Of a stretch of 64,000 nt of DNA, positions 1-64,000 are shown one piece after another. Where the stretch lies: NCBI RefSeq assembly GCF_006345805.1, contig NC_043011.1, positions 22,270,464-22,334,463 of the forward strand, given 5' to 3'. This DNA is from Octopus sinensis (taxonomy: Eukaryota). The translations under genes and the position numbers were made by a program. How positions within the stretch are numbered: the stretch's first letter is position 1; every line of letters begins with the position of its first letter. Below the pieces are notes generated by a model. The model was not told where the DNA came from and did no database searches. It was given only the letters and a program-made list of their open reading frames with translations.

Positions 1-112
1 AAGGAACCACAAGTGGTCCAACCCAAAGTCTTGGTGGTCCACAGTGAGTTTTACGTCCAGCTGTATAGCATGATGCAATTAAAAGGAAATTTATATCTGG
101 TGGTCCATGATA

Positions 113-118
113 TTTATT
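113..118 (-). promoter_or_regulatory. Candidate AATAAA polyadenylation signal for HBS1L
   Basis: TTTATT on the plus strand, ~470 nt downstream of the stop. The AT-rich context makes this weak. Confidence 0.25.
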
Positions 119-586
119 TCATGAATTCTGTGAACCACCTTCGGAAAAAGCTTGTGCATCATTCAGTTAAAAAATAGCAGCTTCGGGAACATAAAGAAGA
201 AAGCAAATTCAATTTAATTTCTAAATTATTGTTTTTGATAGCCCTATCTGTGATAAAATTATGAAAGTGTAAGTTACCGCAGGAGACAGATAGCTTAAAA
301 AATAATAATAAAGAGGCAACAATGGGAGATGAGACTGCGTTCAGAGCTGAGCACCAAAACCAAAGTTAAGCTTCAGAATAAAAGTTTTCTGATTTAGAAT
401 TTAACAAAAAGTTATATTAAAGAAGTAATCAGTATGTTAGAAATAAATCCAACACATGCTTTGTTAAGTATACAGACTGTAAGAAAAGTACAATCTGTTG
501 TATTGCCCAGGTCATGTCCAGTAGCCAGAAAGATATCCTGTTTGGAATCCTGTAATAATCTCAAATCTGCATGTATCAAGGTTGTT

Positions 587-607
587 CTAAGTTTTCATAT
601 TGAGAAT
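587..607 (-). CDS. HBS1L: HBS1-like GTPase, last coding exon (ILNMKT*)
   Basis: A strong pyrimidine tract and CAG acceptor lie at 608-640 (minus). The phase-0 join after ...GLVEE reads ATT CTC AAT ATG AAA ACT TAG, with the stop at 587-589. Confidence 0.75.
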   Translation of the reverse strand: MLNMKT

Positions 608-2474
608 CTGTTAAAAAGAAGAAAGAAAAAACAGCATAAACAAAAAAATATATATTCAAAAAACAATAATATAAGGTAGTTAGTAGGGTAATGGAATTAA
701 TTAATGGGAATTGGTTCTAATTTACTTGACATAACTGTTTTAATAGAAGGATGGATAATGGTCTATATGGAGTTTGTAATGGATGAGATGTTAAATCTCC
801 CCTTTGGGTGCAGCCTCAATGTACTTAACAATTCCTAAGATATGGTAGTTATCTTCAACAGTTACATGAATTGAGGATCGTAGAATTAAATAAACAATTA
901 AACTCCTGCAGCTGATAATAACTCACAATTTTTTAACTAGTAGTCCAAGAACTTATTCACATAACTAACTTATCTCTTATTTTTGAGTCTTCAAAGTGCT
1001 AAGTTGAGCAGGTTTTCAGAAATATTGTGTTGTCTAAGAACCAGAGTGTTTCCCTCTCACCCAAAAAAGAAAACAAAATATAATTGGCTGCAGGTTGGCT
1101 ATAGGAATACATTGAATATCAAATAAACAGTGTGGAAGTATTTTGATTTAACTTACAATGACATTTATTTAGAAAGAAAAGTAACTTGGTTCAAGTAACA
1201 ATATACAGCATCTATAAATAGGATATGAACTTGTGTCTTATGAATAGGGCACCAATCCAAGTAGTAATCTTCAGCTCTGATATTTTCTTCACAATGAAAC
1301 TTTTACTTTATATTTTGGTCAAGGAAAATACTCAAATATTGCAGCCAATTCCTGGATCAGTTTCGTGTGAGAAAGAAATTTTCTTGGGCATGGTTTTGCT
1401 CAAGAAAGTGTGCACAAAATAAAACTGTTCTACTTTGTTGCATTGTTACGAGTAAGAGTTTAATGAATATGAAGCAGGTTGTTTTCTGGATTCTTAGTCA
1501 GGAATTGAAACCTTAGCCTGGATTTTTCTGTTAGCTCCTTTCTATTGTTCTTGGCTTTAGTGCTTAGAAATTTATGAGAGCCAACTGTCATACTTAGATA
1601 AATCTTATTGTTTAACTTAAAATCTTAGATTAAATTCTGTTCAACAGAGATAAGCCCATTCACTTTCTTTTGTTCTCTGACTTACATCTTGATTTCTAAC
1701 ATATATAAATATAGAACTCCTCTTCTTTCACTTGGCATCTTTGCCAAAGGTGTATCCTCTCTTTCATTCAGTACCTCTTCTGAGGGAGCATGTTCTCTGA
1801 AAATTTTAGGGCAGTTTGTTTTTGTTTTTAGTCACATCACATCATTCTCTTTCTAGCATGCCTATATCTTCTTAGCCTCTACAAATGACTCAAATACTAC
1901 CAAAAGTGTGCAAGCTGTGTCATTACTAGCATCCTCTATCACTTCAAAACAGCAAAATGTTACAGCTTTGGTGTACTGTTCCTAACAACAAACTCAAAAA
2001 AATAAAATCTGTAAGAAATAACTTTTTTTTCCTTCTGTTGATACAGTTGGTGGCTATCGCACTGTTCCGCAAAGTTTAAATAATCTGCTATCAGTAACAT
2101 ATATCTGTTACAAATATATAGCTGAAACCTGGAACTGTTGGACATTTTTTTAATAATGTACATCATAAATGTTACTATATGGCATTAATTGAAAACAGGT
2201 GTGTATTGAGAATATAAAGGCTAAACAGTGTGGGTGCTAATCAGGTGCAGTGTCATTTACAATATGGCTATATAATGAGAACTTAAGTTGTCACAGTCAC
2301 TAGTCAATTGCTTTGAAAAGTAACATAAATTTGTAGTTTCTACAAAAACATATTTAAATTAAATGAATTTTTAATTAGGCAATGTGAATCATAGAAAATA
2401 ATTGTACCTGCAACAGATCAGTAATATGAAATCTTGGGGTTTATACAGGAAATACCTTAAGAAAGTTAGTTTAC

Positions 2475-2619
2475 CTCTTCAACCAGACCAGCTGCAATAG
2501 TATGTCCACTATAGCGTATCATGAAACGCCCAAGTTCCTTGAATTCTTTATACAATTCAATACATAATGGACGTTCAAATTCTAGTTCTACTACAGCACT
2601 GCTGTTTTTACTAAGACAC
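2475..2619 (-). CDS. HBS1L: HBS1-like GTPase exon, domain III end ([48 protein letters not shown])
   Basis: 145 nt with CAG/GTAAAC boundaries and phase 2->0. It carries the LGRF..R...TIAAG motif of eEF1A-family domain III. Confidence 0.95.
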
Positions 2620-2989
2620 CTGTATGAATAGGCAATGGAAAATATAGATTTTTAGAAAAGAAAGAATAAAAGGAGAATGCAATTACATATAAAGTTGAGT
2701 TGAGAACACAACTTTTCCTTTGTTTAACCAAACAACAAAGTATTGTAATTTAGTGCCAAATCAGTTATGATCCAGTATCAAAAACATATCTTATCAAAAG
2801 CATTCCAGCCACGACCATCCCATTTTTTGTTCAGACATATTGGATCTTAGAATTGCGTTATGATGTCTGTTTCTTTTTTTTGAGATGACAGGGTGTGATT
2901 TGGGAGGGATTTAGTTGATATCTCTTGTGGGTTGATGACCATATGGAGATATCTGAGTTATAACAAGAAAGGTACTGATTTTTAAGTAT

Positions 2990-3387
2990 GGCGTAGGAGT
3001 GGCTGTGTGGTAAGTAGCTTGCTTACGAACCACATGGTCCCGGGTTCAGTTTCACTGCGTGGCACCTTGGGCAAGTGTCTTCTACTATAGCCTCGGGCCG
3101 ACCAAAGCCTTGTGAGTGGATTTGGTTGACGGAAACTGAAAGAAGCCCGTCGTATATATGTATATATATATATGTATGTGTGTGTGTATGTCTGTGTTTG
3201 TCCCTCCAACATCGCTTGACAACCGATGCTGGTGTGTTTACGTCCCTGTAACTTAGTGGTTCGGCATAAGAGACCGATAGAATAAATACTAGGCTTACAA
3301 AGAATAAGTCCTGGGGTCGATTTGCTCGACTAAAGGCGGTGCCCCAGCATGGCCACAGTCAAATGACAGAAACAAGTAAAAGAATAA
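2990..3387 (+). mobile_element. tRNA-type SINE family A, full length (~390 bp)
   Basis: A/B-box-like head (GGAGTGGCTGTGTGGTAAG...GGTTCAGT), internal (TA)n(TG)n, and tail CAGCATGGCCACAGTCAAATGAC.GAAACAAG. Near-identical copies occur at 3671, 14274, 56815, 57413, 63256 (+) and 50571, 56098 (-). Confidence 0.85.
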
Positions 3388-3475
3388 ATGGAGTTTTTAA
3401 GCATATTATTTGATGAAATGTACCTTCACACTATATTATCAAATAATGAGCTCCTTTCAGAAATTGACAAATTAA

Positions 3476-4284
3476 CCCTTTATCATTCAGATAATTCTGT
3501 CAAATATAATGCTTAGTTACATTGTTTTCAATCAATCGTGCATTATCTTGAAGCTTCAAGATTTCAGTGATGTGATTGTTTATTTTTAGCCCTTAAAGCA
3601 TTCAGATTACTCTGTTAAGCGAATTCATATTTATTCACAGTGTTTGTATTAATCATGCATTATCTTTATAGGCATAGGAGTGGCTGTGTGGTAAGTAGCT
3701 TGCTTACCAATCACATGGTTCCGGGTTCAGTCCCACTGCGTGGCATCTTGGGCAAGTGTCTTCTACTATAGCCTCGGGCCAACCAAAGCCTTGTGAGTGG
3801 ATTTGGTAGATGGGAACTGAAAGAAGCCCGTTGTATATATGTATATATATATATGTATGTGTGTCTGTGTTTGTCCCCCAACATCGCTTGACAACTGATG
3901 CTGGTGTGTTTACATCCCCGTAACTTAGCGGTTCAGCAAAAGAGGGTGATAGAATACGTACTAGGCTTACAAAGAATAAGTTCTGGGGTTGACTAAAGGT
4001 GATGCTCCAGCATGGCCACAATCAAATGACTTAAACAAGTAAAAGAGTATCTTGTAGCTCTGAGATTTTGATGATGCGATTGTATATTTTAAAACTGATA
4101 TTGTAGGGTAGGTGTAAGAGGCCAGATCTGGTCAGTTTAAACATAAAACAAATAAAATATTTGGGCCAGATATGGCTGGTTTAAATGTTAAAAGGTTAGA
4201 ATGACATTATAGACTAGGTGTGAGAGGCTGGATATGGCAGGTAGACAATTTGAGCCAGATATGGCCAGTTTAAATGCTAAAAGG
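3476..4284. mobile_element. Nested piggyBac-like MITEs (outer 3476-4284, inner 3590-4195) with SINE A 3671-4048 inside
   Basis: CCCTTT.GCATT-type terminal inverted repeats. The outer copy has TTAA flanks and the inner copy has TTAG/TTAG flanks. Same family as 17499-17716 and 36608-36828. Confidence 0.75.
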
Positions 4285-4584
4285 TTAAATATAAAAAAAT
4301 AAAAAGAATTCAAGAAAATTAGCACACTATTCAGCTTCTATATTTCTTATTTATCATTGCTACCCATTAAATGGAAACGAGAAAAGTGGTTTCATAATTG
4401 TTTAACAGCTCAGCTAAAGTTAGCTGTTTCAGATGTTGTAAAGTGACAGAGCCACTGATCCAATTTAGAGTTGAAAGTAAGCATGTTACTAAAGAAATTT
4501 TTTGACACATAAAAGAAAAATAACTCTGAACAATTAAATAAAAGCAATTAAAGAAATTGATTTGAAAAAAATTATCCAACTTAC

Positions 4585-4685
4585 TTAGGCCGGTTCTTGA
4601 TGATTTCTCCTGTACTTTTATGAATTTGACAAATTAATCGTTTCCAAAGAACAGGTTCTGTTGTTGACTGGTAATGGAATACACT
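4585..4685 (-). CDS. HBS1L: HBS1-like GTPase exon (SVFHYQSTTEPVLWKRLICQIHKSTGEIIKNRPK)
   Basis: 101 nt, CAG/GTAAGT, phase 0->2. HYQ...EP...KSTGE matches HBS1L domain III. Confidence 0.95.
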
Positions 4686-4899
4686 CTGAAACAGTAAAAT
4701 CAGTATGTTGAAGTTGTATATGAGATTTTAATAGCCACTATTGTTGAAGTAGTGCTTCAATGTAAAAGAAAATGATATTGGGGAAAAGGATTTTGGAATT
4801 ATAGAAGCACACTTGCCCTCGTTGATGCCAAAAAAGAAGAGGAATGAAAATCTTATAAGAAGAGGTTGCTAAATGAAAAGACTATGAGAGAGAGAGAGA

Positions 4900-6470
4900 G
4901 CCCTTAACCCAACAGAGGGACCAGCTATTGAAGTTGATGTCAGTAGTATTTACTAGGATCCTGAAAGTGTTCAGCTAGTTATTAAGATAGTATAGAGAAG
5001 TGTCATACTCAATGACTAACAGCGATATCAGCATGGACTGTTATGAAAGAAAAAGAATGCTTTAAAAAGAATCAATTATAGAGACATCAAATTGATTGAC
5101 CAAATTATGAATGTCACATAAAGAGTAGAACTAATTCTGAAGAGAATTAGTTTAGACAGAGTGTTATTTGAGTTTGTGCTATGACAAAGTCCCACTGATA
5201 CTCTCATTCTAGTGAAACAATTTCATGAGAAATTCTTATCAAAGCACAAGCTACTATACTTAGCATTTGTTGACAGAGTACCATGCTCTATCTGTAGTCT
5301 GGTACTTTCTAAGAAAACAAGGCAAAATTGAATGGTTTGTGAGAGTTGTGCAAGCCATATACAGAAACACAATCAGTAAGATGAGAGTTGACAAGTCCTG
5401 TGAGAAATTTAGTGTAGAAGGTTTAGTTCTTAGCCCCTCCTGTTTAATATAGTTCTTCTCAAGGTCATAACAGAGGACCTTGAAGCCAGCTGTCAAGGGG
5501 TACTCTGTATGTTGAGGACCTAGTTCTCATACCTGAATCTGCTGAATATCTAGAGAGGAAAATCCAAATGTAGAAGCAAAGCCTGAAATGGAAAGGTCAA
5601 AAAGTAAACCAAATACAAGCAAAAGTCTTGGTCAGCAAAGAAGGAGACAAGACTTTATTGCCTTTGAGAAGTGGTCAGGTTTGATAAGCATAAAAAGAGT
5701 GTAGAGGAATTTCATGGTGTATTCAATGTTAACCATCAGTGCATGAGATGTACAGTGGGATCACAGGCAGACTGACAGAGAAGGTTTTGTAAGCAGCAGA
5801 TGCACAGGAATAGCAGTTTAAACACCCATGAAATGTATATCTTCAAATGTCTAGAATGCTCCCAACAAATAGTTGATAGCTTCCCTTACCTAAATGGCCT
5901 AATCAGCAATGAAGGTGGGTGTTTTGTGAGTATAGTAGCCAGAATACAGATGGAGTGGGAAAGTTCAGGAAAGGTACTATTTCGGTTGGTAATAAAGAAT
6001 TCTCTCTCCAAATGAAAGGTGGATTGTACGATGTTGGTGTAAACAATGTGATGTTGCAGGATAGCAAAAACATAAGTTTTGAATGTAAAGGATGGAAAGA
6101 AATAAGGCAAGCAAGCTCTATTGGATATGTAATGTTAGTGTGAATGAAAGATGGAACACAGATAGGTTGAGAGAAAAATTGAGTATGGGGAAAATCAGAT
6201 GTAGTGTGCAAAAGAAAAGACCAAGCTTGTTAGAACATGATGAATATATGGAGGATTGCATTTGGGTGAAGGAATGCCAAATAATTTGAATGGAAAAGCT
6301 CTGTGGAAGAAGAAAACTGAGGAAGACATGGGAAGAAGTGGTGAAAACTGATCTTAAGAGGTTGAACCTCACAAATGGGGATGATAAAGGACTGTAAAAA
6401 GGGTCAAGACATGGGGCTAGAGAAGACCTATCGGTCTCATGCGAGGATGGTAAAGCAGATATTAAATGAT
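4900..6470 (+). mobile_element. Degenerate RTE-clade LINE (RT and 3' end)
   Basis: Interrupted peptides NYRDIKLIDQIM, TDTLILVKQFHEK..LYLAFVD, LYVEDLVLI (decayed YADD), VDSFPYL and RKTWEEVV, with many stops and frameshifts. Confidence 0.8.
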
Positions 6471-7577
6471 GAGGATGTTAGCTATGATGATAATATATAT
6501 CATTTCCATACGTTCTTAATAAATTGCTAACCTCAAATACTTCATGATTCACATTAAATGCAACAGTCTCACCCATTTATGAGTGCAGGCATGGCTGTGT
6601 GATTAAGAAGTTTGCTTCATAACTACTTGGTCCAGGGTTCAATTCAACTGTGTGGCATCTTGGGCAAGTATCTTCTACCATAGCCTTAAGTTGACCAAAA
6701 CCTTGTGATTGAAATTTGGTACATGGAAACTGTGTGAGAGATCTATAAAATAAGCACCAGAATTGGGGGCGAAATAATCAACTAAAAACCTTCAAAGCAT
6801 GGCCACTGCCTAAAGATGGAAACCAGCAAAAGAACAGAAAAAAATATTCTTTTACCAATGTGTGACACATTCCTACAGGCCATGGGTAATGTTTTTCCTG
6901 CTCAGGAATAAAAATAAGGTTCTACAGGGAAAGATAACACTAAGTGGATTAATGGAACATTAGAAGTAGCTGTTCTCTTCACAGTTTTTCCAGAGATTCT
7001 TTGGAAGAATTCCATTTTGGCCACTTGTGTTCATAATTGTACTCATTTGGTACAACATTCATGGCCAAAGATGAGGACAAGCAAGAAAACCGAATTAAAA
7101 ATAGCAGGTTAAATAATACGTCTAATAAGGAACTTTAAGATATAGAACTGCTATACTTCTCTCCTTCTTCTATTTTATCACTATTAAGAAAGATGTGGAA
7201 CTTGAAGAATACTATATTTGATTGCATGTAAGATGTAGAGAAGTAGTTATGTACCCTGTCAAGTAATATTATTCTGGAGATCCTTCAGAGAAACTCCATT
7301 TCAGCTGCATGTATTTGTGATTTTATTCTTTTGATCATTAGCCAACATTCATGACCACAGGGTCACTTTAATTTCATTGACTTATTAATTGGTGCTGAGC
7401 TGGTAAAAATTGCAGTGCAACAGATTGAATGAAGGACATCCAGCAATAGGAACCATGCCAAAGCTGACACTGAAGCCGGAAGTGGTGTGGCAGTTCAATG
7501 GATCCTATAAAAACCATCCAACCCATGTCAACATGCATAATGGCAATTAAATGCTGTTGTTGATGATGATATTGAGT

Positions 7578-7742
7578 GTCAGGTCAGGTCAGATGTGGGG
7601 GGGGGGGTATGCACCATTGGTGCTTTGCTGCATTCACCATTTCTTGGTATATTCCCAGGTCCTCCCGTGCGATCTGTCGAGCAGAGTCCCAGTCGGTCCC
7701 TATCTTTCTAAGATACCTCCTTATCTGCCTTGACCATGTGAC
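7578..7742 (-). mobile_element. LINE 3' fragment (RTE-like) with (CCTGA)n tail
   Basis: The minus strand reads TWSRQIRRYL...W..AR..ARED followed by a short tandem tail. Confidence 0.45.
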
Positions 7743-8635
7743 ATATAATCAAACTAACATGAACCATCAACACAGTTGGATTCTCAGCACCAGCTCAGAC
7801 TATTTGGTCATATTGAGTGTCTTGGGGAGGTCAATGAAATGAAATATAAAACATATACTGGGGTTGATTCAGTTGATTAAACCCTTCTCCTACAAGTCTG
7901 TAGATTTGTGGCATTGTGGAAAATCACTTTTGTTGAATTATAGAAATTAATAATGGAGTCCAGAGAATCACAGTTGGTAGTGCCAATCTATGCCGTAAAG
8001 GAAGTATTATTGGTATCCTACCACAAATATAGAATTGTAAATAATATTCAAGCAACAACAACATGCCTTTCTGATATAGGCACAAGCCTTGAAATTTGGG
8101 GATAGTTGAATACATCGACTGTCGTACTTCACTGGTACTTATTTACTGATCCCAAGAAGATGAAAGGCAAAGTCAACCTTGATAGTGTTTGAACTCAGAA
8201 TGTAAAGCTGGAGAAATGCAGTTAAGCATTTTCTCTGGTATAGTAATGATTGTGCCAGCTTGCAGTCTTAATAACAACAATCCTTTCTATTATAGACACA
8301 AGGCCTGCAATTTTTGGGGACGGGGTTAGTTGTTTACAATAATCCCAGTGCTCAACTGGCACTTATTTCACCAACCTTGAAAGAATATAAGACAAAGTTG
8401 AGCTTGGCAGAATTTGAACTCAGAATGTAAAGATGGATAAAATGCTACTAAGCATTTAGTCCAGTGTGCTAATGATTCTGGTGGCTAGCTGGAAGAACCA
8501 TTAAAGCAGTGGCAAAAATACCTGACACTATGTGTCCTAGCACTTTATATTCCGAGTTCAAATCCCACTAAGATTCTGCCAGTTCACTGCCTTAATAATA
8601 ATGATGATGATGATGATGATTATAAGAGTACTTAC

Positions 8636-8739
8636 AGGATAACCCCTAGTAATTGGCACTTCAATATTAAACACAACAACTTTGGCCCGGATTTTGGTCG
8701 CTGACTTCATAGGATTATTGGCATCACAGAGAAAGTTAC
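8636..8739 (-). CDS. HBS1L: HBS1-like GTPase exon (GNFLCDANNPMKSATKIRAKVVVFNIEVPITRGYP)
   Basis: 104 nt, CAG/GTAAGT, phase 1->0, with the FNIE.PIT.G motif. Confidence 0.95.
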
Positions 8740-10198
8740 CTGAGAAACAAATACTATATATTATTTTAAAATATACATTTTGAGATAAAAATTAATAATG
8801 TAAATATATGTGAAATTGTGTGTTGCAACAGATATTGTTATATTTGGGGGATACTTTTTTTTTTTTTTACTTACTTTTATTTGTTTCAGTCATTTGACTG
8901 CAGCCATTCTGGAGCACCACCTTTAGTAATTTTTTTTTTTTGCCAAATAACCACACATACTATATACTTGATCTTCACTTCAGCTTTATTATTGTTCATA
9001 TTTTAGTGTCCTCCATCTGAAATCTTTCGCCACACCTCCTGTGACCTCTTCAGCAACTCTCCATCTCATGTGTCTCCTCCTGCTCTGTTTAGTCCAATCT
9101 CAAAATGGTCATATTTGGACAAAAATATGACTATCCCCAAATATAACAATAATGTAAATATAATCATACATAAAACTCTAGAAGCAGGATGACTGGGTTT
9201 GCTTTGCAACCATGTGGGTTTTGGAGTCTGTTTAACTGAGTCACACTTTGAGCAAATATCTTCTACTTTGCTCTAATACTGACCAAATACCTCATGATTG
9301 ATATTTTTTTGATAGGCAAAAACTATACAGAAGCCTGCCATGTGTGTGTGTGTGTGCATGCTCATGTGTGGGTGTATAAGTGTGAACTTGCATGTATCTA
9401 TTTCTGCATGTCTTTATACTGTTTGGCTAAAGATGTTATTTTGATATGAGATGGATGGTTCATCATGGTTGAGTCAGGACATATTGGGAACCATTAGTTC
9501 ATAAATGTTATATTTCATTTTGGGGTTGGTTTCTATGGTTAGATACTCTTCCTATCACCATACACTTTACAGAAGATGCATTTTATCATATCACCAGAGA
9601 AGTTGTTGTGTTCTCAACAAGAAAAGCCAAATGGATTCTCTTGATCTATTCTAATTAGTATTTATTAATCTCATTATAAAAGAGAAGCTGATCTCTATCT
9701 GTCTGTTCATAACAACATCTGTGTAGAGAGAGGGAAAGGGAGGAGAAAAGCTGTTGAGTGAGAGAGAGAAAGAGTGTGTGTGTCAGAAAGACAGATAAAT
9801 AGGTAGTGTTGTCACCTTAGTAACTAGCAAGTTTTGATTAAAAACAGGAATTTTAAGTGCATGTCTGTCAACACAACACAACACTGACTTCAAAAAAAGA
9901 CCATATTTTAGGTTTTATCACCTTTTATTCGTGCATATGTTTATATTTTATACTATTGGGTTTTACCATTGAGTGCCCTATTATTTTAATATAATTCATA
10001 TTCAATTTTTGATAATTTGAGAATGATATAAAGTTGTTTTGACCGATTGGAATGTTTATTCATTACACCTTTCAATTTATTTCTCCTTTTGCCTCGGTGT
10101 GACCTGAGCAGTTCCAGCTGCAGTCCTATTTTTACTTTTGCTCTTCGGCTTAACAAAGTTATAAAATTATCCTGTTTTTTTATTTATATATATATATA

Positions 10199-10535
10199 GT
10201 GAAGGCGCATGGCTCAGTGGTTAGAGTGTTGGGCTTACAATTGTGAGGTTGTGAGTTTGAATCCTGGACCAGGCTGCATGTTGTGTTCTTGAGCAAGACA
10301 CTTTATTTCACGTTACTCCAGTTCACTCAGCTGTAGAAATGAGTTGTGATGTCACAGCTGCCAAGCTGTATTGGCCTTTACCTTTCCCTTGGATAACATT
10401 GGTGATGTGGAGAGGGGAGGCCGGTATGCATGGGCAACTGCTGGTCTTCCATAAACAACCTTGCCCGGACTTGTGCCTAGGAGGGTAACATTCTAGGTGC
10501 AATCCCATGGTCAGTCATGACCAAAGGGGGCCTCA
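10199..10535 (+). mobile_element. tRNA-type SINE family C
   Basis: Head GAAGGCGCATGGCTCAGTGGTTAGAG...TTCTTGAGCAAGACACTTTATTTC. Related copies occur at ~21943-22255, 42415-42660 and 61965-62280 (-). Confidence 0.7.
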
Positions 10536-11243
10536 GCAATATATATATATATACATACATCTACATATATATACACATATATACATACAAATATATACAC
10601 ATAAATACATACATACACACACATGCATGCACACACACACAATATATATATATATATATATATAGTTATCATCAAATGGTACCTACAACAGTATATTGGT
10701 TGAGGACAGTCTCCCTACTCCAATTGCCAGCTAGGGATTTAAGAAGAAAGAAGAAGAAATAAAGTAGTGGTCCATGGAGATGTTTTGGAGGAAGTATTAG
10801 AGCATCAGACAAGATATCTTGTGGCATCTGTTCTGGCTCTTTGCGTTCTGACAGCAACATATGATAATAAACTAGCACCAAGTTGTACTGGCTTTTGCCT
10901 TTGTTTTGGACATTAGTATTGCAGAAAGAGAAGACTTGCATGCATGAGGAACTTTCAAGAAGAACTTTCAAGGTGCAGTTCCATGGTCTCACAAGACGTC
11001 CCAAAACTCCAAAATAGAAATAATGGGTAGATACTAATTATTGCTCTCAGCTGATATATGCACTACATAATTACTGAATGTTTTGTTTGTTAGACTGAAC
11101 TGAATTAAAATAAGCATAGAAGTCCAAGCTATTGTAGAAATTCTTCCACAGGAGCTCTGTTTCAGCAAATTCTACCACTACGATACCATAAAGGGCTTGA
11201 TAGGAATGACTGAATACAAAGAGAACAATCAAATGATACTCAC

Positions 11244-11339
11244 CAACTGAAACATTATTCATATCAATACCAACTAGAGTAAGTATGATGTGGTCACCTG
11301 CAAAGGCACATTGCTTTGGTTCATCATTCAGAGTGATAC
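11244..11339 (-). CDS. HBS1L: HBS1-like GTPase exon, domain II (GITLNDEPKQCAFAGDHIILTLVGIDMNNVSV)
   Basis: 96 nt, TAG/GTGAGT, phase 1->1, with the AGDH motif. Confidence 0.95.
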
Positions 11340-12627
11340 CTAGAAAACAGAATTTAGAAAACCTCTCATTTATAAAAGATAACCATATTTTCCAGCATAC
11401 AAGTCAAATTTTTCAGATCAAAATTTACAGCCAAAAGATGTAGGTCGACTTATACACTAAGATGACTTTCGAGGACTAAAAATTCAATGTGAAATGCAGA
11501 ATTTGGTAAGATTGTAATAACACCATATGACAAAATTTATATACTGCTTTGTCTTTGGTCAGTAGGTGTTATTTCCTATTTGTGTCTATCTTGAAATCAA
11601 AGGAAAGTAATACTATTCCTTTCAAACTTTGCTTTTGTAACCTGGATATCAATGGTTTTAAACTGACCTATTTTCTATTACATTTCAGACAGATTCAGCA
11701 TTGAGTTGCAGAAGTAAAATATTATAGCAAATATTCTGCTCAATACCACAGATTTGTTGATCAGTTGCTTGACCGTAACCACTTGAGCATGTCCCTTAGT
11801 GACTGACAATATGTGCATCTCTGATTATGAGCAGGAATAGTTGGGGAGCATCATAGTCATGTGTTGAGAGGGATTCTTTGGAGCTTGTATAAATGTAACA
11901 AAAGCAAAGTTTGAAGGAAATATACATTTTTCATACTTTCTAGGAGTAAGCAAATAGGAAATAACAGTTGCTAGCCAAGGACAAAAACCATGTTATACAG
12001 TGTAATGTTTGAATGTTTACCATACATGTTTACACTATATAGCATGTCAACTTGATCACTGGAAAAAATTATTATTAACCAAAGATTAAAATGTTGTATA
12101 TTGAATATACAAGTATGCTTGCATGACATTACATCATTTTTAAGTCCTGTGCAATCATTAGGGAAGTTATCAAATGTGTTTGTTATTAATCATGTCAATA
12201 ACGAATCAAAACAAAATGCAAGAGATAAGAAACTTCATTTGGTGATTTAGAAAGGTCTGTTTTATAGACAATTTCTTCATCTTGGATATGTTGTTTATAC
12301 AATATTTTATTCAGTATTCTCTCAATCATTATTCATGAGCTATGCTTGGAGTATTATCTAAATACAAATGAAGAGAATATCAATCAAGCACTATGTCAAC
12401 AACACATCAAAGATGAAGTAATATCCTTACAAACAGACTTCATTATAAACTCAGTTAACTCAATTCAGAAAAAGAAAGAATCAAATTATGGTTAAGAAGC
12501 TTGCTTTGCAACTACATGGTTTCAGGTTCATTCCCACTGCATAGCACCTTGGACAAGTGTCCTCTACTATAGCCCTGGTCTAATCAATGCCTTGTGAATG
12601 AATTTGGGAGACAGAAACTGTGTAGAA

Positions 12628-12860
12628 AGGCAGCGAGCTGGCAGAAACGTTAGCACGCCGAGCGAAATGCTTAGCAGTATTTCGTCTGCCGTTATGTTCT
12701 GAGTTCAAATTCTGCTGAGGTCGACTTTGCCTTTCATCCTTTTGGGGTCGATAAATTAAGTACCAGTTATGCACTGGGGTCAATGTAATCGACTTAATCC
12801 CTTTGTTTGTCCTTGTTTGTCCCCTCTATGTTTAGCCCCTTGTGAGCAATAAAGAAATAA
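12628..12860 (+). mobile_element. SINE family B (MetaSINE-like central domain) inserted into a family A SINE (~12490-13070)
   Basis: GGCAGCGAGCTGGCAGAAACGTTAGC...GCCTTTCATCCTTTTGGGGTCGATAAATTAAGTACCAG. AGAAACTGT.TAGAA is duplicated on both flanks. Other copies are at 19738-19969 (+) and 53625-53860 (-). Confidence 0.75.
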
Positions 12861-13307
12861 GAAACTGTATAGAAGCCTGCTGTGTGCACGTGTGCATGTT
12901 CACCCACCACTACTTGACAATTGGTATTGGTTTATCTATGTCCCTGTAACTTAGTGGTTTAGCAAAACAACTGATAAAATAAGTACTGGGATCGATTTGT
13001 TTGACTAAACCCTTTGAAGTGGCACTCCAGCATGGCCACAATCCAATGACTGAAACAAAGAAAACATAAAAGATACATAGAAACTGAGAGTTTGAGTTTT
13101 ATGCACTGTTGATAGTTTTGATGGTTGCCAATCACTTTGACTTCAAAGTGTTGACTTAAAATTATGAATTGCATTAAAAATAGTAGACTTATGGACACTA
13201 AAAAAATTGATTTATACTTTTATAGTTCTAAAATTTATTAATTACTGCGGTAAAGATTGAGTAAACTATGTCTTTTGTGTTATTATATACACTTTAATAT
13301 ATACATA

Positions 13308-13339
<32 letters not shown>

Positions 13340-13340
13340 G

Positions 13341-13371
<31 letters not shown>

Positions 13372-13513
13372 AGTGTGTATATGTTTGTGTGTCTGTGTTT
13401 GTCCCCCCCCAACATCGCTTGACAACCGAGGCTGATGTGTTTATGTCCTGGGGTCGATTTGCTCGACTAAAGGCGATGCTCCAGCATGGCCACAGTCAAA
13501 CAAATAAAAGAGT

Positions 13514-13560
<47 letters not shown>

Positions 13561-13676
13561 CATAATCACAATTGTCCAATGAATCCTAATGTAAAACACT
13601 CAGAAGATTTTTTTGAGGGGCTTTAATAAATACCAAATTCAAATGCTATTTTTTCTACTTGTCTTGCAGTTATGTG

Positions 13677-13709
<33 letters not shown>

Positions 13710-13967
13710 CATACATACATACACACATATACATACTATATATAATACTATATATTATATTCTATGATGACTGCTAGATGCTATGTTTTTATTTATAAAC
13801 ATTTTCTTTGGAATGAATGAGTTCACAAACTTCCTTACCCACTAACTTCTTGACATGCTGTTTCCAACAACTCAAAACTAAGTTGTTGAGACACACATCT
13901 GATGTCTTCATCAAAAACATCATTCCTTCAAAACCAACACTGAGAGTTCAGATAGAGAAATGCTTAC

Positions 13968-14141
13968 CTTTGACTGTAGCTTTTTCAGCATTTGGCATGA
14001 GTAATACTACATCACCATTCTGGACTCCACCTGTACATACTTTACCAGACACACAAAATCCACTGCCCAAGCCTTTAAACACATCTGAGATACACAACCT
14101 AAAAGGACTGTCGATAGCACGATCCAGACTGTAAAACTTGT
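13968..14141 (-). CDS. HBS1L: HBS1-like GTPase exon, domain II (DKFYSLDRAIDSPFRLCISDVFKGLGSGFCVSGKVCTGGVQNGDVVLLMPNAEKATVK)
   Basis: 174 nt with a poly-T tract, CAG acceptor and GTAAGC donor, phase 1->1. It contains PFRLC.SDVFK. Confidence 0.96.
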
Positions 14142-14273
14142 CTGAAATTAAAAAAAAAAAAAATTAAATTTTCTCCATCATCATCATCATCATCACCATC
14201 GTTTAGCATCCGTTTTCCATGCTAGCATGGGTTATTAATGTTTTTTTTTTAGAAAAGCAAAAATATATCATAT

Positions 14274-14432
14274 CAGGAGTGGCTGTGTGGTAAGTAGCTT
14301 GCTTACCAACCACATGGTTCCAGGTTCAGTCTCACTGCGTGGCACCTTGGGCAAGTGTCTTCTACTATAGCCTCGGGCTGACCAAAACCTTGTGAGTGGA
14401 TTTGGTAGACGGAAACTGAAAGAAGCCCGTCG

Positions 14433-14515
<83 letters not shown>

Positions 14516-14735
14516 GTAGGTATATGTTTGTGTGTCTGTATTTGTCCCCCCAACATTGCTTGACAACCGATGCTGGTGTGTTTGCGTCTCCGTAACTTAG
14601 CAGTTCGGCAAAAGAGACCGATAGAATAAGTACTAGGCTTGCAAAGAATAAGTCCTGGGGTTGATTTGCTTGACTAAAGGTGGTGCTCCAGCATGACCAC
14701 ACTCAAATGACTGAAACGAGTAAAAGAGTAAGAGT
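14274..14735 (+). mobile_element. SINE family A with expanded (TA)n
   Basis: Same head and tail as 2990-3387, with a long (TA)n at ~14433-14504. Confidence 0.85.
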
Positions 14736-15421
14736 ATATGAATATATCAACATATACTGTCGGATAATGAGTGTGGTCTCACTTTTAACACCCCACTAAG
14801 AGGTGAATTATTGATTTTATGGTTAAATAGACCAAGTTGTAGCACCATATATCTTAATATACTTTATAGTTTAGGTTTCTATTAAAAAGGGAGGCATTTT
14901 GCATGACTAATCTCTCTTGATTACCACTTTTTGTTATATGTATATATTTCTGTTGAGAAACATGAATTTTGTTTCAGTTAATTTTGAAGTTTATAATTTT
15001 GTCATTATTAAGCTGATTTTTGGAACTTGAATTACATATAAAACTTTGATGGCAAGTTTTCATTTAGACCACTTTAAAAGAGGAAGCTTGTATCATAGAA
15101 TCAGGAGTGGTTTCAGATGTGTTGGTATTAAAAGCGTTAAGTCATCTCTGAATGGATTTTAGTGAAAGCACATGGCCTAGTGGCTATGGTGTTGTACTTA
15201 CAACCTCAAGATTATGGTTTCAATTCCTGGACTAGGTAGTGCTTTGTTTTCTTGAAAAAACACTTCATTTCATATTATTCCAGTCTACTGAGCTATGAGT
15301 ACCCTGTGATGGACTGGTGTCCTATTCAGGGAGAATGTTGTGATCTTGGTTACTTTTATGTCATAGAAACTGGGAAACCATCCCTATGATTCCAAGGGCT
15401 GGAGACAATAGCTCTCTAGAT

Positions 15422-15724
15422 CAGTGTTTCTCAACCATTTTCTACCTATGGGCCCCTCTGATTTCTATTTTACTTGGGTGGATCCTACTAGTCATTCAAT
15501 TTTTTTTTTTAAATCCTGTTTTAATTTTATAATTAAGTATTATCAGGAACTGTATAAAAATTAATTTTAAAATATTTTCGGTGCTGCAGCATGGCCACAG
15601 CTCGTGAGCTGAAACTAGATGAAATGAAATGTAGAAATATAACCAATTTATTGGAGATAAATTTTAAGAACAAAATATTATCTGGACCTCTTAGGACCAT
15701 TTGAACCTTGGTTGAGAACTACTG
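15422..15724. mobile_element. hAT (Charlie-like) MITE
   Basis: TIRs CAGTGTTTCTCAACC / GGTTGAGAACTACTG and an 8-bp TSD CTCTAGAT / GTCTAGAT. Confidence 0.8.
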
Positions 15725-16214
15725 GTCTAGATAGATATGGATTTTTAAATCTATTTTTGCTAAAACTTTACCTTCAGAGTAAATCAGGTTTGTATTTACT
15801 GTGATATAGATATACACTCATAACATTATATATGTACTTTGCTTAACTGTTTTATAACTTTATGTGTATAATAATGCTGATGAGTAATGTAACTGTGAGT
15901 ATCTTAATAGATTTATGACTAAATTTGCTCGGTCATCGGGAATAAAGCACAGGATAGCTTCAGGCTGTAAATTAATTTAGATTATTTAATAAATAAATTC
16001 TAGAAATGTTGGTTGACAGCTGTTAGTAATTAAAAAAATTATATGATGAAAAATTATCCTTGATCTTTCCAATATATCAAGAGACTTCTAATACAACTGG
16101 ACTGAGTAAGATGCAGCAAATATGATACAGTATATAGTATATAACCAGTTGTAAACATTTGAAGCTGTAATGAGATATTTATTCCAAAAGATAGGTTAAC
16201 TCTTTAATAAGTAG

Positions 16215-16790
16215 TTGTACACTGAAACAGAGAAGAGTTTTATTGAGCTGGTGTATAAAGAAGTTGGGCATAAGAGGAATTATATGCAGTGTGCAAGAGA
16301 GGAGACTACACTGGTTTGCTCGTGTGATGTGGATGTATGAGGGCAGTTGCATAAAGAAGTGCTGATCACTTAAAGTGAAGCAAAATTGTGGAAGAGGGAG
16401 ACCCAGGAAGACATGGGATGACATATTGAAAGCTAGTTTCAAAATGCTGAGCCTTATGAAGGAGATGACAGAGAACCAAGGTATGTAGTGCATTGCTATA
16501 CTCAAGAAGACTTGCCCACCACAACAGAACCGAGATCCTAAAACTAAAGTGCCACGTAAAAAACACTGGTGCTGGTGCCACATAAAAAGTGCTGATGTTG
16601 GTGCCACATAAAAAGCACCCACTAGACTCTGTAAAGTGGTTGGTTTTAGGAAGGGCATCCAGCAGTAAACACCAAGCCAAAACAGACTGTGGAACCTTGT
16701 GTGACCCCTGGCCTTGTCAATTCCTGTCAAGCTGTCCAACCCATGCCAGCATGGAAAACGGACGTTAAATGTTGATGGTGATGATGTTGT
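16215..16790 (+). mobile_element. RTE LINE 3' end plus 3'UTR with (GAT)n tail
   Basis: Peptide GRGRPRKTWD followed by the abundant UTR ...AGGAAGGGCATCCAG...CCAACCCATGCCAGCATGGAAAACGGACGTTAAATG. Similar copies occur at 17785-18200, 18600-18850, 26735-27215, 37290-37625 and 43830-44250. Confidence 0.7.
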
Positions 16791-17498
16791 TGAGTACTGA
16801 GCACAAAGATCCTACTAAGAACCCAGAGAAACCAACAAAAAGCTACATCTCCACAATGGGTCCTCCACTGAATCATTATAATATGAAACAAAATCTTCAG
16901 CAATATCTTAGTAACTTAAAATCTTATGAAACATTTATTGCAATTGGTTGCTTCCCTATGGTAATTATATAAGAGAGGTATACAGTAAATTAATCTCAGT
17001 ATATTGTTATTACACTGTGAAGGCACATGACCTCTTGGTTAGAGTGTTGTATTCAAGATCTTGAGATCATGGTTTCAATTGCAAGACTAGTAGTGTATTG
17101 TGTTCTTGAGCAAAATTCTCTGTTTCATGTTGCTCCAGTCCACTTAGGTGTAAATGGGTAACCCTGCGACAGACTGACATTCTGTTCTGAGGAAATGTTG
17201 GCCTGCCTTCCAAGACAGTAGGCATTCTGTTCAGGAGGAATGTTGGCCTGCCCACATAACCAATGGAGAGGCATCATTCAAAAGCTACAACAATGTGTAG
17301 AAGCACATTGTGACCAGCAGGGTATAAGAACATTTAATAGTCCAGTTGATACAGTGGTACAGTGATACCATTGGCACTTATGATATCAGCTCTTGAGGAA
17401 CGGAATGTGAAACAACTCCCCAAAAGCCTGGGATATGGACTTAGAATCAAGAGGGAGAGAATTAAACTCAACTGTCTCCATCAAGTGAGTACTTTTAA

Positions 17499-17716
17499 CC
17501 CTTTAACATTTAAACTTGCCATATCTGGTTCAAATATTATTCAACCTGTTTTATGTTTGGACAGATCCAGCCTCTTACAGCTACCTTACAGTGTCATTCC
17601 AGAAATAAACAATCATAACCTCAAAATCTAGAAGCTATGAGATCATATATGGTTAATTCAAAACAATATAAATAAAGCAGTATCGCATTTGACAGAGTAA
17701 TCTGAATGCTAAAGGG
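17499..17716. mobile_element. piggyBac-like MITE
   Basis: TTAA-CCCTTTAACATT ... AATGCTAAAGGG-TTAA. Confidence 0.8.
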
Positions 17717-18218
17717 TTAATAAGATTACTTATAGATTTCTTCTTACTGAATGCACTGAGTGATGGGAAGGGATTAGTGGAATACTTCATTGTGTAAAGA
17801 AATGCTGATCTCTAACTGTGGAGGGGACCTGTGGAAGAGGTAAACCCAGAAAGACTTGGATGAGGCGATGAAGTATGATCTTTGGCTGTTGAGTCTCACA
17901 GAGGCAATGAAAAGTAACAGAACTTTGGTGATTTGCTGTGCTTGAGAAGACATGTCAAGCTGTAGTTGTAGCCAGTTGCCGGTGACATGTGAAAAGCATC
18001 CATGCCAGTGACATGCAAAAGGTACCCGTGCTGGTGACACACAAAGGGTACCCATGCTAAAAGACACACACTACACACTGTGGGGTGGTTGGCATTAGGA
18101 AGGACATCCAGCTGTAGAAACCAAGCCAAAACAGACAAATGGAGCCTGGTGCAGCTCTTCAGCTTAACTCAAGCCAGCATGGAAAATGATGCTAAATGAT
18201 TATGAAATATGAACAAAC

Positions 18219-18452
18219 CTATTTGCTCCAACAGACAATTGCCATTATACCAGGCTGCTAGTTCAGGTTGAGAAACTGGTTTAATTAAGTTTTCTCCTTC
18301 TAAACCACTGCATGGTACAAAACTGACTTCTTTGTCACGATATCCAGCTTGCTTGAGAAACGTCCCCAATTTTTTCACAATTTCATTATATCTTTCCTCT
18401 GACCAGTCAACTGTGTCCATTTTATTTACACACACAATTAGTTGAGCGATTC
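18219..18452 (-). CDS. HBS1L: HBS1-like GTPase exon with G4 (NKMD) and G5 (SGL)
   Basis: 234 nt inside ORF 18169-18678, CAG/GTTTGT, phase 1->1. It reads GIAQLIVCVNKMD...VPCSGLEGENL...WYNGNCLLEQI. Confidence 0.96.
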
Positions 18453-20293
18453 CTGCAACAAGAATAAATAACATAAGTACATAAATATATATATGTGTGT
18501 GCGTGTGTGTGGCCAAATAGTTAACAAAATGATTAATGACTGTACCAAAACTTAAGTGGTGTATATTGGATATACGGAATATTGGCAAGCTAAGTAAACT
18601 GTGGTCATTGCCAGTGTCGGTGACACATAAAGAGCAACTGTGCCAGTGACACATAAAAGGCACCCATGCCGGTGACATCTAAAAAACACCCAGTACGCTC
18701 TGTAAAGTGGTTGGTGTTAGGAAGGGCATCCAACCATAGAAACCATGCCAAAACAGATGATTGTGCAGCCTGGTGCAGCTTTCTGGCCTACCAGTCCCAG
18801 TCAAACCGTCTAACCCATGCCAGCATAGAAAATGGACGTTAAATGATGATCGTATAAGGTTAAATCATTTTTAAGATCAGGGTAATGCAATCTTGAGATC
18901 TTGGGCTTGATCTCATTGCATGGCACCTTGAATAAGCATCTTCTATCATGACCCAAGCCCTGTGAATAAAACTTGGTAGATGGAAACTGCTTGGAAGCCC
19001 TGTTAGATGGACTGTTACAATACTTCAAAGCGCTAGCTTTGTCACATGGTGCCATACTAGTTCTGCCTAGGGTTCATGTTAATGCTTTAAGTATGTATAT
19101 GTGTGTGAGCGGATATTGGACCACATACAATATAGTGCAATGAGTAGGCCATTCTGTTGATTGAATGACTGGGATACTCCAAAATTCAAAGTACTTTAAT
19201 TCTATCAACCCTGGAAGTATGACTGGTAAATTTGACATTGGGTGAGGTTTGCAGTGAGAATGTAAAAGAGATGGAACCAAAACCAAACATTTTGTCTGAT
19301 GCTCTAACAATTCTGAAAATTTGCTACACTCTGTGATTGATTTTGTTCAAGGATTTATTACCTGAAGATGAAGTGTTCACTGGAGCCCCTTAATGTATTG
19401 GCCCTGTGGCTCACAGTATTTAGAAAGTTGTCTCCACTTATCACTGATACAGTGGGTTTCTCCTAGTCATTAAACTTATTACAACTAATGCCAAAGTGTA
19501 AGTCATTTGCAGTCAGGTGTCTATAATGTCACTTATGCATTCCATTTCACAACCTTCCCATGAATTGGAGAAGGAGCTATATATAGTGCTTAAAAGGACT
19601 GAACTGAAAAAAGTTACTGGATTTCCAAAGTATTAGCCAATGTAGGTAGAAGAGATGATTGTAATGGCATGGCCATGTAAGAGTAGCACAAAACTGCAAA
19701 CATGTTCATAATGGCCTTGTAAATCTTATGGTATAAAAGGCAGCGAGCTGGCAGAAACGTTAGCATGCCGGGCGAAATGCTTAGCAGTATTTCGTCTGCA
19801 TTACGTTGTGAGTTCAAATTCCGCCGAAGTCGACTTTGCCTTTCATCCTTTTGGGGTCGATAAATTAAGTACCAGTTACGCACTGGGGTCGATGTAATCG
19901 ACTTAATACCTATGTCTGTCCTTGTTTGTCCCCTCTGTGTTTAGCCTCTTGTGGGTAGTAAAGAAATAGGTATAAAAAGTGAGACAATTACTGTGAAATT
20001 AAGCTGCTGAATTACAGACAACATGATAATGTGTTTAATCATTGTGTACAGATATGGTTATTATGTTGTGCTTTTGAATAAGGATCTCTCAGTATGTCTG
20101 TTTGATGTAGGCTGCTTCAATGGCAAGTAGGCTTTGTTTATATTTCAGCTTAGTTGTTACTTGTAGGAAGTTTCTTTAATAATCCAACAATATACAAATG
20201 ATCAAATTGCTAAAAAAAAAAAGCCATTTCATGCATAAGAAACACAACAAAAGTGCAAAACTGTTACAAAAAAGCAAGAAATGACTGGCTTAC

Positions 20294-20410
20294 CTAAAGA
20301 CCTAGCAAGCAAAGCATGTTCTCTAGTTTGTCCACCAGAAAGAAATCCAGTTTCAAATTCTCCTCGAGTGGCATTCACCACTAAAATAGCTGCATCAGCT
20401 TGGGCAGTGC
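20294..20410 (-). CDS. HBS1L: HBS1-like GTPase exon ([39 protein letters not shown])
   Basis: 117 nt, AAG/GTAAGC, phase 1->1, with the GEFETGF..GGQTREH motif. Confidence 0.96.
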
Positions 20411-20516
20411 CTTATAAATAGATGGAAACATGGATGTGAAAGAGGCAGAGAGAGATACGGCAAAAAGGAAGAGAGAGAGGTCATAATGATAATTACAAAA
20501 GTGTGTCTGTGAAAGA

Positions 20517-20533
20517 TAGAGGTCATAATAATT

Positions 20534-20607
<74 letters not shown>
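20517..20607. repeat. (GA)n(TG)n compound microsatellite
   Basis: Read directly; it lies ~105 nt upstream of the 20410 acceptor. Confidence 0.9.
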
Positions 20608-20608
<1 letters not shown>

Positions 20609-21157
20609 GTGCATGTCAATATATATGCACATGTGCATATGGGTACGTGATGTTGGGAAATGAAACACACTGAACATTAAGACAAGAGTCATTTTACGAG
20701 AAAAAGTATATACTTATAAATATCATTATCATCATCATAAATAGTGCTGTGAAGTGTGAAATAGGGAAATAATGAAGTAAAATGTAAAACAACATATTCT
20801 GAATATATAGTTCTGACAGTCACATTATTTAGTAACTGTGTGGCGATGGAGGGTGATATTTACTAAGATGCGATTTGAACATGGAACCTATAAACAAAAA
20901 TAAATTCTCTAAAGCATTTAGTTTTACACTGTATTGTCTTAACAATCATCACCATTTTATTTCTTTATTGCCCACAAGGGGCTAAACATAAAGGGCACAA
21001 ACAAAGACATACAAAGGAATTAAGTTGATTACATTGATCCCAGTGCATAACTGGTACTTATTTAATCAACCCCAAAAGGATGAAAGCCATCTGACCCATG
21101 TTAGCATGGAAAATTATATATTAATGATGATGAAAATTTAGTAGCGCTGATACTTAC

Positions 21158-21270
21158 CAGTTATCATATTAGGTATAAAGTCTTTATGCCCTGGAGCATC
21201 AAGCAGTGTGACGGTTTTATGTGAAGTCTCAAACATTGTCTGGGCGACATCCATGGTAACACCTCGATTC
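21158..21270 (-). CDS. HBS1L: HBS1-like GTPase exon with G2 (RGVT) and G3 (DAPGH)
   Basis: 113 nt, CAG/GTAAGT, phase 2->1. It reads [37 protein letters not shown]. Confidence 0.97.
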
Positions 21271-22299
21271 CTGGAGAGTAAAGGTCAATTGAAATATGTA
21301 CAATGTAAAGGACAATAACAGGAGCTGTTTTGCATATTGACATAATTTGCTTTTATAACACTATACAAATCCTATGTAAAATCATTGTTTACTCCCTCCC
21401 ACATGTCCTCAGTAATTTTTTTTTGAATCTTAAAGAAAACTTGGAAGAAGTTCAAAATTTAAATGAAATATTTTGTAACGACTTTTGTTTCATTGCGACC
21501 ACAATCGTTACATTAATGCTATGCTGCCCCTTCCATGACTCGTCGTCACTGCTGCCGCCGCATGCTCCGCCACCGCCGCATGCTCCGCCACCACCACCGC
21601 TGCTACTGCTACTACTACTTCTGCTGCTGCAGTGGTGAGAGAATTTTTACATGGTTGCTCAACATGCTAGAACTAGCAGCCACAATCCCTCAAATCACAC
21701 CATATTGCCTTAAAAAGAAAAAAAAAACACTGTAGTCCTAAAAGGTGGAATGGTCATTAGCTGGAATGCCTTTGATTATAGGTTTGCTCAATCTTGGCTG
21801 ACTTAGGACTCAACAACAACTACTACTACAATAATTAGTACTAATACCATCATTCCTTCTATTACTGCCTCATCATCGTCACCATTACCACCATCTGCAC
21901 AGACTTAGCTAGTTCTACTACTACTACTACACTTCATATAAAAGCTGGCACTCCATTGGTTACAACAACAAGGGTTCCAGTTGATCTGATCAATGGAATA
22001 ACTTGCTTGGGAAATTAACATGCGAGTGGCTGAGCACTTCACAGACATGTGTACCTTTAACAAAGTTCTCAGGGAGATTCAGTGTGACAAGGCTGGCCCT
22101 TTGAAATACAGGTACTACTCGTTTTTGCCAGCTGCGTGACTGGAGCAGCATGAAATAAAGTGTCTTGCTCAAGGATACAATGTGCGGCTGGGTACTGAAC
22201 TCACAACCTTACAATCATGAGCTTGGTACCTTAACCACTAAGTCACATGCCTTCATATAATATTGATAGAAAAGACGAGTTCTTTAGGCATTTACTTAC

Positions 22300-22459
22300 C
22301 TCTCTTCTTCAGTTTCATCAAGGACCCAGGCATAAGCAAATGATCCCTTTCCAAGCTTTTTAGACTCCTGTTCAAACTTATGCATCAATCTTTTATTTAC
22401 TGTTCCCAGTTGATACAAAAGGTGTCCCATAAGTGTACTTTTACCAGCATCCACATGAC
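22300..22459 (-). CDS. HBS1L: HBS1-like GTPase exon with P-loop G1 (GHVDAGKS)
   Basis: 160 nt, CAG/GTAAGT, phase 1->2. It reads [15 protein letters not shown]...[18 protein letters not shown], the HBS1-type rather than eEF1A/eRF3-type signature. Confidence 0.97.
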
Positions 22460-23348
22460 CTGTCAATAGTGGAATATCAGGGTTAATCAGACAAACTGTA
22501 GGACAATATTTTCTATGTTCTCACAGAAACGTTAACAGTGATAAACTAGCAGAAAACACTGGCCCTTTGGATCTTAGTGATGCAAGAAAAAGGTTGGTTA
22601 ACTGATAGTCCTATAATAATTATTTCTAATTTAAGTTTAAGACAAGAAATTTGAAGGGAAGCAGCTGTTGATTACATCAATACCAGTAATTACTGGTACT
22701 TTATTTTATTGACTGCTGAAAAATGTAAGTCAAAGTTGACCGCATCAAGATTTGAACTCAGAATAAATATTACAAGACATTTTCTCCATTGCTCTAACAA
22801 CCCTGCCAATCCACTGTCTGTAATAATAATCCTTTACATGATAGGCACAAGGTCTGAGAGCTTGGGGGAGGGCTCTAGTTGATTACAGTGGCCACAGTGT
22901 TCAATTGGCACTTTATTTTATCAGCTTTCAAAGGATGAAAGGCAAAGTTCACGTGAGTGAATTTGGTAGACAAAAACTGAAAGAAGCCGGTCATATATAT
23001 ATATATATATATATAATATATATATATATGTATGCTAATCATGGAAATGAAATTCATGCTAATTATGGAAATTAAATTGTATGCTAATTATAGAAATAAA
23101 ATTCATAAATTAATAAATATAAAGTTAACAGCTTTTAGAGTTTGCAAAATTTGTAACTTTTCACTAAATTTTAAAATTTCCAAAAGTAAAAGCCCAAACA
23201 GAAAAGATTCCTCATAAATAATGCATGGACATCAGGGAAATATGTCCTGTGTATCACATATGACACACAGGAGAGGCAATGGGTTAAAAGACATAAGAAG
23301 TTACTATGCAATAATTAATTATTCATAATAATTTATCAGAATACTTAC

Positions 23349-23434
23349 CAATAACTACTAAGTTTATTAATTCTTTTCTTCCTTCTTGTCGTTTTTCATA
23401 TTCCTTTTTTAAGTCAAGTCTTTCATATTTTGAC
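23349..23434 (-). CDS. HBS1L: HBS1-like GTPase exon (SKYERLDLKKEYEKRQEGRKELINLVVI)
   Basis: 86 nt, CAG/GTAAGT, phase 2->1. It leads into G1 via NLVVI|G. Confidence 0.95.
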
Positions 23435-26116
23435 CTGGAAGAAAAGTTTCATAATTGTTAACAACACAGCAATGGAACAACTGATTGAGCCTTAGAAATA
23501 GCAGTCAAATCTCCCTTGATTGACAATCTGTTTTCTTGAAAAGAAAAAATTGACTGAAACATTGGATAACACAGTCAAGGATACACAATAACTGAGAAAA
23601 AGAAGGACAGGATGGTCACAGCTAGGACACTTTTGATCATGGATCAGTTTGATCCGAGATGATTTGGGGTTAAACAACAACTGGATGTTAGTTTGTATAT
23701 TTGCAACTTCACTGTGGTTTTAAATAATGCTGCCACCACCAACACTGTCGTATAATTTTGTCTGACCCATATGAGCATTGAATAGTGATTCAATGTTCAT
23801 ATGGGTCAGACAAAACTGATTGACACAGATTTTCCATGGCCAGATGTCCTTCCTGCCACCAACCCTCATGTTTCTGGGCAAGGTAATATTTCCCCATGGC
23901 AGGATACATTTTAAGGGAAGACTAGAATCGAACAATATCGCTTGCATGATGGTAATACTCATTTACAACACCATCATATGATGAAAAGACAGGGTACTTA
24001 AAAACACACACGTATACATATATACATACATATAAGAAGCACTCACATGCACAATGGTCTTCTTTCAGTTACCACCTGCCAAATGCACTCACAAAGCTTT
24101 GGTTAACCTGGGGGTATAGTTGAAGACATTTGCCCAAGGTACCATGCAGCAGGACTGAACCTGAAACCATGCAGTTGGGAAACAAAATTTCTTAACCACA
24201 CTGCCAAGCCTTTACCTATTAAAAAATGTCTTGGGGTGTAAATTATTTCTACACTTCATGTTTTATATGGTGAGGAGCTGTTAGGGCATTGGATAAAATG
24301 CTTTGTAATATTTTTCTGACCTGCACTTTGAGTTCAAATCCCACTAAACCTTGTTATGTCTTTCATCCTTCAGGGTTAATAAATAAAGTACTAGTTCAGG
24401 TCAAAAGATTAGCAGAATAGAGCTTCAAATGGCAATCTGTGTAATATTTGCTCCAGCTCAGTGCATTCTGAATCAAAATCTACCACCACCCCTGTTACCA
24501 GAACCCCTTCCACCAAAAAGAAAACTCCTTACAAACTCTACTGGATTCATTTTATGGTGGCCTCAACATTTGAGAAATTGTGTGTGGTTTGAGGGGTGAA
24601 CATGCATTAAGTGATTGGGTGTACTCTCAGTATGCATCTGTAGGCCAGTTGGGAGAAGGCCATAACCCTTGATGATGATGGTGAAGAAACATGAAGTTTT
24701 TTTCTTTTAATCAGATTCTGATTTCTAAAACAAAATATTTTCTACATTACCAGTAAATTATTTGTTTCCTTTTCATATATAAATTCATGAAATTAGACAC
24801 CAAGAAGTTTCCTTAGCATTGCAAGTTAGGCTGAACATAGGGTTTACAATTCTAGCAGAAAATAAAAAAAGATAAAAAAATATGGTAAGAATGCATTTCT
24901 GGCATTGATGAGAACCAACTAGATAGTCTGTTCTAGGAAACTTTTGACTCTTTGGCCCAGGCTCCATTGCTTATCAGGCTGAGAAAAGCAAACTGTCAAA
25001 GTATTGGTCACTCTCTGACAGGCTTATGGTTGAATCTGTGGCAGTGGAGACCTCCAGTATTCTCAATCCCTGGATTATATCGCTGCTCACCATTATCAGG
25101 GCTGAGATGGCTCTCTGCAAGTGTGAGCCCTGTGAGTCAGAATGATTGTTTCAGTGCATTTCCCTCACCATCCTTTGGAGCAGCGCCTTTTCCATTTTGT
25201 CTGCTAGGACTATGAGGTGGTCTGAATTACAAGAAATTGTATGTTCCACTTCTTAAAGTAAAGTATAAGATGTTCTGCTATTTAGAAGTAATATAAAACC
25301 ATACATTAAATTCATTCCTAGAGAGAAGATGCAAGTTTGACAATTAAAAAGAATGAAAAATTACTCTCTCAAATTCTTTCCAACTCTACATGTAACACCC
25401 ATTTCAAATAATCTACAATAGTAACTGTGCCCAGCAATACTACCAGCAGGGTAGGGGCATTGCTACATTGAGACAAATATTACAATCTCAAAAGTAATAT
25501 GTGTGAATATTGCCTATGCTTATCTGTTGTCAAAGATAGGACAGATCTGAACATCAGTTGAGTCCATTATGGTTTCCTTTGGCCGGAAGGACAGGCAGTT
25601 TTCCTCTGTCTGGTGACTTGTAGGAGAGGTAGGTATGAGGGGTGAACATTCACTGAGCGAGTGGGTGTATTCTCAGCATGCATCTAGAGGCCAGAGAATG
25701 TTAGTTGGGAGAAGGCCATAATTCTTCACAATCAAGATAATTCAAGATCTGAGGGGTTCCACAATTGATTTGAGGTAACTTTCCTACTCAATGGACATGA
25801 CAAAATTTGGAGTATAGATTTATTTTCCCCTTTGATGATGTGTAAAGCTCAGCACATTTTGTAACCTGTGTATGTTGCTTCATCTGGCACTCTTGTCGCA
25901 TATAAAAGAAAACCATCAACAACCTCAACACCTCCCCACTGCCACTGTTATCATGATGATGAAGATGATTATGATGAAATTTCATTCACAGGGCACTGGT
26001 AAACACGTTACTATAGCAGACGACACCAATCAGTCAATAATGCCCATTAAGTAGGACTGAACCCTAAACCATATGATTCTGAAACAAACTTCTTCATCTC
26101 ATGACCATGCAGTATA

Positions 26117-26593
26117 CAGGGTGGGTCAAAAATCACACACCAAAATAAATGAATGCTGGCCTTGTGCCAAAATTTGAAATCATCATCATCATCATTATTA
26201 TTAAGGTGGTGAGCTGGCAGAATTGTTAGCATGCCAGGAAAGATGCTTAGCAGCATTTCGTCCATCTTTACATTCTGAGTTCAAATTCTGCCAAGGTCAA
26301 CATTATCTTTCATCCTTTTGGGGTCGATAAAATAAGTACTAGTTGAGTACTGGGGTCAATGTAATCAACTTAACCCCTCCTCCAAAATTTCAGGCATTGT
26401 GCCTTTAGTAGAAAGGATTATTATTATTATTATTATTATTTTTCATTTTGTACATCATGTACAAGTATGTGTGTATTCATCACTGTTTTATTTTATTTAT
26501 TTATTTTATTCAATTTTAGAAAAACTGAAGCAGGTCTTTGATAATTCCGGAGTGTGTTGAACTTATTTTGTGTGTGACTTTTGGTTCACCCTG
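26117..26593. mobile_element. Tc1/mariner-like MITE carrying a SINE B insertion
   Basis: TA-CAGGGTGGGTCAAAAATCACACAC ... GTGTGTGACTTTTGGTTCACCCTG-TA. Confidence 0.7.
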
Positions 26594-26625
26594 TATAATA
26601 AAAGTATGAAAAGGAGTCATAGTTA

Positions 26626-27321
26626 ACCCATTTGATACCAACCCACCTAAAATTGGCTCTGGTCCTGTGATGCAAATTCCTGTTTTAAAGTGATCTAAAT
26701 TGAAAACTTCTATCAGAATTTCATATCAATTTATATCGAAATCAAATTCAATGACTGGCATCCGTGCTATTGGAGCACTAAGAGTACCATACAAGCGTGA
26801 TCGTTGCCAGAGCAACAAGCTGGCCTCCATGCCGATGGCATGTAAAAAGCACCATTTGAGCGTGATCGTTACCTGCGTCACCTTACTGGCACTTGTGCTG
26901 GTGGCATGTAAAAAAACATTCAAGCGAGGTCGTTGCCAGTGCCACTAGACTGGCTCCTGTGCAGGTGGCACATAGAAAGCACCATTTGAGCATGTCTGCT
27001 GCCAGTACCGCCTGACTGGCCCTCATGCCAGTGGCACATAAAAGCACCCACTACACTCTCAGAGTGGTTGGTGTTAAGAAGGGCATCCAGCTGTAGATAC
27101 TCTGCCAGATCAGATTGGAGTCTGGGCAGCCATCTGGTTTGTCAGACCTCAGTCAAATCGTCCAACCCATGCTAGCATGGAAAGCGGATGTTAAACAATG
27201 ATGATGATGATGATGTTACAAGCACCAGCTTAATAATGTTATGTTACTAAATTCATTATTATTTTCAAAATTAATTGAAACAAAGGCAGTATATTTCTAC
27301 AGAAATATGGTAACAAAAGGG
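26626..27321. mobile_element. TTAA-flanked MITE interrupted by an RTE 3'UTR (26735-27215)
   Basis: TTAA-CCCATTTGATACCA ... TGGTAACAAAAGGG-TTAA. Confidence 0.6.
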
Positions 27322-27343
27322 TTAAATGAAAAAAGTTCCTTAC

Positions 27344-27707
27344 CTTGAAGAACTCTTTGGCAATCCCATAGGTCTATCATTAACATCGCGACGAGCAGTT
27401 CGTGGAGTAAGAGATCCTTCTTTGTTTGGAGTTCTAGAACCATCTTTACAAGGAGTACACAAACCATCTTTTTTAAGTCCATTAACCTCTGATACACCCA
27501 TTAAATCAGCAGCTAAAGTGGCATCGGTAACCGTAGTAACTGGTGTAGGAGGGGAACAAGTCAATTTGCTATCATTTGAAGAATTTTGTTTAGATTTGGT
27601 AGTTAAAGGTGTTGTTACTTCAGAAGAATTAGGTTGCTGATCAGCAGAGCTTTTACAACTGGAACCATCTTTCAAGTTCTTAGATAATAATACATCTTTC
27701 TTGGCAG
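27344..27707 (-). CDS. HBS1L: HBS1-like GTPase exon, S/T/P/K-rich linker (AAKKDVLLSK...MGLPKSSS)
   Basis: 364 nt open frame (part of ORF 27340-27792) with a TTCTTCCAG acceptor and GTAAGG donor. Phase 1->2 matches the next exon. This is the most 5' exon found. Confidence 0.85.
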
Positions 27708-27774
27708 CTGGAAGAACAACAATAATAATATTAATAATACTAATATTAATAATAATAATAATAATAATAATAGT

Positions 27775-27986
27775 AGTTTCAAATTTTGGCACAATGCCAG
27801 CAATTTTGTGGGAGAGGAGTTAATTACATTGACCTCTGTGTCCAACTGGTACTTATTTTATTGACCTCCAAAAGGATGAAAGGCAAGGTGGACGGTGGCA
27901 GAGTTTGAACTCAGAACATAAAGTTGGAAGAAATGCCGCTAAGCAATTTTCCCAGCAAAGTAAGGATTCTGTCAGCTTGCCACCTA

Positions 27987-28038
<52 letters not shown>

Positions 28039-28934
28039 GTTTCAAATTTTGGTATGAGGCCAGCAATTTTGGGGGAGGGTGCTAGTCGATTACATCAACC
28101 CTGGTGTTCAACTGGTACTTAATTTATCAACTCTGAAAGGAATGAAAGGCAAGGCAAAGTTGACCTCAGTGGGATTTGAACTCAGAATGTAATGATGGAT
28201 GAAATGCTGCTAAGCATTTTGCCCAGTGTGCTAATGATTCTGACATCTTGCCGCCTTAATAATAATAATAATGGTTTCAAATTTTGCCACAAGGGCAGCA
28301 ATTTTTTTCGGGGGGGGGGGGGAGTTAATTACATCAACCCCCAGTTTTTAACTGGTACTTATTTTTATCGACTCCTCCAAAGAGATGAAAGGCAAAGTTG
28401 ACCTTGGCAGAATTTGAACTCAGAATGGAGCAATGGGTGAAATACTGCTAAGCATTTCGTCCAGCATGCTAACGATTCAGCCAGCTCACTGCCTTAATCT
28501 TCATCATCATCAACATCATCTTCGTTTAGCGTCCGCTTTCCATGCTAGCATGGGTTGGACGGTTCAACTGGGGTCTGGGAAGCCAGAAGGCTGCACCAGG
28601 CCCAGTCTGATCTGGCAATGTTTCTACGGCTGGATGCTCTTCCTAATGCCAACCACTCCATGAGTGTAGTGGGTGCTTTTTACGTGCCACCGGCACAGGA
28701 TAATAATAATGATAATAATAATCCTTTCTATTAAAGGCACAAAGCCTGAAATTTCGGGGGAGGGGGTAAATTAATTACATCAAGCACAGTGCTCTACTGG
28801 TACTTTTATTGACCCCCCAAAAGATGAAAGGCAAAGTCAACCTCGGCGGAATTTGAACTCAGAATGTAGCGATGGGCAAAATACTGCTAAGCACTTTGCC
28901 TGGCGTGCTAATGACTCTGCCAGCTCACCACCTT
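27775..28934 (-). mobile_element. Cluster of four SINE B copies separated by (AAT)n
   Basis: Repeated GGTTTCAAATTTTG...GGATGAAAGGCAAAG...TTTGAACTCAGAA...GCCAGCTC units. Confidence 0.8.
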
Positions 28935-28947
28935 AATAATAATGATA

Positions 28948-29190
28948 AATGATCCATCATGTCCACTTGATTCCAGAATTGTAAAGAAAGAAGATGAAAT
29001 ATTTAAAAAATACAATCCCTTAAAATTTGAAATTGTAAGAATTTGGAATATGAAGATATTAAAAGTTGTGCCTATAATAAATGGTGCATTGGGAACTGTG
29101 TGCGTAGATATAGACAAATGATTGATAGAGATTGAAATAAAATGCCCTGGAGAGCTTCTACAGAAAGTTTGCCTCTTAGGGACAGGAAAG
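28948..29190 (+). mobile_element. R4/Dong-like non-LTR fragment (RLE C-terminus)
   Basis: DPSCPLDSRIVKKEDEIFKKYNPLKFEIVRIWNMK..KVVPIINGALG...LLQKVCLLGT, next to (TAA)n. Confidence 0.7.
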
Positions 29191-30767
29191 CACTTGTGGA
29201 TAACAAAGGTACAGCTAGTAATCTGCTACTCACATAAATTCTACTAGATATAAGAATGAACCTGAGTCAAATCAACCAGAACATATATATCTGTTTGTCC
29301 TCTCTGTGTTTAGCCCCTTGTGGGTAGTAAAGAAATAGGTATGAGCTGGATAGGTCATCACAGTTCAAGTTAAGCTTTTGTTTGGGGTTACTGTCCTCTT
29401 AGATATGACCAAGAGGCTATGCCTATCTCATCTGTTTTCATTTTGGCATGGTTTTCTATGGTTGGACACCCTTTCTAATGCCAACCATTTTACAGAGTGC
29501 ATTGGCTGCATCTTTTGTGGAATCAACACCAATATTTCTGTTTTCTTTTGTTTATCAACCACTTCACAATATGTAAAAGTTTCTGCCCAATTTCCATCAA
29601 CTGAATTTCACTCACAAGTTATTGGTCAACTCAAGACTATGGTCATCATCATCATTTAACATCCACTTTTCCATGCTTGCATGGGTCAGATGGAATTTGT
29701 TGAGGCAGATTGTCTATGGCTGGATGCCCCCTCCTGTTGCCAACCCTCACCTGTTTTCAAGGAAGGTAATATTTCCCCATGGCAAGACATGTTTTTCATG
29801 CAAAACTAGAGATAAAAAACATCAACTGTATGATGATAATGATGATGATGATGATGATGATAATGCTCATTTTCAACTTTTCAACCATGACATGATGTCA
29901 AAACAAGTGTACACTCCCCCCCCCACTCTCTCTCTAGATAGATATATCAGATTAGATAGATATACTGTGGGCTTCTTTAAGTTTCCATTTACCAAATCCA
30001 CTCAGAAGCTTCTGGTTGTCCCAGGGCTACAGTAGAAAATATTTGGCCAAGGTATTGTACAGTAGGACTGAACCTGAGACTACATGGTTGGGAAGCAAGC
30101 TTCTTAACCACACAGCCATGCTTTTGCTTCTAATAATAGTAATTGTTTCTAATTTAGGTATAAAGCTAGAAAATTTAAGGGTGGGGTTAGTTAGTCACAT
30201 TATTTGACTGGCAAAGTTGATCTTAGTGGGATTTGAACTCAAAATACATAGTACAAGGTATTTTTCCAACACTCTTCTTTTCTTCCAGCTGGTCACTCTA
30301 TTATTATTATTATTATTGAGTGAGAGAGCAGTACATGCCATCAAAGTGAGACTGGGGTAAAATATACGAAGCCCAGTATACCTATCATGACTACCTGTCT
30401 GATAAGGGTACACCAGGCACATGCATCACAACCATATGTGTGCGACATGGTGATCTCATATCAAGACAAACAGCGCATGACCTTGCAGGTGGGGCCCAGT
30501 TAGAATTTTCTTCTGGTCAAGTAGCCCATCCCGCTCAAAAGGTACCTGAATAAGGATTATTTAAGGATGTTGAATGAAACACCCATTTCCAAAGGTGAAT
30601 TATCCAAACCCCAAAGAATTACTCTCAACACATGGTTATGATGCTCCCCCACTACTTCTGCTTGTGATCAGAGATGCACATATCATCAGCCACTAATTGA
30701 CATGGTCAACTGGTTTAGGTCAAACAAGCAAATCTGTGGTAATGAGCAGAATATTTGCTGTAGCCCA

Positions 30768-30805
<38 letters not shown>

Positions 30806-31329
30806 GCAAGCACATAGGGCAAAATGCTTAGCAGTGTTTCATCTGTCTTTATGTTCTGAGTTCAAATTCTGCCAAGGTTGATTTTACCTTTCATCTTTCC
30901 AGGATCAGTAAGATATGTACCAGTTGAGCACTGGGGTTGATGTAATCACTTTATCCTCTTCCCCAAACTTGTTGGCCATGAGCCAAAATTTGAAATCATT
31001 ATTATTATGCAAGCTGGCAGAATTGTTGGCATGTCAGACAAAATGCTTGTCAGCATCTCATCTGTTTTTACATTCTGAGTTCAAATTCCACCAAGGTCAA
31101 CTTTACTTTTAATCCTTTTGGGATCAATGAAATAAGTACTAGTTGAACACTGGGGTCAATATAATCAATTCGCCACCCCCTACAAAGTTCAGGCCTCGTG
31201 CCTATGGTAGAAAGGATTATTATTATTATTATTATTAACCCATGCTAGCATGGAAAACGGACGCTAAATGATGATGATGATTATTAATAATTATAATAAT
31301 AATAATAATAATAATAACAACAACAATAA

Positions 31330-31360
<31 letters not shown>

Positions 31361-31730
31361 TCAAATTTTTGCCACAAGGCCAGCTTGGGGAAGGTGGGGA
31401 TGAGTCAATTAAATCGACCCCAGTATTCAACTGGTACTTATTTTATTGACCCCAAAAGGATGAAAAACCAAATTCAACCTCGGGAGAATTTGAACTCAGA
31501 ACATAGTAACAGGCAGAATACCGCTAAGCATGTTACTCAGTGTGCTAATGATTTTGCCAGCTCGCCACTATAATAATAATAATGGTTTCAAATTTTGCCT
31601 GTGCCTGGTATACCCTTATCAAATGGGTAGTCAGGATGGATATATTGGGCTTCATATATTTGTACCCCAGTGTCACTTTGAAGGCATGTGCTGCTCTCTC
31701 ATAATAATAATGATAATAATAATAATAATA

Positions 31731-32704
31731 AAACTGCTAAAACTGCTGCCTTAGATATTCTGAATGATAAATGGCAAGAAAAACCTCTCTATGGCAAATA
31801 CCCAAAGAGAGCGAATAATGCAGATGTTGACAAAGCCCTGACCCATCAATGGCTAATGGCCTCTGGCTTAAAATCTGAAACAGAAGGGTTTCTCATAGCA
31901 GCTCAAGATCAATGCCTACCAACAAGAAACTACCAGGCCCAACATGTCATGTATGTCAACAACAAAATGAAACCATTGATCATGTTGTCTCCAAGTGCAG
32001 TCTTCTAGTGCCTACAGAGTATCTCAACAGGCATGATAGAGCTGCACAATATATTCACTGGGTAATCTGAAAAAACCTGGATCTGCCCCATGAAAAAAAC
32101 TGGTGGGAACACAAACCACCTCCATTGCTTGAAAATGACCACATCTCACTCCTCTGGAACTTCCCCATTCAAACTAACAGAAAGATAGATGCAAATAGGC
32201 CAGACATCATATTGAAAGACTTCAAACAAAGAACATGCCTCCTCATTGATATGACTGTCCCAATTGATATAAACGTATCTGTCAAGACCTACCAAAAACT
32301 GAGCAAATATAAAGATCTGGAAATAGAAATCAGCAAAATGTGGAACCTGAAGACTAAAACAATACCTGTTGTCATAGGTGCCCTGGGAATGATAGCAAAA
32401 GGGGCTGACCGCTACTTAACTCAGATACCAGGAAATCCCAAAATGGCAGAAATTCAAAAGATAGTGCTCATGGGAACTGCTCATATCCTACGCAAAATAC
32501 TTTCTATGTAATCTCAAGTTTTAAAACAAACATACTTTTCGTTCTTTTTTTTTTTGACATTCACTAGTACAACACTAAATACAAAACCAAATATATGGCA
32601 CACTAGGCATAACAACATCATGAACTTCCAACCTGTTGTCTCTTGAGGTCTCTGGGTGAGACTTGGAGCCAACTTGTACAAATATAAAGCAAAAGTCAAA
32701 CGTA

Positions 32705-32705
<1 letters not shown>
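31731..32705 (+). mobile_element. 5'-truncated R4/Dong-clade retrotransposon in a (TAA)n microsatellite
   Basis: LKSETEGFLIAAQDQ, CCHC knuckle CHVCQQQNETIDHVVSKC, RHD, and RLE motifs NRPDI..D..K.C.LIDMTVP...KYKDL...PVVIGALG. It has a frameshift and a stop, with (TAA)n on both sides. Confidence 0.9.
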
Positions 32706-32734
<29 letters not shown>

Positions 32735-32736
<2 letters not shown>

Positions 32737-33639
32737 GTTTCAAATTTTGGCACAAGGCCAGTAATTTTGGGGAGGGGGAGGGGCTGAATACATCGACCCC
32801 AGTACTTATTTTATCAACCCAGAATGGATGAAAGGCAATGCTATCTTTGGCGGAATTTGAACTCAGAACATAGTGATGGGCGAAATACCGCTAAGCATTT
32901 TGTCTAGCATGTTAATGATTCTGCCAGCTCACCACCTTAATAATAATGATGGTCTCTGATTTAGGTACAAGACCAGCAATTTTGAGGAGAGAGGATTAGT
33001 TGTTACCATCATCTTCAATATTTGATTGAGGCTTTATTTTATTGACCCTGGAGGGATGACAGGCAAAGTTGATCCCAGCTGAAACTGAACTCAGATTGTA
33101 AAGTGCCTGAACAAATACTACTGCAAGGCAACACTAATAATAATGGATTCAAATTTTGGCACAAGGCCAGCAATTTTAAGGGAGGGAGCTAGTTGATTAC
33201 ATCAACCCCAGTGCTCAACGAGCACTTATTCCATCGACCTCAAAAGAATTAAAGCAAAGTCGACCTTGATAGAATTTGAACTCAGAATATAAAGACAGAC
33301 AAAATGCTGCTCAGCATTCTGTCTGGCGTGCTGGCGATTCTAACCAGCTCACTGCCTTAAAAAAAAACAATAATAATAATAATAGTAATAATGATGATGA
33401 TGATTGTTTAAAATTTTGGTTAGATCAATCCCAGTACATGATCAGTACTTTATTTTATGGTCCCTGAAGGGATAAAAGACAGAGTTGACCCCAGTAGTGG
33501 GATTTGAACATAGAACCAGAAGAAATGCTGCTAAACATTTTGTCTGGTGTGCTAAGGATTCTGCTAGCTTGCTGCTGCTACTGCACCACCACCACCACCA
33601 TCACCACAGCTGCTGCTGATAATAATAATAATAATAATA

Positions 33640-33673
<34 letters not shown>

Positions 33674-34110
33674 GTTTCAAATTTTGGCACAAGGCCGAAA
33701 ATTTTGAGGAGGGAATAAGTTGATTACATCAACCCCAGTGTGCAACTAGTACTTATTTTACTGACCCTGAAAGGATGAGAGGCAAAGTTGACCTCAAGGG
33801 TATTTGAACTCAGAATCTAAAGACAGGTGAAATGCTTATCAGCATTTTGCCTAAATTCTGCCAGCTCACCACTTTAGTAATAATGATAATAATAATAATA
33901 ATGGTTTCAAATTTTGGCACAAGGCCAGCAATTTTGGGGGAGAGGCTAAGTCAATTAAATCGACCCCAGTGCTCAACTGGTACTTATTTTCTCAACCCTG
34001 GAAAGGCAATGTCAACTCTGACGGAATTTGAACTCAGAACGTAAAGATGGACAAAATATCGCTAAGCATTGCACCCAGCGTGCTAACAATTCTGTCAGCT
34101 CACTGCCCTT
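32735..34110 (-). mobile_element. Cluster of about six SINE B copies interleaved with (AAT)n
   Basis: Same unit as 27775-28934, arranged head-to-tail. Confidence 0.8.
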
Positions 34111-34801
34111 ATAAATAATAATAATAATAATAAAAACTATCATAATAGTTCCTCATATAGGGACAAAGCTAAGGATTTTTAGAGAGGAGAAATAATTGAA
34201 TGTAGTATTCATACTGTTCCTAACATCATTAGCAATATAACAGTTGATTTGAACATAGAATCAATATACAGGATTGTAAAATTCACTTATTTGCTTTTTG
34301 TCTTTTAATGTTGAATCTAATCACATCAAAACTCATATTAATAACTAATGTTTCTTTAAGATTTTGCTACTTCTCTTTACTTGGTTTACCAACTGGTCTG
34401 CCCAATCATGTTTGCTAATAGAGCTATTGTTTTACCTTTGTGTATATATGTATGCACATATATATCTATATCTATATCTATATATATGTAATTATTAATA
34501 TTAGGGAAGTTATTTCCGAGTCCACAAGGACAATTTAATATATGATTCAGAATAGTAATTGTAGATATTAATTTTGATAAGATTTAATCTTATATATCTC
34601 TATCATAGATAATGTTCAATGTTGATTGAGTTGCTTGAAGGTGGTTCTGTCTCTTAAATCTATCTATCTATCTATATATGTATGTGTGTGTGTGTGTGTG
34701 TGTGTATGAATGTGTGTGTGTGCATATATATATATATATATATATGAATGTGTGTGTGTGTGTGTGTGTATATGAATGTGTGTGTGTATATATATATATG
34801 A

Positions 34802-34833
<32 letters not shown>

Positions 34834-36003
34834 ATGTGTGTACTGTCATGCAAATGGTGCCCTTTATTTCCAAACTTTTGCAACATGTGCAGTCATAGGA
34901 AAAGATTAGATTACATGAAAACAGGTGAGGGTTGGCGACAAGCAGAGCAACGAGGTGTAGAAAATTTGTCTCCACATTTTCTGTCTGACTTATGCAAGCA
35001 TGGATTTGTGGACATTAAAATGATGATGATGATGATATGTATATGTGTGTGTGTGTGTGTGTGCAAATATATTTTCTGTTATTCTTTTAGATGTTTCAGC
35101 CCACAGGCTGCAGCCATGCTGGGGCATCGCCAGTAATAAATGTAAAGATGGACATAATACTGCTAAGCATTTTGTTTGGCTTCTGAGAGTGTATGCGTGT
35201 ATGAATAAATGTTATCAAAGGTACCAAAATGGTGTCTCTTACAGAAAAATGGATTTGATCCCAAGGAGAAGGTTTTTTGGTTATTCATCATCATCATCGT
35301 TTAATGTCCGCTTTCCATGCTAGCATGGGTTGGATGGTTCAACTGGGGTCTGGGAAGCCCGAAGGCTGCACCAGGCCAGTCAGATCTGGCAGTGTTTCTA
35401 CAGCTGGATGCCCTTCCTAATACCAACCACTCTGTGAGTGTAGTGGGTGCTTTTTACGTGCCACCGACACAGGTGCCAGACGAGGCTGACAAAAAAGAAA
35501 GATAATTTGCTATGTGAAATAACTCAACTTCCAGATCGCCAACATTGAATGCCTTTAGAAGCTGTCATTTCACACTCATGATAATCTGAGTATGTGTACA
35601 TTTGTATATGTGTGAGTGGGAGAAAGTGTATGCCACATCTTATAACTGTCTATCTACCTCTCTCTTATCTGTCTCTCTCAGTCTTTAATGCTTTCCTTCT
35701 TTCTCTACATACATTTACCACATTCTCTCTCCCTCTCCTTCTGTGTACGTGTATCTCTCATGCTTGCTGCTTTCCACCTCTCTCCCTTCATATATGACAT
35801 GTAATGAAAGTCTGTCCATGCATCTCTCTCTATCTGCCTTTTATGCTTTTCTCACTGTAAACTTACCTCCTCTCTATATATATATATTTAGCACACACTC
35901 TCTCACTCTTTTTGCTGTATGTTTGTATATGTGTGTGTGTGTGTGTAAGGAATTTCATCACAACGACAGAGTTGAAACTCCCTGCTCAAAGCATCAGCAG
36001 TGA

Positions 36004-36357
36004 GCTCAGGAAACACCTGAACAGAGAAGGAATAGATTTGATGATATCCAAACACAAGTATCAATCACACAGTCGCAGGAGATCCCCTGAGCATAGGATG
36101 CACTGATTAGATGATAGGCACAGAGGAGCCTCCATCACACAGACTCAGGAGACAATGTCCCGTTTCAATTCAAACGACTTCAATTTCCAGTGAATCTTAG
36201 TTGTGACATGACCATCAACAAGTTGCAAAGACAAACATTTTCGATTGTCAGTTAACACCTTGAAGAGTCCTGCTTCAAGAGTAGAAAGTAAGAAAAATCT
36301 TTACATCTATGCACCAAATGCAAAAACAAAAAAAAACTTCGTTTATTGAGACACTAT
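36004..36357 (+). mobile_element. Internally deleted Helitron RepHel remnant (23-aa repeats joined to PIF1-helicase C-terminus)
   Basis: AQETPEQRRNRFDDIQTQVSITQ-type repeats are followed by DNVPFQFKRLQFPVNLSCDMTINKLQRQT...CF/SRVESKKNLYIYAPNAKTKKNFVY. Confidence 0.8.
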
Positions 36358-36607
36358 AAATTGCCCCAAATAATGGTGAAATCCATTGTAATCAAGAATT
36401 CTATCCTTCAGGGAAAGCATAGTCTAACATAGAATTAAAAAAATTGAAATAAAGATATTCTATTGTGAAAATTGCCAGCAAACACAAACTACTCAACCAA
36501 CACACATACACTTATATGTACATATGCACACATGGGCAAAATTTCTTTCTATGTTGCCTATCATGTTGGTGATCGGCATCCAACCCAGTGTATAAGAAAC
36601 TCCTTAA

Positions 36608-36828
36608 CCCTTTAGTGTTCAGAATACTCTGTTAAATGTAATACTTTTTCACTCAAATTGTTTTGAATTAATCATGCATTATCTTATAGCTTTGAGGTTT
36701 CAATGATGTGATTGCTTATTTTCAGAATGGCATTGTAGGTTAGGAGTGAGAGGCTAGATATCGCCAGTTTGAATATAAAACATGTAGAATATATTGGGCC
36801 GGATTTGGCCGGTTTAAACACTAAAGGG
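36608..36828. mobile_element. piggyBac-like MITE, complete (221 bp)
   Basis: TTAA TSDs and a perfect 12-bp TIR CCCTTTAGTGTT/AACACTAAAGGG. Confidence 0.85.
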
Positions 36829-39800
36829 TTAAAGTTACCAATCAAAGTGGCAAGGGATTTCAAATATTTGATGAAGGGATAGTATAATTTAAGATTAATT
36901 TCTTAAATTGATCAACATGGAATTATTTGGTTATTCATGTAAGGTTTATGTGAAGGTTTTAAAACACTGTAAATAAATTTTGCCAGTTTACCAAGAGCAG
37001 AATGTATAACTACAGCTGTCCAATAGCAAAATCAGTATTACTCTCTTGCTTCTTTTAATGGCATTAACTATTAAACATAACACAATTTGTACAACAGTAT
37101 TCTGACTAACTTGGTAACAGGCCTGGCTGTATGGTTATGAAGCTCACTTCATGACCATATGCTTTTAGGTTCACTCCCAATGTGTAGAACCTTGGGCGAA
37201 TGTCTTGTCTTGGGTTAACCAATACCACATGAGTGAAATTTGGTGAATGGAAATTGTATAGAAGCTCTTCATGTGTATGTGTGTATGATGGAACTGGAGA
37301 GACACTGGAAGACATGGGATGAAGTACTGAAGGCCAATCTCAAGACACTAAGCCTTATGAAGGCGGTAACAAAGGACTGAGATATCTGGCACCTTGCTGT
37401 ACTCAAGAAGACCTGCCTGCCACAGCAGAATTGATGAGTGCTGGTGCCACATAAAAAGCACCCAGTACACTATGTGGAGTAGTTGATGTTAGGAAGGGCA
37501 TTCAGCCCTAGAAACCATGCCAGAACTGACATTGGAGACTGGTGCAATCTTCGGCCTAACCAGCTCCAGTCAAACCACCCAACCCATGCCAGCATTGAAA
37601 ACAAATGTTAAATGATGATGATGATTATATATGAATGATCTAACTGATTTCAAAGAGACTGGTGATGGTCTGCACTTGCATGACGTGTATTATTTAGTAA
37701 AACTGAGAAAAAGAGTACACTGAATTTGCTATGGGGAGAATCTTTACAACAAAATCTACATTAGAGAGAAATAAACATGGAATTTAACATATATTCCTAA
37801 GGTAAAATTTTCTTCTAAATATTTTGATATTTGCCCAGTTGTTGCTCTGTAATCAGAAGTATGGTTGAGTAAATCAGTTGGATTACCAGTTCATATGTCA
37901 AAAGTTGATATCTGTTAGAAACATTTTGTTTGTCGTTTGGCATTGACAATTCTATCTGCCTAAATTTATATAACTGCAGAAAATAAGTAACTTCTATGGA
38001 TTTGTGTCCTAGACAGGGTAATACTTAGCTCTTATCTGCTCCATGCTAATGAATCCACAGCAAAGAACCAATTGTATTAGCTTTGTTCAATTGGTTTATG
38101 CAGTCCTTTATCATCAATCATATACATAGCTGATAAGCTGACTCTAGAATTGTGCTAATTCAAACTCTGCCGTAGGTATTATGTTGTTATATTGCATCCT
38201 TGAACACCAGTTATTTCAGTTTACCTCAGTGGCTAACTATCAACAAACACAGATATTGATAAAGCGGTGATGTTAGGGATGATATCATCATCATCATATT
38301 ATTATTGTGTGTTAAGGCAGTGAGCTGGCAGAATTGTTAGCACATCAGGTGAAATGCTTAGTGGCGTTTCTTCTGCATTGACGATCTGAATTCAAATTTT
38401 GCGGAGGTCAATTTTGCCTTTCATCCTTTTGGGTTCGATAAATTAAATACCAGTGAAACACTGGGGTTGATTACATTGACTTGCCTCCTCCCCACAAAAA
38501 ATTCAGGCCTTGTGCTTATAATAGAAAGGATTATTATTATTGTGAACCCCTACACAAATTATTGTTCTTGTGATGTGCTCCTCATCTGTGCCACTGTGGC
38601 TAATAAAAGAACTCATTATTATCATTAAATACACTAATAAAAACATCTAAATGTGTAACTTGACCAATCACATTGTCTTTACAAGAATTCATAGCATTCA
38701 TGCTCATTGGGGCATTTGAGTTGAAAAAGAGTCAATCACTGATGTATTACATATGCTTTCCTAGATAAAAAAATATTGGTTTCAAATTTTGGCACAAGTG
38801 GGTAAGTTGATTACATCAGTCCTGGTACTCAAGTGGTACTTATTTTATCAGCTCCGAAAGGATGAAAAGCAAAGTCTGACTAGGCAGCATTTGAACTCAG
38901 AATGTAAAGACGGACAAAATGTCATTAAGCAGTTTGCCTGTTATGATCATGATTCAGCCTGTTTGCTACCTTCAAAGATGAAAAATATTAACAAAGTTAT
39001 CTATTCTCAGCTGATAAAGTAAAGGTAGTTTTTTTCTTCTTTTCAATCTTAAAATCTGTAAGCTTTTGAATATATTTTCTGTGAATCAAGTTTAATTTAC
39101 CCACTTGAATTAGATATATAATTATCTGGACAAAAGAATAATTACTGTTAAAAGACAGAGGTACAAACATGGTTTTTGAACATGTGGTATTGAATATAAT
39201 AAAAACTATTAATGATTAACTAATTTCAGTCATTATACTGTGGCCATACTGGGGTACTGCTTTAGTCAAATGAATTAACCCTAGTATTTATTTTATTAAA
39301 CCTAGTTCTTATTCTACCAGTCTCTTTGCCAAACTGCTAAGTTACAGGGATGTAAATACACCAACACTGGTTGTCAAGTGTGGAGGAGGGGACACACACA
39401 CACACATCTACATACATGATGGGCCTCTTTCAGTTTCCATCTACCGAATCATCTAACAAGACTTTGGTTGGCCTGAGGCCATAGCAGAAGACGCTGAAGG
39501 TGCCATGCAGTGGGACCGAACCTGAAACCATGTGGTTGGGAAACAAACTTCTTGCCACACAGCTATGTCTGCACCTATCAATATTTTCTAAGATGAAAGA
39601 AAACCAATACTCTTGGGCCACCATTGGTGTAATCATCCTTTTTTTTTTTTGCTGGAATAGATTGTGTGTGTCTCACAGTAACTCAGGCATAGTTTTTGCA
39701 GCAGGTTGTTCTTCTTATCACAACTACTTTACAACACAGATTGGGCAAGTTTTGAGTGCCACCAGTGTTCTGCCACTGGACCCCACAGATGTTGACTATG

Positions 39801-41236
39801 ACGCAGCTAAAGAGTCCATACTACTTCGTATCAGTTTGGTTTTTGGATGGGTTACCTACATACAGCTTGTTGAGTCCATATTTTCTCGGTTTGTTCTCTC
39901 CTTTTTCTTTGGCATGTTTTATACAGGTGGATGTCCTTCCTGTTACCAATAAAGAGGATAGTATCCATTTTATCATGTCAACAGCACTAGAGGTATTCAT
40001 TTTGGCTGGACTAATGAATCATTTGTCCTGTAATAAATTTTTGTTTAGTTCTAAATGGGTTGCCTGCATGTGATTTGCAGAATCCACATCTCTTCGATTC
40101 TTTCTTTGATAAATGGGAAGAGAATTCTCTTGAGATGGTTAGGAGGCTATCCATGATGCAGGCCACTGTCATCATTTAACATTCACATTTCCATGCTTGC
40201 TTGGGTCTAATGGAATTTGTTGATACATATTTTGAATGGCTGGATACCCTTCCTGTCACCAACCTTCACTTGTTTACATGTAAGGTAATATTTCTCATGT
40301 ATTTTACACAAAACTGAAAAACAAATAAAATCACTTGTATGGGAGTGATGCTCATTAACAACTATCATATGATGTCAAAACAAGAGTACATACAAGCACA
40401 CACAAACACACGTGTGACAGGTTTCTTTCAAATCCATTCACAAGGCTTTGATTGGCCCATGGCTATGGTAGAAGACACTTGCCCAAGGTGTTGTACAGTG
40501 GGTACGAAACCAAAACTGTCATTTTTTGGGAAGAAAGGTTCTTAAACACACAGCCATGCCTGTGTCCCCCACCCACGTACATGTGTGTGTATGAGTGGTG
40601 TTCTCATATTTCCCTGCTTTGACATCATGTGCTAGTTATAAACAAATGTCACCATCATACCAGCAGTGTTGTTCCCCTGTACTCTTCTGTGAAAACATGT
40701 CCAGCCATTGTGCTGTTTATATTTGAAGACTTAGAGAAAATATTACCTTGTATGGAGGCAAGTGAGGGTTGGCAACACAAAGAGCATAAGGTCATAGAAA
40801 AATCTGCCTCAATGAATTTTTCTGACCTATGCAAGCATGGAAAAGTGAATGTTAAAACAACAATGAGGGTGATACTCCCCCTCCCACTGTATACACACAC
40901 AGATAATATATATATATATATATATACTATTTTTTATTTATGCACCCTTTTCAAGCTTAGCCAGGCTCATGGGCCTAGTTTCCTGGTTTCTATGGTGTAT
41001 GTGTTCCCCCCAGCTGGACAGGATGCCAGTCCATCGCAGCATTACTCAAGAAACAGGAAGAAAGAGTGAGAGAAAGTTGGGGCGAAACAGTACAACAGGG
41101 GTTGCCACCACCCCCTGCCGGAGCCTCATGGAGCTTTAGGTGTTTTCGCTCAATAAACACACACAACGCCCAGTCTGGGAATTAAAACAGCGATCCTCTG
41201 ACCACGAGTCCGCTGCCATAACCACTGGGCCATTGC

Positions 41237-41291
<55 letters not shown>

Positions 41292-41619
41292 TGATTCAAT
41301 GGCCTGTTACTGATTCTACACACATATGCACAGGTGAAGTAAAGAGATATATCAGAGATACTTTGCCTCCAAGCAGAACTGTTGGAGCTACTTATAGATG
41401 ATGATTAAAGCATTCACATTGTAGGAAATCTTTGTGTAACTTCAGTACATATTACAGGATAACAAGTGTTTTGTCCTTTATATGATATGCTTCACCTGAA
41501 TGGGGCAGCAAGGACCAAATTAGTCTTTTCCTGCAAAAGGGTTCCATTTGCCAACTCTAGTGAACTACAACCACCCTGAACTGATTTCAGCTTCAATATC
41601 TTCCTAGAGACATTCTCAA

Positions 41620-41840
41620 TTTCTTTGGGTTACAAGTTGATCTTCTAGAAGACATATCACCACTGATCTTATTGGGAGACCATGACAGCCAACTTCTATG
41701 GGGATAAAGCTGTGTACCATCTTCTGACCAGAGTCTCATCATATGTAGCTTTCTTTATACCTAATGAGACTTCGTCAATGTGCAGATCTGGGGAAGGTTG
41801 TTCTTTATATTTCGGGGACCACAAGAAGTTGCTCATTCAT
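41620..41840 (-). mobile_element. Decayed RLE-type non-LTR fragment (Hero/R2-like)
   Basis: The minus-strand peptide FIPIEVGCHG (41679-41708) and upstream EQLLVVPEI.RTT resemble the C-terminal EVGCRG motif. Confidence 0.45.
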
Positions 41841-42658
41841 TAATGCCTTTTCTCTTCATGCCAAAAATGTAGTTCAAAACAAAGCATGGAACCACTGTCA
41901 TCACAGGCATTGCCATCAGAATGCATGTAATCAGAACAGATACAACACGTATCTTGTCTGATGCTTTAACAAGTCCACTAATTCAATGCCCTGGACTGGT
42001 ATTTTATCAACTTTTTATAGGAAGGAAGGGAAAGAAAATCATATATATGTATGCATATGTATGTATGTATATATATATATATATATGGCAAAACCTTCAT
42101 AAATTAGAACACTTCAATAAATATTACTGCAACCAAAATTAAAATCCCTATAACAGACAATTATGCAATATCACTGTATGGTATGATATAAACAACAAAT
42201 CCACCATAAACCAAGAAACCCTTAACAAGTCCAACCCTATGAGAATGAAGTACAACTTAGAACAATGAAAACACACGATATAAAAGATTCGCAAAGAACA
42301 AGTGCATCATCAGCTGCCTAGTGGATATTATCTTGGTTTTGACACCTAGTCAGTGCCATTCAACTCAGCAGTGTCAACAGTATTAAGAAAGCATACACTA
42401 TATATATAAGTAATGTTCCTTCTTGAGCTATGCCAGGCTCATAAGGGCCGGTTTCCTGTTTCAGTGGCGGAGAAGCTCCCCACCTGGACGGGACGCCAGT
42501 CCGTTGCAGGATTACTCATTTTTGCCACCTGAGTGGACTGGAGCAACGTGAAAATGAAATGTTTTGCTCAAGAACACAATGCATCGCCTGGTCCAGCAAT
42601 CGAAACCACAATCTTACAATCATGAGTTCAACACCCTGACCACTAAGCCACGTGCCTC

Positions 42659-42710
<52 letters not shown>

Positions 42711-43139
42711 CATACATGTGCACACAAGAAACATTAGAAGCTAATAATCTTGATATGAAATGGCAGTGTGCAAATCATAATATATGTCTGCTAGCATGGA
42801 AAAATGCATATTAAATGAATGAATGATATCAGTATCTTCAGTATCATTTTACATCCATTTGCCTATGTTGGTATGGGTTGGATGGGTCTCAACATTTTGC
42901 TATGCTCTTCCCTTCAACCAGTCTTTAGTATGGAATGAATCTACTTTATTGAGTCACCAGCACTAAAAAAAGATGAGTTCAGGAAGACTAAAGAACCCTC
43001 TCTGCAATGTGTCAGTGTTTTTTCTGCATGAAATGAATTTACATTTTATCATGCTTTCTGGAATTAATCAATAGTCAACATGGTGGCTTTACAGTAATAC
43101 TTTCTATTGTTGCTAGGTCTACCCCTAGGCATCATATGG

Positions 43140-43330
43140 TAAGCTACTCTAGTTTCCTGGGGACTGCTATGATCTCAGTCTTTTTGGAGCAGACCTTGAG
43201 TTGAAACTCATTAAAGACAAAATTAACTTTGCTGACAAGTCTCTGGAGTTCAGTCAGCAGAGTAGTAATCAGCATAATGAAGGCTGGTGTCACCTGTAAT
43301 ATTGTTTGGATGTAAAGCATAGACCCTAAA
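43140..43330 (-). mobile_element. LINE RT fragment
   Basis: ELQRLVSKVN...EFQLKVCSKKTEII resembles the post-YADD RT motifs. Confidence 0.5.
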
Positions 43331-46300
43331 GTGGCTGACACAAAGTGACTGAGAGCATTTGAGACGACATAGTTAGTACAGGCATGTACTGTGGACCAGT
43401 AGAGTGGTCTGTACAGCAAACACTCGAGTCCTGGAAGAGATGAAAGTGAGCTGAAAGCTGGTGATGGTGGTCAGATGGCAAAAATTGCAATACTTTGACA
43501 ACATCAGCAAGGCTCAGAATCTCTTGTGCCCACATATTTTGAGGGTGGATAGACAGAAAACAGATTGCAAGCAACAAAAATGAAGATGGAGTGATGACAT
43601 GAGGGACAGGAGGGACTCTGGTGGAGTGTACAGCTCCAACACAAGACAACAAATGCATGATAAAGAGTAGTGGTTGTGTCAGAAGCCTTACTTCTGATCT
43701 TCAGCTATGGGGATAAGTATATTTGTTCTTCAATATTATAACTCTTATCTTCAAACCTAATAAAAATTGCTGAATAGTTAGTTTTATATCTGAAGTGACT
43801 ATTCCATAGTATTTGCCAGCAGAACCAAAATCAAAGTCGATCAACATCAATGGAAATTGCAGCTGTGATACCAGTGCCGGTGACAAGTAAGCGAACCATC
43901 CAATCGTGGCCGTTGCCAGCACCGCCCCGACTGGCCTCCGTGCCGGAGGCACGTAAAAAGCACCATCCGATCGTGGCTGTTGCCAGCCTTGCCTGGCCCC
44001 CGTGCCGGTGGCATGTAAAAAGCACCATCCGTCCGTGGCCATTTGCCAGCTCCGTCTGGCACCTGTGTGGGTGGCATGTAAAAAGCACCCACTATACTCA
44101 CGGAGTGGTTGGCGTTAGGAAGGGCATCCAGCCGTAGAAACACTGCCAGATCAGACTGGGCCTGATGCAGCCTTCTGGCTACACAGACCCCAGTTGAACC
44201 GTCCAACCCATGCTAGCATGGAAAGCGGATGCTTGATGATGATGATGATCAATATATTCTCATTAGGCTTTTGAAGTCTGAATTTTGATAACTGAATTTC
44301 TTCCTGGGCAGGACATTCGTGTGTCTGGTTAAAATTCCACTTCTGGTACTTATTTTTGGTAGACTGGGGCACTGAGGCATGCATGTGTGCTTCTTAATTG
44401 TTTTACATATATTTTCCAATACTAACATAAAAAATCTAAACATTTTTCAGCACTACCATGACAAAAATAAACATAAATATATGACAAAATAGCTGAAGTA
44501 GATTTGAACTCAAGATCTCTGAGCAAAGAGTCCAATAACTTCAGCTATTCAACTTTGCTACAGCTGAGATGTGGTTTGTAAATTGCAACAAACAACACAC
44601 TTAACAGACAACAAGTACTAATGTGGTCAACCTACAGCTGAATAACATTTATATATTGCTAGAGCTTATATTTTTATTGCTAAACATTGAAATATAAAAT
44701 AGGAATGTGATTTGTGGTTAACTATGGCTTTTTTTGTTTGTTATATAATTCCATGTATTCACATCTGAACTTCAGGTGAATTTTATAAGTTTGAATATCT
44801 GGAAAGAAGATAAGTATTAGTAGTAATATTACAATCCACGATACGTCATAAATAGTATTAAAGTAATGGGAATAATCAATATAATTAAGCATTAACTGGT
44901 TGCTGAATTAACAGTAGATGGAACTGGAAATATCCAATCTATCATGTGACTAACAGGAAAATAGCATCAAACCTGATCAACAGAGGGAGAGAGTAAATGC
45001 GTAAAAAAAAATTGTTTTTAAAGTCCCAAAGGCCTTTAAAGGATTGGTTCAGAGCTCCAGTTTCAAAGTGTTTTAACAGAATAAACAAATCTTCCTTTGG
45101 ACAAGATATAGCTCTATTTTGGGTAATATTTTCAAAGAAGCTGATTGTTATTTCTAACTGCAAAGTCAAATGAGGTAAGTGTTATTAAATATTCTGCTTA
45201 AAACATAAAACAGCTCAACTCAAGATATCAGAATTGGTAGTTCATTATCATATCTTCTCAGTTATTTTGTATCTGCTAGAGTAGAGAAAGGATGTGATTT
45301 GGCAATTGCTAAACCAGTCAAACCACCTTAAAGTGACATTACTAATATCTAAAGCCCAATCTCATCTTTTTCAACAGCATGAACAGTCACTCCACACATC
45401 AAGAGAACAATATTGTACCCGATGCTCTTTAAACATGAACAACATACAAGTAGAACCCTCAAGGTTACTATCAATGTCAGGCCTCACTATCATTGAGGAT
45501 CTCTTTTGCTGGTTGCACATATTCAGCATAGCAAAGACAAGTCTCCTTCTGTAGGACTACAAAAATAATTCAGTCCCAACATGCATTAATGCTTTACAAA
45601 GTTCAGGCAAGACTCACAATGGAATACCGATACCACTTATAGGACAGTTATACTGTGATACATACACCCATCATAGACCCCAAGTGATTAATTGATATGA
45701 AGTTTTTTGCCAACATACTTAATCTCTGACCAATAAATATGTTGTCCTTTCACTGTGCCACCAATATATGCTTTCTACTCTTTAGGGTTGTCTGGTCTTG
45801 AGACCATTTCCATTCAGGTAATCCTGATTCACTCATTACTCACATTGTGCCCACCCATCTCCAAGCCACCTCCCTATACAAACCACTTTTAACCAATCCT
45901 TCTCCCTCAGGGTGTCATCCCACTGGAAACTTCCAACCACCTCCTTGCCTTTGATAATCATGCAGCTGTTGAGAAGGAACATGGACTATGTTGAACTCAC
46001 AGGCACTGTGAAATTGATGGGCACAAACCCTTTCTCCTGCGCAAATGAAATGCAGGGAATACTTTCAGTCTATGCCACAGGAATACAAACTTATAATGTA
46101 GCAATGCCAATGATGCTATGGATCAAAAATTGTGTTCTTATTTCCTTCATATTCAAATAAGTCTGAAACCACTCATTTAATAGTTTATCCACATTTTTTA
46201 CCAAGATACATCATAAAACCATTATTGCTGTTGTTGCTTCTTAACCCTAAGTTAGATACTACTGAGTAAACCTATGATCAAAGACATTCCAGCTATGACC

Positions 46301-47589
46301 ATCCTGTGTTTTTCTTACGTGCAAGGAACTTGTCATCACATTATCCAGCATGACCTTTTTGTTTAAAATGATAAGATGTGAGGTGAGGAAGATTTGGGCT
46401 ACTATTTCAAGCAAGTTGAGAAATTACATAGAGGTTCCTTCATTAGTTCAAAGCTACAGACTTGTTCAATATTAGTGGTAATGGTAGAGTGCATAGTATT
46501 TTCAGTACTGTTTTGAAATTATAATAATTCACTAAAAGAGTAAAATTATATATAAAAACATCATGGAAGTCTCTCCTGGTTGAACTGCAACTTCTCTTCA
46601 CTGAGAGGTCACAGTTCTGGCATAACAGACATGTTATAAGAATGTCACAGTGAAGAGTCGCAAGACAGATTCTTCATGCTGAGCCAACCAGCAGGAGACC
46701 TAGGGGTAGACCATGAATTAGATGGTAGGATGTCATGCTTGGTAATCTAGCCAGAAAGTCTAACGATGGCTGCTACTGATAGAACCCTATGGTAGAGGTA
46801 CCTGAGGATTCTATCCTCAAGATTGTCCCAAGAAGAGTGGGTGGTGAAGATAGATGGATGGACATTTTTAAAATTACACACAAATACATACATATTACAA
46901 ACATGTACATACAATACATGCATTTCGCATTCAAAGCAACTCAAGTTGCTAATTGGGAGCTATAAAAATTTTTTTTCAGCTTACTAATACTCAATATGGG
47001 AAAAGCCTACAATCCTTGCCAATGAATTATTATTGTTTCTAAATGTTTTTAATACCTATCATGGGCTGCTCATATACATATACACACAAACATTCATCAT
47101 CATCATTTAACGTCCACTTTCCATGCTGGCATGGGTTGGATGGGTTGACTGAGGACTGACAATGATCATGCATGAATGGTGTTTTTTATGCGAGCCAGTC
47201 AGCGGCCCTAGCAATGATCATGCTCGGATGGTGGTTTTAACATTCCACTGCCGTGAGTGCCAATCAGGCCACATCAACGATTTTGATTTCACTTGCCTCA
47301 ACAGGACTTCGCAAGCAAAGTTTATTATCCAATGTATGAAGGGTACTCATAAGTGGGCTGGTTATATATATATAAACAAGAAAGCACAAAAAAACACAAC
47401 ACCGCGAGGACATGGAACAAATATAGTATTATTGGACGCTCAGGAAAGAAGGAAAGGAGGAGGGTTTAATGTTTTGAGCGGAGCTCTTCGTCGGAAACAT
47501 AGGAGAAGGAAAGATCCAGAGAAGGGAAAACAGAGGGAAAAAAAATCGCCAACGGTACACACGAGGTCACATTTTGAAAAATGTAAAAA

Positions 47590-47626
<37 letters not shown>

Positions 47627-50570
47627 TCATATATATACATATATATACACATACACATATATATATAATGTATATACATTTTATATATATATGCATATAT
47701 ATATATATATATAAAGAAGAAAGATGACAAAGGAATAATTGATTATCTTATGAACTTTGTTTGAAGCTTGGATGAAACTGTAAGGTGTTACTCAGACATT
47801 CAGCTATTAGTCCTCTGCATCTAACAGCAGAAACAGTTGTAAGCTAAAGAAGGTTATAACAGAAGCACTTATTCCTTTGTCATCTCTTTTCTTATTACTG
47901 CTTTGTACTTGACTAGTACTTTGTTCTGAAGCATACATATACTGAATTCTACACCAGGCTATTAGTATTTGCAATGCCTAAACAAAATACACACACACAC
48001 GAGTTATATACACATATATATAGGGATGACTATGTCAAGAGATTCAATTTGCAACCACAATTCTGGATTAGATTTTACTATGCCACCTTGGATGTCTTCT
48101 ACTATAACCTTGAGCTGATCAATATCTTTCAATAAAATCTAGTGGACAGAAACTGTAAGGAAGACTATTATGCATGTGTGTGTGTGTGTGTGCTTGGGCA
48201 TTGGTAATGTTTGTTTATGTGGAACATAAACAATATATTTGGTACTGCAACATGTGATGACCAAGAGTAAAGTACCATACTCTAAGAATAAGTAACAGTA
48301 GGTATCAAGAAGGGCATCTATCTGTAGAACGCTACCTGAAGTCTAGTCCAAACCATGCTAAGTTGAAAAAAACATACGGTAATGATAAGGATGACATCTG
48401 TGACTGGCTACTGCTGAGCATTTGATGGCAATAAAAATGTTTGTCAGGTTACATGCAACACGTATACCCATAGTACTGCAGATTAGAGTTTTATCATGTA
48501 AAATATATCCTTTCCCAACAAAAAAAAAAGGCTAGTAAAAAATAAGGACTTGTTATCTTAAGCAAAAAGAAATATCTATATACAAGTAGAAATTAAATCT
48601 TAAAAATGATAGGAAGGCTCCCTTGGTGGTCTAATTAGTAGTGGAGGTGGGTGTTCCAAAAGTATTGTAGGCAAGAGAGAAAATTAGCAGGGGAAAGATC
48701 AGGGAGTTATTTCAGTTAATAACACAGGGCTTCTCTCTTAGAATGAATGGCAGATTGTATGATGCTTGTGTACAAATCGTAATGTTGCATGGTAGTTAGA
48801 GAGAGGATTCGTGGAGACTAGAAAGAAATGAAGCAAGCATGCTCCACTGCATGTGTAATGACAGTGTGCATGAATGACAAAGTACAAATGGATTGAAAGA
48901 AAAACTGGCAGTGAGAATAGTCACCTGCAGTGTATGAAAGAAAAGACTAATGGTATGGACACATGATGCATGTAGAAGATAAAGGATGCATAAGGAAGTG
49001 CAGAGTATCAAAGTAGAGTGAGATCTAAGAAGTCATTGGAGGAAGTGCTGAAGATTGGTCTAATGATGGTGAGCCTCACAGAGGAGATGACAATGACCAT
49101 GTTGATTGGCAACACAAATTGCTGCAGAAGAGCCAGACAAATAAAAGCATGGCAAAATTGATGTTGAAAGTAGTGGTAGTGACAGAAATAGGAGGATATA
49201 ATGTGTACGTATATGTATGCATGTATACATATTTGAGTCAAGTTTGCATCTGCTACTTTCCTGGTCTTTGAAACATCTTTGTCCTTCTATTGCTCATATG
49301 TCAATTACTCATTCACATTTTTGCCCATCATTCATCTTCTCTCCACCTACCCTTCCTTCTATTTGCTCTATTCTACTAGTATAAACAATAAAGATAGTGC
49401 CTATACCAGGTATGCTCTGTGAAGTTGTTGAAGGGAGGAAGTGTATCCAGCCATAGAAACCAAGCCAAAAATGAAAATGAAACACAAGTGAGATGTGACA
49501 TGCCAACCTATCCCAACCCATACTAATATGGAAAGCAAACATAAAATAATGGTGATGATAAGCCAAATAACTGAACCCGTTCACTACAAGAGAATTGAGA
49601 TCCTCAAACCAAGGTTCCACATACAAAGCATTGCTGTGGGTGCTGGTGCTACATAAAAAAAAAACACTCAGTACACTCTGTAAAGTGGTTGGTGTCAGGG
49701 AGGGCATCCAGCTGTTGAAATCAAGCGAAAACAGACTATGGACTTGGTGCAGCCCCTGACCTTGCCAGTTCCTGTCAAGCCATTCAATCTATGTCAGCAT
49801 GGAAAATGGAGATTAAATATTGATGATAATGATGCACAAATTACTTAATTCTACTGAGCAGTAGACCTTGCTTCATTGATGAGGTCTAATAAGACCAAAA
49901 CATACATAGTGTTGTCACTGTACTGCCAAAAATTAGACTCATTCCCAATGCATTCTATTTCTAAGATAGTTTAAGTTAAATTCTAGAATTGTCTCCCTTA
50001 CCTTCTTAATCACAACTAATCTTTTGAGTAATGATTTATGGCTCAACATTGTGTATGTAAATTAAATTCATTAAAGTTTCTTATCTTCCTACAAATACGT
50101 TAGTATTATTGTCAAGTTTCTCTTAGCACATTTATAGGTCTCTCAGGCAAATCAATCATTTATTGACAGCAAGCCACAGCAAGCATAAATCAGAATCAGG
50201 CCCCTAGACCTGTGAGGCTCCTGGGCAACTGCTCAATGTATCTATGCCTTAAGAGAGGATTGATTATTCTCTATAGTATTTATAAACTATTGTATAAATA
50301 TCTTTTTCATTAGTGAACTGAACATTACATTACTTTTCAGTTTCATAGACAACCAGTAATATATAGTAATTTAAAAGCAAATTACTTTTTCTTGTAGAGA
50401 TACTTGTTATCTATAATACATTAAAAGTCAGTTTGAATCTTGCTTGCTCGCTTGCAATGTTACCCAGCCAAACTGGCTCATAATAGGAAAACACTATGAA
50501 TTAAGTTTACCCTGAAATGTTAATACGAATGGAATGAAACAAGTTTTGAGTAAATCTGAGCAGCAGTTAC

Positions 50571-50751
50571 TCTCTCTTTTACTTGTTTCAGTCATTTGAC
50601 TGCGGCCATGCTAGAGCACCGCCTTTAGTCGAGCAAATCGACCCCGGGACTTATTCTATCGGTCTCTTTTGCCGAACCGCTAAGTGACGGGGATGTAAAC
50701 ACACCAGCATCGGTTGTCAAGCAATGCTAGGGGGACAAACACAGACACACT

Positions 50752-50800
<49 letters not shown>

Positions 50801-50950
50801 GACAGGCTTCTTTCAAATCCACTCACAAGGCATTGGTCGGCCCGGGACTATAGCAGAAGACACTTGCCCAAGATGCCACGCAGTGGGACTGAACCCGGAA
50901 TCATGTGGTTGGTAAGCAAGCTACTTACCACACAGCCACTCCTGCACCTA
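50571..50950 (-). mobile_element. SINE family A (young)
   Basis: Reverse complement of the 57413-57806 type, with GAGTTA-like sequence on both flanks. Confidence 0.85.
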
Positions 50951-51430
50951 TGAGTTATTGAGTTATTGAGATATTTGGCGTTTGGGGGTATAAAAACCCA
51001 AAATGGTGCATAATGGGAAAATGTTCTGAATACAACATCATCCTAAAAGGGAAGAAGCTCGAACCTTTCAGTTAGACAGTGATTTGACAACAAAAAATTT
51101 GATTTGTTTTTTTTACAGTAAATGCTTTTGCTTTTGTTAAACACAATATTTTAATCATTTAGAATGTGATTTCAAAAATGTAAGTTGTCTGAACAGTAAG
51201 TATTTATATTTTAGCTTTCTTTAAATAGACAATATTTTAATGCTTTTTAAAATTACTTTCAAGTGAATACCATCACAAAAATTTTTGGGGGTATATTTAA
51301 AAAATATTTCAGAGTGAAAATGACTTTAAAAATATGGTAAATATTTTGTAACAGACCTGTTCATAACCTTGGTATGAAATAGTTTTTTTCCATGTTTTTT
51401 CCAGTGCATTCAATGTATCTCACCTTCAAA

Positions 51431-51543
51431 GATTTGGCTGCTATTTCTAGCATGCCCTGCTACTATGTAACAGCTATTTGCTATAAAGGACCCGAAATAC
51501 CTGTTATATGGTAGCAGGGCGTGCAAGAAATAGCAGCCAAATC
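51431..51543. repeat. Inverted repeat, 43-bp arms (39/43 identical)
   Basis: GATTTGGCTGCTATTTCTAGCATGCCCTGCTACTATGTAACAG versus the reverse complement of 51501-51543. Confidence 0.9.
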
Positions 51544-52259
51544 TATCCTTTTCTAGGGAAAGGAGTTGTTTACATGTGATTTCAATTTCACATTCGTTGA
51601 AAGCATGTGAAATAACCTGGAGAAGAAAATGCTGGGAAACTCAGAGTTTCCCAGTGACCCAATGGGTAATGGGTAGTCTAATATTAATTCAAATTTAAAT
51701 CTCAAACATACCAAAATTTGCTTTTAAATTAAAAATCTAAAGCCATTTACTCCTCTTGCTCAATCTTTCGGTACAAAATGCATCAAGAAAACGTTTTGAT
51801 TAGTTTACACATCAATGAGACAGTCCAAGGCAAGATCTACTCACATGGACTTTCAATTCATATATTTATTGTAAACAAGGTTAAATTAGATTTGAGGGAA
51901 TTGATGAGAAAAGAAATTTGAAGAGATTTTTATGTAAATAAACCATTTGCTCTGTGGTAGATACCTTTTATCTTTTACTTATTTCACTCATTGAACTCCA
52001 GCTATGCTGGAGCACCACCTCAAAGGATTTGGTTGAACAAATGAAGCCTAATGTATTTTTTTTTCAAGTCAGGAACTTATTTATTCAGTTTCTTTTGCTG
52101 GACCACTAAGTTATGGGGATGTGAACAAACCAGCACTGGTTGTCAACTGGTGGAGGTGGGGTTCAAATCCAATCACCCCCATCCCACATAACGATGGCTC
52201 TTTTTTCCCTCTAGTTACAGCCCAGAGCTGCGGCCATGCTGATGCAGTGCCGTTTAGTA

Positions 52260-52300
<41 letters not shown>

Positions 52301-52695
52301 AACTTTTACTTCCTCTAAGCGATCGGGTTCAGTCATCTTCTCCGGGCCATCAGAGAACATGCCGACGATGGCACAGAACACTGTTGCGCATAAGTGGATT
52401 TGTCGACCAGATCCAAGGACCTCACCGGACCGTTCGATCGGTAGTAGCGATGGGCGGTGTGTACAAAGGGCAGGGATGTGATCGATGCGGGCTGATGACC
52501 CGCGCCTACTGGGAATTCCTCACTCAGGCCCCGATCCCTATCACGCGAGGTGGTTCAGAGGTTTCCCGACCCTCTCGGGCCAGGGAGACACGCCCGCTTA
52601 TACCTCCAGTGTAGCGTGCGTGCAGCCCTGGACATCTAAGGGCATCACAGACCTGTTTTCGCCTCATGCGGCTTTCTGCTGCCCGTCCCTCTAAG
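52260..52695 (-). pseudogene. 18S rRNA 3'-terminal fragment (pseudogene/retrocopy)
   Basis: The minus strand has CTTAGAGGGAC...AACAGGTCTGTGATGCCCTTAGATG...TTGTACACACCGCCC...GTAACAAGGTTTCCGTAGGTGAACCTGCGGAAGGATCATTA, with CpG transitions and short deletions. Confidence 0.95.
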
Positions 52696-53169
52696 TAGTT
52701 TCCATCATCCAAATTTGCTCACAAGGCATTGGTTGGTTCAGGGTTATAATATAAAACATTTGCCTCAGGTGCTATGCAATGGAACTGAACCGACAACCAT
52801 GTGGTAGCAAAGCAAGCTCTTTAACTACACAAGCTGTTATTTTCACTTTATTTTACAATTATTTTCTGATACCAATTATATAAAATTAAGCTTCAAAATC
52901 TTTCACCTTATACATATAAACCTGATCACAGTACAGTGAATTAGAGTAGTAGTTCCTAAACTCGTTATCATGGAAACTTTATATGATTCTTCAAAAACCA
53001 TGGAAGCGCTAGTTGTACAACATCCTTGAAACAAAAATTATTTTAGAGGGTGAACATACTCATAAAAAAATAAATAAACATATTACTTTTAAAAAGGTGG
53101 ATACAATCTTTAGTGAAATTTATCAAAACATTCTTCTCATCTTGTGGGACCCCAGAATTTAATATTTCT

Positions 53170-53371
53170 TCTCTTCATGACATCCCAACATGTTTAGCTT
53201 TTAGCATTTTAAAAGAAGAAAAATGAAAATGTCTACAAAGTGTTCTTAGTCTGAAATTTCACTGAGTATTTTTTTCTGAAAAGATTTACAATAAGTTAGA
53301 TGAAGAGATTTGTGATGTTACAGTTAATTCTCTGAGTTATTACCCCAGGCAATGCTGGGTATTTCAGCTAG
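53170..53371 (+). mobile_element. Helitron-like 3' terminus
   Basis: A decayed GC hairpin CCCAGGCAATGCTGGG is followed by ...GCTAG|T. Confidence 0.5.
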
Positions 53372-56097
53372 TAATATACAAGTTGAGATGATCAAGGCTG
53401 GAACATCTTTAACTTGAAGATTGACATGGAGTTAAACAATAACAACCGTTGACATTCTGTCAAGATATTCTTCTACTGCAAACATCATCTTCTGCTCTTT
53501 TGAGTTTGCTGACTGACTGATTCATGCAATGCCCAAAACCTCTCCCCCTTACCCTCAACTTACAAAATAATAAACCCTTTTTTGCGAAGGTTTGCCACAA
53601 GACTTGCAAATTTCTGGAACACTTTCTTATTTCTTTATTGTCCACAAGGGGCTAAACATAGAAGGGACAAACAAGGACAGACAATGGGATTAAGTCGATT
53701 ACATTGACCCCAGTGCATAACTAGTACTTAATTTATTGACTCCGAAAGGATGAAAGGCAAAGTCAACCTCAGTGGAATTTGAACTCAGAACGTTACGGCA
53801 GACGAAATACTGCTAAGCATTTCGCCTGGCACACTAATGTTTCTGCCAGCTCACTGCTTCAGTCACTAACTTACAGAATTCAAACTGAATCCTTTTTTGA
53901 AGGTGGTAATAGAGGTATTAAATGCTTTGGAGAGTAATTTTACTTTAGGTGCTTGACTAGATAAATCATAGTCAAAACCTCTTTGCATTCTTTTTAAGGT
54001 TCCACAGTCACCACACATGGACATTATCCCAAAAGAGAAAAGGTGAAAACAACATGTAAACAGGACTAAACAGTCAGATGATAACTCAGTGGTCAGTAGA
54101 AAAGCCCAATTTTTTTCCTTAAAAAATTTTACGGTTTTCTCACAGTTAACAAGCTGTTTAATAAATCATGGGTGAATTGAAACCCTTTCAGCCCACCAAT
54201 ATGAAAGCGAATGAAGTTAACATCATCTTATGGAAGCACTCCATCGGTTACGACGACGAGGGTTCTGGTTGATCCGATCAATGGAACAGCCTGCTCGTGA
54301 AATTAACGTGTAAGTGGCTGAGCACTCCACAGACACGTGTACCCTTAACATAGTTCTCGGGGATATTCAGCGTGACAAGGCTGGCCCTTTGAAATACAGG
54401 TACAACAGAAACAAGAAGTAAGAGTGAGAGAAAGTTGTGGTGAAAGAGTACAGCAGGGATCACCACCATCCCTGCCGGAGCCTCGTGGAGCTATAGGTGT
54501 TTTCGCTCAATAAACACTCACAACGCCCGGTCTGGGAATCGAAACCGCGATCCTACGACCGCGAGTCCACTGCCCTAACCACTGGGCCATTGCGCCTCCA
54601 CACATCATCTTATATATGTGTGTGTGTGAGAGAGAGAGAGAGCAAAAGAGAGTTTAATGACTTTACAAATTTGAACTATGAGCCAAAATGTTGAGAACAT
54701 GCATTCACTTAATTGTTAATCAATCAGGCCACCAAATTCTAATATGAATTTGAGTGAATATACAGCCTAATGCTGTAATCAATATTTTGTTGGACTGGAG
54801 TGCAAAATCCATGATGAGTGGTACCTGTGATTCAAAGGGCCAGCCTTGAACATTCCGTGTCATGCTGAATCTCCCTGAAAACTATGTTAAGATTATGCAC
54901 GTCTGTGAACTGCTCAGCCACTTGCAGCACATTATTTCATGAGCAGGTTGTTCCGTTGATTGGATCAATTGGAACACTTGTCATCGTAACTGACAGAGAG
55001 CCAGAGCAAAGTACATGTTCTGTTACATGCCTGGAAAAGACCAAGAGAAGCACCCCAGTAAATTCTTCAAGAGATTCTGAATCTATCAGATCCTTCTTTT
55101 CAGCACCCTTCATAGTAAATGGTAGGAAGAAATAAAAAGGGAAGAAGAGGATGTTGTACAGCTGCAAGTCAACTTTCACTGAGTAAACCTATGATCAAAA
55201 GCATTCCAGCCATGACCAACCTGTCTTCCTAAGATGTACTTTCTTATGGACACAGCATAGTTAAGTTTACTTTCCAATCTTGAGGTTCCAGGTTTGATCC
55301 CACTGCATGGTATCTTGGCAAAGTAACTTTTTACCATAATCTTTGGTTAACTCAAGCCTTGTGGGTGAAATTTGATACACAGAAACTGTGTGAAAAACCA
55401 GTGAATGGATTGTATTTGTTATTTAAAGGTTTGACCTTGTCACACTGATTCTACCTGAGAATTATGTAAAGGATAGATCTGTGGAATACTCAACCACTTA
55501 CAAGGTAATTCAGCTGACTGAACAATTGTATATTCATGGTAGAAACCAAGGAAGATTCCTTTATTTTCTTACTGAAGACAGTATTTGCTGCATCCATCTA
55601 GAGATTTCTTTCTTGGCTCAAGAAACAAGTAAAAATAGGAGGAAATTTCTTATAAAGTTTGTTTTTGCTTTAACATTAATTAAATGATGCAACTTACTCA
55701 ATGTGTCAATCATCATCTAATATAACTGTAATCTTTATCTTCTATATGTTTTAACCTCAGTACTTATTTTTTTTATATAGCTTGGTCCTTATTTTATTGG
55801 TCTCTTTTGCTGACTTGCTAAGTTATAGGGACTTAAATAAATACCAGTTGTCAAGTGGTGGTGATGTGAGAACAGACACAGACACACACACTCACATACA
55901 CACGCTTCAACAGATTCCTACAACCAAATTCACTCACAAGGCATTGGTTGGCCTAGGGCTACAATCAAAGACACCCAATGTGCCATGCAGTGGAACTGAA
56001 CCTGAAACCACATGGTTGCAAAGCAAGCTCCTTAACCATACAGCCATGCTTATGCCTACAATGTGTGATAAACTAAAGAAAATGAGAAAACGATGCA

Positions 56098-57806
56098 TAC
56101 TCTTTTACTCTTTTACTTGTTTCAGTCATTTGACTGCGGCCATGCCGGAGCACCGCCTTTAGTCGAGCAAATCGACCCCGGGACTTATTCTTTGTAAGCT
56201 CAGTACATATTCTATCGGTCTCTTTTGCCGAACCGCTAAGTGACAGGGACATAAACACACAAGCATCGGTTGTCAAGCAATGCTAGGGGGACAAACATAG
56301 ACACACAAACATACACACATATATATATATATACATATATACGACAGGCTTCTTTCAGTTTCCGTCTACCAAATCCACTCACAAGGCATTGGTCGGCCCG
56401 GGGCTATAGCAGAAGACACTTGCCCAAGATGCTACACAGTGGGACTGAACCCAGAACCATGTGGTTGGTTAGCAAGCTACTTACCACACAACCACTCTTG
56501 CTGATAATTTTAAAAATTGAAACAACTTCTATTTCTTTGGATGTTGAAACTCAGAGGGGATGACAGGGGACTGAGGCCCTTGGCGGTTTGCTGTGCTTAA
56601 AAAGACATGTCACGCTAGGTAAAAGCATGGTTGTCCTTGTATACAGGCTGTTGTTCCCTGCATCCCTTTCCAGCTGAGCATTCCTAACCTTGTGGGTGGT
56701 GGTGCCACATAAATGCACCTGTGCTGGTGGTGTGTAAAAGCACCCAATACATTCTGTAAAGTGGTTAGCATTAGGAAGGTAATCCAGCCTTAGAAATCAT
56801 GCCAAAACAGACATAGGCGCAGGAGTGGCTGTGTGGTAAGTAGCTTGCTAACCAACCACATGGTTCCGGGTTCAGTCCAACTGCGTGGCATCTTGGGCAA
56901 GTGTCTTCTGCTCTAGGCCCGGGCCGACCAATGCCTTGTGAGTGGATTTGGCAGACGGAAACTGAAAGAAGCCTGTCGTATATATGTATGTGTGTGTTTG
57001 TGTGTCTGTGTTTGTCCCCCTAGCATTGCTTGACAACCGGGGCTGGTGTGTTTACGTCCCGTCACTTAGCGGTTCGGCAAAAAAGACCGATAGAGTAAGT
57101 ACTGGTTTACAAAGAATAAGTCCAGGGGTCGATTTGCTCGACTAAAAGGCGGTGCTCCAGCATGACCGCAGTCAAAATGACTGAAACAAGTAAAAGAGTA
57201 AAGAGTATAGAGCCTGGGCAGTTCTTCAGCTGGCCAACTCCTATCAAGCCATCCAACCCATGCCAGCATGGAAAACAGGTGTTTGACGTTGATGATGATA
57301 ATGATGAGCAGACATAGTAAACATGACACCTGATCTACATTAATAAGCATGATTTTATGGGTCTGAAATTACTACGAGGTATAGATAGTAAGAGCACTTG
57401 AGTAAATGTAACTGCGCAGGAGTGGCTGTGTGGTAAGTAGCTTGCTAACCAACCACATGGTTCCGGGTTCAGTCCCACTGCGTGGCATCTTGGGCAAGTG
57501 CCTTCTGCTATAGCCCCGGGCCGACCAATGCCTTGTGAGTGGATTTGGTAGACGGAAACTGAAAGAAGCCTGTCGTATATATGTATATATAAATATGTGT
57601 GTGTGTATGTGTTTGTGTTTGTCCCCCTAGCATTGCTTGACAACCGATGGTGGTGTGTTTACGTCCCCATCACTTAGCGGTTCGGCAAAAGAGACCGATA
57701 GAATAAGTACTGGGCTTACAAAGAATAAGTCCCGGGGTCGATTTGCTCGACTAAAGGCGGTGCTCCAGCATGGCCGCAGTCAAATGACTGAAACAAGTAA
57801 AAGAAT
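56098..57806. mobile_element. Three young SINE A copies: 56098-56500 (-), 56815-57205 (+), 57413-57806 (+)
   Basis: Highly similar ~390-bp sequences in opposite orientations. Confidence 0.85.
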
Positions 57807-58245
57807 AACCCCACAAAGAAATTGGAGTGGTGTTAAATCCGAGATAGCTGATAGTCTGGGAAATGATGTTATGATATGGATGAGTGGTTCTTAACCTGGG
57901 GAGTAGTGCCTTCTTGCGGGTGTTGTGAAATTACAGGAACGAAAGAAGGATGCTAGGTGTTTAGAGATGTTTATTATTTTTCTTAGAAGTAAAATAATTA
58001 AACCATCTTTTCAAAAGAAATCTTTATCGGGAATGCAACACAAGTTGGACATTGCTGTAACCCCTTACAGGTTTCTCCAAGAAAGAAAGAAATGTGGGCA
58101 GAAACTTCACTAATGATGCACCAAGATCCAATATAATTTCATGATATAATTCTTCAACTTTAGTAGGTTTCATAAAAATTTTAACACAGGAGACACTAAC
58201 CCATGTCTGTCCGTCCATCCATCCACCCATCTATATATATACATA

Positions 58246-59505
58246 CAAAGTCTCACAGTCTCATCCGACCCTCACAATATGGATTTGTCCCTAACTCCAG
58301 CTGCAGTGACCAGCTTGTCGAGTTCCTTGAGGACATTACTCAGATTACTGACAGTGGCTCATGGGTGGATGTTGTCTACCTTGACTTTGCTAAGGCTTTC
58401 AACTCTGTGCCACACAAAAGGCTTATGGTGAAACTCTCTGCAATGGGTGTGGGGGATGACCTTTTTAACTGGTTGAAATCCTTCATCCTCAGCCGAAAGG
58501 AGGTAGTCACAGTTCTAGGACAGCACTCTACACCATATGAGATGTCATCGGGTGTACCACAGGGATCTGTCCTTGGTCCCCTCTTGTTTGTGGCATACAT
58601 TAACGACATAGATGCCAATTTAAAGAATGCCACAGTATTGAAATATGCAGACGACATCAAGCTGTACCTTGAAATCAAGAGGACAGATCCTGATGTCTAC
58701 AACTCTTTCCTGCAATCAGACCTAGACACAATGCAGCAATGGATCACAGACTGGCAACTGAAACTGGCTGTGGACAAGTGTACCACCATGCATTTTGGGA
58801 GAAAAAACCCTGCGTTCACATACTCCCTCCACAACACTGATATCAAGAAATCCTCTTGCGAGCGTGACCTAGGCATCACTGTCAGCAGTGATTTGCGTTG
58901 GTCAAAGCATATCTCTAAGATTGTCAGGAAGGCCGAGGGTGTCTTGGCATCACTCAGCAGGTCTTTTGTTAGCCGCTCTCCAGCCATCTATTTAAAACTG
59001 TATACAGCTATGGTACGACCACACTTGGAATTCGCATCATCAGTTTGGAACCCCTATCTTGCACAGAACATTGACCTCCTGGAATCTGTCCAGAGACGTG
59101 CAACCAAACGCATACCCTCCATCAGACACCTACCATATTCTGAGCGCCTTGTTTCCCTGGGCATGGATTCACTGAAGCTCCGGCGTTTGGCGACGGACTT
59201 GGTAAACACCCACAAAGTTATCAACCACTTCACCAACAACAACACTGAACACCTTTTTGATCTCCATGTGTCTAACACACGTGGACATGCCTACAAAGTC
59301 AGAAAACAATACAGCTCCCATGACTTTCGGAAACATTTTTTCACGCTCAGAGTTGCTGAAGCATGGAATAAACTGCCTGCGTCAGTTGTTGACTGCCATG
59401 ACACTGCATCTTTTAAGGCCCTCATGCTTTCCGAAATCCGCCAAAACTACACCTGATTATATATACACTTTAGATGAGTTGTAGTGCACCTGAGCACTGT
59501 ACACA

Positions 59506-59520
<15 letters not shown>
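58246..59520 (+). mobile_element. 5'-truncated CR1-clade LINE with an uninterrupted RT ORF (stop 59454-59456) and (ATT)n tail
   Basis: QYGF, YLDFAKAF, SGVPQGSVLGPLLF, YADD, RPHLEF..SVWNP, VQRRATK, TRGH, FF..RV..WN.LP. TATATATATACATAC on both flanks is a possible TSD. Confidence 0.93.
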
Positions 59521-59537
<17 letters not shown>

Positions 59538-59843
59538 TATACATACATATATATAGACATATATATATATATATAGACATATATATACACATACACACAC
59601 ACATCAAAAAGCACATGTTGGATATGAGAGCAAAGAAAATAGGGATTAAAAAACATACTTAATAGGTGCAGGTATGGATGTGAAGTTAAGAAGCTAGCTT
59701 TCCAGCCACTTGGTTTCAGGTTCAGTCCCACTGTATGACCTCTCAGCTAAGTGCCTTCTATTATAGTTCTAAACTGACCAAAACCTTGTGAGTGGATTTG
59801 GTAGATGGAAACTGAAAGAAACTTGTTTTAATATATATATATA

Positions 59844-61498
59844 CTAGCAATGCATCCCAGCGTTGCCCAGGTGTCATGACCTATAGCCGCATTGTATTAT
59901 TTATTCCTTTCTTATGGGCAGAATCGACACAGCTGATATATAGTGAACTGGATTACTGGCATAATGGAAGTTATTGTTTGTTTAGAAATGTGGGGGGGGG
60001 GGGCACAATTTGCATGGGTTCACATGAAAGTGCTTTCTGTTCTTAAGAAGGATCACAAACTATGTATTACTTCATTGTACAAAAGAGGGTTAATGCGATT
60101 TTGCCCAGAAATCACATTTTCAAACTTTTAATTTCCCACCATCTCTACTGCAATTTCGCAATTTGTAACTTGGTTTTCAAATTTTTCTTTTTAATCCACA
60201 GAGTAAAATAGAGATTATGAATTTGGGAAGTATATATTTTTTTTAAAGTTTAATTTTCCTTAAAGAAACACTCCCACCTCGCCCACCCGCTTTCAAAAAG
60301 CTAAAACCTCCCAATGTTTCACGCAAGCATAGAATTGTACCGAAATGGCAGACATAATAAATACTAGACCACCACCAGAAAACCCAACATGCTAGAAACA
60401 ATAGGAAAATGACATTATTTCTGAAGAAACTTACCTGCTTTCCAAAAGGCTAAAAGTGAAACATTGGGAGTTTGTATTTTTTTGAAAGGAAGTTATTTTA
60501 TGGCATTCTTTTGTTTGAGGCAGCAAAGTTGTCACCTTGATCATATGGTTGATCAAATGATTGTTAATTTCTGTAAAAATTTTTTTATTTCTTTATGCTT
60601 TGAAATGAGTAGAAATTGAAAGAAAGGAGAAAGTGAAATGGCAACATTTGCTTTGAAGTGAGAGCAAAGTGAAAGATGTATGTTTGTGTATATGAAATGG
60701 ACATATGCATGAGAGAGAGAGAGAGTGATTGAAGGTGTGTGTGTCATGTATGTATTAACTTGCATGTATGTGTAAGTGGCACTCACTCGCTCACACTCCC
60801 TCTCTCTTTCACACATACACACACATACAATATCTTTCATATACACATGTATATGTTTTTTTGTATGTGTGTGTATGTGAGAGAGAGAGAGAGTGAGTGA
60901 CTGTATTTCCTCATAACATTTAGAGGAATGGATATCTTTTAATGAAATTTTTTTGGTTGTGGCTTATTTTAATACAATATTTATATATACATTTTCCTAG
61001 ATGTTTGTCTGAGTAGAATTCTATGCATGCATGAAACATTGGACAAAAGTGAAATATTAGAAGCAAATCGAAATATTGCCCAAAAATGACCTCAAAATTG
61101 TGCAACCTGACCTAATTCCGAGGTTATTTTAGTAGTAAAAAAGAGTTGTTGTGCCAAAAACATAGTTTATTTGGTAAATAGATGATAAGCAGCTTTCTTT
61201 ATTGTAGTACAGGTGTGACTAATTCGGAGAAACATTACTTTCATTGTTCACACAATGCAACACTTTGTAATTTTGGTTCAAATTGAAAGTGTGAAACTAT
61301 TTTCACTTTCTAATGAAACCCAGTTGTTGAGATAATGTAGAAAATATGTAAGTGAAAATAAAGTTTATTTGGTAGCCAAAAGATTATTGAATCTTTTGAT
61401 ACCCCATACGTCAAAATCAGCAGCTCAGTTTTCGAATGCATAAGGAACATACGCACACACACACATACAAACTCTCTTTTATATATATATATATATAT
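59844..61498 (-). mobile_element. Non-autonomous Helitron-like element
   Basis: The minus-strand 3' end reads CCTGGGCAACGCTGGG...TTGCTAG|T. The 5' end is (TA)nAAAAGAG followed by (GT)n. The 5' TC was not resolved. Confidence 0.55.
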
Positions 61499-63255
61499 CA
61501 TCATCATCATCATTTAATGTCCGTTCTCCATGCTAGCATGGGTTGGACAGTTCGACCGGGGATCTGGGAAGCCAGAAGGCTGCACCAGGCTCCAGTCTGA
61601 TCTGGCAGTGTTTCTACAGCTGGATGCCCTTCCTAATGCCAACCACTCCGTGAGTGTAGTGGGTGCTTTTTACGTGCCAGGCGAAGCTGGCAACGGCCAC
61701 AAACGGATTGGTGCATTTTACGTGCCACCAGCTTGGAAGCCAGTCAAGGCGGCGCTGGCATCGGCCACGATTCGGATGGTGCTTTTTACGTGCCACCAGC
61801 ATGAAAGCCAATGTGCATATGTATCTGTGTGTGTGTAAGTGTTAGTCTCTCTTCAACTTCACATTGCATGATTATTGTAAATGAGTGTCACCGTCATACA
61901 GGAAGTGTCCTTCAAACTACTGAGAAAACATGTCCAGGCATGGGGAAATATTACTGGCACTCTGTCAGTTATGATGAAGGGGGCTCCAGCTGATTTGATG
62001 ACTGGAACAGCCTGTTCATGAAATTAACATGCAAGTGACTAAGCATTCCAAATACATATGTACCCTTAACATAGTACTTAGGGAGATTCAGCGTGACACA
62101 GAATGTGACAAGGCTGGCCTTTTGAAATACAGGTACTACTCATTTTTGCCAGCTGAGTGGACCGGAGCAATGAGAAATAAAGTGTCTAGCTCAAAGACTC
62201 AATGTGCCCTACTGGGAATTGAACTTGCAATCTTATGATCATGAGCAGAATACCCTAACCACTAAGCCACATGCCTTCACTCACAGGTGGGGGATATTAC
62301 TTCACTTGAAAACTGATGAGGGTTGATGACAGGAAGGGCATCTATCTAAAGAAAATCTACCTCAATAAATTCCATTCAACCCATGTAAGCATGGAAAAGT
62401 GGATGTTAAAGCGATAAGCTGAACTACAAAACATTGAGAACAATTACTATAGATGATTAGTGATATGACATATTGCACACCCATACAACTATAATAAAAA
62501 TATGACAAAGATGATGGTAAATTGGATTGAATTGCCTATATTCAGTTCACTGCAGGACAAAGGCCTCAGCATGTTCTCTCCACCAACAATGGTCTTATGT
62601 GAAGGCCATGAATTTAAGCTCAAGATCATACTGGTTTGATGAGCCTAATCTGCCACACTGGCTCAACAGGACTTGGTAGAGGGGTACAGTTTTTATACAC
62701 TTACTCAGGAGTAGTTGAGTTGATTACATCGATTCCAGTGCTCACCTGGTACTTATTTTATTAATTGCAAAAGGATGAAAGGCAAAGTCAACCTCAGTAG
62801 GATCTGAACTCAGAATGTAAGGATGGTAAATTAATTTGAATATATTTACAGGTTTTGGAGGAGGGGTGTTATTTTGCTTGACATCTATTTTCCATGCTAA
62901 ATTGCTTTTTACATCTAAAAGTAAAGACTGGAACCAACTTTAAAAGTCGGGCAAACTGAGAGATAAGCAGAGTTATATTTAGTCCCGAGTAGTGTTTGAA
63001 ATGAAACTTATAGCCAAATTATTAATTTTCAGCATTTAAACTTTAACCACTGTGTTATATATTTGTTAAATCAATTTTTGATATTAGGTGAAGGTGTGGT
63101 TGCATGAAAAAAGCTTGCATTGTAATTACTGTTGCATGGCATCTTGGGCAAGCATTTCTCTACAACAGCCTTGGGCCAACCAATGTCTTGTGAGTGAATT
63201 TGGTAGATGGAAACTGTGTGGAAAACCCATAATATACATATGATACATATACATA

Positions 63256-63425
63256 GGCACAGGAGTGGCTGTGTTGGTAAGTAGCTCGCTTACCAACCGC
63301 ATGGTTCCGGGTTCAGTCCCACTGCATGGCACCTTGGACAAGTGTCTTCTACTATAGTCTCAGACCAACCAAAGCCTTGTGATTGGACTTGGTAGATGGA
63401 AACTGAAAGATGCCCATCATATATA

Positions 63426-63458
<33 letters not shown>

Positions 63459-63632
63459 CTGTCTGTGTTTGTCCCCCAACATCACTTGACAACCGATGCT
63501 GGTGTGTTTACGTCCCCATAACTTAGCAGTTCGGCAAAAGAGACCGATAGAATAAGTACTAGGCGGGGTTGATTTGCTCGACTAAAGGCAGTGCTCCAGC
63601 ATGGCCACAGTCAAATGACTGAAACAAGTAAA
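63256..63632 (+). mobile_element. SINE family A
   Basis: Same head and tail as the other family A copies. Confidence 0.85.
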
Positions 63633-64000
63633 GCAAAAAAAAAAAAAAGAATATGTACATGTGTATGTGTTCAAGTTTGTTGACAATTTGTGTTGATCAG
63701 TTTACATCCCTGAAACTTACCAGTTCATCAAAAGGGACCGATAGGATAAATATCAGACTTAAAAAATAAGTGCTGGGTTCAATTTGTTTGACTAAACCCT
63801 AGAATGCAGTGCTCCACCAGGACCGTAGTCCAATGACTGAAACAAAAGGTAAAAGATAATAACTGGCTACACACACAAACACATATATGAATGACAAGCT
63901 TCTAAACTGTTTCCATCAGCCAATTCATTCATAAGGCATTGGTGAACCCAGGGTTATAGTCGAAGATACTTGCTCAAGGCACTGTGCTGTTTGACTGAAC

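Follow-up and report, generated by a model that had tools for sequence, protein, structure and literature searches.

A probable one-off chimera of mature 18S rRNA and a LINE tail inside an older SINE of Octopus sinensis

Within the window, by which we mean the whole 64,000-nt stretch of Octopus sinensis DNA that was analysed, a minus-strand insert interrupts an old SINE and consists of a piece of 18S rRNA, four extra bases and the 3' tail of a LINE (Table 1). The 18S piece is 439 bp in length, truncated at its 5' end, CpG-decayed and marked by deletions of 5 and 14 nt. Its end matches the Rfam model SSU_rRNA_eukarya (E 1.7e-30), and when 52698-52260 was aligned to the 18S gene of an intact rDNA unit (L117; 18S of 2,645 nt, a length in keeping with the long 18S of cephalopods) 405 of 459 positions were identical (88%), the alignment ending at the last base before ITS1. 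This confirmed an earlier, sequence-only reading of the locus, which had described some 436 nt of 18S ending at the mature 3' terminus at 52260. The changes relative to the intact 18S comprise 26 CpG transitions in 112 CpG bases, nine other substitutions in 327 bases and 20 gap bases. Comparison with the species' own rDNA, the check proposed at that time, also showed that the tail is not ITS1, which starts with GCGCCG in the intact units. An rDNA orphon, with 18S running on into ITS1, was rejected because the 18S of the window ends at the mature end and is followed by a foreign tail.

Table 1. Positions of the parts of the locus within the window
Feature	Position	Strand	Remarks
Host SINE 5' half (family A, old tRNA-type; insertion target)	52697..52831	minus	74% against the intact window copy, and family alignment
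18S rRNA retrocopy	52260..52698	minus	18S positions 2187-2645 of 2,645; 3' limit is the mature 3' end
Two helix-45 loop adenosines	52278..52279	minus	18S positions 2626-2627; from the fold of the native 18S end; 18 nt from AA to the 3' end
Four extra bases between 18S and tail	52256..52259	minus	absent from both ITS1 and LINE upstream sequence
LINE tail, last 55 nt	52201..52255	minus	two small hairpins and a short A-run; starts at the foot of the first hairpin
Host SINE 3' half	51971..52200	minus	70% over 176 columns (52146-51971) against the intact window copy

The proposal that the insert splits a family A SINE also held, as both halves of the host align to an intact copy in the window, break at the site proposed and stay in register across the insert. 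At the 5' join there is a microhomology of 2 nt, the host SINE 5' half ending in GGAAACT with its final CT common to the 18S piece, and the four bases at the other junction are likely non-templated. No target-site duplication was found at the window locus; the best repeat, a 7-mer 609 nt away, is a chance match. The 18S piece (2.8% non-CpG change) and the tail (two to three changes in 55 nt) are of similar age and both are younger than the host SINE. On these alignments the locus is probably a genuine, one-off chimeric retrocopy of mature 18S rRNA, now decayed, within an older SINE.

The nearest match of the tail is the 3' end of a LINE (86-96% identity over 42-60 nt), and among the best 40 of 66 candidates many dispersed sequences match it at 84-96%. 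At L042, L060 and L064 the tail extends upstream into a reverse transcriptase ORF, and for the natural ORF of L060 Pfam gives RVT_1 alone (E 7.6e-32); from the motifs in these ORFs we take the donor LINE to be CR1-like. LINE sequence lies upstream of the tail in 18 of 29 tail loci and is missing there in the other 11, although two pairs among these 11 free tails are duplicates. All the free tails start at, or a few bases from, the foot of the first hairpin, the same point as in the window tail, and the enzyme therefore appears to end there often. Two free tails that had been recognised in the window, at 15580-15625 (+) and 35093-35135 (-), are indeed tails of related LINE subfamilies with neither LINE nor SINE body upstream. 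The resemblance to the tail of SINE A that had been pointed out extends to a stem-loop core common to both, with the LINE 3' end the closer match, and the short A-run seen after the junction is present but belongs to the LINE tail itself, since other copies end alike. As the hairpin core is common to SINE A and the LINE tail, SINE A was likely mobilised by the same LINE or a sister LINE. The folding energies of the tail hairpins did not differ significantly from those of shuffled sequences (z -1.6 and -1.1). At four loci (L038, L045, L047 and L062) 5' parts of SINE B or C are joined to a free LINE tail at T-rich points, with an additional inverted second copy at L047, and a jump of the kind described below could in this way supply an existing SINE with a new tail. 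A reverse transcriptase that we presume to be RTE-like stands beside two CR1-like reverse transcriptase ORFs of 322 and 630 aa at L119 (1466-3387 on the minus and 4049-7107 on the plus strand).

Searches of the 2.72-Gb assembly for 18S ends without ITS1 gave 16 18S-end chimeras, each with its own junction, a number that is a lower bound since exact patterns miss decayed copies. Places where the 18S continued into old ITS1 types were left out. The 16 come from pattern searches (13 places and 25 places), from searches anchored on 11-12 nt and from a read-through census. The partner is a LINE tail in five (the window, L093, L098, L104 and L111), the 5' start of SINE A in five (L089, L094, L097, L105 and L114), that of SINE B in four (L025, L092, L112 and L277) and that of SINE C in one (L109). 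In the remaining case, L096, the partner is an AT-rich stretch of 89 nt (L096:1516-1604), which is flanked by the 18S end on one side and by a duplication of 15 bp on the other and has no match among the loci compared. In all 16 chimeras the 18S runs to the mature end, or in L025 to within 3 nt of it, in none is ITS1 present, and the partners begin at their own 5' end. This is rare among chance matches: of roughly 45 motif matches that are not rRNA, one was situated just before a SINE start.

The other rRNAs gave similar products. Eleven 28S-end chimeras with junctions of their own were identified in a census that took in 55 of the 181 matches of one search, chosen for few CpG changes; they comprise seven of the eight matches of another search, which are real 28S pieces of 53-218 nt, together with L192, L152, L235 and L188, the last being a poly(A) case. 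There is one case of a 5.8S end directly before a SINE C start (L146) and one of a tRNA-like piece before a LINE tail (L037). Target-site duplications enclose both parts at L092 (about 18 bp with one mismatch), L096 (15 bp), L192 (14 bp), L277 (12 bp) and L227 (9 bp), and these five are therefore single insertion events. Many junctions contain a few extra bases or an A-rich spacer. Several places were not counted. Seven (L091, L095, L099, L100, L106, L110 and L113) have neither a partner nor a further 18S match and were put down to chance, the control giving five matches; L107/L108 (a tandem duplicate with the tail about 100 nt away), L229, L226, L236 and L210 are ambiguous; and L175, L185 and L186, with 28S ends of 419-1222 nt and no clear partner, were excluded from the 28S count. 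At L092, L096, L104, L111 and L112 the final A of 18S is missing and replaced by T or G, often followed by A-runs, which are perhaps the ends of trimmed, uridylated or adenylated 18S.

In end-to-end template jumping, described in PMC4476161 and PMC13708176, a reverse transcriptase that has come to the 5' end of its template adds bases and resumes synthesis at the 3' end of another RNA. The mature ends, extra bases and A-rich spacers of the chimeras fit such jumping, and the likely explanation is that a LINE reverse transcriptase jumped end-to-end from the tail onto 18S rRNA in one retrotransposition event, which we infer for the window also. Synthesis would have been primed on the LINE tail at a nick in the host SINE, and after the 55-nt tail the template would have ended, or the enzyme stalled, at the foot of the tail hairpin. 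A few untemplated bases would then have been added before a jump to another, abundant RNA at its free 3' end. On 18S the usual halt, after 15-19 nt, would be at the dimethylated helix-45 AA, and the window copy would have read through to give 459 nt, with the 5' end joined via the 2-nt microhomology. The product at the window would have had no promoter and did not amplify.

In 11 of the 16 chimeras the 18S reach is short (15, 16, 16, 16, 17, 17, 17, 17, 18, 18 and 19 nt), with the boundary to the helix-45 AA at 18 nt, although the majority of short pieces came from a search with a 15-nt pattern, which is blind to shorter ones, and the reaches may include chance matches in the flank. No piece is between 20 and 83 nt. 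The other five read through with the AA intact and reach 84-459 nt (the window and four of 84-192 nt), the AA being faithfully copied at the window; two of these long chimeras, L025 and L277, were added by the read-through census and weaken the reading that the pieces are always short. The anchored searches gave ten places, eight of 15-19 nt, the window, and one of 13 nt (L229) that is probably a chance match. The 28S pieces are 50-411 nt long (n=11). Short pieces thus make up 11 of 16 for 18S against 0 of 11 for 28S (Fisher p 3.5e-4), a comparison confounded by partner, since eight of ten 28S element partners are SINE B. By partner, the 18S is short in nine of ten chimeras with the CR1-like tail or SINE A and in one of four with SINE B (p 0.04, small n), where it reads through in three of four. 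The two 28S pieces with CR1-like or SINE A partners are 337 and 411 nt long, which differs from 18S with p about 0.04 in a count that includes the SINE C case.

KsgA/Dim1 dimethylates the two adenosines of helix 45 ahead of the last cleavage at the 3' end, and the resulting m62A fully stops reverse transcriptases in primer extension, according to PMC7897474 and PMC6380343. In such extensions on helix 45 of the small subunit the cDNA ends 3' of the first modified A, as do the 11 genomic pieces (PMC7897474, PMC6380343); there the stop is a laboratory read-out, and here it is deduced from pieces left in a genome. A gene of the KsgA/Dim1 family is present, with exons on contigs C13 and C2 above the cut-off, an assignment at family level that does not tell DIMT1 from TFB1M. 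On balance the analysis tips towards a LINE enzyme that repeatedly jumps onto mature 18S and halts at the predicted m62A pair, which would give the 15-19-nt caps, with the SINE B machinery reading through. Since the proportion of short pieces depends on the partner, the stop may belong to one particular enzyme. We also observed 18S fragments, some of them followed by ITS1 and others not, that begin at 18S positions 2534-2561, close to the helix-44 tip (L004, L013, L018, L019, L020, L023 and L025). This is possibly a second stall site, and hints at an origin of some of the dispersed rDNA pieces as retrocopies of pre-rRNA.

An alternative source for the short pieces is the RNA pool itself. Free 15-19-nt fragments of the 18S 3' end, cut at the helix-45 loop, might have been captured whole with no stall at m62A, and we regard this as possible, if distinctly less probable than a stop. 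The ragged ends of the pieces (15-19 nt) would suit it, as would the much more frequent capture of 18S than of 28S by CR1-like and SINE A partners (10 against 2), which is expected with a small free acceptor, and recurrent fragments are reported in LINE-1 chimeras (PMC11838501). However, the upper limit of length coincides with the modified AA to within one base, and the difference between partners (9/10 against 1/4, p 0.04) suits a property of the enzyme better than one of the RNA pool. The candidate for the complementary cut product, 18S without its last 15 nt at L271, was rejected and is a SINE inserted in an rDNA piece.

Alternatively, 18S might have been joined to the tail or SINE RNA by RNA ligation before reverse transcription, a route named as possible for sense 28S/LINE-1 chimeras (PMC11838501), and one that would likewise yield mature ends and a single insertion. 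We consider it unlikely. Most junctions have variable extra bases or A-rich spacers, and the extra bases would favour a join made during reverse transcription. Pol III products such as SINE RNA should bear a 5' triphosphate and the NOB1-cut end of 18S should be a 3'-OH, and joins between full-length SINE 5' ends and 18S 3' ends, with these expected termini, also speak against ligation.

Two separate insertions, either of an 18S copy lacking a tail plus a free tail or of a SINE landing at an rDNA fragment, are very improbable. It is true that the window locus has no target-site duplication, that free tails are common and that L271 is a case of a SINE inserted into the end of an rDNA piece, but precise joins at mature ends recur 27 times, five chimeras have duplications around both parts, and the two parts at the window are similar in age.

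The sequence-only reading had proposed that mature 18S rRNA was reverse-transcribed from a LINE-recognised tail and that the unit might represent an 18S-derived SINE-like family. The first part stands as a chimeric retrocopy in an older SINE; the second fails on the single-copy junction. Among the best 40 of 127 candidates the window alone matches the 18S-tail junction over all 141 nt, and the 5' junction is seen once, the next best matches being rDNA units at 89% (best 40 of 223 candidates). The exact 16 nt of the junction occur at two places, and the other (L032) was rejected as a second copy, as neither 18S nor tail surrounds the match, which is due to chance. A family would require that the 18S-tail unit was transcribed and copied as a unit, for which the LINE-recognised tail and the existence of five 18S-tail chimeras might be cited. 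Yet these chimeras differ in junction, tail subfamily and 18S length, and are therefore independent events and not copies of one another, and the private substitutions of the window copy are found in no other copy. We also know of no internal promoter in this part of 18S, which counts further against a family. An 18S-derived SINE reportedly exists in an insect, a report which our literature search did not turn up. With both junctions at the window unique, a family is highly improbable. The least probable account is an assembly chimera with an rDNA read, for which foreign rDNA with abrupt joins on unplaced contigs gives a precedent, as the piece is of the host's own 18S type yet 12% diverged with a CpG-decay spectrum, and the host SINE is in register on both sides.

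End-to-end jumping by LINE enzymes, our preferred reading, has several counterparts. Chimeric U6/LINE and U6/SINE retrogenes formed by template switching are described for the L1, L2 and RTE clades and, in lizard and platypus, for SINEs mobilised by LINEs (PMC4476161). As here, a cellular RNA is copied to its 3' end and stands 5' of a SINE or a LINE fragment, in matching orientation; in contrast, the donors in our chimeras are 18S, 28S and 5.8S rRNA, truncated at the 5' end and mostly at one site, and the term 'rRNA' does not occur in the main text of that paper. The 18 28S/LINE-1 chimeras in PMC11838501 also have an rRNA fragment fused in sense to a LINE, as one-off insertions of 50-482 nt, although these are mostly internal 28S segments whereas the joins here are at mature 3' ends, and '18S' has no occurrence in its main text. 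SINE28 and the 5S-derived SINEs (PMC4758252, PMC10946416) similarly place rRNA sequence before a tail usable by LINEs, but are described as amplified families with a shared structure, unlike the single-copy unit in the window. In R2 template jumping the enzyme leaves the end of one RNA and carries on from the 3' end of another; this was shown in vitro for R2, whereas here it is deduced from the genomic products of other LINEs. In the literature searched, which left most subscription papers outside it, we came across neither chimeras at the mature 18S end nor an m62A stop recorded as a genomic trace. These chimeras, and 18S caps that end beside the modified AA, would appear to be new, while rRNA/LINE and U6/LINE chimeras are known.

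Taken alone the window locus is an ordinary by-product, and the class of chimeras is the more useful. It indicates that, in the germ line, LINE enzymes encounter free ends of mature rRNA and complete their insertions with a jump onto such an end. Jumps of this kind are the presumed origin of new SINE heads, and here occurred 27 times without a resulting family. If the pile-up at 15-19 nt is an m62A stop, RNA modifications leave marks that are readable in genomes, and DNA alone would reveal both an rRNA modification and how well different LINE enzymes tolerate it. The caps would be too short for repeat annotation and may be general in animal genomes. Under the m62A reading two LINE enzymes should also differ measurably, a point of relevance to retrotransposon-based gene writing, where the capture of stray RNA at 5' junctions matters.

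Elsewhere in the assembly, near-intact rDNA units and fragments (L002-L022, L115-L118 and others) are spread over at least ten large contigs. Several of the 28S genes are truncated or interrupted; that of L115 stops at about model position 1900, and L117/L118 contain a long insertion. The 18S-ITS1-5.8S sequences on the unplaced contigs C1618, C7177, C8597, C8702 and C11711 (L272-L276), and also on C8694 and C9496, belong to a different organism, and L272-L276 were accordingly rejected as a repeated 18S-bearing unit. These copies are 98-99% alike, with a histone H3-like sequence in L272, and have abrupt joins at nearly one point of ITS1 that look like assembly chimeras. The source is likely a co-assembled parasite or symbiont, perhaps a dicyemid.
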